Shown in pieces: positions 1-64,000 of a stretch of 64,000 nt of DNA. Source of the stretch: Selaginella moellendorffii (taxonomy: Eukaryota; Plantae; Lycopodiophyta). Numbering within the stretch: the stretch's first letter is position 1; the number at the start of each line of letters is the position of its first letter. The notes under the pieces are model-generated. The model searched no databases. It saw only the letters and a program-made list of their open reading frames with translations, and was not told the DNA's origin. The translations under genes were made by a program, and so were the position numbers. Location of the stretch: contig NW_003314263.1 in the NCBI RefSeq assembly GCF_000143415.4, positions 2,792,041-2,856,040 on the forward strand, given 5' to 3'.

Positions 1-1402
1 GGCTTCCTTTCATCTTTCCTGGCATGTTTAAGTCCGCTCGGCCGGAAGTGGTCCCCAGAATTATTGTAAAATGGGGACACTGGCATCGGTGAGTGCGAGG
101 CGCGGCTCGATGAGTTGAGTGGCGATTCGTCCGCCGAGATCGAGCACCCCGTCGCTGAGGAAACGATAAAAAAAGAAAGACAAAAACGAAAAAGCGATGA
201 GTCACTCCATTAACGTAACGCATGAGGCGGCAAGAATCTCGTGTGACAAGGATATGAAACTCACCCATGTTGTTATCCATGCTATTATCCATGAGATCTA
301 TGAGCTGCGATCATATCCAAACAAGAGCGCTCAGAAAATGGAATAGAAAAATTCTTTGCAAACCTTTGTCATCTCGAAAGTGGTCGCGAAGAGCTCGTCT
401 TCGTCAATGGGTGGTGGTGCCGGTGTGCATTGTTCATCGTTTCCTGTGAGAAAACCACAATTCGTTTCCAAATCAAACTCTAGAACACGAGGAAAAATAA
501 AAACTTGCAAGAGCAACTAGCAGACCTTGCACGTCGTCTAGACTTTTGGCCCATTCGTCGGCTACAGCCTTCCACGATCTGCAGTGAAAGAAACTTTGAT
601 CCATCATCCTCAACTCTTTGCTTGTCTTCTTTTTACCGGATAAGTTTCCTGGCGGCCGACTTTATTTGATCGCAGCCGTGTCTCCGCAGATTGTTCACAG
701 GCTTGCCAATCTCAGTCGCCTGGAAAACATATCAAAGAATAAAACAACCGCGTGAATCCCAAGAGCTTCTCGAATGAAAGAAAGAAAGAAAAAAATCCCC
801 CTAGTAACGAATTCTCTTGTTTACCTTCAGAGTCTCGATCGAGAGATTTAAATCTGTCAATCGCACAAGAAGTTCTAAAATGTCGTCATCGTTCTGTCAC
901 AAGGGAGACAACGCGTGAGGACAAAGGCAAAAAGAAAGAACAAGAAGAATGAAGAGAGAGAGAGAGAGAGAGGAGAGGAAAGAATGAAAAAAAATGGAGA
1001 GAAGAGGGAGAAGAAGAAATCCTTGCATACCTTATCAAGATCTACCAGCTCCTTTTTAATCTTGAAAACTTCCTTGACATCGCCCTCGCGATTCCCACTG
1101 CCCATGTCCATCACGGAATTCCCATACTCGTGATCGCACGCCGTGATGGCTGGAGAGATTTCGCTGTGGCGGCTCACCGATCCCCGTAGCACCGCGGCCT
1201 CCTCCTCCTCCTCCTCGATCGGCCCCGCCGGGCAAGCGATTTGCTGAAATAGCTTCTCGGCGATCCCATCGCGCCTCTCCCTAAGCTTGTCGGGGTAGTC
1301 CGCCGCCGCGATCGCGATGCCCCGGTCGATCACCGTCCAGAGATCGTGCTCCAAATCCCTGAAGAAAGATCGCCAAAACTCCAATTTCTCTCCTCCGCCC
1401 AT
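1..1402 (-). CDS. MED26-like / TFIIS N-terminal (LW) domain protein, multi-exon, 3' end runs off the window
   Basis: ATG at 1402. Exon 1 (1402-1031) encodes LEFWRSFFR...DLWTVIDRGIAIAAADYPDKLRERRDGIAEKLF. GT-AG spliced exons at 893-825 (NDDDILELLVRLTDLNLSIETLK), 719-~637 (ATEIGKPVNNLRRHGCDQIKSAARKLIR) and ~579-527 (SWKAVADEW) reconstruct the TFIIS-N domain typical of plant MED26 proteins. Confidence 0.85.
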
Positions 1403-1961
1403 GGCTAGAAAGAAATCCCAGAGGAGCTCCTCGCCCGAAACTTCCCCTCTGGAACAAGAAACCTTGCCCACCTTAGAACAGCGAGAATCTCCACTCACGA
1501 AAGAGGCCAGCGATTCCCCAGCTGGATCTCCGCATTTTCTCGATGCGATGCTCGCTCAATCAAATCCCTCGCAGACCTGACTCCTCGCGAGAGAATCCGT
1601 CACAGATTTCTCATTCTCCCGATACCTAAGCTAAGGATCGATCAGCAATCCAGGACTGACGCGACAAAGAGAGAGGGAAGAGGAAAGCTTCCTAGGGCTA
1701 ATGGAATTGTTCTTGATCCGACGGCCCAGCGCGCGTGGCGATTAGATCCGACGGTCCAGGACCAAATTGCTGACTAGTCAACGGAGAGCGGCGAATTTCC
1801 GCGTGTAGTGTTGAGCGCCACGTGAAGATATGGCAAAAACTCGTTTCGTTTGACGGGTTGCTAGGTAGGATTCGAACCATGGATTGGTCAACTCTCCATT
1901 GACCATAAGCCCTTAGGTCAACTCTTCGATAAGCCCTAAACCCTAGAGCAGGGTGGGGAGA
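1403..1961. promoter_or_regulatory. Probable bidirectional promoter with a telo-box
   Basis: About 560 bp separate the divergent ATGs. An AAACCCTA telo-box lies at ~1938-1945, just upstream of the tRNase Z ATG. Confidence 0.5.
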
Positions 1962-3382
1962 ATGGCGGGGAGGCGCCGCGCAATGGAGCTCGTGTTCCTC
2001 GGCACTGCGGCGAATCCATCCCCGCGGAGGAATTCTTCGTGTGTGCTGCTCAAAATAGGTGAGATTTCGAGCGCGAGCATTCTTTGTGTGAGATTTTGGT
2101 TTCTCAGGGAAGATTATGCAGCTATTCGACTGCGCCGAGGGATCGTTCCGGCAGCTGCAGGAATCGCGGCATTCCGGCAGCGCGATTGACAGGATCTTCA
2201 TCACGCATATGCACGGGGATCACGTAAGGATTTTGCCCGATTCGATTCGAGCAGCTCACTGTGACCTCTTTTTTCCTTCCTTTCTCTGTCGTGTAGGTCT
2301 GGGGACTTCCAGGTACGTTGTTCTTGGCGATTCGTTTTGCGATTCTTTACAGCATTTTGTTATTTGTTTTCTTTGTAGCATTGCTGTGTGCTGCCAAGTT
2401 TAGAGTCAATGCGGAGATTTATGGACCCCAAGGAATTCGCGACTGGCTGCGCATGAGCTTAAAGTCGTGCCGTGCCAAAGTTCCATCCAAGTACAAAGTC
2501 CATGAGCTCATCCTTACTCAGGTGTGCACGAGATCTCCAGATTTTGTTGTGATTCAAGCCTTTTTTCTTTTTTTTCTTCAGGAAAAGAGCTTGGAACGAG
2601 TTGCGTCCTTGCATGTCCCAGCTAATCCTCACGACGATGAATTACCGGGAAATGATATAAGCTGCTCTGGAGACGGTGTTTGGCATGTGTATGCAACCTT
2701 TTCAACTCTCTGTCGGCTTTTATTTTCTTTTGGTGATGCAGACTTCAAGACGAAACGCTTGACATCAAAGCTGGTTTGTTGACCCACAATGTTCCCTGTT
2801 GGGGATATGTGCTAACAGAAGTCAAGAGGTAGATGAGTTTTCTTACATTCTCCAAGTGACGTTCTTTCTTCTGTCAGCGAGGCGGAAAAAGAAAGCGCTG
2901 GCGAAACTACCAGAGGAAGCCGAAAAGTTGGTAAGTTCGTGTTATACACGAACTATACGAAGTTAAATTCTTTTGCAGTGATTCTTGGTGACACAGCCAA
3001 CTCAAAAGCTCTCACCACAGCAGGCAGAGATGCCGATGTTGTGGTGCACGAGGCAACACTTGGTAATTGTAACAAGGAAACTCACTCGACTCCAGGTAGT
3101 TCTTTCACTGTGTTTGTGGAGGTGAACAAACGTTTCCTTGCAGAAATGGCCGGAAGTTTTGCGAAATCTATTAATGCCAAGCTGCTGGTTCTAACACATT
3201 TGAACCGAAACGCTGTGAGTCTTCCCGGTTGCCTCTTCTGTATATTGTCTGAAACTTATTTTTGCATCCGCTTCTAGGGGACTTCAAAACTTCCTGCGAC
3301 GGCTTATCTTGATCCGGCCAAGCGTGCGTTTGGAAGGGACAGCGTTGTTCTGGCAGAGGATTTCCTCTCATTGAGCCTATGA
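1962..3382 (+). CDS. tRNase Z (short form)-like metallo-beta-lactamase, 10 exons, 303 aa
   Basis: Exons 1962-2058, 2108-2223, 2297-2312, 2379-2521, 2582-2688, 2742-2828, 2878-2930, 2979-3095, 3144-3214 and 3278-3382 splice in frame (912 nt, all GT-AG). Motifs: LVFLGT, PSPRRN, DCAEG, THMHGDH, IYGP, THNVPCWGY, ILGDT, HEAT, HST, LTH and C-terminal LAEDF. Confidence 0.9.
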
Positions 3383-5505
3383 TAGGCATGGAATCTAGCC
3401 GAGTGCGTGCTACTCCAGCAAAAGACGCTGCTAGCTTTCAAGGCACAAGCCTGTCAAGACTGCCAAGGAGGATAAGTACGTTGCTGGCGGAACTGAAGTC
3501 CGCGAGCAGCTCCGGGGACTTGAAGATGGGAAGGAGGCTTCATGCTGAGGCTGCCGAGAGCGGCGCCGACACACATATTTACGTAGCTAGCAGCCTGGTG
3601 AATATGTACGCGAAGTGTGGGAGCATGGAGACTGCTCGGAGTATTTTCGATAAGATGGTTCGGCACGATGTTGTCTCGTGGACTGCGCTGATACTCGGCT
3701 ACGCTCAGAATGGACAGGGGAAAGTAGCTCTCGAGCTGTTCGAGGCGATGCAGTTAACAGGCTGTGCTGCTAATGCTCAAGCCTTCGTAGCTGCGCTCAA
3801 AGCCTGCACAAGCCTCGCAGCAAACGAAGAAGCAAAGCAAGCTGATGGGAGGCCTGTGAAGATGGTATCTCTGGAGAAGGGAATCGCTCTTCACTCTCAG
3901 GCTGCCAGGCTCGGCTTCGACTCAGATATATTCGTGATCACGACTCTGGCAGATATGTACTCGAAGTGTGGGACGATGGACAATGCTCGTGAGGTGTTTG
4001 ACAGGAGTCCAAAGAAGAGCTCGGTGCTATACAACACGCTGATACTTGGATATGCACAGAACGGTCAAGGTAGGCTGGCTCTCGAGTTATTTTGCTACAT
4101 GTTGTCGTCTAAGGATTGCTTACCTGTTCGATCTACATTCCTCGCGGTACTCAAGGCCTGCACCGTTCTTGCTGACAAAGAAGCTGAAGGCATTCTCGGT
4201 GGCAAGGTCAGGAAAGTGGCTTCGCTCGAGATTGGGATGGCTATCCACGTACAGGCTTGGAGAAGCAGGCTTGAGCTGGACCTTTGCGTCGCAAGCTCTC
4301 TAGTCGACATGTACTGCAAGTGCCGGAGCCTGGGCGATGCGAGAAGGGTGTTTGACAGGATGAAGATCCACGACACTGTGTCGTGGAATTCGCTCATTCT
4401 CGGGTATGCACAGAATGGAGACGGTAAGACGGCGCTGAAACTATTCGAGACGATGCTCGCGGAAGGCTGCGTGCCCGTTCGCTCGAGCTTCCTAGCGGCA
4501 CTCGAAGCATGCAGTGCTTTCTCCGAGGAAGAAGAGTGCCAGTTCGTCAATGGAAAGGTGGCGAAGGTGGTCTCTCTGGAAACGGCTATGGCTATACACT
4601 CTCGAGTAGACGCCGAGGCAGCAAAACATGGCGTGGATATCATGGTGGCCAACACGCTGATCGACGTCTATGCGAAGTGTGGCAGCATGACTGACGCTCA
4701 AAGAGTCTTCGACGGTATGAAGCACCACAATCTGGTCTCTTGGACAGTTCTAATGTTTGGTTATGCGCAGAACGACAGGGCCAAGATGGTCTTGGAGGTC
4801 TTCTCGCAAATGCGGTACTTCGAAGAATGGATTCCAAGCTCCCAGGCTTTCGTAGCAGTGATCCAGGCAGCAGCAGACATGGCAGCCTTGGCAGCTGGAA
4901 AAAGAATCCACGGTGACGTTTGTAGGCTGGGACTGGAGCTGGAAGCTCACATACAAAGCAGCCTGGTGGATCTCTACGGGAAGTGTGGCAGCACAGTCGG
5001 CTCTCAGGTGGTTTTCGACTCGGCTTCGTCGAGAGGGATCGAGATGTGGAGTGCAGTCATGGCAGGACACAGCCGGCAGGGAGATCATTCAAGAGTTTTC
5101 GAGCTCTTCGAGGGGATGGTCCGAGCAGGAGTTCGTCCAAACGCCATCACTTTCCTGTCACTGCAAATCACTTGCAGCCGGGCCGGGCTGGTGGACAAGG
5201 CCTGGGAGATTTTCTCGGAGATGCAGAGCTCAAAGTTTGGGATCCGGCCAGGGATTGAGCACTACCACTGCTTGATCGATTTGCTGGGGCGCGCCAACCA
5301 GATCGACAAGGCGGTGGAGGTGGTGGAGAGCATGCCGGTGAAGGCCACGGCGGTGACTTGGATGACAGTGCTGGGTGCATGCCAGAAGTGGAAGAACTCG
5401 GAGATTGGAAAGAGGGCGTTTGATGCAGTGGTGAGGCTGGATCGCGAGAAAGAGCATCACGCGGCAGCCTACGTTCTCTTGGCTGAGATCTTCGAAGCAA
5501 ACTAA
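3379..5505 (+). CDS. Intronless PLS-class pentatricopeptide repeat protein with E domain, no DYW domain
   Basis: 708-aa ORF with repeated SSLVxMYxKCG...A..VFDxM...VSWxxLIxGYAQNG motifs and a C-terminal HYHCLIDLLGRA...W..VLGAC...AAYVLL E region. Alternative start at ATG 3388. Confidence 0.95.
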   Translation: MIGMESSRVRATPAKDAASFQGTSLSRLPRRISTLLAELKSASSSGDLKMGRRLHAEAAESGADTHIYVASSLVNMYAKCGSMETARSIFDKMVRHDVVSWTALILGYAQNGQGKVALELFEAMQLTGCAANAQAFVAALKACTSLAANEEAKQADGRPVKMVSLEKGIALHSQAARLGFDSDIFVITTLADMYSKCGTMDNAREVFDRSPKKSSVLYNTLILGYAQNGQGRLALELFCYMLSSKDCLPVRSTFLAVLKACTVLADKEAEGILGGKVRKVASLEIGMAIHVQAWRSRLELDLCVASSLVDMYCKCRSLGDARRVFDRMKIHDTVSWNSLILGYAQNGDGKTALKLFETMLAEGCVPVRSSFLAALEACSAFSEEEECQFVNGKVAKVVSLETAMAIHSRVDAEAAKHGVDIMVANTLIDVYAKCGSMTDAQRVFDGMKHHNLVSWTVLMFGYAQNDRAKMVLEVFSQMRYFEEWIPSSQAFVAVIQAAADMAALAAGKRIHGDVCRLGLELEAHIQSSLVDLYGKCGSTVGSQVVFDSASSRGIEMWSAVMAGHSRQGDHSRVFELFEGMVRAGVRPNAITFLSLQITCSRAGLVDKAWEIFSEMQSSKFGIRPGIEHYHCLIDLLGRANQIDKAVEVVESMPVKATAVTWMTVLGACQKWKNSEIGKRAFDAVVRLDREKEHHAAAYVLLAEIFEAN

Positions 5506-6126
5506 GAAGAATCATTCGATTATTATCAAAAGAAGAGTGGATCGAAACCTCAAGAAATTTAGTAGTGGTTTAACAATTCATGACCCTCTATATTAAATGC
5601 TGCTACAGTTATGTTTTATGTTTATACTTTCACCAAGTTTTTTTTCAGGTGTGTTTTTATAAATAAAGCAGTGATTTTGGATTTTGATCTTCATCTTATT
5701 ATTCTAAAATTATTTTCCAATTTAAAATAAAATTATAGTTAGAAGAGGTATTTTCTGTATTACTTCATAATCTCTATACAGGATAAATGATTTTTTTAGA
5801 GTATCAATTATAATAATTATGAGTGTTAAAATTTTATTTCCAGTAGGAGATTATATTTTGAATTTGCATTACGTTGAGTGAGAAGGACTCACCTTCAAAA
5901 TCGAGTGGGATAAAGGAAGGAATTTTAAGTCTACCAAAACATTTATTGCTAATCTTTATTAATAAAATTACTAAATAGGACTATTGGTATTATGAGGGCC
6001 AACAGCTACAATGCCGTATACTAATATTAATGTAGTAGGATTTTGGTAGCCGTCAGATTAGTTTCAATCCAGACCACTCGTTCTTATATATAAACTAGGG
6101 TTTCTTGGGCTAATTGAGGACAATTC

Positions 6127-6890
6127 ATTACATTTCTCTCAGCTCAAAGGTCCAAAGGTCCTATTTGACAAGTTGGAGCTTGCCTTGTTAGCCAAGACTA
6201 CATCATCTTGGGTATGAAACATTTCTCTTCCCATTTTCTCGAGTTTTTCCCACTAATGCTGGACTCTCCAGGCATTGGCTACAACAGCTTTCCTTGAGGT
6301 TGCTCCGACGATAAGCTTCCCTGGGCCAAAGTAAGCTCCATTCCATGTATTTTACTCTCGAGATTCACTTGGACCCTCTTTGCAGAAATCACGGGACAGT
6401 GACTTGCTCAAGACCAAATACCCGTAAGTCGTTTTCTCATTTGTTTATTCCGATTTCCTTCGTCTTTCTTCGTATCTTTCCTGATTTGACAACATCATTG
6501 TTGTTATCTCTTTGCAGATACATATGCCATGCGGAAGTGAATGCCATCCTGAACAGGAATCACACCTCAACATCCGGTCAGGTACTCATCAAATTCATGC
6601 CATGTTGAAAGCTCTCCCTTCACCTGGATCTTCGTTTAGAGGCTCTACGTGACCATGTTCCCGTGCAACGAGTGTGCCAAAGTCATAATCCAGGTACTGA
6701 AATCTTATCACCCTTCAATTAAACTTCTTGTTTCTCTTTTCAGTCACGCAAGCTGCTGTCCATGGCCAATGTTAAGGTAAGAAAGATCCTCCAAGTCTCT
6801 GGAAACTGGAGAAATCACAGAAGAACTCTTGTGTCTTTATAGCTCCGACAGCACCAGCCCAAAGCAAAGTCCATCATTCTCGAGTTTTAA
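6127..6890 (+). pseudogene. dCMP deaminase pseudogene
   Basis: Spliced fragments read FLSAQRSKGPI*QVGACLV, IGYNSFP*GCSDDKLPWAK, YICHAEVNAILN, RLYVTMFPCNECAKVIIQ and SRKLLSMANVK (HxE/PCxxC Zn site). In-frame TGA at 6166 and 6295. The 5' end and an internal segment are missing. Confidence 0.85.
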
Positions 6891-7641
6891 GCAAGAGTGA
6901 ACTTCCGTACATATATATACACTAGACAAGTAAGAACAAGGAGATCACTCTCAGTTCGAGTTACGTTAGACTTACAGATCACTCTAACGTAATAGCTATT
7001 GACACTAAGAAGTTTTGCAGTCCAAAATGTTATTTTTTACCATTAAATATTTCCCTTTAAAACATTTATGATTTATATGGAATAATGTATATAATTGTTA
7101 AAAGTTTTAGGCAGAATACAGAATCTTAATATGTGAATAAGGAAAAAATGACAAATTAAAATATCTGTTAAAATAATATATTTAATGAATATAATATAAA
7201 ACATATGCTGATTTAAAAAATCCCTTTGAAGTTCTAAAATTAAAAATAGGCTTTTAAAACATTATAAATTTACTCTCATTCACATAATTTAAAATTAAAT
7301 TTAAAATAAAATAGAATAATATCTATCTCAAGTTTCAAACAAAATCTTGTAAAAAAAGACCTAGATGACAACTGTTGGTGTCCACTTGAACTTAAATTTG
7401 GAACAATAAAATCATCTCACTCAAATCATCATCTCATAAGGAGGTTCACAAATATGTCTTAGAATTGATCCCAGAACATGACCAAATTATAAAACGGAAA
7501 TACACTTTTAGTATTTAATGACAAAAAGTTTCAAACTGGTAGATTATGGAAAACCATGTCTTTTAACATGTCTTTCTGTCAACCTAACTTCTCAAAAAAG
7601 TAGTTGTCGACTTCACAGTGGTTCTTTCCAGCTCTCTGTCA

Positions 7642-9318
7642 ATGAATTTGTTTGACAATGGGGAACGCACTTGATTGTCAGCAGTTTCTCAATACGGCCT
7701 TATGGGATGGACACTTGGCTCAACATTGGCTTTGTCATTCTCCAGTTCAGATCATCCGATTCATTCCATGTTGTTAAAATTTTTGCAGATTGCTCAAATT
7801 CTGCTCACAATTCCCTTTTCTTATGCACAAGCAGGCCTGCCCTCCTCAATAGCATTTCAGGTCTGGTGGGGAGGCTACATGATTAACATTCTCTACTTGA
7901 CGTATTGAGAGAAGCACAACCTTCCGCTCGCACACAACCGAAAGTGCAATACTCAGGTAGATTCTACTTCTAGTACTAAATTGGTGATATGTTTTCTTCT
8001 TTTGCAGCTGCATGAGGTGTTGGGTGGGCTTCTAGGCAAATGGTGGAGTGTGGCAACTCTTGTCGTGATGGTGCCGTTTTTGTTCGTTGTGTGTGTTATT
8101 GAGCTTTCTGGCTGTAGCAAGTAAGTGATTTATTTTTGTCTTTGCCTTATTCTGCTTATAACTTGCAGTATGTCAATATGGCAGCATTGTCTTCGAAATA
8201 AATGATCAATTTCCGAAAAGAACATGGACTGTGATATTTGGCGCCCTCTTCTCCCTGTCCATTATTATGCCATCCGCTCAAAACTACAGAGCTTGGTCTT
8301 TTGTGGGCGTCATTGCGACTGTATATACTTCATGTTACCAGGTAACATGAAGTATGGGGGGTTGCAGCACTATTCCATGGAAAGGCAAGTGTTTCTATAT
8401 TCTCATTCAGTACTAGCTAGTATCATCACCTTCGTCGTGCAGGTCTCAGATGTTCAGTCTCTTGCTCCCCGTGGCTATACAGGATATTTTAGTGCTCTCA
8501 GCAATTTTTTGGCAGTTGGAACAGAGATAATACCTGTGTAAGTATTTTTGAAGCGATTTATAGAACTTTAAACTTCGATTTTCCAGGGAACTCATGGACG
8601 CAATGTGGAAACCGGAAGACTTCAAAATTCCCTGGTTTTATGGTACGATTTATGTTTGTATGGTGACTATGCCAGCAAGCATGACTGTCTATGGGATTTT
8701 TGGCGCCGAGACGTTGGTACATCCGTCTGCTTTGATGTTGTTTCCAAAATCAAAGTTTCGGGACATTGCAATAGTTTTGATGCTTTTGCACCAGGCAAGC
8801 TTTTATAGTAAAATTTCCGTCTCGATATGGACCTGACAAGCTGTTGTCTGCAGTTCATCGTGTTTGGGATTCTGAGCTCGCCACTCTACTTGTTCTGCGA
8901 AAAGTTCTTCCGGGTCCACAACTCAAAGGAGAACTTTGGTGAGAGTACCTGTGTTTCTAGCAATCTGGCTAGCCACTCTTGCATTCCCATTCCTTCAAGT
9001 CGCAGCGGCTACTGCCATTTTCGGCATATTTGTCATTCCTTGCACTGCCTACATTGTGATATTCTGGGAGAAAGCTTTGAGTGATGTAAGTTAAGACTGC
9101 TTCCTGCGGCACAATTTCTCATTCTTACTCCAGGTGCTCCAACCTGCCTTTCCAAAGTTGAGCTGGGAAACAACCTTCAGCGTCAACCTGAGGATCATAA
9201 TCTGGATGGCAGCGATGAGTGGACTCGGACTATGGCCAGCATAGCAGCCTACTCCCGACAAGCTGGGGAAGTCGGCTTATTCACAAAATGTTACATGTGC
9301 AAGTCAGATGTACGATAA
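7642..9318 (+). pseudogene. Divergent AUX1/LAX-like permease, copy 1 (pseudogene)
   Basis: Same exons as the intact copy at 41651-43392, but with frameshifts and deletions in exons 1, 2 and 7 and an in-frame TGA in exon 2. Confidence 0.85.
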
Positions 9319-9471
9319 GCCACCACGACTACTTGCATTTGCCAACTGAGCACCTTCAGTAGCCGGTTGTAGAGAGACAGCTGATTATGTTTACGCGGGA
9401 ACCCAAAATTTCAAAAACTTTGACCTACTTTCAAAACATTCATGAAATTTTTTGACAATGGTGAGAGGTAG

Positions 9472-9999
9472 TCAGAGCAACCCACAGACCCGAGGTCTGT
9501 TGCACCCATTTGCTTTGATGAGGGCCATTGTTCCTGCTGTAATATTAATCCCAGCCCACACCACAGAGTAGAAGAACTGGGATATGTCGTGACTGACTGC
9601 AATGTAAACCAAGTTAGAGCATTTTGGCATTGTGGTCGAGTTTTGGTTCGCTTACCTTGATGCAACAATAGGGTGGTCATGGTTATACTGGTGAGCTTCA
9701 CAGCAGGGCTTGCAAACGGAAGATACTGCAAGCGTGACATGTTGCATCAGCATTGAACAATGACTTACAGCCAACGCCTCCAGTCCCTTCAGCTTGAATG
9801 GTGATGGCTTGCTGTAGTAGCCTGCAACAAGATCCATAGCGTCCTGTACATTTTCATTTTTATCATTTTCCTAAAACTTGTTGTGACTTGAGGGTTGGAA
9901 ATGCATGTACCTGTCTGATGCCATCTGTAAAATAGTTAAAGAACTAGTGAGTAAGGGCGTTGAAGCCATCACGAATGAGGCCAAATACAGTATCCTTTG
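9472..9999 (-). pseudogene. SAC1-family phosphoinositide phosphatase 3' fragment
   Basis: Exons read DGFNALTH..NYFTDGIRQ / DAMDLVAGYY..KPSPFKLKGLEALA / YLPFAS / ..IKANG..RPRVCGLL*. Tail-to-tail with permease copy 1. Confidence 0.75.
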
Positions 10000-10809
10000 T
10001 TAGAAAATATTCCACCTCTTCAAGAATAAGATAGAAAAACTTGAATAGGCATAATCACTCATAGTATAAAAGACAATAAGATAATATAAAGTAATAAAGT
10101 TCATTGCATCTGTCTGCAGCATAATGTAGTGGTGCTTTTTTGTTAGTTGATTGTTATAGTTATGGCATGCAATTCGTAAAAGGGTGGATTTTACAACAGT
10201 GGATTTCACTTACACCACGTGTATGCTTGCTATTGGTCCACATGTATTATGAGTGTGAAAAAAACACAGACATAGAATATTTTACAAATATCCAATCCTT
10301 ATGCCCTAGATGGGGCATCATGCCCATAGCAATGACCCATGCTATGTATGGAATGGAGCCATTCATGGCCCATAGACTCATTCATCCCATGCATTCTAGT
10401 AAGTTGTTAATGTTGCAAACCAAATGGACAATCAACTAAATTGCATACCATACTACTTTATTTAGAGCACTATGTTCTCACATCTTGCTCTTTTCACTCA
10501 TGGCAAAAGAACTAATTATCCTTTTTTGGCACATCTCTTTTAACATAGTGTTCATAGCAAGCGTAAGTGAATTCCATTTAGCTCCATTGCAAAGCCATGG
10601 ATATATACTATCTGGAGTCATGTCTCTAATGCATCCCATTGAGTTTATTTTTTGTTGCCATTGATTTCCAATGTAACTTTCTCAATACTTTAGTTTTATA
10701 CCATGATGCTTAGAAGATTTGCATATGACTCAAAAGTAGGTTGAAGCCAATGAATTGGTGGGGCTTATACTTCAATTGTGTATTACGCAAAGGTGCATAG
10801 TGTTGATGT

Positions 10810-11079
10810 TTGGACCTAGAGTTCTCTCAACAGGAGCATGCTAAAGGAGATTTGAGATTGTGGAAGTTGCAATTGCATGTAGTAACATTCAAGATAACAA
10901 TAGACACTTTCAATATTTTCCAATTATAATTGTTTCAAATTGGATCTGGAGTTCTCTCAAGAAGAGCATGCTGAAGGAGATTTGAGAATATAAAAGTTGC
11001 AATTGCATACAATAATATTCAGGTGAGAAGAGCAATAACAATGGACACTTACAATATTTTCCAATTATAACCATTTCAA
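10810..11079 (+). repeat. Diverged tandem duplication (~130-140 bp x2) in unidentified decayed DNA
   Basis: ttgga(c/t)ct(a/g)gagttctctcaa...gcatgct..aggagatttgaga...aagttgcaattgcat...caatattttccaattataa occurs at ~10810 and ~10940. Confidence 0.7.
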
Positions 11080-11256
11080 TTTTAAAATTTGTAAAAAGGG
11101 TTTCCAGGCAAAACTATTCAATGTATGCTGTGCATTGCGGCTGAAGAATTGAAGTTTTCAGGAATTGGAAGCTTGTGCTCACTTTGGTAAGAGTAAATTT
11201 GTGACAGTTTCCTATATGCTCTAACCCTTTTGCAATGTTTGAGATTTCTAGGTTTT

Positions 11257-11580
11257 GCAAACACGGTAAGCTATCATGTAGCGATATTGAGGGACTAGTC
11301 TCAATACGCGAGGGTTCTTGTCAAGCTAGTGCAAGACAGAGCAAAAAAGAACTAACAAGCCAGGCCAAGTATGCTCAGCTAAATAGACACTTAGGAATTC
11401 CTTCCTTATGCTCATCCGGCCAAGTACAGATGCAAAGTTCAGTTTACTAACACTTGAACAAGAGGGACCAATAAAGGGAACCAGCAATACCGACCTCCTG
11501 CCATCGTGGCAGTAAGGTAAGAGTGTCTGTAAGGACTGGTCGACAGGTAACTTTCGATACCCGAAGTCACATGCGCGACA
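11257..11580 (-). mobile_element. Inverted first ~324 bp of the 5' LTR of the element at 18977-25968
   Basis: Reverse complement of 24835-~25158 (starts TGTCGCGCATG). Followed by AGAAT, the reverse complement of the ATTCT that flanks the 3' LTR at 25969. Confidence 0.85.
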
Positions 11581-11602
11581 AGAATCCTCTCCAATTTGCC
11601 AT

Positions 11603-14600
11603 TGTAGCACACCTGAATTTGGAGCCGAACTCCAAGCCTGTTGCGCTACGAAACGAGGGTCTGGTACAATCCCACGAGCACCAGCTCCCCGTATCCAGCA
11701 CCTGCACGCAAAATGGTGTCAGATGGAGTTTGGCACAATTTTGGCATACCGGTGGCCTAACGCGAGGAGGAGGGTACTCCACCGACTAGAGCAGCATGGA
11801 GCTTGGGCTTAGATCCAAGCCAAACGCAGAACAAGGAGCAACACAGCCTAGCAGGAGCCAAACTAATGTCTCAGGTGGTCGGACATGCATTCCAACCACT
11901 ATCCCTACTATACATTTGGAACCCCCCACAGCCCCCCCCCCCCCCCCCCCTGAGGGACACACGCTTTGGGCTTTCACCCCAAACCTCCCTTAGTACCAGG
12001 AGTTAGTCTCTGGGACAAGTCCGAAACTTACCAAATATGGAATGGCGCTAGATTGCGAATTTGGACACGGGATGAACACCATTGTGTTCAGGCCGACCTC
12101 TACACTCCGTAGATATGCCAAATGAGCAAATCTAGACACTTTTCCATAAATAGTATTTGGGACCGAAATGAGACTAACATAAAGGGCATGATAGCAAGGG
12201 TGTTTGGCAGACACGGTAAACTATCATCCGGCGATATTGAGGGACTAATCTCAATACGCGAGGGTTTTTGTCACTAGCTAGTGCAAGACATAACGAGACG
12301 GGAACTCCTTACCGGGCTAAGTATGCTTAGCTAATAGCACGTAGGAATTCCGTCCTTATGCTTGTCTGGTCTAAGTACACTCGAAATGCCCAGTTAACTC
12401 CACTAGCACAAGAGGGGCTACTAAAAGGATCCAACTGTACCGATCTCTTGCCGTCATGGCAGTAAGGAAAGAGTGTTCGTAAGGACCGGTCGACAAGTAT
12501 CTTTCGATACCCAAAGTCACATTCGCAACACTCTCCCCCCCTTGGGGAAGATCGACGTCCTCGTCGATGCATACCCGAGTCTAACAAACTGTCAAGGAAA
12601 CAACTCCGAAAGTTAACGGAAAGCACACTATGTGGGAAACACACCGACTTAAATGAGTTATGGAACGACTTCTCCTCTACGTCTAGAGACGCTAAGACTC
12701 AGACACCCTCCGGCCGTCACCGACAAGGAAATGACTAACAGAGTTAGCCACCCTTGTTGCTCCGAGTACCACTCGGCTTACAAAGGAATGATACATCCCT
12801 GCCCGCAGGGACATAGGGACCAGGCCAGAGGCCCAACGTCCCCTGAGCAAGAAATCAACCCCGTCGGGAAGATTTAGATAACTACTATAAACTGGCAGAT
12901 TAAGTTGTTTACATGAGCACGCCCCTTTTCGAAATGAGTCATCGAGAGAGAGGCGGGGACTTGTGATCAGTCTATAATAGTTATCCCCATGGTTATGGAT
13001 TGGACCCATGCACCGAAGTGCCGAAGTCAGCCTACCAAAACTGACCCAAGTACTAATGAACGAGAGAAACGACACTTTGACTTATAAAAATAGATTACTT
13101 TATTGATTTGCAAGATTTATTACAAGGTTTACAAAAGCTAAGTTTTATTATTATTCTCATACTCCGTGACAAGCTCACGGGCATGTGTAAGATTACTAAG
13201 AGGCTCCCAAGTTGATTCACAAGTTGGGTAACCTTTCCACTTAACTAGATATTCCTTCACACGAGCCCGTCTCTGGAACCGGGAATCCAAGATAGTTTCT
13301 ACTTCGTATTCAGGTTCACCGTCCACAACATCAGGTGGCGGACAAATCTCCCCTTAACGTGCAACATCCACAGTGTAAGGAGCCAATAGATTGGCATGAA
13401 ATACATTATGAACATTGGACATCTCCGCAGGCAGGTCCAACCGATAGGATACATCACCAATGCATTTTAGCACCCGATAGGGTCCAACATATCTCGGCAA
13501 GAGCTTCCGAGACAAAGAACCCTTAATGTTCAAGTTTCGGGAAGATAGCCACACTTGATCTCCCACTTGATAGGATACATCCCGACAATGCTGATCCTTA
13601 TCACGTCGATACCTATCTTGAGCTTTGCCCATCACCTCAGTTGCTCTAGACCAACCTTGACGTAGCTGCTCCGCATAAGTCTCAATGGCCGGGACCAACA
13701 CTTCGGACATTTGTTTCGGTATAACAATCTGTTGAGGAACCCCACGAGCATTCCCTTGCAGCATCTCCCATGGAGAACAGCCTATAGCGCTGTGAAATGT
13801 GTTGTTATAACATATTTCTGCTGTATCCAAATGCTCAACCCAATCGCGTTGGTCCGCCGCGACATAGTACCGCAGATAATCCTCAACTTGAGCATTCACG
13901 TGTACGGTCTGCCCATCAGTCTAAGGATGATAAGCCGTACTAAACTTCAATTTGGTACCGAACAACTGGAACAGTGTGCCCCAAAACTTCCCCGTAAACC
14001 TTGAATCTCTATTTGAGATCATCTCTTCGGGAAGACCACGAACTCACACTACTTCATGGAAAAAGAGCTTTGCTGCTTGTTTCGCATTTACTGTTCCCAC
14101 AGTTGGAATGAAGTGTGCAATCTTCGACAACAGATCCACAACCACCATCAAAGTATCATAACCCTTAGACTTTGGCAAGCAAGTGACGAAATCAAGTGTC
14201 ACACTCTGAAATGGCCATGCCGGTGCTGAAATGCACTGCAACTTCCTAGCCTGCTTCTCAACTTTGTGCTTACATTGCTGGCATATAGGGCAGGAACGGA
14301 CATAGTCCGCTACATCACCTTCCATACCAGACCAGAAAAATCCCTTTTTCAATGAAGCTAGAGTCTTTTGCTGTCCACCATGTCCCGTTGCCGGAACATC
14401 ATGATGTTCCCGCAGAAATAACTGCTGAAGATCCTTAGAGGGAAGATACAATCTTTCTTGCTTATAGAATATAAGCCCATCCCGAACTGAGAAGTGAAGT
14501 TTCGCATTAGTGCGACTAGCAACTTTTGCTGCTTCGCTACCAGGGCTCTGCTTCAACAACCCTGCACGGCATAAGATTGCCTTCACCAATGGATCACTTC

Positions 14601-17600
14601 TATATGAAGCCCGAACGTCTTCCAACCAGTCCGAACTTATTGCCGATAGTGCCCGGAATTGAGCTTGATGACTCAATGCATCCGGAACAACATTGTCTTT
14701 ACCAGGTTTATATATGATTTCAATATCATATCTAGCAAGCTTCTCTTGCCAATGAGCCTGCTTTGGCGTAAACTTAGGCTGCGTAGCAAAGTAGCTCAGT
14801 GTGTTACTATTTGTATAAACCTTGGTGTGTCCACTCAAGTAGTGTCTTTAGTGTTCCAGGGCCGACACTATAGCAAAAATTTCTTTCTCATGCATTGGCC
14901 ATCTTCATTGGGTTTCATCCAATTTCTTGGAATAGAACGCAACGGGACAACCATGTCGCCTTAGCGTAACACCAACCGCTTTGTCACAATCTTGCTGCAA
15001 CACGGCACCAATAGCATATCCAGATGCATCACAATGCACTTCGAAGGGTTTATCAAGATCTGGGATCCTGAGAACAGGAACCGTAGTCAAGATCTCCTTC
15101 AATTGTACAAAAGCACGCTGACAAGCTAGTGTCCAATGAAATGGAATACTACTCTTCGTCAACTCAGTCAACAGAAGAGCAATTCTTGCAAAATTGCGGA
15201 CAAACTTGTGATAGTATCCCGCCAAACCGAGAAAGGAACGAACATCTGATACAGTGGTCGGGATTTCCCAGGACTTCACCGCTTCCACTTTCTTTGGATC
15301 GACTTCAATCACGCCACCACCAACTATATGTCCGAGAAAGTTTACACGCAATTGACCAAAAACGCATTTACTTTCCTTAGCATACAGTTTGTGTTCGCGC
15401 AACTTCTGAAACACCAGCTCCAAGTGTTTCAAATGATCCTCCAACGTTTCACTAAAGACTAGAACATCGTCAATATATAGGACGACAAATGCATCCAAAT
15501 AATCTCCGAATATTCTATCCATCATAGTGCTGAACATTGCCGGAGCATTGCATAACCCAAATGGCATGACAAGGAACTCATAAGATCCGTACCGAGTCTT
15601 AAAGGTTGTCTTCTCCACATCTTGATCAGCCACCCGTATCTGATGATACCCGGACCGCAAATCAAGTCGCGTAAAATACTTAGCCTTTAAGAGTTGGTCA
15701 AACAAGTCATCAATGCGAGGCAAAGGATAACTGTTCTTAACCGTGATCTTGTTGAGTGCTCGATAGTTAATACACATCCTCATGGTTCCATCCTTTTTCA
15801 TAACAAAAAGGATTAGTGCTCCATAAGGTGACTTGCTGGGTCAGATATGACCTTTGTCAAAAAGCTCCGTGAGTTGCTTCTTGAGTTCAGCCATCTCCTT
15901 GATGTTCAACCGATATGGAGCTTTCGTGGGTGGTTTAGAACCCGGAATAACCTCAATCCGATGATCAACCTCACGGCTAGGGGGTAGCCCTGGTGGCAAA
16001 TCCTTCGGGAAGATATCCTGATTCTGCACCAACAACTCCAATATCTTCTTTGGTACAGGATCAACCCCGTCGCCAATTCGAACAGAGTCACCCACACTCT
16101 CAGCTTCCATCACTTGAACCCAAAAGGTCAGACATCCCCTCTTAGCTGCTTTTTGAGCGGCCCTCGCAGTCATGAACTTGCCATCCCAATCCTTTGAGGA
16201 ACACTTTTGCAACTGGAAGGACACATCAGGTCGTCCCTCGGACTTCAATGTGATACGACTTTGTCCAGCACCATAAATCCCTCTTATATATTTGTTGAAG
16301 AAGTCCATACCAAACACCATCTGAAAATCTGGTATCTTCAACACTACCAAGTCCACTCTTTCTTTCCACTTGGATATCTTTATTGGAACATCACTCACAA
16401 ACTTTTTGGCTACTTGCCCACCTTCCGCAAACCGGAAGTGCATAGACAACATTTGCTCAGCATGCAATCCTAACAACTTAACTAAGTCTTCGGATATCAC
16501 GCTGTGCATAGCTTCCATGTCAATCATCACTCGGATTCGGTGTCCATGGACAAAGCCTACCAGATACATCAACGGATCAGTGTTTGCATTAACTGCAAGA
16601 AAAGCTTGAGGAAAGCAACGAAAGTTACTCACCTCTTCTTCCTCATAGTCTGCATTGACCAACTCGTCAACCCCTTCAGCTTCATCACCACCGTCTTCCC
16701 TCATGACATTAACCCGAGACCTTGTCTTATGCTTGTTGGGACATTCCGAGGACCTATGTCCTGACTCTCCACAATGGAAGCAATGGCCCACACTACCCGT
16801 TCCGCTAGGAGCAGGTTTTGCAAGTTGCTGCTGCTTGTACCCACCAGGAGGAGGAACAGAGGGCCTAGGACCAGAAGAAGCTGCTGGTGGTCTCCAACCA
16901 CCACCACCTTTGTTAACCGTTGCTTGTGAGCCTCCAGGGCGAAACCTGCTTTCCACCCTCTGTTTCCGATCACCTTGTTTATTCCCAGAATTTTTATTCT
17001 TATCTGAGTTACCAGCATACGGTTGCTGATATTGTTCCATGAGCGAGTGACTAAAGGCAACTTGCTACACTGCCTCCTTACACTCCAAATATGTCTTCGG
17101 CTTAAACTTCAAAATCTCATTACGAGAAAGTGAACTTAAACCCTCCAGAAAATAACTCCGAGCATCTTTGTCACTCATATTTGCAATCATAATGCGCTTC
17201 TGAGCAAATGCATTAACGTAATGCATGAGATCCCCTCGCTGCTTTAACCGCCGCAGCTCCGCGCGAAGTCTCAGACCAAGATCATCCGGCAAGTATTCCT
17301 TACAGATACGAGACCGCGTCTTAGTCCAACTTCTAGTCTGCCCTTTTTCAACACACACTTGGCGCCACCAAGTTTTGGCATGATCGGTGAGAAAGGATTG
17401 CGCGCACGCAACTTTCGTACGATCATCTACGTCTGCCGCTATGAAGTAGTTCTCCATATCGTAGACCCAGTCTTCCAAGACTTGATAGTCCTGCATGCCT
17501 CTGAAGTTGGGTGGCTTCGGAGGCTTGAACTTTGAAACTTGTGCAACCAGGGGCGGCTGCAGAACTTCATCGTCCTCAAAACTTGAAGAGGAGTTTGGTT

Positions 17601-18962
17601 GCTTAGGCTTAGCTGGTTTAGCTACCTCAGCTTCTTTCTTCCTCTTCTTGTTCTCCTTCTTCAATTTGCGAATCTCCCTTCGCAAATTCTCAATCTCGAC
17701 TTCTTGAGCCGTACGCTGCAATGCCGCAGCATTTGGCTCTTCCTCTTCCGACTTAGCCTTTGCCTCTTCCGCAGCATCTCTAGCAGGAGTTTCCTCCTCT
17801 CGATTCGCCCGTCTAGAGGTTTCAGCGTCATCAGCACAGTTCCTCTTCACCATCCTGCTAGCTGCATGCATGCCTCTATCAGTAACTGAACATGCATACA
17901 ACATTCTTACCGAATGGTGCAATCCAACTAATCCTACACAGGTCGCTTCAGATCTACTAGAAAAGTCTCTACATATGCAACTTGAGTCAGAAAATCCGAC
18001 AAAAGTTAGATAGGAATCGCTGAGACAATTCCTCTGATACCAAATGTAGCACACCTGAATTTGGAGCCGAACTCCAAGCCCGTTGAACTACGAAACGAGG
18101 GTCTGGTACAATCCCACGAGCACCAACTCCCCGTATCTAGCACCTGCTCGCAAAATGGTGTCAGACTGAGTCTGGCACAATTTTGGCATACCGGTGGCCT
18201 AATGCGAGGAGGAGGGTACTCCACCGACTAGAGCAGTGTGGAGCTTGGGCTTAGACCCAAGCCGGACATAGAACAAAGAGCAACACAGCCCAGTGGGAGC
18301 CAAACTAATGTCTCAGGTGGTCGGACATGCATTCCAACCACTATCCCTACTATACATTTGGAACCCCCCACAGCCCCCCCCCCTGAGGGACACACGCTTT
18401 GGGCTTTCACCCCAAGCCTCCCTTAGTACCAGGAGTTAGTCTCTGGGACAAGTCCGAAACTTACCAAATATGGAATGGTGCTAGATTGCGAATTTGGACA
18501 CGGGATGAACACCATTGTGTTCAGGCCGATCTCTACACTCCATAGATATGCCAAATGAGCAAATCTAGACACTTTCCATAAATAGTATTTGGGACCGAAA
18601 TGAGACTAACATAAAGGGCATGATAGCGAGGGTGTTTGGCAGACATGGTAAGCTATCATCCGGCGATATTGAGGGACTAATATCAATACGCGAGGGTTCT
18701 TGTCACTAGCTAGTGCAAGACATAACGAGACGGGAACTCCTTACCAGGCTAAGTATGCTTAGCTAATAGCACGTAGGAATTCCATTTTTATGCTCGTCCG
18801 GTCTAAGTACACTCAAAATGCCTAGTTAACTCCACTAGCACAAGAGGGGCTACTAAAGGGATCCAACTGTACCGATCTCTTGCCGTCATGGCAGTAAAGA
18901 AAGAGTGTCCGTAAGGACCAGTTGACAAGTATCTTTCGATACCCGAAGTCACATTCGCAACA
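11603..18962 (-). mobile_element. Full-length Ty3/gypsy chromovirus LTR retrotransposon (inactivated)
   Basis: TG...CA LTRs at 11603-12530 and 18045-18962. 5-bp TSD GCCAT (11598-11602 and 18963-18967). tRNA-iMet PBS TGGTATCAGAG next to 18045. PPT at 12531-12547. Gag-pol domain order PR-RT-RH-IN-chromodomain. Confidence 0.97.
13138..17853 (-). pseudogene. gag-pol of the chromovirus (Gag, CCHC knuckle, protease, RT, RNase H, integrase, chromodomain)
   Basis: CFHCGESGHRSSEC; mutated protease site IDMEA; RT YIDD; RNase [10 protein letters not shown]; integrase HHCC and GPY motifs; chromodomain EYEVETIL...YLVKWKGY...TWEP. Broken by stops at 17065, 15841, 14905 and 14044 and by frameshifts. Confidence 0.93.
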
Positions 18963-18976
18963 GCCATGCTAGGAGG

Positions 18977-21900
18977 AAACACCCTCGCTATCATACCCTT
19001 AGCATTAGTCTCAATTCGGTCCCAAATGCTATTTATGGAAAGTGTCCAGATTTACTCATTTGGCATATCTACGGAATGTAAAGATTGGCCTGAACACAAT
19101 GGTGTTCGTCCCGTGTCCAAATTCGCAATCTAGCGCCATTCCATATTTAATAAGTTTTGAGCTTGTCCCAGAGACTAACTCCTAGTACTAAGGGTAGGCT
19201 TGGGGTGAAAGCCCAAAGCGTGTGTTCCTCAAGGGGGGGGGCTGTGAGGGGTTCCAAATGTATAGTAGGGATAGTGGGTAAGTCGGGCATGGCCAACCAA
19301 CCTGAGGCATAGTCTAGCTCCCGCTTGCGTGCCTGTCCTTATTCTGCGTCCGGCTTGGGTCTAAGCCCAAGTTCCATTCCATGCTAGCTGGTGGAGTACC
19401 CATGTCCTCGCGTTAGGCCACCGGTATGCCGAAATAGTGTCAGACTCCGTTTGGCTCCGTTTTGCGTGTTGGTCCTGGCATTAGGATGTTGGTTACTCTA
19501 GGACTGTTCCAAGTCGCTCCGAGCTCTTGTCCCTTCGCTCCTTGGGCTTTATGCTCGGGAGTTGCTCTGTGGTTTGGTTCCATCACTCCTTGGCTCCATG
19601 CTTGGGAGTTTGGCACCGTTCCTTCGTTCAGTGGCCCAAGGCCTTGAACCTTGGGTTCCTATGGACACGTGGCATGGACATGTGGCATGTGACACGTGGC
19701 ATTTGTCACGTGGCACAAAGAGGGTTTAGGTTCCGCTTCGTGGTGTTATCCTATGGTAAATCACCATAGGATAAAGGGTCAAAACCACGTGCGCTACATT
19801 TGGTATCAGAGATCTGTCTTAGCGAGTTTTATCCAATGAGATTGGGCAACTAGTCTCGTTGCATACGCAGAGATGAAAACGATGATCTGAGTGGGTACAC
19901 GTTTGGGTGCAAAGGCTTCGCAATCGTTCCTTGGGTAAAAACCACCACGTTTACTTTGGCCAATATATCCACGTGGTATTGGTTACCTTGTTGTACCATG
20001 TAATGTGAGCTTGCTCTTGGGCTCATAAGAGACATTGAGTTGTTCCATTCGCACGAGTTTGAGCTTAGGCTTGTGAGTGAGGCACATTAGCAACTTGAGG
20101 TTACACTTTGAGTTGGTAGGATTAATGTTAGCCTATTAATGGTTCCATGAGTGTTCCAATGGTTCCACAAGTTGTTCCATGTACCATTGGTGAAAGTAAA
20201 CCTTCCCTAGGTTTGCTATGAGTGGCAAATAGGCTAGTCTGTAGCTGTTTAGCACGGCACTAGTGGATCCTTCCTAGGCATGACTACAAGTGGATCAATT
20301 AAGTCGATAGGGATTAGTCTATTAATTCAAGTAATTATTGCCACGCTCTCTCATAAACTTTTCTTGGATTGGACTGAAGGCAGTGCGAAAGCAAGCTTGA
20401 GGTTAAGTCAAAGATGAGACTGAAAAGAGAGTCATCAGGGACGAAGGATCAAACACGTAAATCATTTTCTCTTCTCGGAGAGATGATTTGCAACGAGGTG
20501 TGACTCATTGCTCGTGTTCACATTATGCAATCAAGAGTCCCTACCTTGATGCATGTTAGAGATGATGGTCTTACAAATGGTGAGTTGTGGGATGGATAGC
20601 GGTGAAGTGCTATACCATTTTGTCTAGGCTTGCTATTGGAGGACTTGGGTTGCAATGCTCAATTCTTTTCTGGGGAACCTTGCTATTACTCCTTGAGTAG
20701 CTTGGTGTTGGATTAGTTTTGAGTTTGGTCGGAAAGAGAGTGGCATGAGCTTGTCCATGTTGTGAACAAAAGTTGGTGGTGTTCAATGTTGTAAATCTCT
20801 ATCGGTAGAGTGTGGCATTTATGTTGCATTTTGTCGAATCGAGTTAACACTTGATATTCACATAAACCTTTGAAGTAATGATATGGATGTTGCTCATGGT
20901 ATTGCTCAATTGATAATCCAGTCATTGTGATTTCTATATCATATCCATGTGATAATGAGCAATGTGTTTACGAAGTTGCTTGGTTAAACGATGATCAACC
21001 CCAAAGTGGTTGATGGTGAAGCTAGTCTACTTGCACGAAATAGCATTGTAGTAGCTTTGACTGGATTCTCAATGGTGGTCCATTATGCTAAGCTTAAGTT
21101 GGTTCCTTGTTCCTTGAGGGTTTGCCCATAAGGTGTTGGAAAATGGTTGTAACATTCATTTGCTATAGCTTGTCAGTAGAACCGTTAGCACTTGGAGTAG
21201 ATTGCCGGATGGAGAAGGTGTGTAGTTGAGGCATTGACATCACTAGCACTTGTGTTAGTGGAAATGGCATTGTTATTCGAGTGATGAGGAATTTTCCTTA
21301 GAGCTTGATTTTCCATGTCATTTTTCTTGTTAGTATTTAGGCTTCACATTGGATCCTGAAAGTGGTTGAAGAAGAGTGTTAGTGCAATGTAGATACTTGA
21401 AGATGTGGTCTTCGTGATCAAGCCTTGGATGTTTACTTTGCATTTTGAGGATGTCGGTGTTGGATGTTGAAAAATGGGCAAAAGATGTTCGATGCTTAAG
21501 CATGCTATTGGGTCTTGAGAATTTGTGTTGAGGTGAACTTATGTGAAGTTGTTAGTAGGAGGAAGTTGGTTGAGTCTTGAAAGTTTGTATTCCTAGAATG
21601 AGAGTCATTCTTTCTCTAGGATGGAAATTTTCTACAAATTTTCTTAGACTTATCCAATGGCTGATCTGTTGATCACTTTGCCCGAAAACCATTCCGTTTT
21701 CATAAGCCAATACAAACTAGTGAAATGGTTGGAGTTGACTTCAGTTGATTTAAACCTTAGTAGATAGTTTGTATGATGCAGCCTGAAAGGGATGCTGACT
21801 TTTGGAGCTAAAGCAATTGAGTTGGATAGAGTCTGGAGTTGATGTAGAAGAGTGGCCGTTGCACTTTTCTAAGAAATGTGACCCTTGTGCCTTTCTTCTG

Positions 21901-24900
21901 TAGTGTTATGCTTGGTGGCAAGTTGCACCCTGCATTTTGTTAGACTCTATGAGAGTAGTGAGCTCTCACTGATCTTGACTTGGTCTTGGTAGCCTTGCGC
22001 CTTGGCTGAGGATGGTGATGTCCAACTTAGTTGTTTGCGGTGAGATGTTGGTACCCATACTATAGCTTTGTCTAAGTGGAGGTTGTGTACCGACATGAGT
22101 CCATCTCATGGTCTTCACTTGAGTTTCGACTTAGTATTGATCATGTGTAGCTAGCCTCTTCAAGGCATGCTCAGAGCTATTGACTAGATGTGTTGGTGAG
22201 CTTAGCGCAGTTGAGTTGGATTCAAGTGGTCAATTAGTTTGTGCTTGTCCATGAACCTTTATCTTGTACCTGGGATATTACATTCATGTTGGCCAAGCAT
22301 ATAACTTAGTGGCGTGAGTTTAGTGTTTGGGTCTTGTGAAGGCAAGTTGAATAGTGATTGTTGGTTGCTTTGCAACTAGTGATTGCTTGTAGACTTCGTC
22401 AAAGACTTCTGATACTTGCTTCACTCGATGAAGATTTAGCAGTGGTGGGCTTGCTTTATCGGATGGTGTTGCAGAGGATCGTGTCGTTAGACTTACATGG
22501 GTTTTCCATGTTGGCGTGTCGACTCTACTTCTGTCGATATCACTTGGTTGCGTTTAGTTCGTGGTGTTGGATTTCATTGAGTCTTGGATGTGGTGATTCA
22601 CTCCTTGATGAAGTGTTATCTGTAACTGAGTTTTGCTGAAGGATTGGTCTCGGATACTGAGTTAAGTATCTTCAACTTTGGTTAGCTTAGTTGCTAGAGA
22701 GTTTTGAGTGGTGATTCACTCTTGCTTTCTTCTAGCTTTGTTATGGTGTTAATGGCATTGAAGTGATGCCTTGTCATTAATATTATTGATGTTGAGATTC
22801 AAGTGATATGAAATGTTTCTCCTTAGGTTTGACATTGAGTTTCATTAGTCTTGACAAAGATAGTGTTGATGATTTGGCTATAGCTTTGTGTTATTGGCAT
22901 TCGTGCATTTGCTAGTTAGCAACTGTATTGATGTTCAAATGCGCTGAGTGGCAAGTTGAGTTAGTGGTGTTCTAGACGAGATTGTTTAGTAGAGGATGAG
23001 TTTTAGCTTTTCCTTGAAAAGTGATTTAATCCTGGACAACACTAATTTTACGAGATGAAGAGTTAGTGATTGATATTAACATGTTTGAATCCTTATTGGA
23101 TTTGAGTTGGGATATATCAATCATTGATGATTCTTCTTATGCTTGTTATGAAGTGAGTTATGTCTTGCTATAGATGGATTCATGGAGGATTGTTTAGTGA
23201 TCATTTGTTGAGCATAGTTTCGTTATGCTTAGCTTTTGGATTGATGCAGACATGCTCTTCGTTAGCTTTGGCATTATGAAGTTTAGCTTATGGATGTGTT
23301 GAGGAGGATATTGTGGGTTACACCATGATTTCTTCTTTAGCATTGAAATTAGTTCATGCAAGACTTGTGATCATTGTTAGGCAAGACTTGGCTATGGGCT
23401 TCTTCGAGCTTTTGGTTCTTTGAGTTTTATGCTCATTGTTCCATTTGTTAGGAGTTGTTGGGGAAGGCATTTTAGCTCATTAGCTTCAATGTTGACGTTG
23501 GCTTTTGCATCTAACAATCATTAGTGATGATTGACTGTCAGCTAGGGTAGTTGATTCTCCTTATCAAAAGGTTTTGCTTGATTATTGTTGCTCAAGAATG
23601 ATTTGTTATTCTTCTGGATGGTAGATTCTTTCTTCAACAATGATTATGCATCACTGCATTGATGGGATGATTGATGATCTTTTATGATAGTTAGTTGTTC
23701 TCTTTGATGGTTTTTGGCTTTTCGCAATACCACATGTTCTTTGTGGTTTGCTTTGGATTGGTCTCTTGGGTTTGAGACATCGATAGGATGTTGCTGACAC
23801 TTGCTTGAGCAACTCTGATTCCTTGGTATTGTTGACCAGGATCTATTAAGATTGGCTAGTGTAATAGTTGGCGTGAATGAGTGTTTGTTGGTCTTACCAC
23901 ATTCATTCTGTTCTGTTGATTGTTGCTCGAGTCACTTCTGATAGATTGAATGTTATTACCTTTGGGTGATACATTCGCGAGCATCTTGCTTGCCAGTCGA
24001 TGATACTTTGTGTTCTTTGAGTTATCTTTAGTAAATTGTTTGGCATACTATCTGTCATCTTTAGTAGTTAAGTTTCATCATTAAGTTTCCTTGATGATAT
24101 ACTTGCTATTGAATTGTGTTGGATGGTGATTCCTATGTTTACCACTTATAATGATCTTGGTGGTTCCTGTACTATACTACTAGTTTATCGGATGATACCT
24201 TACTTGGAATACTTTTGTGTTCTAATTTAAGATATATTCACTGATAATTAAGACTCTAAGATATCATTGTCTCTGACTTTGATATTGTCCATCTATTGAT
24301 CTTTGAGTTTGGGCCAGTATAGGCAAACTAGCTTCAGCACTTCGTGTGCATGGTGAAATCTCTAGTCATGGGGTAGCTACTGTCGACTGGTCACATAACC
24401 CGCCTCTTTGTCGATGTTCCTTATTCTGTTGAAAGGGCACGACCGTGTAAACAACTCTAACTGCCTGTTTACAGTAGTCTATCTAAACCTTACCGACGGG
24501 TTTGGTTTCTTTGCTTATGAGGGTTGGGGCCTCTAGCTTCTCTCTCTATATCCCTGCGGGCAGGGGCGTATCACACTTTTGTAAGCTGGGTGACTCCCAG
24601 AGCAGCAAGGGTGGCTGACTTCGTTGGTCATTTCCTTGTCGGTGATGGCCGGAAGGTGTCTGAGCTGGTAGCGCATCCGCGTTAGACAAAGAGGTTGCCT
24701 CCTAACTCATTTAAGTTGGTGCATTTTTCACATAGTGTGAATACCGTGAACTTTTTTTGGAGTTGTTTCCTTGGTGGTATTCTAGACTCGAGTGTGCATC
24801 GACGAGGACGTCGATCTTCCCTAGGGGGGGAGAGTGTCGCGCATGTGACTTCGGGTATCGAAAGTTACCTGTCAACCAGTCCTTACGGACACTCTTACCT

Positions 24901-25968
24901 TACTGCCACGATGGCAGGAGGTCGGTATTGCTAGTTCCCTTTATTGGTCCCTCTTGTTCAAGTGTTAGTAAACTGGACTTTGCATCTGTACTTGGCCGGA
25001 TGAGCATAAGGAAGGAATTCCTAAGTGTCTATTTAGCTGAGCATACTTGGCTCGGCTTGTTAGTTCTCTTTTACTCTGTCTTGCACTGGCTTGACAAGAA
25101 CCCTCGCGTATTGAGACTAGTCCCTCAATATCGCTACATGATAGCTTACTGTGTCTGCCAAACACCCTCGCTATCATACCCTTAGCATTAGTCTCAATTC
25201 GGTCCCAAATGCTATTTATGGAAAGTATCCAAATTTACTCATTTGGCATATCTACGGAATGTAAAGATTGGCCTGAACACAATGGTGTTCGTCCCGTGTC
25301 CAAATTCGCAATCTAGCGCCATTCCATATTTAATAAGTTTTGAGCTTGTCCCAGAGACTAACTCCTGGTACTAAGGGTAGGCTTGGGGTGAAAGCCCAAA
25401 GCGTGTGTTCCTCAAGGGGGGGGGCTGTGGGGGGTTCCAAATGTATAGTAGGGATAGTGGGTAAGTCGGGCATGGCCGACCAACCTGAGGCATAGTCTAG
25501 CTCCCGCTTGCGTGCCTGTCCTTATTCTGCGTCCGGCTTGGGTCTAAGCCCAAGTTCCATTCCATGCTAGCTGGTGGAGTACCCATGTCCTCGCGTTAGG
25601 CCACCGGTATGCCGAAATAGTGCCAGACTCCGTTTGGCTCCATTTTGCGTGCTAGTCCTGGCATTAGGATGCTGGTTACTCTAGGACTGTTCCAAGTCGC
25701 TCCGGGCTCTTGTCCCTTCGCTCCTTGGGCTTTATGCTCGGGAGTTGCTCTATGGTTCGGTTCCATCACTCCTTGGCTCCATGCTTGGGAGTTTGGCACC
25801 GTTCCTTCGTTCAGTGGCCCAAGGCCCTGAACCTTGGGTTCCTATGGACACGTGGCATGTGACACGTGGCATTTGTCACGTGGCACAAAGAGGGTTTAGG
25901 TTCCACTCCGTGGTGTTATCCTATGGTAAATCACCATAGGATAAAGGGTCAAAACCACGTGCGCTACA
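18977..25968 (+). mobile_element. Non-autonomous gypsy-derived LTR element (LARD-like)
   Basis: Remaining 5' LTR at 18977-19798, PBS TGGTATCAGAG at ~19801, ~5-kb interior without long ORFs, PPT at ~24823-24834, complete 3' LTR at 24835-25968 (TG...CA). The LTR and 3' interior are homologous to the chromovirus. Confidence 0.9.
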
Positions 25969-28900
25969 ATTCTATGACTTCTTTGAGGCACAACAATGGA
26001 TCCAATAGGGGATAGGATCGAGGATTCTATATGATGCCTCCTCCTCTCAAGGCTCGTCAATCCCTCTGACAAGGCAGCCCAAGACTACTTCTAATGTTGT
26101 GCCAATCACCGAGGGAAACGTTCTGCTGAAGAAAGCAATAGCGAGGGATATGTTACTACTCGAGATGCAAGCAAGAATGAGTTCAAAGACCCAGAGGGTG
26201 ATTTTGGTTCTACCATGAAACAGGTTGAGGGTTCCTTAAGCGAGGATGGGCATTATGTAGCACCCAAGCTAGATAGTTTTAACCCAGATCCTAAATTGGG
26301 AGCTGCTTTGGAAGCTATAGTGATTACCCTTGGTGAGGCAAACATAAGCCAAAAAGGTACCAAGGGCCGTAAGTGCCTATAATGGGCATTTGTGGAATAT
26401 TTTGAATATTCTTACCTTTAACTTTGCCAATGAATTGGAAAGAGTCTCTTTCAAAGTGTGAAACATATTTCAAGACAATTATTTATTTTTATTGTGAAAG
26501 TGTTTAGATTACTTCCACAACATCAACCCAATCTATACAAGCTCTCTGGATTTTGGAGTGCCTGGTGGATCTTGTATTTGGTCCACTCCATTGACGGGTA
26601 TGTTAAAGGGAAGAAAACTTTTCGTGTGCATGTGGAGAACCTAGGAAATCGAGTAGATGATGTACCCTATTTCTCAATTTGGATCCAAATAGGCTCTCTC
26701 GGTCGGAACTCTGGAGAATCAACCGCAAAGTGAAGGAATTTGGATAACTCTTTCGGGCTCATATCTATAAAATGTTTAAACATACAAGAGTTTTAGTTGT
26801 TTGTGAAAATAAATAGTTACCTTGAATGATGTCCACAATCCAGCTACGGAAGTTCTCTCCAAAGTCCTAATCAAAGATCAGGCAGTTGATGAACTCTATG
26901 GGAGGAATGATTGTCCTTACCCGAAAGACATATAACAAAGCATCTGTCCCAATGAGTGGAAGCCCACCTAACAATACTGGACTCTTGTAAAGCCTCTAAC
27001 AAGCTTCCATGCACATTGAGTGTTGGAGGCCATCTCAGAGTAAGTCTCCCACTACATTTGGCTTGATGAATAGGTAATGCCAGACCACCGCAGCCACGCA
27101 TGCCTCCATAGCCTGCTCATAACCTTCACCAAGTTCGGTGAGTCTAGACTCAAGCACTGCATTGTAGTTGGTAATTGCAGGGTTCTCTATGATGGAATCC
27201 ATAGAGTTGCGCTGATTGCCCTCCTCCTTTAAGCTTGATGCACCTCGCAATTGGTTGAGTGCATTCCAGATATGCGACATGCATGCCTTGAGGTCCATCT
27301 CATATAGTCCTCTTCGGGCAAGTTGTCGGTCATTCTCGTCTGGAACCTCTCCAGCTGCAATTGCCAATGTTGCAATTGTACATCGGTGAGATACCTATGC
27401 ATTACATTCGAACGCTTGGAATAGCAACCATCCCACAAAGATAGCCTATGCATATAAAAATGAGGAGCATATAAAACTTGTGCTTTAAACTTAACTTACC
27501 ACATCCCACTTTTCTTGTCGCAACGTCCTAGAATGCACTGGCATCCTGGGATGCCAATACGTGGCTCCTTCCTTAAGCACAAACAGTCCATGTGTTTATA
27601 ACACAAAATTACTCTAGTGAGCCAAGTGAAAATTAGACTTACCAATCTTAGAATTTGGCGAATACCCTCCATAATGGATTTTGCATGTGGCCCACCCGCA
27701 TCTATTGTGGATTCCTCCCACACCAAAGCTCCTCCAATCTCAGACGCATAGACCACTTTGTAATTCGGTGTGTGGAGATTAGTATTAAAAGCGAATTAGA
27801 AACAACTAAATTCATTGTTTGGTGTAATCTGGAAGGACAAGTGAGGGAACTCCAATTCATAGGCAATCCCTTACTTACCAGAATGCAAGATGGCATAAAA
27901 CGTGTATGAGCAAGTTTGTATGGCTGAAACATGGCCTTCTCGATACAAAAATGATAGAACTTATAATACAATGTTTCAGCAGTGTCAAATAGTTCTCTCA
28001 ATTGTTGTGCAGCCGCCCAATTTCTACGTAGGTCCCTGCACAAAACAATAAGATGGTACTAAGTGCTAAAAAATAGATACACGTACTTCTTCTCAATGAA
28101 CTATGCTATTGTGGACTCAACAATTAAAGGATGCACATTAATACTTACTTCAGCAAAGAGCTATTGGATTGTGTTATCACAAAACACATCCTCATATTGT
28201 GTTTCTAAAAGGCTAAGCTTAAGGAGAACACTCTCCCAATCCTGCCAATAAGACATGGTTTGGCTGAAAAGTATGCGTCGAAGAAATATGTCACCACTAG
28301 CCCAATGGAACTCAGGGTGTTTAGCAACAATGTCTAGCATTTCCTCGTCATTTATGCTCTCCATGCCAAAGCAACCAAGAAGCTTGTGTTTCAGCCATTA
28401 CATCTGTGAGAGAACTTCAGCATCCCCATGTGCCCTCATCTCAAGGGCTGTGGTGGCATCTTGTAAGGCAAAAACCTCCTCATGCTGTAGCATGATGAAG
28501 TTGACACTATCCTGAGTGGTTAACTGAATAGCTTCATTAAATGCATTGGTGGCATCAATCCATCGTTGTTAATGCTCCAACAATCTACATGCAAACGTTA
28601 GTTCAATTTTGAATGGCACAATTTTCAATTATCTTACTCTACTATAAAAAAGCTGTCAAGCAACTCTATAAGAGTAAGTGGAGTGGAGCTACTTCCCTCT
28701 AGAAAGGGGGGTGGAGGCACACCATGGTCTTCAAGGCCTTTACCATCACTGTCATAAACTATTATTGGCCTATCTGCACTTAGAAATTAGAAAATGAAGA
28801 AAATATTCATTTATGTTAATGCTTCTTACCGGCCACATGGCCTAGAGCCACTATCTTTGGTGACAAGGATGTCTTCGGAGATCCTTGGTGCGATTCATCC

Positions 28901-31900
28901 CCACCATCACCTTGTTCTTCAACTTCGGTGATGTCCATGTTGTCTTGTGTGGGGAGAGTTTCTTCCAGTAATGGAAAAATGTCCTCTTCATCCACAGAGC
29001 CTTCTTCTTCATTATTCTTGTCTTAGTTTGGTTCCAGTGTGGCTAGCCTTGGGAGAAATGGCTTTATCACCAAGGGATCATTATTTGCAGTCAAGGTATT
29101 TGTAGCAACTATAATTGCAAAGACCACAACATATATTTATGAAGAGGGAACTTTAAAAAAAAAATGACTTACATTCACGAACATCCTTCTCCTTGAGTGC
29201 TCGGGCCTACTTTTGATAACTTAGCCAATATTTGTCAATAAGATACTTCATAACATTGTATAGGTATATTACTGTTGCCCGGTTGCCAATGGCCTTGTTT
29301 GCTATAGCTCCCCATGATGTTTGAGGAGGCTAGTAGCAAGGCCGAATAGAGCTGAGGCCAAATTTTGCAAACTCGGCATGGGCCTCACCACCATTGGACT
29401 GTCTTGCATGCCGGACAAATGCTATTGGGTTGGTCGTGGATGAAGGTTGGATTCCTGAGGCTTGGAGTGATAGTAGAATCACATGTTGGGCCATGCCGTG
29501 CTGGAAAGGAATACTGGAGTATAAACCACCCCAACAGCATGAGACACTCTAGGAGGTCCACTACCAGCTTGTTAAGTTTTATCATCTTCACAGATGGCTC
29601 TCTTTTTTGCCCATACAAGTGTGCATGCCAAGTCTTTGGGATTGCAATCTACTTGGTGACAAGAACTATGGTGAATGGCCGGGGGACCAAAGGTGTCATA
29701 AACGACATCCCACTAATGACTTTGGATCGATTGCCATGACGTCTATAATGACAAGATAAGGACTGCCAATTGTTATTAGCATAGGTGTGCACTGCAGCCA
29801 CAAGTGGTGAAAGAGTCTAGCACAGTGAAATGAAAATGAATTAAACAAATCCAAAAAAAAAAAATGAAGAGTGCATGAGGTCATGTTATACTTGTGGCTC
29901 ACATGGCAACCCACCTTGAGGGTTAGCTTGAACATATCTGGATGTCGAAGCTCCACTAGATGATGATGTCGATCATTGGGAGTAGTTGTGGAATGCTAAT
30001 GGGGAACTATAAGCTCGCTAGTGTGGCAGCATTGTCAACTCACCCTACACAGAAAAACACATGGAAAAAAGATAGGTATAAATGAAAAACTTACCAAGCT
30101 AGACCACTTGTTGCTTCGGGAGGTAGATGGCCAGGTACTGGCACTTGTACCAGTAGATGGAGTTGCGAGAGTTGTAGCGACTAGTGGAGTTGCAGGGCTG
30201 GTAGCAGTGGCACTATATGGGGTTTCGTGAGCACGTCCTGTAGTTGGTGTTGGTGGCAGCATTCTAAATTGGACAACACTGTGGGTATGAGGCATCTAGA
30301 CTTGTTTATTTCGAACGTTTGGGCTGCTACTTTCCAAGGAAGGTGAGGAGAATGAAACATGTTGGAGGTTCTGCATATGTTGCAGTGTATGCAATGTTAG
30401 GCAACGCTTTGCTTGCTCAAATGTTGTCAGGAACTGTGAATGGGATGTTGTTGGAGTTGATATCCCTACTGCAGAGCTTGGAAAATCAAGTGGCTGGTGT
30501 GTGTCTCGCGGGACTGTTGGTAATACCGATTGCGAAACATCGAGTGCTTGGTTGCATGCTCACAAGGTGTTTCTTGCATAGTGTCTATTGTTGTTGAGGC
30601 GTGTAATGTTCTTGCTTCAAGCCTATAAACTACAAGGGATTGGTTATGCAAACCTAATCAAGGAGAAGTTACCCACCAACACAGTTGTGGCGCTCTTACT
30701 TGGGTAGTGGTCTTGCAATTAGGGGAGTGTGCACTAGAAGCCTTGCCTCTGGTTAAATGATGCGAAGAATGAACGAACCATCGATAAAATCATGTTATAA
30801 AATGAAATCGCTCTATATCCAAGGCACAATTAATATTAATCCCGGACGTGGGAACCCTAAAATTGAAGAAATCAAGAATTGAATTTAAATTTGAAATGTA
30901 CACTAAAGAACACTTAATTTTCTCTGAGTATGGCCAAGTATAATTTTTCCAAAGCTCATTGCTTCACTAGTGTTATTGTAGGCAAGACACTTTCGATGTA
31001 AAGTGGTAGATTTACACCCACAATATTAACCATTGCACACTCCATTGTTAAATCCAAATGAAGTAGATATTGCTTATCCAAGTTGAGTCCCTCCCGATGC
31101 ATAAAAAATGCCTGGTTTCAAATAGTGCCAAGAGCCTGTAAGGTAGCCAAGCACAACAAAATAGATTTAAAGGAATTGTTGTATTCTTGCTCTAAAGATT
31201 ACCTTTGACAAAGTTGCACCTTCGACATTAGAGAGAAATGGTCTAGAAAGGTCTTCAATATCTTTTCCACCAACAGCCGTCATAATCTTACAAAAACACA
31301 ATTTATAAAGAATTCTGTAACATTACCAAAATTCTTACCCAAGCTCTCGTTCCATTGGTTGAAATAAGGTTGTAGGAACATAATATGGTCTGAAGTAATC
31401 ACCACATTGATATGGACGGACCTCGTGGAGGTTCTAGGTTGCAACCCAATGTGAAATATCCTAAATTACCTTTCACATCTACTACCAAGAAACATGCAGA
31501 ATAACAGAGCACTAAAATAGGGTGCTAAGGCAAAGAAGTGTCTCCTTATGGCATCTATATACAGCATATTGTTCATATTATGGGGACATCATCAACCCAT
31601 TGGGCCAATGGGGTATCCATGAGGCATTCAAATGATATTTAATGCTGAACCAATAGAAAACTGCCACATGGACACTGTATTGTGAGTGAAATCTACCACA
31701 GTAACACTCACCCTTTTACGAATTGCACGCCATATTAGTAAGCTAGCTAGCTCATGTTCTCTCTCTTCATTCCTCATCTCTTCCCACAGCAGAGTGTGAG
31801 CACGTTTTCTCACACAATTCCCATATTCATACAGCATTAAATGAAACCACATGTCACAGCCAGGTAACCTAGAGCCCCAGGGGTAACCTAGAGCCCCAGG

Positions 31901-32330
31901 GGGTCACTCATCAATGATTGCACTCCCTCTGAGTTACAGGTTTTTTAAAATGACCCTTGTACACATCAAAGAATAATACACTGCATTCCTGTATACAAGC
32001 TTGAAAACTAACAAATAATCAACCCTTTTTTGTATGATATTAGTTATATGATGAACTCAAAAGATCTATTGTTATATACTTCAAAAAAATTTAACATTCA
32101 CAAGTGATTTGCAACACCCATTGTTTTGTTGCCCAGCAATCTATACATACAGCCTCATTCTTCTCAAGTCATTCACCCAAATGCAAAGCTTTAGCTTTAA
32201 CTTTTGACCTAATTTTACAGATAGCTTGTGGTAGGCCAAGTGGTTTTGGAGAGGAAAGGAGCAACGCACCTTGGGAAGATAACACTGCCTGATGGGGTGC
32301 CGATGAGCCATTTTGCAAAATACAAATGTA
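25969..32330. other. Unidentified decayed, apparently intron-containing coding/transposon DNA
   Basis: Many short interrupted minus-strand ORFs, a CxxC-containing segment at ~29350-29460 and a short tandem repeat (ggtaacctagagccccagg x2) at ~31863-31902. No family recognised. Confidence 0.3.
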
Positions 32331-32339
32331 AGAAAGAAC

Positions 32340-33360
32340 TGAAGCGCTCCAACTTATATACACTAACAAATCGTTAGTATTCAAGGTAATCATAATTATT
32401 AACTAGTAATTTAAGATTGGAACTCTAACAGTAACTTCCAAGCATATGTATATATCTCAAACGATACGTGAAATACACATTACGATTGTTGACTCAACAA
32501 TGCTCCATCCAGCCCGTCATGACCTCTAAAGTCTTGTCAAAGGACCACCTTCACGACTGGCATTGTCCAGGAGTTCTTGCTGAACCAAGTTTGCCGCTGT
32601 TTTTCTAGCCGTTGTTTGGAACCAATGTTAATCAACAATGAGAATACTAACAAGTCGTTAGTATTCAAGGTTCAGAATTATTAGTAGCGACCATGCAATG
32701 ACACGGTATGACTGTTGACTCAATAGTCCTCCATCCAGCCAGTCATGAGGATCCAAAAGGCCTCACAGAAAAGTCTTGTCAAAGGACGACCTTGACGACT
32801 GGCGTTATCCAGAGTCCTTGCTGTTCCAAGTCACAGGCTTTTGTTTTCATTCTTTTTCCGTCCATATTGCTGCCTAATTTTGCCACTTTTTCTAGCAGCC
32901 GTTTGGCTTATGCTCCCACGTCTTCACAGCTCCGGATCTCCTCAAGAGATGACAGAGTGACATCAAGAGTCATTACATTGGTTTCTTTGTCATGCTCACC
33001 GTAGTGGACCTTATTCTAGAACATTGCACTTTTCTAAGTTACATACTTGTAGTCATAAAGTCCCAAACAGATGATTAGTTTTCTGTATCTGCAAGTTTGG
33101 ATTAATTTACTTAAGTTCTTGGGCCGAATAACTAGATGCATTTAATAACTATTTAGAGTTTGTTGCTTATTCAGTACTAACCATAATTTATTTGTTGTAA
33201 GTAGTAACTTCCATAGAACTAAGGCTAGAAGTAAAAGTTGTTGCCTATTTATGTTATAACACCACACCAAAATAGATGGTATGTGATCACCCGAGAATGA
33301 AAAATGGATGATCATAATGCATTTAATAATCTATATTTAGCATTTAAAACTCCCTAAGAT
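32340..33360 (-). repeat. Inverted copy of the permease-MTPSL intergenic / MTPSL upstream region, with no MTPSL coding sequence attached
   Basis: 32437-32525 is the reverse complement of 37523-37608. ~32810-33360 is the reverse complement of ~43705-44290. Confidence 0.8.
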
Positions 33361-33630
33361 TTACTACTGATCAAGATCGTAAACTTTCAACTTAGAACTT
33401 GTATCAATTAACTCTACTTAGAGTCTTAGATTCTCCAGTGATTAATGTTTTTCCTTATTCACATGTTAAAGCTTTTAACAATTGAAAGAAAATCAATTCA
33501 TATAAATTATAATAAGAGTACTTTGTTAATATTAAAATTTAAAAGGGTAATGTTTAATGACAGAACTAAGCTATACCTGGATCATTCTCTAGATCTTTCA
33601 AATGGATTCATTCCATGTTATGTTTTACAG

Positions 33631-35394
33631 ATCGCTGAAATTCTGCTCACAGTTCCCTTTTCTTATGCACAAGCAGGTCTGCCCTCCGCAATAGCATTTC
33701 AGGTGCTCCACGCACTGATGGGAGTTTACATAATTAACATCCTCTAGTACCTGACATATCAGAAGAAGCAAAGCCTTCCGCTCCCACTGTACAACCAAAA
33801 GCGCAATACTCAGGTAAATTATACTTTTAGCTCAGACTCTACTCAGGTTGGTGATTCGTTTTCTTCTTTTATAGCTGCATGAGGTGTTGGGCTTTTAGGC
33901 AAATGGTGTGCAACTCTTGTATTGATGGTGCCGTATCTGTTCGTTGTGTGTGTTATTCAGCTTGCTGGCTGTAGCAAGTGATTTAGTTCTTTGTAGACTT
34001 CGCCTTATTCTGCTTATAACTTGCAGTATGATATGGCAGCATTGTCTTTGAAATGATCAACTTACAAAAAGAACATGGACTGTGATATTTGGCGCCCTCT
34101 TCTCCCTGTCCATTATTCTGCCATCCGCTCAAAACTACAGAGCTTGGTCTTTTCTGGGAGTCATTGCGACTGTTTATACTTCATGTTATCTGGGACTTGC
34201 AGCACTATTCCATGGAAAGGCAAGTGTCTCTATATAATTCTCTTTCAGTAGTATCATCATCTTTGTCGTGAAGGTCTCAGATGTTCAAATGTCTCTTGCT
34301 CCCTGTGGCTATACAGGATATTTTAGTGCTCTCAGCAATTTTCTGGAAGTTGGAACAAAGATAAGACCTGTGTAAGCATTTTTTAAGCGGGTCATCGTCA
34401 TTTCTATTTTATTTATAGACTTTTAAACTTTGATTTTCCAGAGAGGACGCAATGTGGAAACCGGAAGACTTCAAAACTCCCTGGTTTTACGGCATGATTT
34501 ATGTTTTAATGGTGACTATGCCAGCAAGCATGACTATCTATGGGGTCTTTGGCGACCAGACGTTGTCACATCCGTCTGCTTTGAAGTTGTTTCCAAAGTC
34601 AAAGTTTCGGGACAAGCTCAAGTCTTCGGATGGCTTGCTCCCTTCTGGCCACAAACGTTATTGTAAAAAAAGAGCGTGTATATTTTTGTTTTTCCTTCTT
34701 GAAGGTTCTATCAGAATTCCTTCTTCCTTGTGTGGAATCGTCGGGCTCAAAACCACCACTGGTCGCACGACATGCCGCGGGATTGCAATTTTGTTGCTTC
34801 TGCACCAGGCAATTAGCTTTTACAGTTTTCCATCTTGGTATGGACCTCATCACCTGTCATTCGCTGTTCGTTCTGTTCAAACAGAACGAACAGCGAATGA
34901 CAGGTGATGAGGTCCATACCAAGCATTCTGAGCTCCCCACTCTACCTGTTCTGCGAGAAGTTTTTCAAAGTCCAAGACTCACCAAGCTTCACAAGGAGAA
35001 CTTTGTTGAGAGTACCTGACATGTTTCTAGCAATCTGGTTAGCCGCTCTTGCATTCCCTTTCCTTCAAGTCTCAGCTCCTCATGCCATATTCGGAGCCTG
35101 CATCATTCCTTGGATTGCTTACATCGTGATATTCTGGGAGAAAGCTTTGAGTGGTGTAAGTTAAGCTCAACTCAACCTCTTACTCCTTCCTACACCACAA
35201 TTTCTCATTTTTACTCCAGGTGCTCCAACCTGCCTTTCCGAAGTTGAGCTGGGAAAAAACCTTCAGCATAAACCTGAAGCATTATAATCTGGATGGCAGC
35301 GATGAGCGGACTCGCATTATGGGCCAGCATAACAGTCCACACAAGACAAGGTGAACAAGTCGGCATATTCACAAAATGTTACATTTGCAAGTAA
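33631..35394 (+). pseudogene. Divergent AUX1/LAX-like permease, copy 2 (pseudogene)
   Basis: Exon 1 is absent, there are deletions and frameshifts, the exon 5 acceptor is mutated, and a foreign insert sits in exon 6. Ends TKCYICK*. Confidence 0.85.
34615..34782 (+). other. Captured amidase-signature (FAAH-like) gene fragment inside permease copy 2
   Basis: The insert interrupts cgggac|attgca. It contains a T-rich intron end and an exon reading GSIRIPSSLCGIVGLKTTTGRT. Confidence 0.75.
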
Positions 35395-35504
35395 GCAATC
35401 GAAAAGCCACAATGCATATGGTTATGTTTACGCGAAAACTCGATCTTTCAAAACTTTTGACCTAATTTTAAAACATTCATAATTTTTTTTGACAATAGTC
35501 AGAT

Positions 35505-35632
35505 AGAGCTGAGGTTTGTTACAAAACTGGCGTCCATTTGCTTTAATGAGGGCCATTGTTCCTGCTGTAATCCCAGTCCAAACCACAGAGTAGAAGAACT
35601 GGAATATGTCGTGACCGACTGTCATGCAAACT
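35505..35632 (-). pseudogene. SAC phosphatase last-exon remnant
   Basis: VGHDIFQFFYSVVWTGITAGTMALIKANGRQFCNKP, truncated at a (GA)n tract just before the J-domain gene. Confidence 0.7.
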
Positions 35633-35678
35633 TGGGCGCGAGAGAGAGAGAGAGAGAGAGAGGGGTTTCTTCGCGGAG

Positions 35679-37058
35679 ATGGCGGCTTCTTCGCTGCGCG
35701 AGAGAGGCAACAGGCATTTCTGGAGCGACTCGGAGAATCTCTCGCCCCTGGTGAGGTATGATCGATTGAGCAAGGCAGTGGCGGACTACTCCTCTGCTCT
35801 CTCTCACCTCGATCGATCTTCCCATGGCTCTGGCGATGGCGATGAGCACCGCGCCGAGAGATCCAGGTGCCACAAGAACCTGGCGTCGGCGCACAGGCGG
35901 CTAGCGATGGTGGCGCTCCTCCGCCACGATTGCTGCGGCGAGGACGTCGCTAGTTTCCATCTATCCAGCTCCGTGAGGGATTCCCTCGACGCCATCTCCT
36001 ACGGATCGGGGATCCAGTCCAAAGATTGGATCGCGTGGATCAAGGCGGCGCTGCTGGATTTTGCCGCCATCGCGGCCAGCGATCCAGTTCTCGGCTCGGA
36101 ATCCAGCCTCGCCAAGGCTTGCAAGATCTTCCAGCGCCACCCCCAAGGCTCAATCCACGCCAGCGCTGTTCTTCACAGGGCGTACTGCGAGGCTCTCCTC
36201 CGCAAGGCCGAGGAGATGATCCAGGACGTGGACAGGGGCGAGGCTGTAAGATCCTTCCTCGCTGCGCTGGGCATCCTCAGCGATTGCGCGGCGCCGCTGG
36301 AGGTCGCCGCCACGCAATGCGAGGGCCGCGCCTTCCGCGACTTCCGGCACGAGCTCCGGGAGCTCCAGCGGCGCGTGGAGCTCAAGCGCCGGCTGTGCGA
36401 ATCCATCCAGGCGAGGAAGAAGGGCGAGGATTTCCGCGAGCTGGCCGGGAGATCGCGGGATCCGGAGCAGCGGCAGGAGATCCTGGTCAGCGCGCTGGAT
36501 CAGTTCCGCGAATCGGAGCGCCTGGCGAGGGATTGCGACGAGGAGGCGCGGGTTCTCGCGCTGGGAGGCGTGGGGCAGCTCCTCGTCACTCTGGGGCTGG
36601 AAGAACAGGGCGAGAGCGCCTACACGAGCGCCATCGCCATTGGCGATTCACTGCTCCAGCACAAGAGGAGGAAGAATTTCTCCGAGCTCGTGGAGAGGAT
36701 GAAGAGCGCGTACCAGGCCCTGGCAATGAGGAAGAGGGATCACGAGGAGCTCAAGACCAAAGTTTTCATGCGCCTCGAGGCCAATTTCGCCAAGAACAAG
36801 CACAACCTGTCCAAGTTCCTCGAGTTTCTCCTCGCGGAGCATCCGCCGCCGGGGCTGGATCCCGCGGATCGCGATCGGATCGTCGACGAGAGCGTCCAGT
36901 CGCCACGATCGGCGCTCAAGAAGGCGCTGCGGCTCTACCACCCGGATCACAACCAGAGCGGCAAGAACACGCAGTGGAAGATCATCTCGCAAGAGATCAC
37001 CAAGTTCTTAGTCCTTCTACACGGAATGAAGATCAACTTAGAAAATTACTCTACTTAG
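35679..37058 (+). CDS. Intronless helical protein with a C-terminal J (DnaJ)-like domain
   Basis: 459-aa GC-rich ORF containing ALKKALRLYHPDHNQ...W..ISQEITKFL (HPD motif between helices). Confidence 0.75.
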   Translation: MAASSLRERGNRHFWSDSENLSPLVRYDRLSKAVADYSSALSHLDRSSHGSGDGDEHRAERSRCHKNLASAHRRLAMVALLRHDCCGEDVASFHLSSSVRDSLDAISYGSGIQSKDWIAWIKAALLDFAAIAASDPVLGSESSLAKACKIFQRHPQGSIHASAVLHRAYCEALLRKAEEMIQDVDRGEAVRSFLAALGILSDCAAPLEVAATQCEGRAFRDFRHELRELQRRVELKRRLCESIQARKKGEDFRELAGRSRDPEQRQEILVSALDQFRESERLARDCDEEARVLALGGVGQLLVTLGLEEQGESAYTSAIAIGDSLLQHKRRKNFSELVERMKSAYQALAMRKRDHEELKTKVFMRLEANFAKNKHNLSKFLEFLLAEHPPPGLDPADRDRIVDESVQSPRSALKKALRLYHPDHNQSGKNTQWKIISQEITKFLVLLHGMKINLENYST

Positions 37059-37499
37059 ATTCCCCAATGATTGATCATAGCTTCTTACATGTTTGGGGAG
37101 TTTTAAATGCAATTGAGTTTCACTTTTAGCCTTACTTTTATGGATACTACTTACAACAAATAAATTCTGGTTAAAACCAAAGAAGTAACATAGTTACTAG
37201 CACTTAAATTAACACAAACTTGAGCACAACTCAAAAGCCAGATAAGTAATCATCGTTTTGAGACTTTATGACTACAAGTACATAACTTAGAAATAATGTT
37301 CTAGAGTGAGCATGACGTGAATCTACCAGGAAACCAATATAATGACTCTCAAACCCCATGGATTGATCTCAGTCTGTCATCGTGCAACGATGATTGAAGA
37401 AATCTCATGGCCCGGACTGCCGAGCTGGCTTGTCCATAAACCGAACGGCAGTCAAGGTCATCCTTTGAGAAGATTTTGTTACGAGTCCTTTGAGGTTTA

Positions 37500-37522
37500 C
37501 CCTAAACCCTAAACCCTAAACC
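37500..37522 (+). repeat. Interstitial plant telomere repeat (CCCTAAA)3
   Basis: ccctaaaccctaaaccctaaacc, about 310 bp upstream of the MTPSL ATG. Confidence 0.9.
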
Positions 37523-37830
37523 GGTCATGACGGGCTGGATGGAGCGTTGTTGAGTCAACAGTCGTAACGTGTTTTTCACGTATTGTTTGAGATACATATG
37601 CTTGGAAGATAACTAGTCATCTGTTGCTGTTAGGTTGGCAAAGACTTCCAGTCTCTTGTCGAAATTGCATATGCTTGGAATGGTTGTTATTAATAAGTCT
37701 GATTATCTTGGATACTAACGACTTGTTAGTATTTTCATTGCTGATTAACATTGGATATAAGTTGGAGGCAGAGGTCCTTAGAAATTATCATTCTTCACTT
37801 CTGTTCTCTCTTACATTTGTGTTTTGCAAA

Positions 37831-39081
37831 ATGGCTCATCGGCAGCCCATCAGGGAGTTTTATCTTCCGAAGGTGCGTTGTTCCTTTCCTCTCAAAAACC
37901 ACCCGGCCTACGACAAAATCGCGGAATCAGTGAAGGCTTGGGCTCTTCAATGTGCTCGTCCAGAGTCGAAGCTCCAGAAGCAGATGCTGGTAAATGAGAA
38001 GTACGCTCTCCTGGCATGTGTGATGAATCCATATGGACTCAAGGAACGCGTCTCAGACATTGGTAAGTTCGTGGCGTGGTACTCAATTGTTGACAACTGC
38101 CTCGACGACGCGTCAAACACACAGTTCAGCATGGAATCCAGAAGGATCCAACAGGCTCATGACTTCTTCACGAAGCTGATGAAAATCATGACCAGCAGCA
38201 ACAGCAGCTCTAGTTTGGCCTCTGAGGAGAACGATTTGCTGCTTAACTCCCACGCAACCAGGTTCAGTTTCTTCTTCGCAGAATTGTGGAAGAGTTTCCA
38301 TAGGGGAATGACGGTGAAGCAGCAGGAACGATTTGCGGACACAGTAAAGCAGATGTGTGCGGCCAACATGAAGCAACTTCAACGTAGAGGTAAGAACAAA
38401 GAAAGACCGGTACAAAGTTTGGAAGAATACATTCAGCAAAGGAGGGCCTCGGCTGCCGCTTCGTCTCTGGTGGTGCTGCTCGAGTACGCCCTCAACATGG
38501 AGCTTCCAGACAGCCTGCTCAATAATCCCAAGTTCCAGCGCCTGCAGATGTGTGCGATGGACTTCGGGGGTTGGACGAACGACATTGGATCGTTCCGGAT
38601 GGAATACATGCAAGGGAGCTACGAGCACAGCCTGCCATGGGTGATCTGCGTGAACAGAGGGTGTTCTTTCCAGGAAGCAATGTTCGAAGCATGCGACATG
38701 ATTTCAGCCATGAATGACGAGTTCATGGAGCTCTACAGCGAGATAAGTGAGTGGCCCGAGGTCAAGGAGCTCCAGCTCACCCCTTACTTGGACACTCTGG
38801 GGGCTCATATGGTTGGGAACATGCACTGGACGTGGAGTACGGAACGCTACCATGGTAGAAACTGGTCACCACCCAAACAGTACCACGGTGTGGTCCGGAT
38901 GCTGCCAGATGCCACTATACTAGACCCAACTCCAGCTGCAGCACTGGGAATCCTTGGAGCTTCAAGGGGAAAATCCTCCAAAGTACTTGGCAAGGCTCGT
39001 GTGTCGTGGTCCCCTAGGAAACTCCTGATCAGCAAGACATCCATCAATCATCTCACCACCAGAATACAGATTTCAATCTAA
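37831..39081 (+). CDS. Microbial-type terpene synthase (MTPSL), intronless, 416 aa, apparently intact
   Basis: ATG at 37831 (MAHRQPIREF). Aspartate-rich motif variant VDNCLDD, EEYIQQRR, NSE/DTE motif WTNDIGSFRME and WTWSTERY. Single alpha domain of bacterial/fungal type. Confidence 0.93.
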   Translation: MAHRQPIREFYLPKVRCSFPLKNHPAYDKIAESVKAWALQCARPESKLQKQMLVNEKYALLACVMNPYGLKERVSDIGKFVAWYSIVDNCLDDASNTQFSMESRRIQQAHDFFTKLMKIMTSSNSSSSLASEENDLLLNSHATRFSFFFAELWKSFHRGMTVKQQERFADTVKQMCAANMKQLQRRGKNKERPVQSLEEYIQQRRASAAASSLVVLLEYALNMELPDSLLNNPKFQRLQMCAMDFGGWTNDIGSFRMEYMQGSYEHSLPWVICVNRGCSFQEAMFEACDMISAMNDEFMELYSEISEWPEVKELQLTPYLDTLGAHMVGNMHWTWSTERYHGRNWSPPKQYHGVVRMLPDATILDPTPAAALGILGASRGKSSKVLGKARVSWSPRKLLISKTSINHLTTRIQISI

Positions 39082-39360
39082 AAAAATATCAACAAAAACA
39101 TATATAACATTTGAATTACATATTAATTTATATAAAAATGTTTAAGTACACAATGTATGTTGCATTTATCTTGAAAGAAATCGGAAAAATAGATGAAAGA
39201 GTATTACAACGTAAAGAGAAAAAATTGCATTGCACAAACTTAATTATGACATGTCACAAAGTCATGACCAAAGACCCAACCCAAGACATAATCATAGGAT
39301 GACCCCTCTTTTACAATCGTCAACAAAAACTTTGCTTAAAACCCTAAATCTTCGCATTTG

Positions 39361-40243
39361 ATGTCAGAGGTTGCCCGATCGCGGAGGCTCCCTGTGCGGC
39401 GGCACAAGCAGACGATCGTTGATAAAGTGAGCTCGAACAGGGTGACACTGATTCTGGCTGAGACTGAATCAGCATTTTTCTTCATCGCAGCCCCTTGTTG
39501 CTCAACTGCTTGGATTTCTGCAGCGAAAAGCTCCTCAAATGTTGCTCGAGGATGGGTTCTCTCCGATTCTCTGTACGCAGCCGCGACGCCTTGCCGTGGT
39601 GTCTGTTGCCAAGATGGTGGCGGAGGAGCGAGGATGTGATCTAGGGGATGAAGTTGGATTTCATATTGGACAGTTGAACAAATCAAGTGCTAGGTACTGT
39701 CTGGTTCTTCATTTGATTGGCGAATGAAGGAAATGCATGTTGCAGGTCCAAAATCGTCTTCCAGACGGCTGGTGTTTTCCCAGAACAGCTTAAAGCTAGA
39801 GGGATTGCCGTAGCCTCTCGGTACAACGTCCTTATACTGGATGAAGTGCATGAGCAATCCGTTGAGTCGGACATGGTACTCTGCTGCGTGAAGCTCCTGA
39901 TGTTCAGGAACAAGAACATACGGTAGGCTACTGTCAAATAGCTCTTGGAACTGCAGTTTCAAATTTCCGTTTTACAGGTTGGTGCTTCTGTCTGCCAACA
40001 GCAGATTTGAAGCGCTACAAGTCATATTTCTCCGACTTGGGCGAGAAAGTCGAGAAGGTAGCTGTGTCAAATTTATCGAGTATCGTGCAACAGCAATTGT
40101 TTAGCTGCACTGTCAAGTACCTGGATCATGTATGTATGTTGTAACGTCTATTCAAACCTGCTGCTTAATGTGGTTTTCAGGTTGTCAATGTCCTCGGTAG
40201 CAGAGGCCTAATGAACTCATTGTTGCTAAACAGTGGCGTTTAA
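39361..40243 (+). pseudogene. DEAH/DExH-box RNA helicase 5' fragment (plant DExH8-like)
   Basis: [51 protein letters not shown] and LILDEVHE. Motif I is disrupted, there is a frameshift after LVLLSA, and the gene is truncated. Confidence 0.8.
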
Positions 40244-40262
40244 GTTTTTACGACATCTGATT

Positions 40263-41558
40263 TTAACCAGCAAGGTAGCAAAGGAATTCTAAGTCTTGCC
40301 TACTCGGAATGCTATGCAAAGTCTGGTAACTGATAAGCTCCGGTACTAATGTATTCATCTTCATTTTTGCAAACTTAATCTTTTTTCTGCAGGTATGTGC
40401 AATATGATTTTCACCGTATATGTGGTCACATACACTTCGAGCGACTGTCAATTCTTTACGACGCATCAAAAGAAGATTTCTCACAACAACAGTATGTGTA
40501 AGAGAAGGCAAATCTGATGCTCATATCCTTATTCTTCTTACAGGTTCTTTTTGACTAATCCAGTTGGAGAGGTTATACAAGTGCAGCAAGGCATTATTAG
40601 AACAAATTGTGTCGGCTGGTTAGATCGAACAAATGTTACTCAGGTGTGTATTGACATCAAAGTATTTTTGAAACTATAGCTGGAACCAGTCAGGAACCAG
40701 TACGCGTTTTCTTCCCAGTGGCTGTTTGGAAGAAAAACATTGGAAAGTCAACTTCAGCAGTTAGGTGTCTTTAAATCGTCGGAAACAATCCGGAGCAATT
40801 CAGCTTTTGATAAGCAGTTTAAAAACTATAAGTCCACCATCTGGCTTCCAGTTGGATGAAAAGAACTGATCAAAAGTTTGTTGATCAGTATGGGCAGACC
40901 ACGGGGATGAAATAAGCATGCAATATGCATTAAAAGGAGATTTTGTAGGGTGTGGCTCTAAGTTACCTGGTTGTGAGCTGTGATTTTATCTATTGCTGTA
41001 TAGATATGGGAAGCGTACTGTATTTGGCCTCATTCGTGATGGCTTCAACGCCCTTACTCGCTACTTCTTCAACAATTTTACAGACGGCATCAGACAGGTA
41101 CATGCATTTCCAACCCTCGAGTCACAACAATTTTTCGGAAAATGATAAAAATATAAAATGCACAGGACGCTATGAATCTTGTGGCGGGCCGCTACACTGT
41201 TGCTGAAAACAAGCCATTACCATTCAAGCTGAATGGATTGGAAGCGTTGGCTGTAAGTAGACGTCGTTGTTCAATGCTGATGCTCTAACAGATTTCTGAA
41301 TGTCACGCTTTCAGTATCTTCCGTTTGCCTCTGCTGTGATGCTCACCGGTATAACCATGACCACCGTATCGTTGCGTCAAGGTAAGCAAACCAAAACTCG
41401 ACCACAATACCAAAATGCTCTAACTTGGTTTGCATGACAGTCGGTCACGACATATTCCAGTTCTTCTACTCTGTGGTATGGGCTGGGATTACAGCCGGAA
41501 CAATCCCTCATCAAAGCAAATGGGCGCCAGTTTTGTAACAGTCTGTGGGTTGCTCTGA
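40263..41558 (+). pseudogene. SAC1-family (SAC6/7/8-like) phosphatase 3' half
   Basis: YVQYDFHRICGHIHFERLSILY, degenerate catalytic [37 protein letters not shown] and C-terminal TM segments. Several indels. Confidence 0.85.
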
Positions 41559-41650
41559 CTACCTCTCACCACTGTCAAAAACTTTCATGAATGTTTTGAA
41601 ATTAGGTCAAAAGTTGTGCCGAGATGCAAACTTGTAGTTGTCCAGGCTTT

Positions 41651-43392
41651 TTACTTGCACATGTAGCATTTTGTGAATATGCCGACTTGTTCACCTTGTC
41701 TTATGTAGGCTGCTATGCTGACCCATAATGCGAGTCCGCTCATCGCTGCCATCCAGATTATGATGCTCAGGTTGATGCTGAAGGTTGTTTCCCAGCTCAA
41801 TTTCGGAAAGGCAGGTTGGGGCACCTGGAGTAAGAATGAGAAATTGTGATGCAGGAATCAGTAAGAGGTTGAGTTGAGCATAACTTACACCACTCAAAGC
41901 TTTCTCCCAGAATATCACGATATAGGCAATGCAAGGAATGATGTATATGCTCCAGGCTCCGAATATGCCAGTAGGCGCTGAGACTTGAAGGAAAGGGAAT
42001 GCAAGAGCGGCTAACCAGATCGCTAGAAACACAGGTACTCTCAACAAAGATCTCCTTGTGAAGCTTGGTGAGTCTTGGACTTTGAAGAACTTCTCGCAGA
42101 ACATGTAGAGCGGCCAGCTCAGAATGCCAAACACGACGAACTGCAAATGACAGGTGATGAGGTCCATACCAAGCTGGAAACTATAAAAGCTTGCCTGGTG
42201 CAGAAGCAACATAACTATTGCAATGTCCCGAAACTTTGACTTTGGAAACAACTTCAAAGCAGACGGATGTGACAACGTCTGGTCGCCAAAGACTACATTA
42301 ACAGTCATGCTTGCTGGCATACTCACCATACAAACATAAATGATGCCGTAAAACCAGGGAGTTTTGAAGTCTTCCGGTTTCCACATTGCGTCCATGAGCT
42401 CTCTGGAAAACCAAAGTTAGATAAAACAAAATAAAAATGACGATGAACCGCTTCAATAAAATGCTTACACAGGTATCATCTCTGTTCCAACTGCCAGAAA
42501 ATTGCTGAGAGCACTAAAATATCCTATATAGCCACGGGGAGCAAGAGACATTTGAACATCTGAGACCTGCACGACAAAGATTATGATACTACTGAAAGAG
42601 AATTATATAGAGACACTTGCCTTTCCATGGAATAGTGCTGCAACCCCCAGATAACATGAAGTATAAACAGTTGCAATGACTCCCAGAAAAGACCAGGCTC
42701 TGTAGTTTTGAGCGGATGGCATAATAATGGACAGGGAGAAGAGGGCGCCAAATATCACAGTCCATGTTCTTTTTGGAAGTTGATCATTCATTTCGAAGAC
42801 AATACTGAAGTTATAATAAGGCAAAGTCTACAAAGAATTAAATCACTTACTTGCTACAGGCAGTAAGCTGAATAACACACACAGTGAATAGATACGGCAC
42901 CATCGAGACAAGAGTTGCCACACTCCACCATTTGCCTAGAAGCCCACCCAACACCTCATGCAGCTGCAAAGGAAACTAATCACCAATCCGAGACTCCGAG
43001 TAGAGTCTGAGCTAGAAGTGTAGTATGTAACCTGAGTATTGCGCTTTTGGTTGTGTTGGAGCGGAGGGTTTTGCTTCTTCTGATACGTCAGGTAGAGGAT
43101 GTTAATTATGTAAACTCCCCACCAGCCCATCAGCAAGTGGAGCACCTGAAATGCTATTGCGGAGGGCAGGCCTGCTTGTGCGTAAGAAAAGGGAATTGTG
43201 AGCAGAATTTGAGCGATCTGCCAGAAAACATGGAATGAATCCATTTGAAAGATCTAATTAAACTGGAGAAAGATAAACCTTGGTAGAGCCGATGTTGAGC
43301 CATGTGTCGAAGCTCGAGCCTCCATTCCAGAAGGCCGTAATGAGAAACTGCTGGCAGTCAAGTGCGTTGCCCCATCGTCTGAACAAATTCAT
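41651..43392 (-). CDS. Divergent AUX1/LAX-like permease (AAAP family), copy 3, intact, 8 exons, 442 aa
   Basis: Exons 43392-43279, 43217-43032, 42963-42851, 42804-42621, 42566-42469, 42402-42195, 42140-41889 and 41824-41651 splice without stops. FWNGGSSFDTW..K|IAQILLTIPFSYAQ, NDQLPKRTWTVIFGA, PSAQNYRAWSFLG, VELMDAMWKP and GIFTKCYMCK parallel AUX1 motifs. Introns 4 and 6 are GC-AG. Confidence 0.88.
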
Positions 43393-44584
43393 TGCAGCGA
43401 GATACTTCTCTCTAGTCTATACGAATGGAAAGATCACTGCGAAGTCACAATGATTTTTTCAAGAAAAAAGGTTATGTTGACAGTTTTTGTGTACAAATAT
43501 TAAAATAGCGTTTCCATTTCATAATTTGTCACATTCTTCATAGCTGGGGACCTCATTATGTGGTCCAATTCAAAAGGTCATTGTTGAGTCAATGTTGACA
43601 CTTGAGGTATTTAATTTAACTTTTTAATTTAAACATATCACTCAAAGTTATATACTAATTAGCTATTGCATAACTTTTTATATAATTTTCGTGTTTGGTG
43701 TGTAAAGCTTAGGGAGTTTTAAATGCTAAATATAAATTAATTTATGCAGTATGGCCATCCATTTTTCATCCTCGGGTTTAGCGATCAATCACAGACCATC
43801 TATTTAATTTGGTGTGGTGTTTTAACATAAATAGGCAACAACTTTTACTTCTAGCCTTAGTTCTACGGAAGTTGATGCAAGGCTACTTACAACAAATAAA
43901 TTCTATTTAGTACCTAATAAGCAACAAACTTTAAATAGTTATTAACTTTGTCATTTATGCATCTAGTTATTTGGCCCAAGAAATCCAGATACAGTGGCAA
44001 AAGCCAGAAAGATAATCATCTGTTTTGGGACTTTATCACTAACTTGTAAAATTGGTTGCAATGTTCTAGAATAAGGAGGTCCACTCCAGTGAGCATGACA
44101 AAGAAACCAATGTAATGGCTCTTGATGGATTGATGTCACTCTGTCATCTCTTGAGGAGGTCCAGAGCTGTGAAGACGTGGGAGCATAAGACAAACGACTG
44201 CTAGAAAAACAGGGGCAAAATCAGGCTGAAATATGGATGGATAAAAGAATGAAAACAAAGCCTGTGACTTGGAACAGCAAGGACTCCCAGTGTCAAGGTC
44301 GTTCTTTGACTCGAGGAGGTCATGACGAGCTAACGTTTTTTCCACGTATCGTTTGAGATACATATGCTTGGAAGATTACTAGTCATCTGTTACTGTTAGG
44401 TTGGTGAAGACTTCGAGGCTTTACTCAAATTTGCATATGCTTGGAATGGTTGTTATTAATAATTCTGATTACCTTGGATTATACTAACGACTTGTTGATT
44501 AACATTGGATATAAGTTGGAGGCAGAGGTCCTTAGAAATTATCATTCTTCACTTCTGTTCTCTCTTACATTTGTGTTCTGCAAA

Positions 44585-46410
44585 ATGGCTGATCGGCAGC
44601 CCATCAGGGAGTTTTATCTTCCGAAAGTGTGCTGTTCCTTTCCTCTCAAAAACCACCCAGCCTACGACGAAATCACGAAATCAGTGAACGCTTGGGCTCT
44701 TCAATGCGCTCGTCCAGAGTCGAAGCTCCAGAAGCAGATGCTGGTAAATGAGAAGTACGCTCTCCTGGCGTGTGTGATGAATCCATATGGACTCAAGGAA
44801 CGCGTTTCGGACATTGGTAAGTTCGTGGCATGGTACACAATTGTTGACAACTGCATCGACGACACATCAAACACACAGTTCAGCGTGGAATCCAAGACCG
44901 TCCAACAGGCTCATGACTTCTTCACGAAGCTGATAAAATTATGAGCAGTAGCAACAGCAGCTCTAGTTTGGCCTCTGAGGAGAACGATGTGGTGCTTAAC
45001 TCCCATGCAACCAGGTTCAGTTTCTTCTTCGCAGACTTGTGGAAGAGTTTCCGTAGGGGAATGACGGTGAAGCAGCAGGAAAGATTTGCGGACACAGTAA
45101 AGCAGACGTGTGCAGCCAACATGAAGCAACTTCAACGTAAAGGTAAGAACAAAGAAAGACCGGTATCAAGCTTGGAAGAATACATCGAGCAAAGGAGGGC
45201 CTCGGTTGCCGCTTTGCCTCTGCTGGTGCTGCTCGAGTACACCCTCAACATGGAGCTTTCAGACAGCCTGCTCAATAATCCCAAGTTCCAGCGCCTGCAG
45301 ATGTGTGCGATGGAGTCACTTCGGGGCCTGGACGAACGACATTGGATCGCTCCGGATGGAATACATGCAGGGGAGCTACGAGTGGGTGATCTGTGTGAAT
45401 AGGGGGTGTTCTTTCCAGGAAGCAATGTTCGAAGCATGCGACATGATTTCAGCCATGAACGACGAGTTCATGGAGCTCTACAGCGAGATAAGTGAGTGGC
45501 CCGAGGTCAAGGAGCTCCAGCTCACCCCTTCTGGGGGCTCATATGGTGGAGAACATGCACTGGACGTGGAGCACGGAACGCTACCATGGTAGAAACTGGT
45601 CACCGCCCAAAAAGTACCACGGTATCCTCCGGATGCCACTATACTGGACCCAGCTCCAGCTGCAGCACTGGGAATCCTTGGAGCCTCAAGGGGAAAACCC
45701 AGAGTGATAGAAATCAGAGAATCACAGCGGAAGTACTCAGCGCTTCATTGCTCTCAGGTATTTGTACAGAAACGAACAGACACAACCCTAGACCTGGCCA
45801 TATGAGTTGGCAAGAGTGATGCTCCAACACTCCCCCTCACTCGCAGCCAGCGAACAACAACAAGATCTTCTCTAATCTCTACTAGATCAGGAAATGCACT
45901 TGTTCTCCATCAAGAACTCCCCATGATCTTCTGGTCAATCGCCTTTGTCTCCAAGCCCATGCTAAGGCTTTCTGGATCACAGCCTCATGATCAGGCTTTT
46001 GCAGGTCAGCCTTATGTTCAGGCTTCTGCATCTCAGCCTCATGATCAGGCTTCTTTTCTGCCACACACCCTCAGTGACATAAACTGCGATTGCCAATCTC
46101 ACGTCTCTGCCACTCCATTGGCATTCTCACCGCTCTTTGTGCATCTGAAAAACAGGGAAAAGATCAAGTCTACTCTGCCATCACCTCTAGGCCTTTGCAG
46201 GGTTTCTTCTACATCTTTAGCATTTGCTTTTCAGCATTGCTTCTTTCTCCTCAGCTTTCTGCAGCTTCAGTTTCTCTTGCCTCCAATCACCATCTGGAGG
46301 TTCATCTTCCTCATTGCTCGTGTACTTGGCAAGGCTCGTGTATCGTGGTTCCCTAGGAAACTCCTGATCAGCAAGACATCCATCACTCTCACCATGTGCA
46401 ATACGGATTT
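44585..46410 (+). pseudogene. MTPSL copy 2 (pseudogene)
   Basis: Near-identical to copy 1, but with frameshifts at ~44938 and ~45315, deletions near 45530 and 45635, and an LTR-element insertion in the 3' tail. Confidence 0.9.
45705..46320 (-). mobile_element. Truncated small LTR element (125-bp LTR, PPT and short interior) in MTPSL copy 2
   Basis: On the minus strand, PPT AGGGGGAG (45830-45837) precedes TGTTGGAGC...TCTATCA (45829-45705). The interior has cagcctcatgatcaggctt repeats. MTPSL sequence resumes at ~46322. Confidence 0.65.
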
Positions 46411-46783
46411 CAATTTAAACAAATATCAACCAAAACATATAAGTAGACTATAGCTAAAAGAGAATATAAATCATACAACATATCAATTATTTAAAAATAT
46501 TTAAGTACATAAAGGAGTTGTTAGAATACATTTTTTTATTGAATACAGTTAGGATACTTCCGGTGAGTGACCATTGTTGCATTTATCTTTTAAACTTGAG
46601 AAGGAAGTCAGAAAAAAAGGTGAAAGAGTATTACAGCGAACAATTTGCATTGCACAGACTTACATTATGACATTGTCACAAAAACTACTCTTATACTTGA
46701 CAAAGGACAAAGTCATGACAAAGACCCAATAATCAGCTCTTTTACAATTGTCAAGGAAAAACTTAAAATCAGGTCAAATGGTT

Positions 46784-47142
46784 TCCTGATGTTCAGGAAC
46801 AAGAACATACGGTAGGCTACTGTCAAATAGCTCTTGGGACTACAGTTTCAAATTTCCGTTTTATAGGTTGGTGCTTATGTCTGCAACAGCGGATTTGAAG
46901 CGCTACGAGTCATATTTTTCCGACTTGGGCGAGAAAGTCGAAAAGGTCGCTGTGTCAAATCTATCGAGTATGGTGCAACAGCAATTGTTTAGCTGCACTG
47001 TCAATTACCTGGATCATGTGTGTTTGTTGTAACGTCTATTCAAACCTGCTGCTTAATGTGGTTTCAGGTTGTCAACGTCCTCGGAAGCAGAGGCGAGCAT
47101 CAAGGCCTAATGAACTCATTGTTGCTGAACAGTGGCGTTTAA
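46784..47142 (+). pseudogene. DExH helicase fragment, second copy
   Basis: Homologous to 39895-40243 (LMFRNKNIR|LVLMSATADLKRY...). Confidence 0.75.
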
Positions 47143-47149
47143 GTTTTTA

Positions 47150-48416
47150 GTTTAACCAGGTAGTGAGGGAATTCTAAGTCTTGCCTACTCGGAATGCTAT
47201 GCAAAGTCTGGTAAGTGATAAGCTCCGGTCATCTTCATTTTTGCAAACTTAATCTTTTTTTTGCAGGTATGCAATATAATTTTCACCGTATATGTGGTCA
47301 CATACACTTCGAGCGACTGTCAATTCTTTAAGACGAAATAAAGAAGATTTCTCACAACAACAGTATGTACGATAAGGCAAATCTGATGGTCATATCCTTA
47401 TTCTTCTTACAATTTCTTTTTGACTAATCCAGCTGGAGAGGTTATACAAGTGCAGCAAGGCAGTATTAGAACAATTGTGTTGACTACTGTTTAGATCGAA
47501 CAAATGTCACTCAGGTGTGTAGTTGTCAAGGTATTTTTTAAAGTACAGCTGGAACCAGTACGCGTTTTTTTCCCAGAGTCTGTTTGGAAGAAAAGCATTG
47601 GAAAGTCAACTTCAGCAGTTGGGTGTCTTTAAATCGTCGGAAACAATCCGGAGCAATTCGGCTTTCGATAATAAGTTCAAAAACTGTAAGTCCACCATCT
47701 GGCTTCCAGTTGGATGAAAAGAACTGATCAAAAGTTTGTTGATCAGTGTGGGCAGACCACGGGGATGAAATAAGTATGCAGTATTCAGGCACACCTGCAT
47801 TGAAAGGAGATTTCGTAAGGTGTGGCTCTAAGTTACCTGGTTGTGAGCTGTGATTTCATCTTATGCTGTATAGATATGGGAATCGTATTATATTTGGCCT
47901 TATTCGTGATGGCTTCAACGCCCTTACTCGCTACTTCAACAATTTTACAGACGGCATCAGACAGGTACATGCATTTCCAACCCTCAAGTCACAACAATTT
48001 TTCGAAAGATGATAAAAATATAAAATGCACAGATCTTGTGGCGGGCTGCTACACTGTTGCTGGAAACAAGCCATCACCATTCAAGCTGAATGGATTGGAG
48101 GCGTTGGCTGTAAATCTTTGTTCAATGCTGATTCAACAGATTCTTGACTGCCACGCTTGCAGCATCTTCCGTTTGCCTCTGCTGTGATGTTCACCGGTAT
48201 AACCATGACCACCGTATCGTTGAGTCAAGGTAAGCGAACCAAACCGCGATCACAATGCCAAAATGCTCTAAGTTCGTTTGCATGAGAGTCGGTCACGACA
48301 TATTCCAGTTCTTCTACTCTGTGGTGTGGGCTGGGATTACAGCCGGAACAATAGCCCTCATCAAAGCAAATGGACGCCAGTTGTGTAACAGACCTCGGCT
48401 CTGTGGGTTGCTTTGA
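47150..48416 (+). pseudogene. SAC phosphatase 3' half, further copy
   Basis: Homologous to 40263-41558: CLDRTNVTQ, SLFGRKALESQLQQLG, WADHGDEISMQYSGTPALKGDF, ...RPRLCGLL*. Confidence 0.85.
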
Positions 48417-48571
48417 CTACTTCTTACGATTGTCAAAAAATTTCATTAAAGTTTTGAAATTACGTCAAAAGTTTTGAAAGATTTAAACATAACCACCCTA
48501 GACGTCTCTCTACAACCGGCCATTGAAGGTGCCCAGTTGGAGTAGTCGTGGTGGCTTATCGTACATTTGAC

Positions 48572-50190
48572 TTACTTGCACATGTAACATTTTGTGAATA
48601 AGCCGACTTCCCCAGCTTGTCGGGAGTAGGCTACTATGCTGGCCCATAGTCCGAGTCCGCTCATCGCTGCCACCCAGATTATGATGCTCAGGTTAATGCT
48701 GAAGGTTGTTTTCCAACTCAACTTTGGTAAGGCAGGTTGGAGCGCCTGGAGTAAGAATGAGAATTTGTGCCGCAGGAAGTAGTCTTAACTTACACCAGAA
48801 TATCACAATGTAGGCAGTGCAAGGAATGATGTATATGCTCCAGGCTCCGAAAATGGCAGTAGCCGCGATCTGAAGGAACGGGAATGCAAGAGCGGCTAAC
48901 CAGATTGCTGGAAACATAGGTACTCTCAGCAAAGTTCTCCTTGTGAAGCTTGGTGAATCTTGGATTTTAAACAACTTCTCACAAAACAGGTAGAGTGGCG
49001 AGCTCAGAATCCCAAACAGGATGAACTGCAAACAACAGCTTGTGAGGTTCATATTGAGAAGGAAAACAATAAAAGCTTGCCTGGTGCAGAAGCAACAAAA
49101 CTATTGCAATGTCCCGAAACTTTGACTTCGGAAACAACATCAAAGCAGACGGATGTGACAACGTCTCAGCGCCAAAAAGCTCATAGACAGTCATGCTTGC
49201 TGGCATACTCACCATACAAACATAAATCATACCATAAAACCAGGGAGTTTTGAAGTCTTCCGGTTTCCACATTGCGTCTATGAGTTCTCTGGAAAACCGA
49301 AGTTTAAGAGTTAATAAAATAAAAATGACGATGAACCGCTTCAAAAATACTTACACAGGTTATTATCTCTGTTCCAACTGCCAAAAAATTGCTGAGAGCA
49401 CTAAAATATCCTGTATAGCCATGGGGAGCAAGAGCTTGAACATGTGAGACCTGCACGACAAAGATGATGATACTACTGAATGAGAATATAGAGACACTTG
49501 CCTTTCCATGGAATAGTGCTGCAACCCCCAGATAACATGAAGTATAAACAGTCGCAATGACTCCCAGAAAAGACCACGCTCTGTAGTTTTGAGCGGATGG
49601 CATATTAATGGACAGGGAGAAGAGTGCGCCAAATATCACAGTCCATGTTCTTTTCGGAAATTGATTATTTATTTCATATACAAAGCTGCCATATCATACT
49701 GCAAGTTATAAGCAGAATAAGGCAAAGACAAAAATAACTCAATAACACACACAACGAACAGAAACGGCACCATCAGGACATTGCCACACTTCACCATTTG
49801 CCTAGAAGCCCACCCAACACCTCATGCAGCTGCAAAGGAAGAAAACAAGTCAGCAATCTAGTAGTTCTAAGTAGAATCCACCTGAGTATTGCGCTTTCGG
49901 CTGTGTGCAAGTGGAAGGTTCTGCTTCTCTCGATATGTCAAGTAGAGAATGTTAATTATGTAGCCTCCCCACCAGCCCATCAGCAAGTGGAGCACCTGAA
50001 AGGCTATTGAGGAGGGCAGGCCTGCTTGTGCGTAAGAAAAGGGAATTGTGAGCAGAAATTGAGCAATCTGTAACAACATGAAAATAAATCGGATGATCTG
50101 AGTACTGGAGAATGACAAACCTTTGTGGAGCCAATGTTGAGCCAAGCGTCGAAGCTCGAGCCTCCATCCCATAAGGCTGTAATGAGATAC
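48572..50190 (-). pseudogene. Divergent AUX1/LAX-like permease, copy 4 (pseudogene)
   Basis: TGG>TGA and deletions in exon 3, loss of the exon 3 donor, a deletion at the end of exon 7, and a disrupted exon 1. Confidence 0.85.
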
Positions 50191-50230
50191 TCCACCTCCA
50201 AGTCTGTCTCCCTGCCTCTTAAGTCTAGTC

Positions 50231-50547
50231 CATACTTGCATCCGAACATTCGAACGCAACCGGATTCGAACGGGTATCGAACGTTTAATACCTGTTTAGC
50301 TTTTTTATCGAACGTTTAATACCTGTTTAGCTTTTTTTTTCTTTTCACTAGGTGACGAGCAAAGAAACGCGCACGCTCGCGGCCCTGGATCTAGCCACAT
50401 GTCGGCAGTACAAGAACCCTAATCCTAAGTAAAAGAAAGCATATTCTTTAAGGTTTTTTAAAAATATTCTTGGTGTTTAAACGCCGTATTATACGCGCGT
50501 TTTAAACGGCGTTTTTTATTAATCGTACCCGTTCGAATGCAAGTATG
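50231..50547. mobile_element. hAT-type MITE (317 bp)
   Basis: TIRs CATACTTGCAT(C/T)CGAAC. 8-bp TSD GTCTAGTC at 50223-50230 and 50548-50555. Confidence 0.9.
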
Positions 50548-51934
50548 GTCTAGTCACACAAGGGGAGTCATTCCCAGACTAGACTTCCGCAGAATTGTGC
50601 ATTCTTAGCAGTATAAGCTGCTTGCTGACACAGTGAATTTGTTCAGATAATAGGGAATGCACTTGACTGCTACACACTTTGAGTCTGTTTCATGTGTCAA
50701 AGTTAACAACTATTTTTTAAGAAAATATGTAGACATATAAGGACATGGTTTTACATAATCTAAAAGTGTATGTTTATTTTACAATTTGGTCATGTTTTTG
50801 GGAAATACTTGCAAAAGATTTTGTTTGAAACTTGAGATAGATATATTTTATTTTATTTTAAATTTAAATTTTGTGAAGTGTGTTAAAGGTTTAAATCAGA
50901 GTACATTTATAATATTGAATGTTTTAAAGGGCATTATTTAATGAAAAAATAAAATTTAGGTCTGATTACTTGATGAAGTTCAACTTAGATGTATCAAATT
51001 ACTCTACTTAGATTTCCCAATGATTGATCATATGTTAATTTTCACCTTGTTTATAAATAATGTTTTTAGTTTGGGTTTACTGTTAGCCTTAATTCTAGTT
51101 TGACCCGGATGTACTTACAACAAATAAATCTTGGTTAGAACCAAATAGTTATTAACTTTTTGATTTATGTATCTAGCACTAGAACTTCAATTAGCCCAAA
51201 CTTATATAAGCCAGATAACTAGTCATTGTTTTAAGACTATAACTACAAATACATAACTTATGGAATTGTTTGCAATGTTCTAGAATGGGGTCGTACTTCT
51301 TTAGGGCCAATCATTCTGGGCCATAATGAATATTCCATGGCTGTTGAATATTCTGTTTGTTTTTATTTTTTAAAATTGTTTTTGTATTAATATAAAAATA
51401 AAAAATAAAAAATAATTTATTGTTTTTATTGGTATTTAAATACGATTTAAAAAAAAAACCATTTCTGTTGAAATTTTTTATTATGTGCTTAAACAATTTT
51501 CACTATAGTTATATTATCTTTGATGTATTTCACTAATGAAGTCTATTTAACTATGTTTTTCTTTTTTCATTATGAATATAGAAATGTATATTGTATTCAA
51601 TCCATATTAATGTATTTTCATGTAGACTTACACTGTGTTCAATGCTATTTTGTTGATGCAATTTTGTTATCAATTAGGAAATGCAAGATTCCTTGTTTAT
51701 TGAATTTTGGAAACTGGAAAAATGAAAAACAAGGGAAACATGAAAAGAATTGAAAAAGCCAAGAGTTGTTGTCAAGTGAGAAGACATCCTAATTGGGATT
51801 ACTATCATTGGCAGGAATTCCAATGTCAATTCTTCATCCTCGCACTGAGAGTTGTGAACTTGAGCTAGAGGGGATTTGGCGTCCTGAATCCCCCCTTTAA
51901 ACTCACTATGGAGTCCCATGAAGGGAGCATAGTG

Positions 51935-52647
51935 CATAGTTACGAACATGAACACGGAACACGAACACGAGCCTCAGATTTCAGGAACCCGAACACGGAA
52001 CACGATCACGGCCCACGATGGCTCACAAATATTCTACTGAATATTCTAAGAATATGTTATTTAAAAATTATATTCTATTTCTTATTATATTATTATAGGA
52101 ATATGCTATATTTTATTATATTATTCTTAATATTTTTATTTGCACATAAACTACTTCACACTTTTAAACTACTCAAATATCCTGCATCTCATCGTCATCT
52201 TCAACCTCATGATCTTCGACCTCACGATCTTCGACATCATCTCCATCTCCATTTGCATGACCATAATTTGTGGCCATGCCCCCTGCTCTCAAGAACACTT
52301 ACCTCATCCCACCATCGCAAAGAAGGATGCTTTTGCAGTATGCTGGATTGCTGTGCCATGCTTGTTTGCCTTGGATTGCTGCTGCTGTGCCCTGAAATGG
52401 TGCGCCCTGGCTGGATTGTCGTGTGATGCCGTGCGCCCTAAAACCAGAATATTCCGCGCGAGAATATTCTGAACAGTGGTCCGTGTTACTAACACAGACC
52501 GTGATCCCGGCCGTGGTCGCCGGGATCACGGTCCGTGTTAGTAACACGGACCACTGTTCACGAACACGGCCGTGGGAACACGACCCATGGCCGTGTTCGT
52601 GAAACACGGTGAACACGGCCGGGATCCCGGCCGTGTTCGTAACTTTG
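51935..52647. mobile_element. Non-autonomous hAT element (713 bp)
   Basis: TIRs CA(T/A)AGTTACGAACA. 8-bp TSD GCATAGTG at 51927-51934 and 52648-52655. Subterminal AACACG(G) arrays and an internal palindrome with 42-bp arms. Confidence 0.9.
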
Positions 52648-52816
52648 GCATAGTGACTAAACCATCAAATGGTTTGGTCACTTTGCTCCCTTTGTGGAGG
52701 GCACAGCTAATTTCAGGGGGAATTCAGGATACTGAATGCCCCCCTGCTCAACACTTCAAGAAAAGTTGAGGGGGTGGGATTCGGGCTCCCAAATCCCCCC
52801 TTCCAAATTGACATGC

Positions 52817-52883
52817 TCCCCAGGAGGGGAGTGTACTGTCCAAAACACTTGATGGTTCGGACAGTACACCCCCCTCCTGGGGA
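52817..52883. repeat. GC-rich inverted repeat (~25-bp arms)
   Basis: tccccaggaggggagtgtactgtcc ... ggacagtacacccccctcctgggga. Confidence 0.75.
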
Positions 52884-55800
52884 TTCAAGAGGCCAAATTC
52901 CCCCTTAACATTTCTTTTAAGTGTTGAAAAATGTGGATTGTCTTTGCTAGACCTTCCTCAGAGCTAGATTCTTGGACAAAAGGGTGAACCTCCCAACAGC
53001 CGTTGCAATTCCTGCCAAGTGTGACTTGCCAGTTGCCAAGCCTCAAATGTGCTGGTAAGATCTTTCATGAATCCAGTTCCCTTATGGATTAAATCCAGAG
53101 CCAAGAGTTGCATTTTGATCATGTTTCATTCGTTTGTGTGTTCCTACAGGGATCCAAGTTCCACAGCACTAGATCAAGAACAAGCAAGGAGCATGCTGAG
53201 AGTTTGAGAGACTTCCATGCCGTACTACATAATGGTATCCATGTTCCATGTTTCCGTTACAAATAAACAATGCTGGTAGTATTATGTATTTGGGAGATTC
53301 CATATTTCTTGGGGAACTTGTGTTTGAGTTATGTTTCCTGGTAGAGTTCGGAGAGGAAGAGTGATGGGTTCGTAGATGAGGAGACATGAAATTGTTAGTC
53401 TGCTTTGGAAATGTGTAGAGACAGAGGGATTTGCTTGAAGGCAGGAATCTGCACAGGCATCTGCTGCGGCAAGGTTATGAAGCTGACAGGCTTGTGGGGA
53501 ATCTGCTCGTTCAAACGTATGGGGAATGCAAGAGCTTGGATGAGGTGTGTATGGCGTTTTTGGAGGTATGATATTCTACTTTTATTAGAAAAAGAAGATG
53601 ATTTTTATACTCCACTCCAAGCTTATCCCATATGAGCTTTGCAAAGCCTACAATAAATTAAAAATGAGTGTTTATTGTTTTAGGCATTCTAGTACCTGAA
53701 AGTGGTTGGAGTTTGTGTTGCTCTTTCTAAATGCTTGCTTCTTCTTTCTTTTGTGCAATGAATGTGCTAATTTCTCCAATTGAGTTAAATCCGTAAATGA
53801 ATTTTTGTGGGTGAACACCCAAGCAGCTCAACTTTCTACATGACTTGTCATTAGAAATATATCTCTTATAAGGAAATTGTAATGAATGAATTGAAATGAG
53901 AGAAGAAAAAATAGACCTTTCGTTGCTGGATTTAAACTTCTTTTGAACAACTTCATTATCTTTTAAGTCACCAAGTTTTCTTTTAACATTAGAAGTAAAG
54001 CTTGACCAAAATTGAGCATTTTTTTGCACTTGTATCACTTAGGTTTGTTGATGAAGCTTTAGCTTTACACACCATAGTTATTGGATTGGAGGGGTAAAAA
54101 AAAACTAACTTGCCACATCATTAAATTGTTGTGTTACCTAATAAGTGGTAATTTATTAAATTTAAGTTTTAATTAATTAATTTTTAGTGTTACAAAACTA
54201 ATTATAGTACTATAGCATATGATTATATTCTTTCATGTGTAAATATATTCTCTGTAAGCCTCATTTAGGGCATGTGTTTGTGTAACAAGAATTGCCCGTA
54301 AATGGATAAATGTTGCTAGTGGGCAACAAAGAAGTGAAAGATAAGATTTTTTACTAACCTCCATAACCTCCATGCTTTGCAATGTACTCCAAATTTACAG
54401 CTCTATTGTTTGATATCTATACTAAAGTCTTGCTAATTTGCATAACACTTCACTATTGTATGAAAAGACAAGTTAGAACTAATTCAAATTATTGTTCCCA
54501 TAACAACGTTTTTAGCTCTCACAATGAGGTTTGTTTTAAGCATAATTTTTTGCATTACTGTAATGTTGTTAAAAATAAACCTCTTAATACTAGGTTGGCA
54601 CACAAGGTGTAAAGACTAGAATCTTTACACTTTGCAATATTGTGATTTTTTGCAACAATTTTCAAAAGCAAGTTGAAAATGATAACAAAGGAGGTGCATT
54701 TTTTGTTTTTTCGCTTCTTCTAGAATATGTTGGTGAGAGATTTTGTGTTTTTCCTATTTTGCAGCTACCAATATACCCATTTCACAATCTATTATATGAT
54801 TAGCCTATCACTATATATATATTATGCAAGCTACTGCAACAAATAAAAAAAGGTGATTTTTTCATTTGGTTCACACAAGGGTGTCTTCAGGTCAATACAT
54901 TGGATATTGACAAAGCCATGGATGCTTTGTTATTTAGTTTATTAATTTAAGAATTAATAACTCAAAGTTGTTCAAAGTGTTGTGGTATTGCATTTTTCTT
55001 TTGTTGTAGCTAGCATCACTAAATTATCTACTTGTTTTTTCAGCATGACATGGTGAATTTCACATTTGCTTTAAATATTGACCAAACTCTTATTCAAGTT
55101 GTTATAATTGATGTGGTAATCAGAATAGTGGGTTGGATGATTGTTAGTGATTTTAAGTAATATATCACCAACTTTTTAGGTGTTTGTAGGTTTGCATTCA
55201 AATGTTTAGTTTATAATTTACTTAAATTTGAGACAAGATAATAATAGTTGAAATATTGATTTATAGGTTTTTAGGTTTCCTTTCAAAAAATTTCAAAAGT
55301 CTCTTGATTATGAAGAGAGATATTTTGTTTGTTTTTTAATTGTGTAAGAGAAAGTATATTATTAATTATTTTTCAAATTAAAATTAGGTGCTTGTAAAAG
55401 ATGATTAAGGTCAATTGTAAAAAGTAGAGATATATTACATTTGGTATGTTCAAATTGGAGAATTTTTTTTTCTTTTTCTTAAGGAATGGAGGAACATGTA
55501 CTCACAAACAATAAATAATTTACAATTATGCACTTATTGTGGAAAAGTTGAATATTGAAACAAATTTAATATTCTTTAAGGATGCTCATGGAGGTATAAG
55601 CCCATTCTCATTTAACTTTATTCACTTGACAAGCTATATACAAGAGGAATGTGGTATAGAATCATTATGTTGAGAGTGCAATTAATGTTAGAGAAAAGGT
55701 TCAAATTTTAGTTAGAATGTTGTTTTATATTCTAATGGATATATTGAACCACTAATTAAAGGTACTTTAAATTTAAAAAGAATATTTATTTAGTTATTAA

Positions 55801-56220
55801 TTATTAATTATTTTATTTTTATTTATTAATACAGGACCGCCCCTACAAACACAATTATTATCTTTAGTTGATTTATCTTTCCAAGTGAAAAAAAGGGCAA
55901 CTCCATAGCAAACGGTTGTTTAGAATAATATTTTATTTTTTATGATCCACTTATTTGTTGAAAGATATATTTGATACATATGTTGAAGAGATGTAAAATG
56001 ATGTCTTGGATTTATTATTGTTCAATATTGAGAACAACCCATATATATTAAAATATAAAATTATGTATAGGAGGCCACATAAAAAAAGAATAATAGCAAC
56101 GTTATCTTCAAATTGTGTGAAGGGTATGGTTGAGAGGTAAATTATTTTATTAATTATATATGTGTATTATATTTAATTTTTCTTGGTTGCAAGTCTACTA
56201 AGTAGAAACCTTTCCTAGAA

Positions 56221-56960
56221 ATGAATAGTATTAATGACTGTAATTCATTATCTCTTTTAGCAAATGAAAAACCTTATAATGAGAAATTATCTTTCAAAAA
56301 GAATGATATATATGCAATATTAGGCTTGAAGTTAATAGTTTATATTTTGAATCACAACAAAAATAATGATTTTCATGTATCTATTGATCGAAAAAATATC
56401 TTTTTAAGAGATGAGTTGACATTTGAGATGACTACTTTTCCATTTTTATTTCCTTATGGCTGGGGGCACTACACAAAATCAACTTCTTTGGTGAATTATA
56501 TCAAATATTATATCATATCTTTATAGTTTATTTACACCTTATACAAGCCTTATTTATTGATTATGTACCAGTTATGTAAAGCTTGTTAAGTTGTCAATAA
56601 TGTGAGTAGAACTTATCTTGACAAACATATGAAAAGGTTTAAGGCTGATCATTTAAAAAGTAATGATGAGGAGGTAATGAAACATATAATTAAATTTTGT
56701 GTTCCATACATATTGATAAAAAGTCTAGCTTGGTTTAGAAAACGCTTAAAAAATTTATATGCTTTGATTGATCTTGGAGTATATCATTGTTCTTTTGAAC
56801 ATTAACAATTGATGAAGTTTCAAAGACTAGGTGGAGTGAAATTGACAATATTAAGGTTGTAACAAAGTTATATAATGGAAATTTCAATTGGACCAATTGT
56901 CTATGTGACTACACTATTTTATTTCATATTTGCCTCAAGTTATTTATGCAAAAAGTATGT
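56221..56960 (+). mobile_element. Degenerate Helitron-like Rep coding relic
   Basis: FEMTTFPFLFPYGWGHY, then KSLAWFRKRLKNLYALID...LTIDEVSKTRWSEI, resembling the region before Helitron Rep motif 1. Many stops. Confidence 0.5.
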
Positions 56961-57666
56961 ACTTAGAGCACCTAAAATTCTTAATAGTTCCTTGGTATGA
57001 AAGCAAGTGACCCTCAAAATAATTTCATCAGTTGATCTTATGACAGTTCTTTGTGATCTTACCTTTGTGGTAGAGGTACTCACTTGGATCCCCTATCAAG
57101 CGCTTAAACATGATATCCCCTACTTAAGCTTTGTTTTACATGTTGTGGGGACTTGATTGGGCCTAGTATGACTGTGAATCTCCTAATATGGCTAAAAGAC
57201 AGTGAGATTTATCTTAAAAATGAGAAAAAACCATAGAAAAAATTATAAAACATGCAAAGAAAAATCATAAAATCTTCAATAATGACAACAAGTTAAAGTT
57301 GGAGATTGTTGAGAATGATTGAAGTAGGTTAATTTCAATTGCATACAACAAATAACTGATTAAGATCTCTTTGATTGATACACTAGACTATTGATTTTTT
57401 ATTTCTTGAATTTTCTATTTAGTAATTATCAAACTAATTTAGATACAAACCAACCTAACCCTTTGTATAACTTTGTTTAACTTGGTACATGATATTTGGT
57501 TTGGCTACAGGAGGTCCCTTTACACCAAACATTAACAACAAAGTGAAAGTAGTTATAGGTTTAGTGCTTTGAAAAATCACGCATCATTGTTTAATGGGAC
57601 AATGTTTGTGCTTTACTTATCAACTTGGAACTAATGGATTATTTATATTGAAAATAATTTCTTACC

Positions 57667-58290
57667 TGTCCCTTCGCTCCTTGGGCTATATGCTTCGTGG
57701 TTCAATTCCATCACTCCTTAGCTCCATACTTAAGAATTTGGCATCGTTCCTTCGTTCAGTGGCCCAAGGCCCTAAACCTTGGGTTCCACACCAATCCTAT
57801 GGACATGTGGCATGTGACACATGGTATAGGAGATGTGGCACATGGAGGTTTTAGGTTCCGCTTCGTGATGTTATCCTATGGTAAATCACAATAAGATAAA
57901 GGGTAAAAACCATATGCGCTACAATTGGTATTGGAGCAAATGGCACGAGTTCAATTCTCATTGATTAGTGGCTACTTAAAAATATAATATACCCTTGAAT
58001 AAGGTATATTCCTACCCCTAAATTTAAAATCATATGTATTAGACATCTATGCGTGCGTCCTTCTTCTTGGTGGAGCATCCATGGACGAAAGTATCCACTG
58101 TAGGACTATGGTACGGGTAGATGACTAGTTGCTTCATATGGAATAATTAATCTACACAATGGAAGGATTGGTAGATTCAGTGCGGAAATGGAAGTGCTGG
58201 TTCCCCTTGGCTAAGTAGAGGTTGTTCATCAATAGTCAATAAGGACATTAACATCTCTAAAGGGGGGGTGAGTGTAGCATATGTGATCAT
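57667..58290 (+). mobile_element. Relic mini LTR element of the same family as 18977-25968
   Basis: 57667-57923 matches the LTR 3' end (...gcgctaca). It is followed by a degenerate PBS tggtattggagc, ~330 bp of interior, then PPT agggggggtgag and tgtagcatatgtga (LTR-start-like). Confidence 0.65.
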
Positions 58291-59359
58291 ATGATGAGAT
58301 TTGAATATACTGTCATTATGGATCCTTAGAACCTCAAGGGATAAATAGGAATAAAATGGCCACTAAGGGCTCTTTCATCAAGCAATTGCCCCTTTTCTAG
58401 TTAGTTTAAGGGGAGAGAGATAAGGTGCACTACAAAAATTACAATAACTTGAGGATGATAGAAGGCTTTCACTAAGCGATGAGATTGTGTACACATGTGC
58501 ATGGTAAGTTTTGATTTTCTAAGTTTTCTATATTTAATTAATTTTATTTGTTGTTTTTAATTGTTTTTAATTGATTTTATTTGGCTAAACATCAACTATG
58601 AAGCCTTTTCTATTTTATATTGTAGTAGTTTTTGGTAGACAAAAATAGACACTTTGTATAACAAATGCAACAGAAAGAAAGGTAAATTCATTTTAACTTG
58701 CTCTAATTGTTAACAAATTTGGTATTTCTATACAAAAAACTTTTTGAAAGCATATAAACTAATTAAATATTGACTTGTTATGAGCAAAAACACATATTCA
58801 CTCATTGTGCCAATTTGTGCACTTTCTCACTAGAGTTCAGTACTTTGCTGGATTAAGTCAGATTTGTTTATATTCTTCACTTTAATTGTTTACCCAAGAC
58901 ACATGCAAAAGATAATTTAAAATGCTAGGTTAGGCATTAAAGGTAAAGTTCCACATTTGTGTGAACTAATAATGTTAGATTTTTTTTTTATTTGTGTGAA
59001 CTAATAATGTTAGAAAAATTTTATAACCAAAGATGAAGTATAAGTTGTGATTGAAGTTCAAGTTTGTGAATTTAAATTATGCTGATATAGAAGTCCTAAC
59101 TCAACAAAATGGACTTGATTGTAGTGTGTATATATTATTTTTTGCTGAAGAACTATTGAAACTTATTTTGAATGGATTGTAACATATTAATTTTTTGACA
59201 ATAAAGACTTAAAAAGTTTTTAGCTAGCTAGATTGATAGAGATGTATGGATTTAACATTTGACCAGTAACGACTAAAGAATGGTACAAAAATCCTTATGC
59301 CTTGGATATTTTATATGATATGAAATATGCAATATGTATATTTAAATAAAAATTTAATT

Positions 59360-59584
<225 letters not shown>

Positions 59585-60987
59585 CAACATTGATGCAATA
59601 TTTAAATTGCATATCTTTCAAGCTCAGAAAACTTACAACAACATATTTCATAAATAATGAAACACACTACATGATCAGCTAGTATATTTAGATGCCGATA
59701 AAATATATTCAACATACTTAAAATTCAATATATTTAAACATGTATAAATTACTCATAATGTATCTCTCTGAAACTTATTGAACATACAATAACATAATTC
59801 TTAGACATAAAAATACACTTGACACACCTGAAGTTATGAATTCTATGATAGACATAATATTTCATTGTTAAAATATGTAATCTTTAGAATTACATCAGCC
59901 TGAAAGACTTAAACTCTTGCTATGACAAAAGACATTTATAATAGTAGAAGCATTGGGAAAGGCTATTCACCAAGGCTTGATGGTAAATACTTTTATTCAA
60001 TGTTTCATTTACCATATATTTAATAAAAAGAATAAAGAAAATTTGAACAAGAATAGAGTAATTTATAAATAAGAAATCTAAAAATTTATAAATTTAAGAA
60101 TTTAGAATGTATGGTGATAACCCAAACTTTCATTTCAAACCTACTTTTCACTTTACTCATGTTGTTTGTGTTGATGTTACATATTGAGTGTTGTTGTAAA
60201 GCCAAAGCAAAAGTGTTGTCATTGCCTAGTTTATTTCAATGCAACAATACCTATTATTACATGGAAAATTCATTCTATTAACTAAATAAAAAGTACACAA
60301 ATTTGAAGGATGAAAAGATGTAATGGATGTCTTTAACTGTGCACAATATAGCTACACTATTGCATTGTTGTAATGGTAGCAATAGTGTGCACAACTAAAA
60401 CCAACCTTCATGCATACTTATATTTATATTTGTATTGTTGTTATTGTTGTTGCATATTAACTATTGTTGTGAAGCTAATGCAAGATTACTATTATTGCCA
60501 ATCCACTTAGGTTTGTTAATGTGGATGAAAATATTTTATTCAAAACTTGATTTTTTTTACAAACGTGCTAACTTGGTACATTTTCACTGCTATGACTTTG
60601 ACAATTGACACTTTGACTGCTAGCGCTCTAACTGCATTTTTGCTGCTAACTGGTAGCAAAATAAAAATATTTTCATGTTTAATTTAACATCAATATTTGT
60701 AATGTGATGAATATAATTTATTATATTTTTTAATACATGAACCCCAACTTGGTGTCTAAACATTTAAACATAACAAATATGCTAAGGAATCATGAATTTT
60801 GAAGTATTTTAAATTAGATTAAAAACCACTTATTCTTGAAGTTTAGAGTGAGACAAATCCAACAGTACCACTCTTGTGTCAAACAGACACCTGTGGTGAG
60901 AGTTATAGCTGTTTAAAGATTCTCTCTCTAAAAGGCTAGAGTTGTACACTAGCCCAAGACTTATTTTCTGGGGGGGGGGGCAGGGTT

Positions 60988-62230
60988 TGTGGTCGCATGT
61001 AAGTGATTATCATGGGGCGAAAGTCCCTTGGTTGGGAAGTGCACTCCTGGAGTACCCGAAGCCAATGAATCCAACAGCGAGTGAGTTGGAGATGGGTTGG
61101 GTTCCTCATCCTTGAGTTCTAGACTCATTCTAGAGCTGCCGGGTCATAGAGTGGCAATCAAGAAGCCACACACATGGATTGAGAAACACGTTATGGAGGG
61201 GATGAGACCTATGCTCATCCCCTTGGGGCTTGGATTGGAATACAAGGGAGGGTTCCAAGCCTCGAATGACAAGTCTAGAAGCTGGACTTGTGTAAGTTGT
61301 TGAGGACTCGAACACAGAGAGCCATAGCTGGACTTGTGTAAGTTGTTGAGACTCAAACACAGACTCAGGCCCGAAATGAGGAATATGAATCGAATGGGAG
61401 ACGGATATGGACGAATGGACTTAGCCTTCTCATGTGGGCTAATGGAGCTCTAGACCAAGACATATTGTGGGACCAATGTAAGCATGGTGGGACTTAGTGA
61501 CCGAACAGGTTAGTGTAACAACCTGTAGAGAGGGGAAGTGCACTCGAACATGTCAAATGATCGGATGGAGGGACATTAGTCTGGGGACTTAGTCCTGGTG
61601 TGAGTTCAAGCTCGTGGGTGGCTAGAGGGCCCCTCTCATGACCTGAGGTTGCAAACCAAAGTATATGGACTTCGTGTCTAGATAAGTCCCGTAGTGGACT
61701 GTCTTGGACCTCGAGGGCTTGTCTTTGGAGAAGTGACCTCCTTGATCCTTTGGGGGCCCCCTATAGGTGCCACATTTGGACCCGTTAAGTATCAGTATCA
61801 TCAACATGACCCATATGGACCCGATAGGACTTGGTGAGGCACGGGTGAACCCAATGTGACCTGTTTGGTCTGGTATGACCCAGTCAAGTAGAGAAAGTGA
61901 CCCGACATGGTTAAGTAGGAACAGAGACCAATTGAGGGAGTTCGGTTAGGTATGAGAGACCCAGAAATGCATCTAAGGAATTCTTAGATGTCCTTTAGGC
62001 TAAGGATGGGACTTGATGCTCGGATGGAGCCATGAAGTCACAAACATGACTAAGTCGCATTGAATGAAACTTTCACTATATATAGGGCCTGATTGCCGAC
62101 TCTTTTTCAACAGCTTCCAGCATTCCTCTTAGGAGGCCAAGCTGGCTGGATGGAGAAATGGGCTTAGGGGTGGGGGTAGCACCAAATAGGTTATCCGACC
62201 TCAGAGTCTGTTTCATGTGGTATCAGAGCC
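60988..62230 (+). mobile_element. LTR retrotransposon remnant (LTR end plus PBS)
   Basis: ...TGTTTCA at 62215, then PBS TGGTATCAGAGCC (62218-62230). TATA-like ctatatatag at ~62076. The LTR start is uncertain (TGTAACA at 61514, or ~60988 after a poly-G tract). ~45-bp tandem repeat at 61280-61362. Confidence 0.55.
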
Positions 62231-62599
62231 AATCCCACTTGGAAGGCAGGTACGCCCATGGACAGTCTTTGGACCTTTCCCTGTTGACGCAATGTGACAG
62301 GATGTTATGGTTAGTGGCTTGGCTGTAGCTAAATAGGACTGATGTGGCAAGTCACAAGGAATGTGACTTAAGGATTAACAAATTGACTATTGAGGGGATT
62401 TAACCCCTCCTATATGAGGGGACTAAGTCCCTCTCATCTGAGGGAATTAAAGAAGGCTCGTTGCTTCTCCTTGAATGGGGAGGGGCCTAGCTTGTGGATG
62501 AACATAAGGGGAGCCTCCGCTCCCCCAACTTGGTGGAATGATTATACTGGGTGATAAAGTGTGCAGTACTTCAAATTTTTTTTATAAAAAAAAACTATC

Positions 62600-63960
62600 A
62601 TACCTGGAGCTGACCGAGAGTTTTGAACTATTCATCAATGAAAGCTTTCTTCAACTTTGACATTCAGCTAAACCTTCGACAGACCTATGTTTCAAAGCTG
62701 TGCTCCGCCAACCTCCACTGGATTTCCTTGACCTGTCCCTTATACATGGCGAGGAGGTCACGTCCTTGGCATCGTAGAAGGCTTGGTTGAGAAGATAGAC
62801 ACAGAACTCCATAAGGTGTCCGGCTTCGAATCTTAGTCGCGCCATCTTCTTTGTCGTCGCAATCCTGCTGCTCGAGAACTTGGTGATCCAGGATGACTTG
62901 ATATCCTCGTAGTTGAAAACGCTCGGATCGCCCTTCAAGCTGCCAGCGATGAGCTTGGAGATGCAAGGCTTCATCCTTCACTGGGTTTGGAGCATTACGT
63001 GCTGGATTCCGTTCTACACCATCCGCTCGAAGAGAGAGACTTCGAGTTTATGCTTGGTGGCGAGCTTGTAAGTCGCCACGCTGCACCTGGATGAGAATGA
63101 GTTGCCGACTGTGCTGCGTGAGGCATGCAAGTAAGTAACTCTCGAGCACCACAGCAGCTTCTTCGACGACAATCTCAGGCAACGAAGTCGTTCTGCCGAG
63201 AAGCTCCGCGCGTCGTCATTTTCACAACTTTCGAATTTTCAAGCACCGGGAGGTGATTTCTCGGTTCCGCTTCAAAACGTTCTCTCGAGCCCGCACCTCG
63301 GCATCAAGTCGGAAAACATGCTGGTGAAGTTGCAGATCGACACCAAAGCTGGCCTCGAAGTGTACATCTTGACACACCCCGCGGGAGCCACCTTTCGATG
63401 TGAGGCCCCGAAACAAAGGTGGTGCTTGTGGCGTTCGAGGAGCTCGAGCCGTGCGAGATCATACACAGGTCTCCATTCCTGCAATGTCCTCGCTGAATGT
63501 ACTGACATTGTTTCCTTTCTTCTCTTCCAGATCTCCTGACACCCGGTGGTTGATACTTCCCCGCTGCTCATTTCGGAATGGCTGGCTGCTGCTGCTCACG
63601 ATCACGAACTTTGGCACGCGAAACTTGGAAGAGCAGTCCTCAAGCATGGTCCAATGGAACAGCGACGAGCTCCTTTCGAACATGACGGCGGCTGGGATTT
63701 GCAGCCTGTCAAATGTTTCTCTGGAGACTATGAGAAGCTCCACAAGGCTTTGGTGCTTGGCAAAGCGGACGAGACGAGTGGTTTCATGGTACAGGCGATT
63801 GGAACTGCTAGGACGGAAAGTCATTGAGACAACAAAAGTAGAAGCAAAGTTTACCTCTGGAGCGCTGGTTGACGACGATGATCCATCTCCACCAGAGCAC
63901 TAAGATTCACAGGAAGAACAACACTGCCACATGTGGCGCTTCTTCGTGTCTCTCGCCATC
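62600..63960 (-). pseudogene. Frame-broken hypothetical gene
   Basis: Abrupt return to coding-like GC content with consecutive minus-strand ORFs in different frames (63459-63824, 63272-63571, 62651-62974). No recognisable domain. Confidence 0.35.
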
Positions 63961-64000
63961 CCGAATGAGAGAGGGACGAAGAAATGCGTTGGTCTCGATC

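Follow-up and report, generated by a model that had tools for sequence, protein, structure and literature searches.

Land-plant nuclear genes are, to our knowledge, taken as monocistronic with very few exceptions. How, then, are two genes expressed when the stop codon of the first overlaps the start codon of the second? This question is raised by a locus in a 64,000-nt stretch of Selaginella moellendorffii DNA (contig NW_003314263.1, positions 2,792,041 to 2,856,040 of the forward strand; hereafter the window), in which a tRNase ZS-like gene is followed on the same strand by a PPR ORF (Table 1). The two genes are full-size, expressed and selectively kept; their zero spacing leaves a terminator, a promoter or UTRs no place at the junction, which mature RNA is seen to cross. 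There are two readings: promoters of this compact genome are routinely located within the coding exons of neighbours, or a second long ORF is translated from a dicistronic mRNA in a vascular plant. Both bear on the spread and expression of the very large PPR family of Selaginella. The locus is small, has allelic markers in both genes and would be a clean test case. A literature search on polycistronic, bicistronic and Iso-Seq work in Selaginella found no paper on the locus and, for the species, neither long-read nor CAGE data.

Table 1. Features of the tRNase ZS-like/PPR locus (positions in the window)
Feature	Position	Strand	Description and evidence
Gap, presumed bidirectional promoter	1698-1956	.	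Separates the tRNase Z-like gene from the divergent Med26-domain gene on the - strand; NCBI gene calls
tRNase ZS-like metallo-beta-lactamase gene	1962-3382	+	10 exons, 303 aa; splice sites read, Pfam, RNA contigs, NCBI model
tRNase Z-like exons 1 to 5	1962-2058, 2108-2223, 2297-2312, 2379-2521, 2582-2688		2297-2312 is a 16-nt micro-exon
tRNase Z-like exons 6 to 10	2742-2828, 2878-2930, 2979-3095, 3144-3214, 3278-3382
ATG-free stretch	3177-3378	+	202 nt; exon 9 end, intron 9 and exon 10; candidate 5' leader/nested promoter region
ATGA	3379-3382	+	PPR start codon 3379-3381 overlaps the tRNase Z-like stop TGA 3380-3382
Second in-frame PPR ATG	3388-3390	+	5 nt past the TGA; G at -3, G at +4
PLS-class PPR ORF	3379-5505	+	Intronless, 708 aa/codons; Pfam, paralogues, haplotypes, RNA contigs
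Optional intron	4070-4155	+	86 nt, GT..AG; one run; used by XP_024519137.1 (455 aa)
Optional intron ("exitron")	4715-4770	+	56 nt, GT..AG; joint in 4/4 runs alongside the unspliced form
AT-rich 3' region	5552-5667	+	AAGAAA 5552, ATTAAA 5592, TATAAA 5658, AATAAA 5662

The junction of the two genes

A first-pass annotation of the window had described a tRNase Z stop codon overlapping the first PPR ATG, with the next ATG at 3388. Both are read directly in the sequence: the last tRNase Z-like exon reads ...VVLAEDFLSLSL, followed by the TGA at 3380-3382 and by a TAG at 3383-3385, and the initiation context of the second ATG is better than that of the first. The PPR frame is, as was also stated there, open back to 3313, an in-frame TGA lying just upstream at 3310-3312. 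Conservation of the overlap in the other haplotype had been proposed as a check; when it was run, the sequence of that haplotype (GL377609.1) was letter-for-letter identical over 3229-3560, the junction included. That two expressed genes on the same strand lie with zero spacing is clearly non-random; a single ATGA overlap admits no meaningful chance figure.

The spliced RNA has 18 AUGs ahead of the PPR AUG, which exclude leaky scanning from the cap, and its first ORF (ORF1) is 909 nt long. Nothing was found at the junction that resembles an IRES, a structured element or a known RNA family: the RNA fold was unremarkable (z = -1.13), an Rfam search of 1500-6300 gave no match, and a tRNA search of 1-8000 gave none. 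A single UGGGA 5-mer, for which the chance expectation is about 1 in 6, is formed where exons 9 and 10 are joined, about 105 nt upstream. The ATG-free stretch contains a TATA-like hexamer (TATATT) at 3241. At least 200 nt of ATG-free upstream sequence is seen at only 1.8% of the window positions; this is one observation, at roughly the 2% level, and coding sequence of the upstream gene makes up half of the stretch.

The upstream gene

All nine introns of the upstream gene are missing from the RNA contigs of four runs from four studies, and the NCBI model has the same span (1421 nt) and the same product length (303 aa). The motif set comprises HxHxDH, GDT, HEAT, HST and a C-terminal His. HxHxDH (metallo-beta-lactamase motif II) is present as HMHGDH in exon 2 (38 aa), which gave Pfam matches to Lactamase_B_2 and tRNase Z (Lactamase_B_4), all below the gathering score, and aligned with residues 32-65 of ELAC1, 36-70 of E. 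coli RNase Z and 34-68 of B. subtilis RNase Z, and also with ELAC2. Exon 8 (ILGDT...VVVHEATL) carries GDT, with the motif IV Asp, as well as HEAT, and aligned with residues 210-236 of B. subtilis RNase Z and 636-663 of ELAC2; the E values were only 0.16-0.22 because this exon comprises 38 aa. PDB sequence searches with exons 6 and 10 gave chance matches only, and so the C-terminal exon is placed by the RNA splice and the NCBI model, not by homology. By exon count, about 36 residues separate the motif III His from the motif IV Asp, compared to about 71 in B. subtilis RNase Z, where the latter is Asp211 in the exon 8 alignment and the former is His140.

Judging from its sequence, the protein seems to be without the tRNA-binding arm. 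Many plant TLPs lack this flexible arm, the exosite that holds pre-tRNA (PMC3161902). The same paper lists a 303-aa "tRNase ZS-like" protein of S. moellendorffii, SmoTLP1; the motif content fits the upstream gene, and on the grounds of length and species the upstream protein is probably SmoTLP1. The authors of that paper expected TLPs of the SmoTLP1 class to be without tRNase Z (pre-tRNA 3' endonuclease) activity. The original label "tRNase Z" needs to be softened to tRNase ZS-like.

The PPR ORF

The product of the PPR ORF has an N-terminus that resembles a presequence, followed by 11 or more PPR motifs and, at the C-terminus, a partial E motif with no DYW. Pfam matched PPR in 11 stretches (E = 3.3e-70) and PPR_2 (E = 3.9e-66); the E motif scored 16 bits against a cutoff of 27.3 (E = 0.013), and the DYW domain (PF14432) was not found by Pfam in the ORF. 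The C-terminal E1/E2/DYW editing domains are absent as a full set, and the ORF stops within the E1-like region. The best relatives are all Selaginella PPR proteins of the PLS/E/DYW type, the closest paralogues being 43-48% identical, and an exact look-up of the 708-aa product found it not on record.

The ORF is intact in both haplotypes, with a pN/pS of 0.37 (binomial P = 0.035) that indicates mild constraint. Of 18 allelic differences, 17 fall in its last third, and all 10 that are non-synonymous are among these; the first 445 codons carry no non-synonymous change. By sequence comparison the ORF is old, and its age, its integrity in both haplotypes and its pN/pS make it very likely that it is translated. 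A recent retrocopy or pseudogene is rejected in view of the distance of the nearest paralogue and the intactness of both alleles.

The gene models differ between the haplotypes: RefSeq gives 455 aa on this one (XP_024519137.1) versus 705 aa on the other (XP_024541107.1, starting at the ATG at 3388). The 455-aa model starts at an out-of-frame ATG at 4052 and looks wrong. Removal of 4715-4770 was computed to shift the frame, leaving 445 PPR residues and a 48-aa tail that ends at a stop at 4914-4916.

RNA across the junction

In each of the four runs, one contig that lacks every tRNase Z-like intron extends without a break over 3278-4714, reaching 1.3 kb into the PPR ORF, and the contigs cover the ORF up to ends at 5598-5629. 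DNA contamination does not account for this contiguity, as the contigs are without the nine introns and none of them covers any intron or the gap at 1698-1956, which is covered by no contig in any of the four runs. The tRNase Z-like and PPR genes share or overlap a transcript. The first-pass annotation had offered a bicistronic mRNA or overlapping transcripts; that RNA crosses the junction is borne out in all four studies, but the contigs cannot tell which of the two it is, as they merge overlapping transcripts, represent one long molecule and two overlapping ones alike, and do not show starts or ends. Adapter-flanked contig ends were seen at 1645 and 1957 in run X1, and none near 3200-3400 was among the ends listed for that run. 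Within the upstream gene the contigs showed no 5' end, and none of them keeps intron 9.

The hexamers of the AT-rich 3' region are the first of poly(A) type past the tRNase Z-like stop. No AATAAA-type hexamer or AT-rich stretch occurs in 3383-5505, as against six hexamers in 5506-5900, and the GC fraction is about 0.55 across both ORFs and about 0.27 beyond 5505. With no terminator-like sequence before the PPR stop and with RNA crossing the TGA, the tRNase Z-like mRNA most likely carries the whole PPR ORF on its 3' side, and would then be an RNA of dicistronic format.

Expression of the PPR protein

We give an even chance to the reading that the PPR protein is translated mainly from a nested start in the 202-nt ATG-free stretch, the two zero-spacer genes of a very compact genome sharing or overlapping one transcription unit. 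Two steps are observed: transcription from about 1957, with nine introns removed and the mature RNA crossing the TGA into the PPR ORF, and the ending of the contigs at the sole terminator-like sequence, after the PPR stop. The PPR mRNA itself would be a shorter nested transcript that begins within the final ~200 nt of the upstream gene, around exon 10, and ends where the long RNA ends, and ribosomes would scan its AUG-free leader to the AUG at 3379 or to the better-placed one at 3388. As the reading frames differ and a fusion splice was not seen, two separate proteins are expected: a tRNase ZS-like hydrolase, presumably arm-less and nucleo-cytosolic, and a PLS-class PPR protein targeted to an organelle. 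The nuclease-like protein is without a presequence and the PPR protein has one, which suggests different compartments.

It is possible, though somewhat doubtful, that the long RNA from 1957 to about 5600 is the only one, and that ribosomes terminate at the UGA at 3380-3382 and reinitiate at the AUG at 3379 or 3388. The geometry of the ATGA and of the second ATG just past the stop is ideal for termination-reinitiation, the spliced RNA is contiguous over a junction that is identical in both haplotypes, the tRNase Z-like gene has no terminator-like sequence of its own, and a PPR ORF that is kept intact must be translated somehow. Some green-algal bicistronic loci, including ones of Auxenochlorella, likewise have an ORF1 stop overlapping the ORF2 start (PMC11291117). 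However, the efficiency of reinitiation declines as the upstream ORF lengthens (PMC11291117), and ORF1 is long here; the junction has no special RNA structure and no Rfam element, and the UGGGA-type motif amounts to one 5-mer at chance level. In addition, the first stop lies 2.1 kb ahead of the poly(A) site and optional introns follow it, so that the RNA would be expected to be an NMD target, as are the Arabidopsis read-through RNAs (PMC9768141). We regard as doubtful the broader proposal that PPR genes in spikemoss are downstream cistrons of unrelated host genes, reinitiating at AUGA/UGAUG after a full-length ORF (here 303 codons). If true, it would stand as the first instance in a vascular plant of cellular, non-viral termination-reinitiation after a long ORF, and would offer a route for new PPR copies to become expressed without a promoter.

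We consider it unlikely that the mRNAs are independent and monocistronic, with a non-canonical tRNase Z-like poly(A) site within the 5' part of the PPR ORF, a PPR start within the upstream gene, the contig a product of assembly merging and a long RNA of dicistronic format absent at any meaningful level. Same-strand transcripts that overlap by at least 31 nt are assembled as one contig, and a contig over two genes shows no single transcript. The poly(A) signals of plants are loose. Against this reading, 3383-5505 holds no AATAAA-like hexamer and no AT-rich stretch, and no A-tailed loose end in this interval is among the ends listed.

It is very improbable that the PPR ORF rides untranslated in the 3' UTR of the tRNase Z-like mRNA as a decaying or silent copy. 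All four runs contain an appreciable fraction of RNA from which the frameshifting 56-nt intron has been removed, one run shows removal of the 86-nt intron, and the allelic differences cluster in the last third, as a decaying copy might have it; but a 708-codon ORF so distant from its nearest paralogue is intact in both haplotypes, its 11 PPR motifs match at E = 3e-70, its pN/pS is 0.37, and its first 445 codons are without non-synonymous change.

The suggestion of the first-pass annotation that a splice from the exon 9 donor to the CAG at 3340-3342 (3214>3343) would yield a PPR-guided beta-lactamase-fold nuclease is hardly credible and we reject it: the frame arithmetic is correct, the phase-0 end of exon 9 being joined to a PPR-frame position at 3343, and the apparent lack of the tRNA-binding arm makes a borrowed RNA-binding module a tidy idea, but the joint, looked for in the contigs of four runs, is absent and 3214>3278 is the only splice seen, the fusion would bury the PPR presequence, the metallo-beta-lactamase Pfam domain is found in 0 of the 120 best PPR relatives, and no pyrimidine tract precedes the CAG.

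Comparison with known systems

PRORP and the PPR-SMR fusions resemble this case in pairing a PPR array with a nuclease-type domain at one locus; here, in contrast, the ORFs are in different frames, a TGA and a TAG stand between them, and no RNA joins them in frame. The locus is not a member of the PPR-nuclease fusions.

The calicivirus and influenza B systems depend on an 18S-rRNA-binding element upstream (TURBS, with a UGGGA core) that is held in a defined structure, whereas the spikemoss junction has one chance-level UGGGA and no unusual folding. The likeness to viral termination-reinitiation (calicivirus VP1/VP2, influenza B M1/BM2) lies in the AUGA-type overlap after a long upstream ORF. 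A review of such viral systems (PMC10275272) is cited in PMC11291117.

The green-algal bicistronic loci of Chlamydomonas and Auxenochlorella (PMC11291117 and its reference 27) share with this locus the nuclear setting, the green lineage, two unrelated ORFs and a very short inter-ORF distance; as to the likeness of a single mature mRNA, it comes here from contigs, which merge overlapping transcripts. In the algae, ORF1 has few AUGs, a weak Kozak context and a small size (median 291 nt in Auxenochlorella), permitting leaky scanning to ORF2, in contrast to the long, AUG-rich ORF1 found here. For the algal loci, Iso-Seq established that expression is exclusively dicistronic, whereas the present locus is known from contigs.

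Polycistronic read-through in Arabidopsis (271 loci; PMC9768141) is similar in that the polymerase enters a same-strand second gene after weak termination of the first and in that the first stop codon is far from the poly(A) site. In Arabidopsis, gene 1 is followed by a poly(A) site of its own and by a spacer, whereas here there is neither a spacer nor a gene 1 terminator-like sequence. The Arabidopsis read-through RNAs are minor, are NMD targets, and their second ORFs are rarely translated (PMC9768141).

The conserved CDC26-TTM3 bicistronic transcript of land plants (cited in PMC11291117 as its reference 11) likewise comes from a nuclear locus encoding two unrelated proteins. The upstream ORF of the present locus differs in encoding a full-size enzyme. 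CDC26 is a very small upstream ORF.

In the reading that we favour, with a nested start for the PPR mRNA, the ATGA overlap would be the extreme of a genome-wide packing of genes and not a coupling device. Other PPR loci of this genome have same-strand CDS-CDS gaps of 48, 94, 236, 273 and 342 nt and a divergent gap of 63 nt, several of them without a terminator-like sequence; given such tight gaps, overlapping transcripts look normal in this genome.

Structure of the stop/start junction

The window is identical to S. moellendorffii scaffold GL377567.1. The ten exons of the tRNase Z-like gene (see the table) have a coding length of 909 nt (303 aa), and the NCBI annotation of both haplotypes contains a 303-aa gene of exactly this span. 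Exon 10 ends with ...VVLAEDFLSLSL, followed by TGA (3380–3382) and TAG (3383–3385), and the four letters ATGA at 3379–3382 hold both the start codon of the PPR ORF and the stop codon of the tRNase Z-like gene. A second in-frame ATG of the PPR ORF is located at 3388, and its frame is open upstream as far as 3313. Direct reading of the sequence showed that all of the junction coordinates in the first-pass annotation were correct, and the overlap, whose conservation it had suggested examining, is retained in the other haplotype, where GL377609.1 is identical over 3229–3560.

Exon 3, a micro-exon of 16 nt between introns of 73 and 66 nt, encodes VWGLP and contributes one base to the codon that follows. 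It is present in mature RNA in all four placed runs, where the 2225>2377 joint shows it as 12 'letters between'.

Features of the tRNase Z-like/PPR locus and gaps at other PPR-bearing DNA (L004, L006) of the genome
Feature	Position	Strand or orientation	Remark
tRNase Z-like gene, ten exons	1962–3382	+	Splice sites read directly from the sequence
Exons 1–5 of the tRNase Z-like gene	1962–2058, 2108–2223, 2297–2312, 2379–2521, 2582–2688	+	
Exons 6–10 of the tRNase Z-like gene	2742–2828, 2878–2930, 2979–3095, 3144–3214, 3278–3382	+	
PPR ORF, 708 codons	3379–5505	+	First ATG 3379–3381
Optional GT..AG intron ('exitron'), 86 nt	4070–4155		Inside PPR ORF; in one run
Optional GT..AG intron ('exitron'), 56 nt	4715–4770		Inside PPR ORF; removed in 4/4 runs beside the unspliced form
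48-nt gap, PPR stop to CRR7 start	L004 10716–10763	Same-strand	GC 0.69
94-nt gap, PPR to PPR	L006 7830–7923	Same-strand	Ends in splice-acceptor-like TCTCTAG/CAG
63-nt gap	L004 2761–2822	Divergent	One divergent gap

Identity of the upstream protein

The tRNase Z-like model was searched one exon at a time. Exon 2, which contains HMHGDH, gave sub-threshold matches to both Pfam Lactamase_B_2 and tRNase Z and can be aligned to ELAC1, ELAC2, and bacterial RNase Z, and exon 8 (GDT...HEAT) aligned to residues 210–236 of B. subtilis RNase Z. Among the plant tRNase Z genes surveyed in PMC3161902 is one for a 303-aa 'tRNase ZS-like' protein of S. moellendorffii, SmoTLP1; according to this survey, many proteins of this type are without the flexible arm that binds tRNA and are probably inactive as tRNase Z. 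By exon count, only ~36 residues separate the motif III His from the motif IV Asp, a spacing that would fit a missing flexible arm. With only seven residues ahead of the conserved MELVFLGT start, the protein has no organelle presequence. The second in-frame AUG (1983) corresponds to the start of bacterial RNase Z.

RNA across the junction

A run search found about 20 runs from nine studies in which about three quarters of the sequence words from 1900–5700 occur, as expected of spliced RNA. Four runs from four studies were placed on 1500–6200. All consist of assembled contigs, which prove neither a single molecule nor a transcript start or end. In every run, one contig is spliced at all introns within its extent, and removal of each of the nine introns is seen in at least two runs; no contig in the four runs covers an intron or 1698–1956, and the contigs are therefore derived from RNA and not from DNA. 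The final splice of the tRNase Z-like gene is 3214>3278 in all four runs, and the same contig continues unbroken over 3278–4714, through the ATGA and the first 1.3 kb of the PPR ORF, which further contigs cover as far as 5598–5629. The mature RNA, as contigs, is thus contiguous over the junction of two expressed genes with zero spacer. As far as assembled contigs can show, this supports the bicistronic or overlapping transcripts that the first-pass annotation had proposed; no long-read, CAGE, or ribosome data were found in the literature on S. moellendorffii. We infer that the PPR ORF is carried as the 3′ part of the tRNase Z-like mRNA.

In run X1, a contig starts at 1957 with adapter sequence directly adjoining, which suggests a transcript 5′ end five nucleotides ahead of the first ATG; the 5′ leader would therefore be only 5 nt. 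Adapter-flanked X1 contig ends at 1645 and 1957 lie on either side of an untranscribed stretch of ~310 bp that separates a Med26-domain gene on the minus strand from the tRNase Z-like gene and is likely a bidirectional promoter. Run X9 contained a second contig whose five variant letters in 5379–5466 match the other haplotype exactly, and both PPR alleles are therefore expressed in this sample.

The PPR ORF is intronless except for two optional introns, both of which shift the frame. Removal of the 56-nt intron leaves 445 PPR residues with a 48-aa tail (stop at 4914). The RefSeq model of the window haplotype, XP_024519137.1 (4052–5505, 455 aa), begins at the out-of-frame ATG 4052 and regains the PPR frame through the 86-nt intron; it looks like an annotation artefact. 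For the other haplotype, RefSeq has a 705-aa model (XP_024541107.1) whose start codon corresponds to ATG 3388.

The PPR protein

Pfam detected 11 PPR motifs (E=3e-70) and a sub-threshold partial E motif but no DYW domain in the PPR ORF, whose predicted product is a PLS-class PPR protein. Its first 45 residues (Arg+Lys 7, Asp+Glu 3, Ser+Thr 13) look like a presequence. The closest relatives are Selaginella paralogues with only 43–48% identity, and the ORF is therefore not a recent copy. It is open in both alleles, which differ at 18 positions (8 synonymous and 10 non-synonymous; pN/pS 0.37, binomial P against neutrality 0.035 for the two haplotypes), and the first 445 codons contain a single difference, which is synonymous. 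These allelic data and the age of the ORF indicate that the PPR protein is very likely made.

Packing at other PPR loci

At four other PPR loci of the genome, the same-strand CDS-to-CDS gaps were 342, 273, 236, 94, and 48 nt. Neither the 48-nt nor the 94-nt gap is AT-rich or contains a terminator-like hexamer, and these two and the 63-nt divergent gap are too small for separate UTRs and promoters. Dense packing, in which transcripts must overlap, is therefore normal in this genome, and the zero gap of the tRNase Z-like/PPR pair is the extreme of the sampled range.

Translation of the PPR ORF

The spliced upstream mRNA has 18 AUGs ahead of the PPR AUG, which exclude leaky scanning. The 202 nt directly ahead of 3379 contain no ATG in any frame, which is true of only 1.8% of window positions and is precisely what a scanned leader would require. 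The context of ATG 3379 is weak (C at −3, A at +4) and that of ATG 3388 is strong (G at −3, G at +4). AATAAA-type hexamers number zero in 3383–5505 versus six in 5506–5900, with ATTAAA at 5592 just upstream of the contig ends, and GC stays at ~0.55 across both ORFs and falls to ~0.27 beyond 5505. Terminator-like sequence is therefore lacking at the end of the upstream gene and first occurs past the PPR stop.

PPR translation would be served by a nested start site within the final ~200 nt of the tRNase Z-like gene, a route to which we give about an even chance. It is favoured by the AUG-free stretch and the strong context at 3388, by the continuum of gap sizes, by the generally low efficiency of reinitiation after long ORFs (PMC11291117), and by the rare translation of ORF2 on Arabidopsis read-through RNAs (PMC9768141). 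Termination-reinitiation at the ATGA, a possible but clearly less probable source of the PPR protein, is favoured by the ideal geometry of the stop and start codons and by RNA that spans the junction unbroken; however, ORF1 is long and no supporting RNA element accompanies it. Folding of the junction is unremarkable (z=−1.13), and no Rfam family or tRNA was found there; a single UGGGA, formed by the exon 9/10 join ~105 nt upstream, is roughly at chance level. The two RNAs may be monocistronic and merely overlapping, since contigs merge transcripts that overlap, but the PPR ORF contains no poly(A)-type sequence, which makes this improbable. That the PPR ORF is an untranslated passenger would agree with its frameshifting optional introns and is very unlikely for an ORF that is old, intact, and constrained. 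The fusion isoform of the first-pass annotation can practically be dismissed: the frame arithmetic works, but the 3214>3343 joint was absent from all four runs.

Relation to known systems

The locus belongs with the known read-through or dicistronic-format nuclear transcripts of the green lineage, and is not a fusion of the PRORP or PPR-SMR type. It shares overlapping stop and start codons with some green-algal bicistronic loci but, unlike them, does not permit leaky scanning, and it resembles Arabidopsis read-through RNAs but has no spacer or terminator of the Arabidopsis type. A genuine coupled dicistron, which has a minority chance here, would be a novelty among vascular plants.

Allelic differences along the PPR ORF

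Compared with L002 5992–8118, the allelic differences of the PPR ORF are distributed very unevenly, with one in 3379–4714 (1336 nt) versus 17 in 4715–5505 (791 nt). The last third of the ORF contains every one of the 10 non-synonymous changes. The density switches at the position of the 56-nt exitron. This pattern could reflect selection, a boundary between haplotype blocks, or gene conversion.
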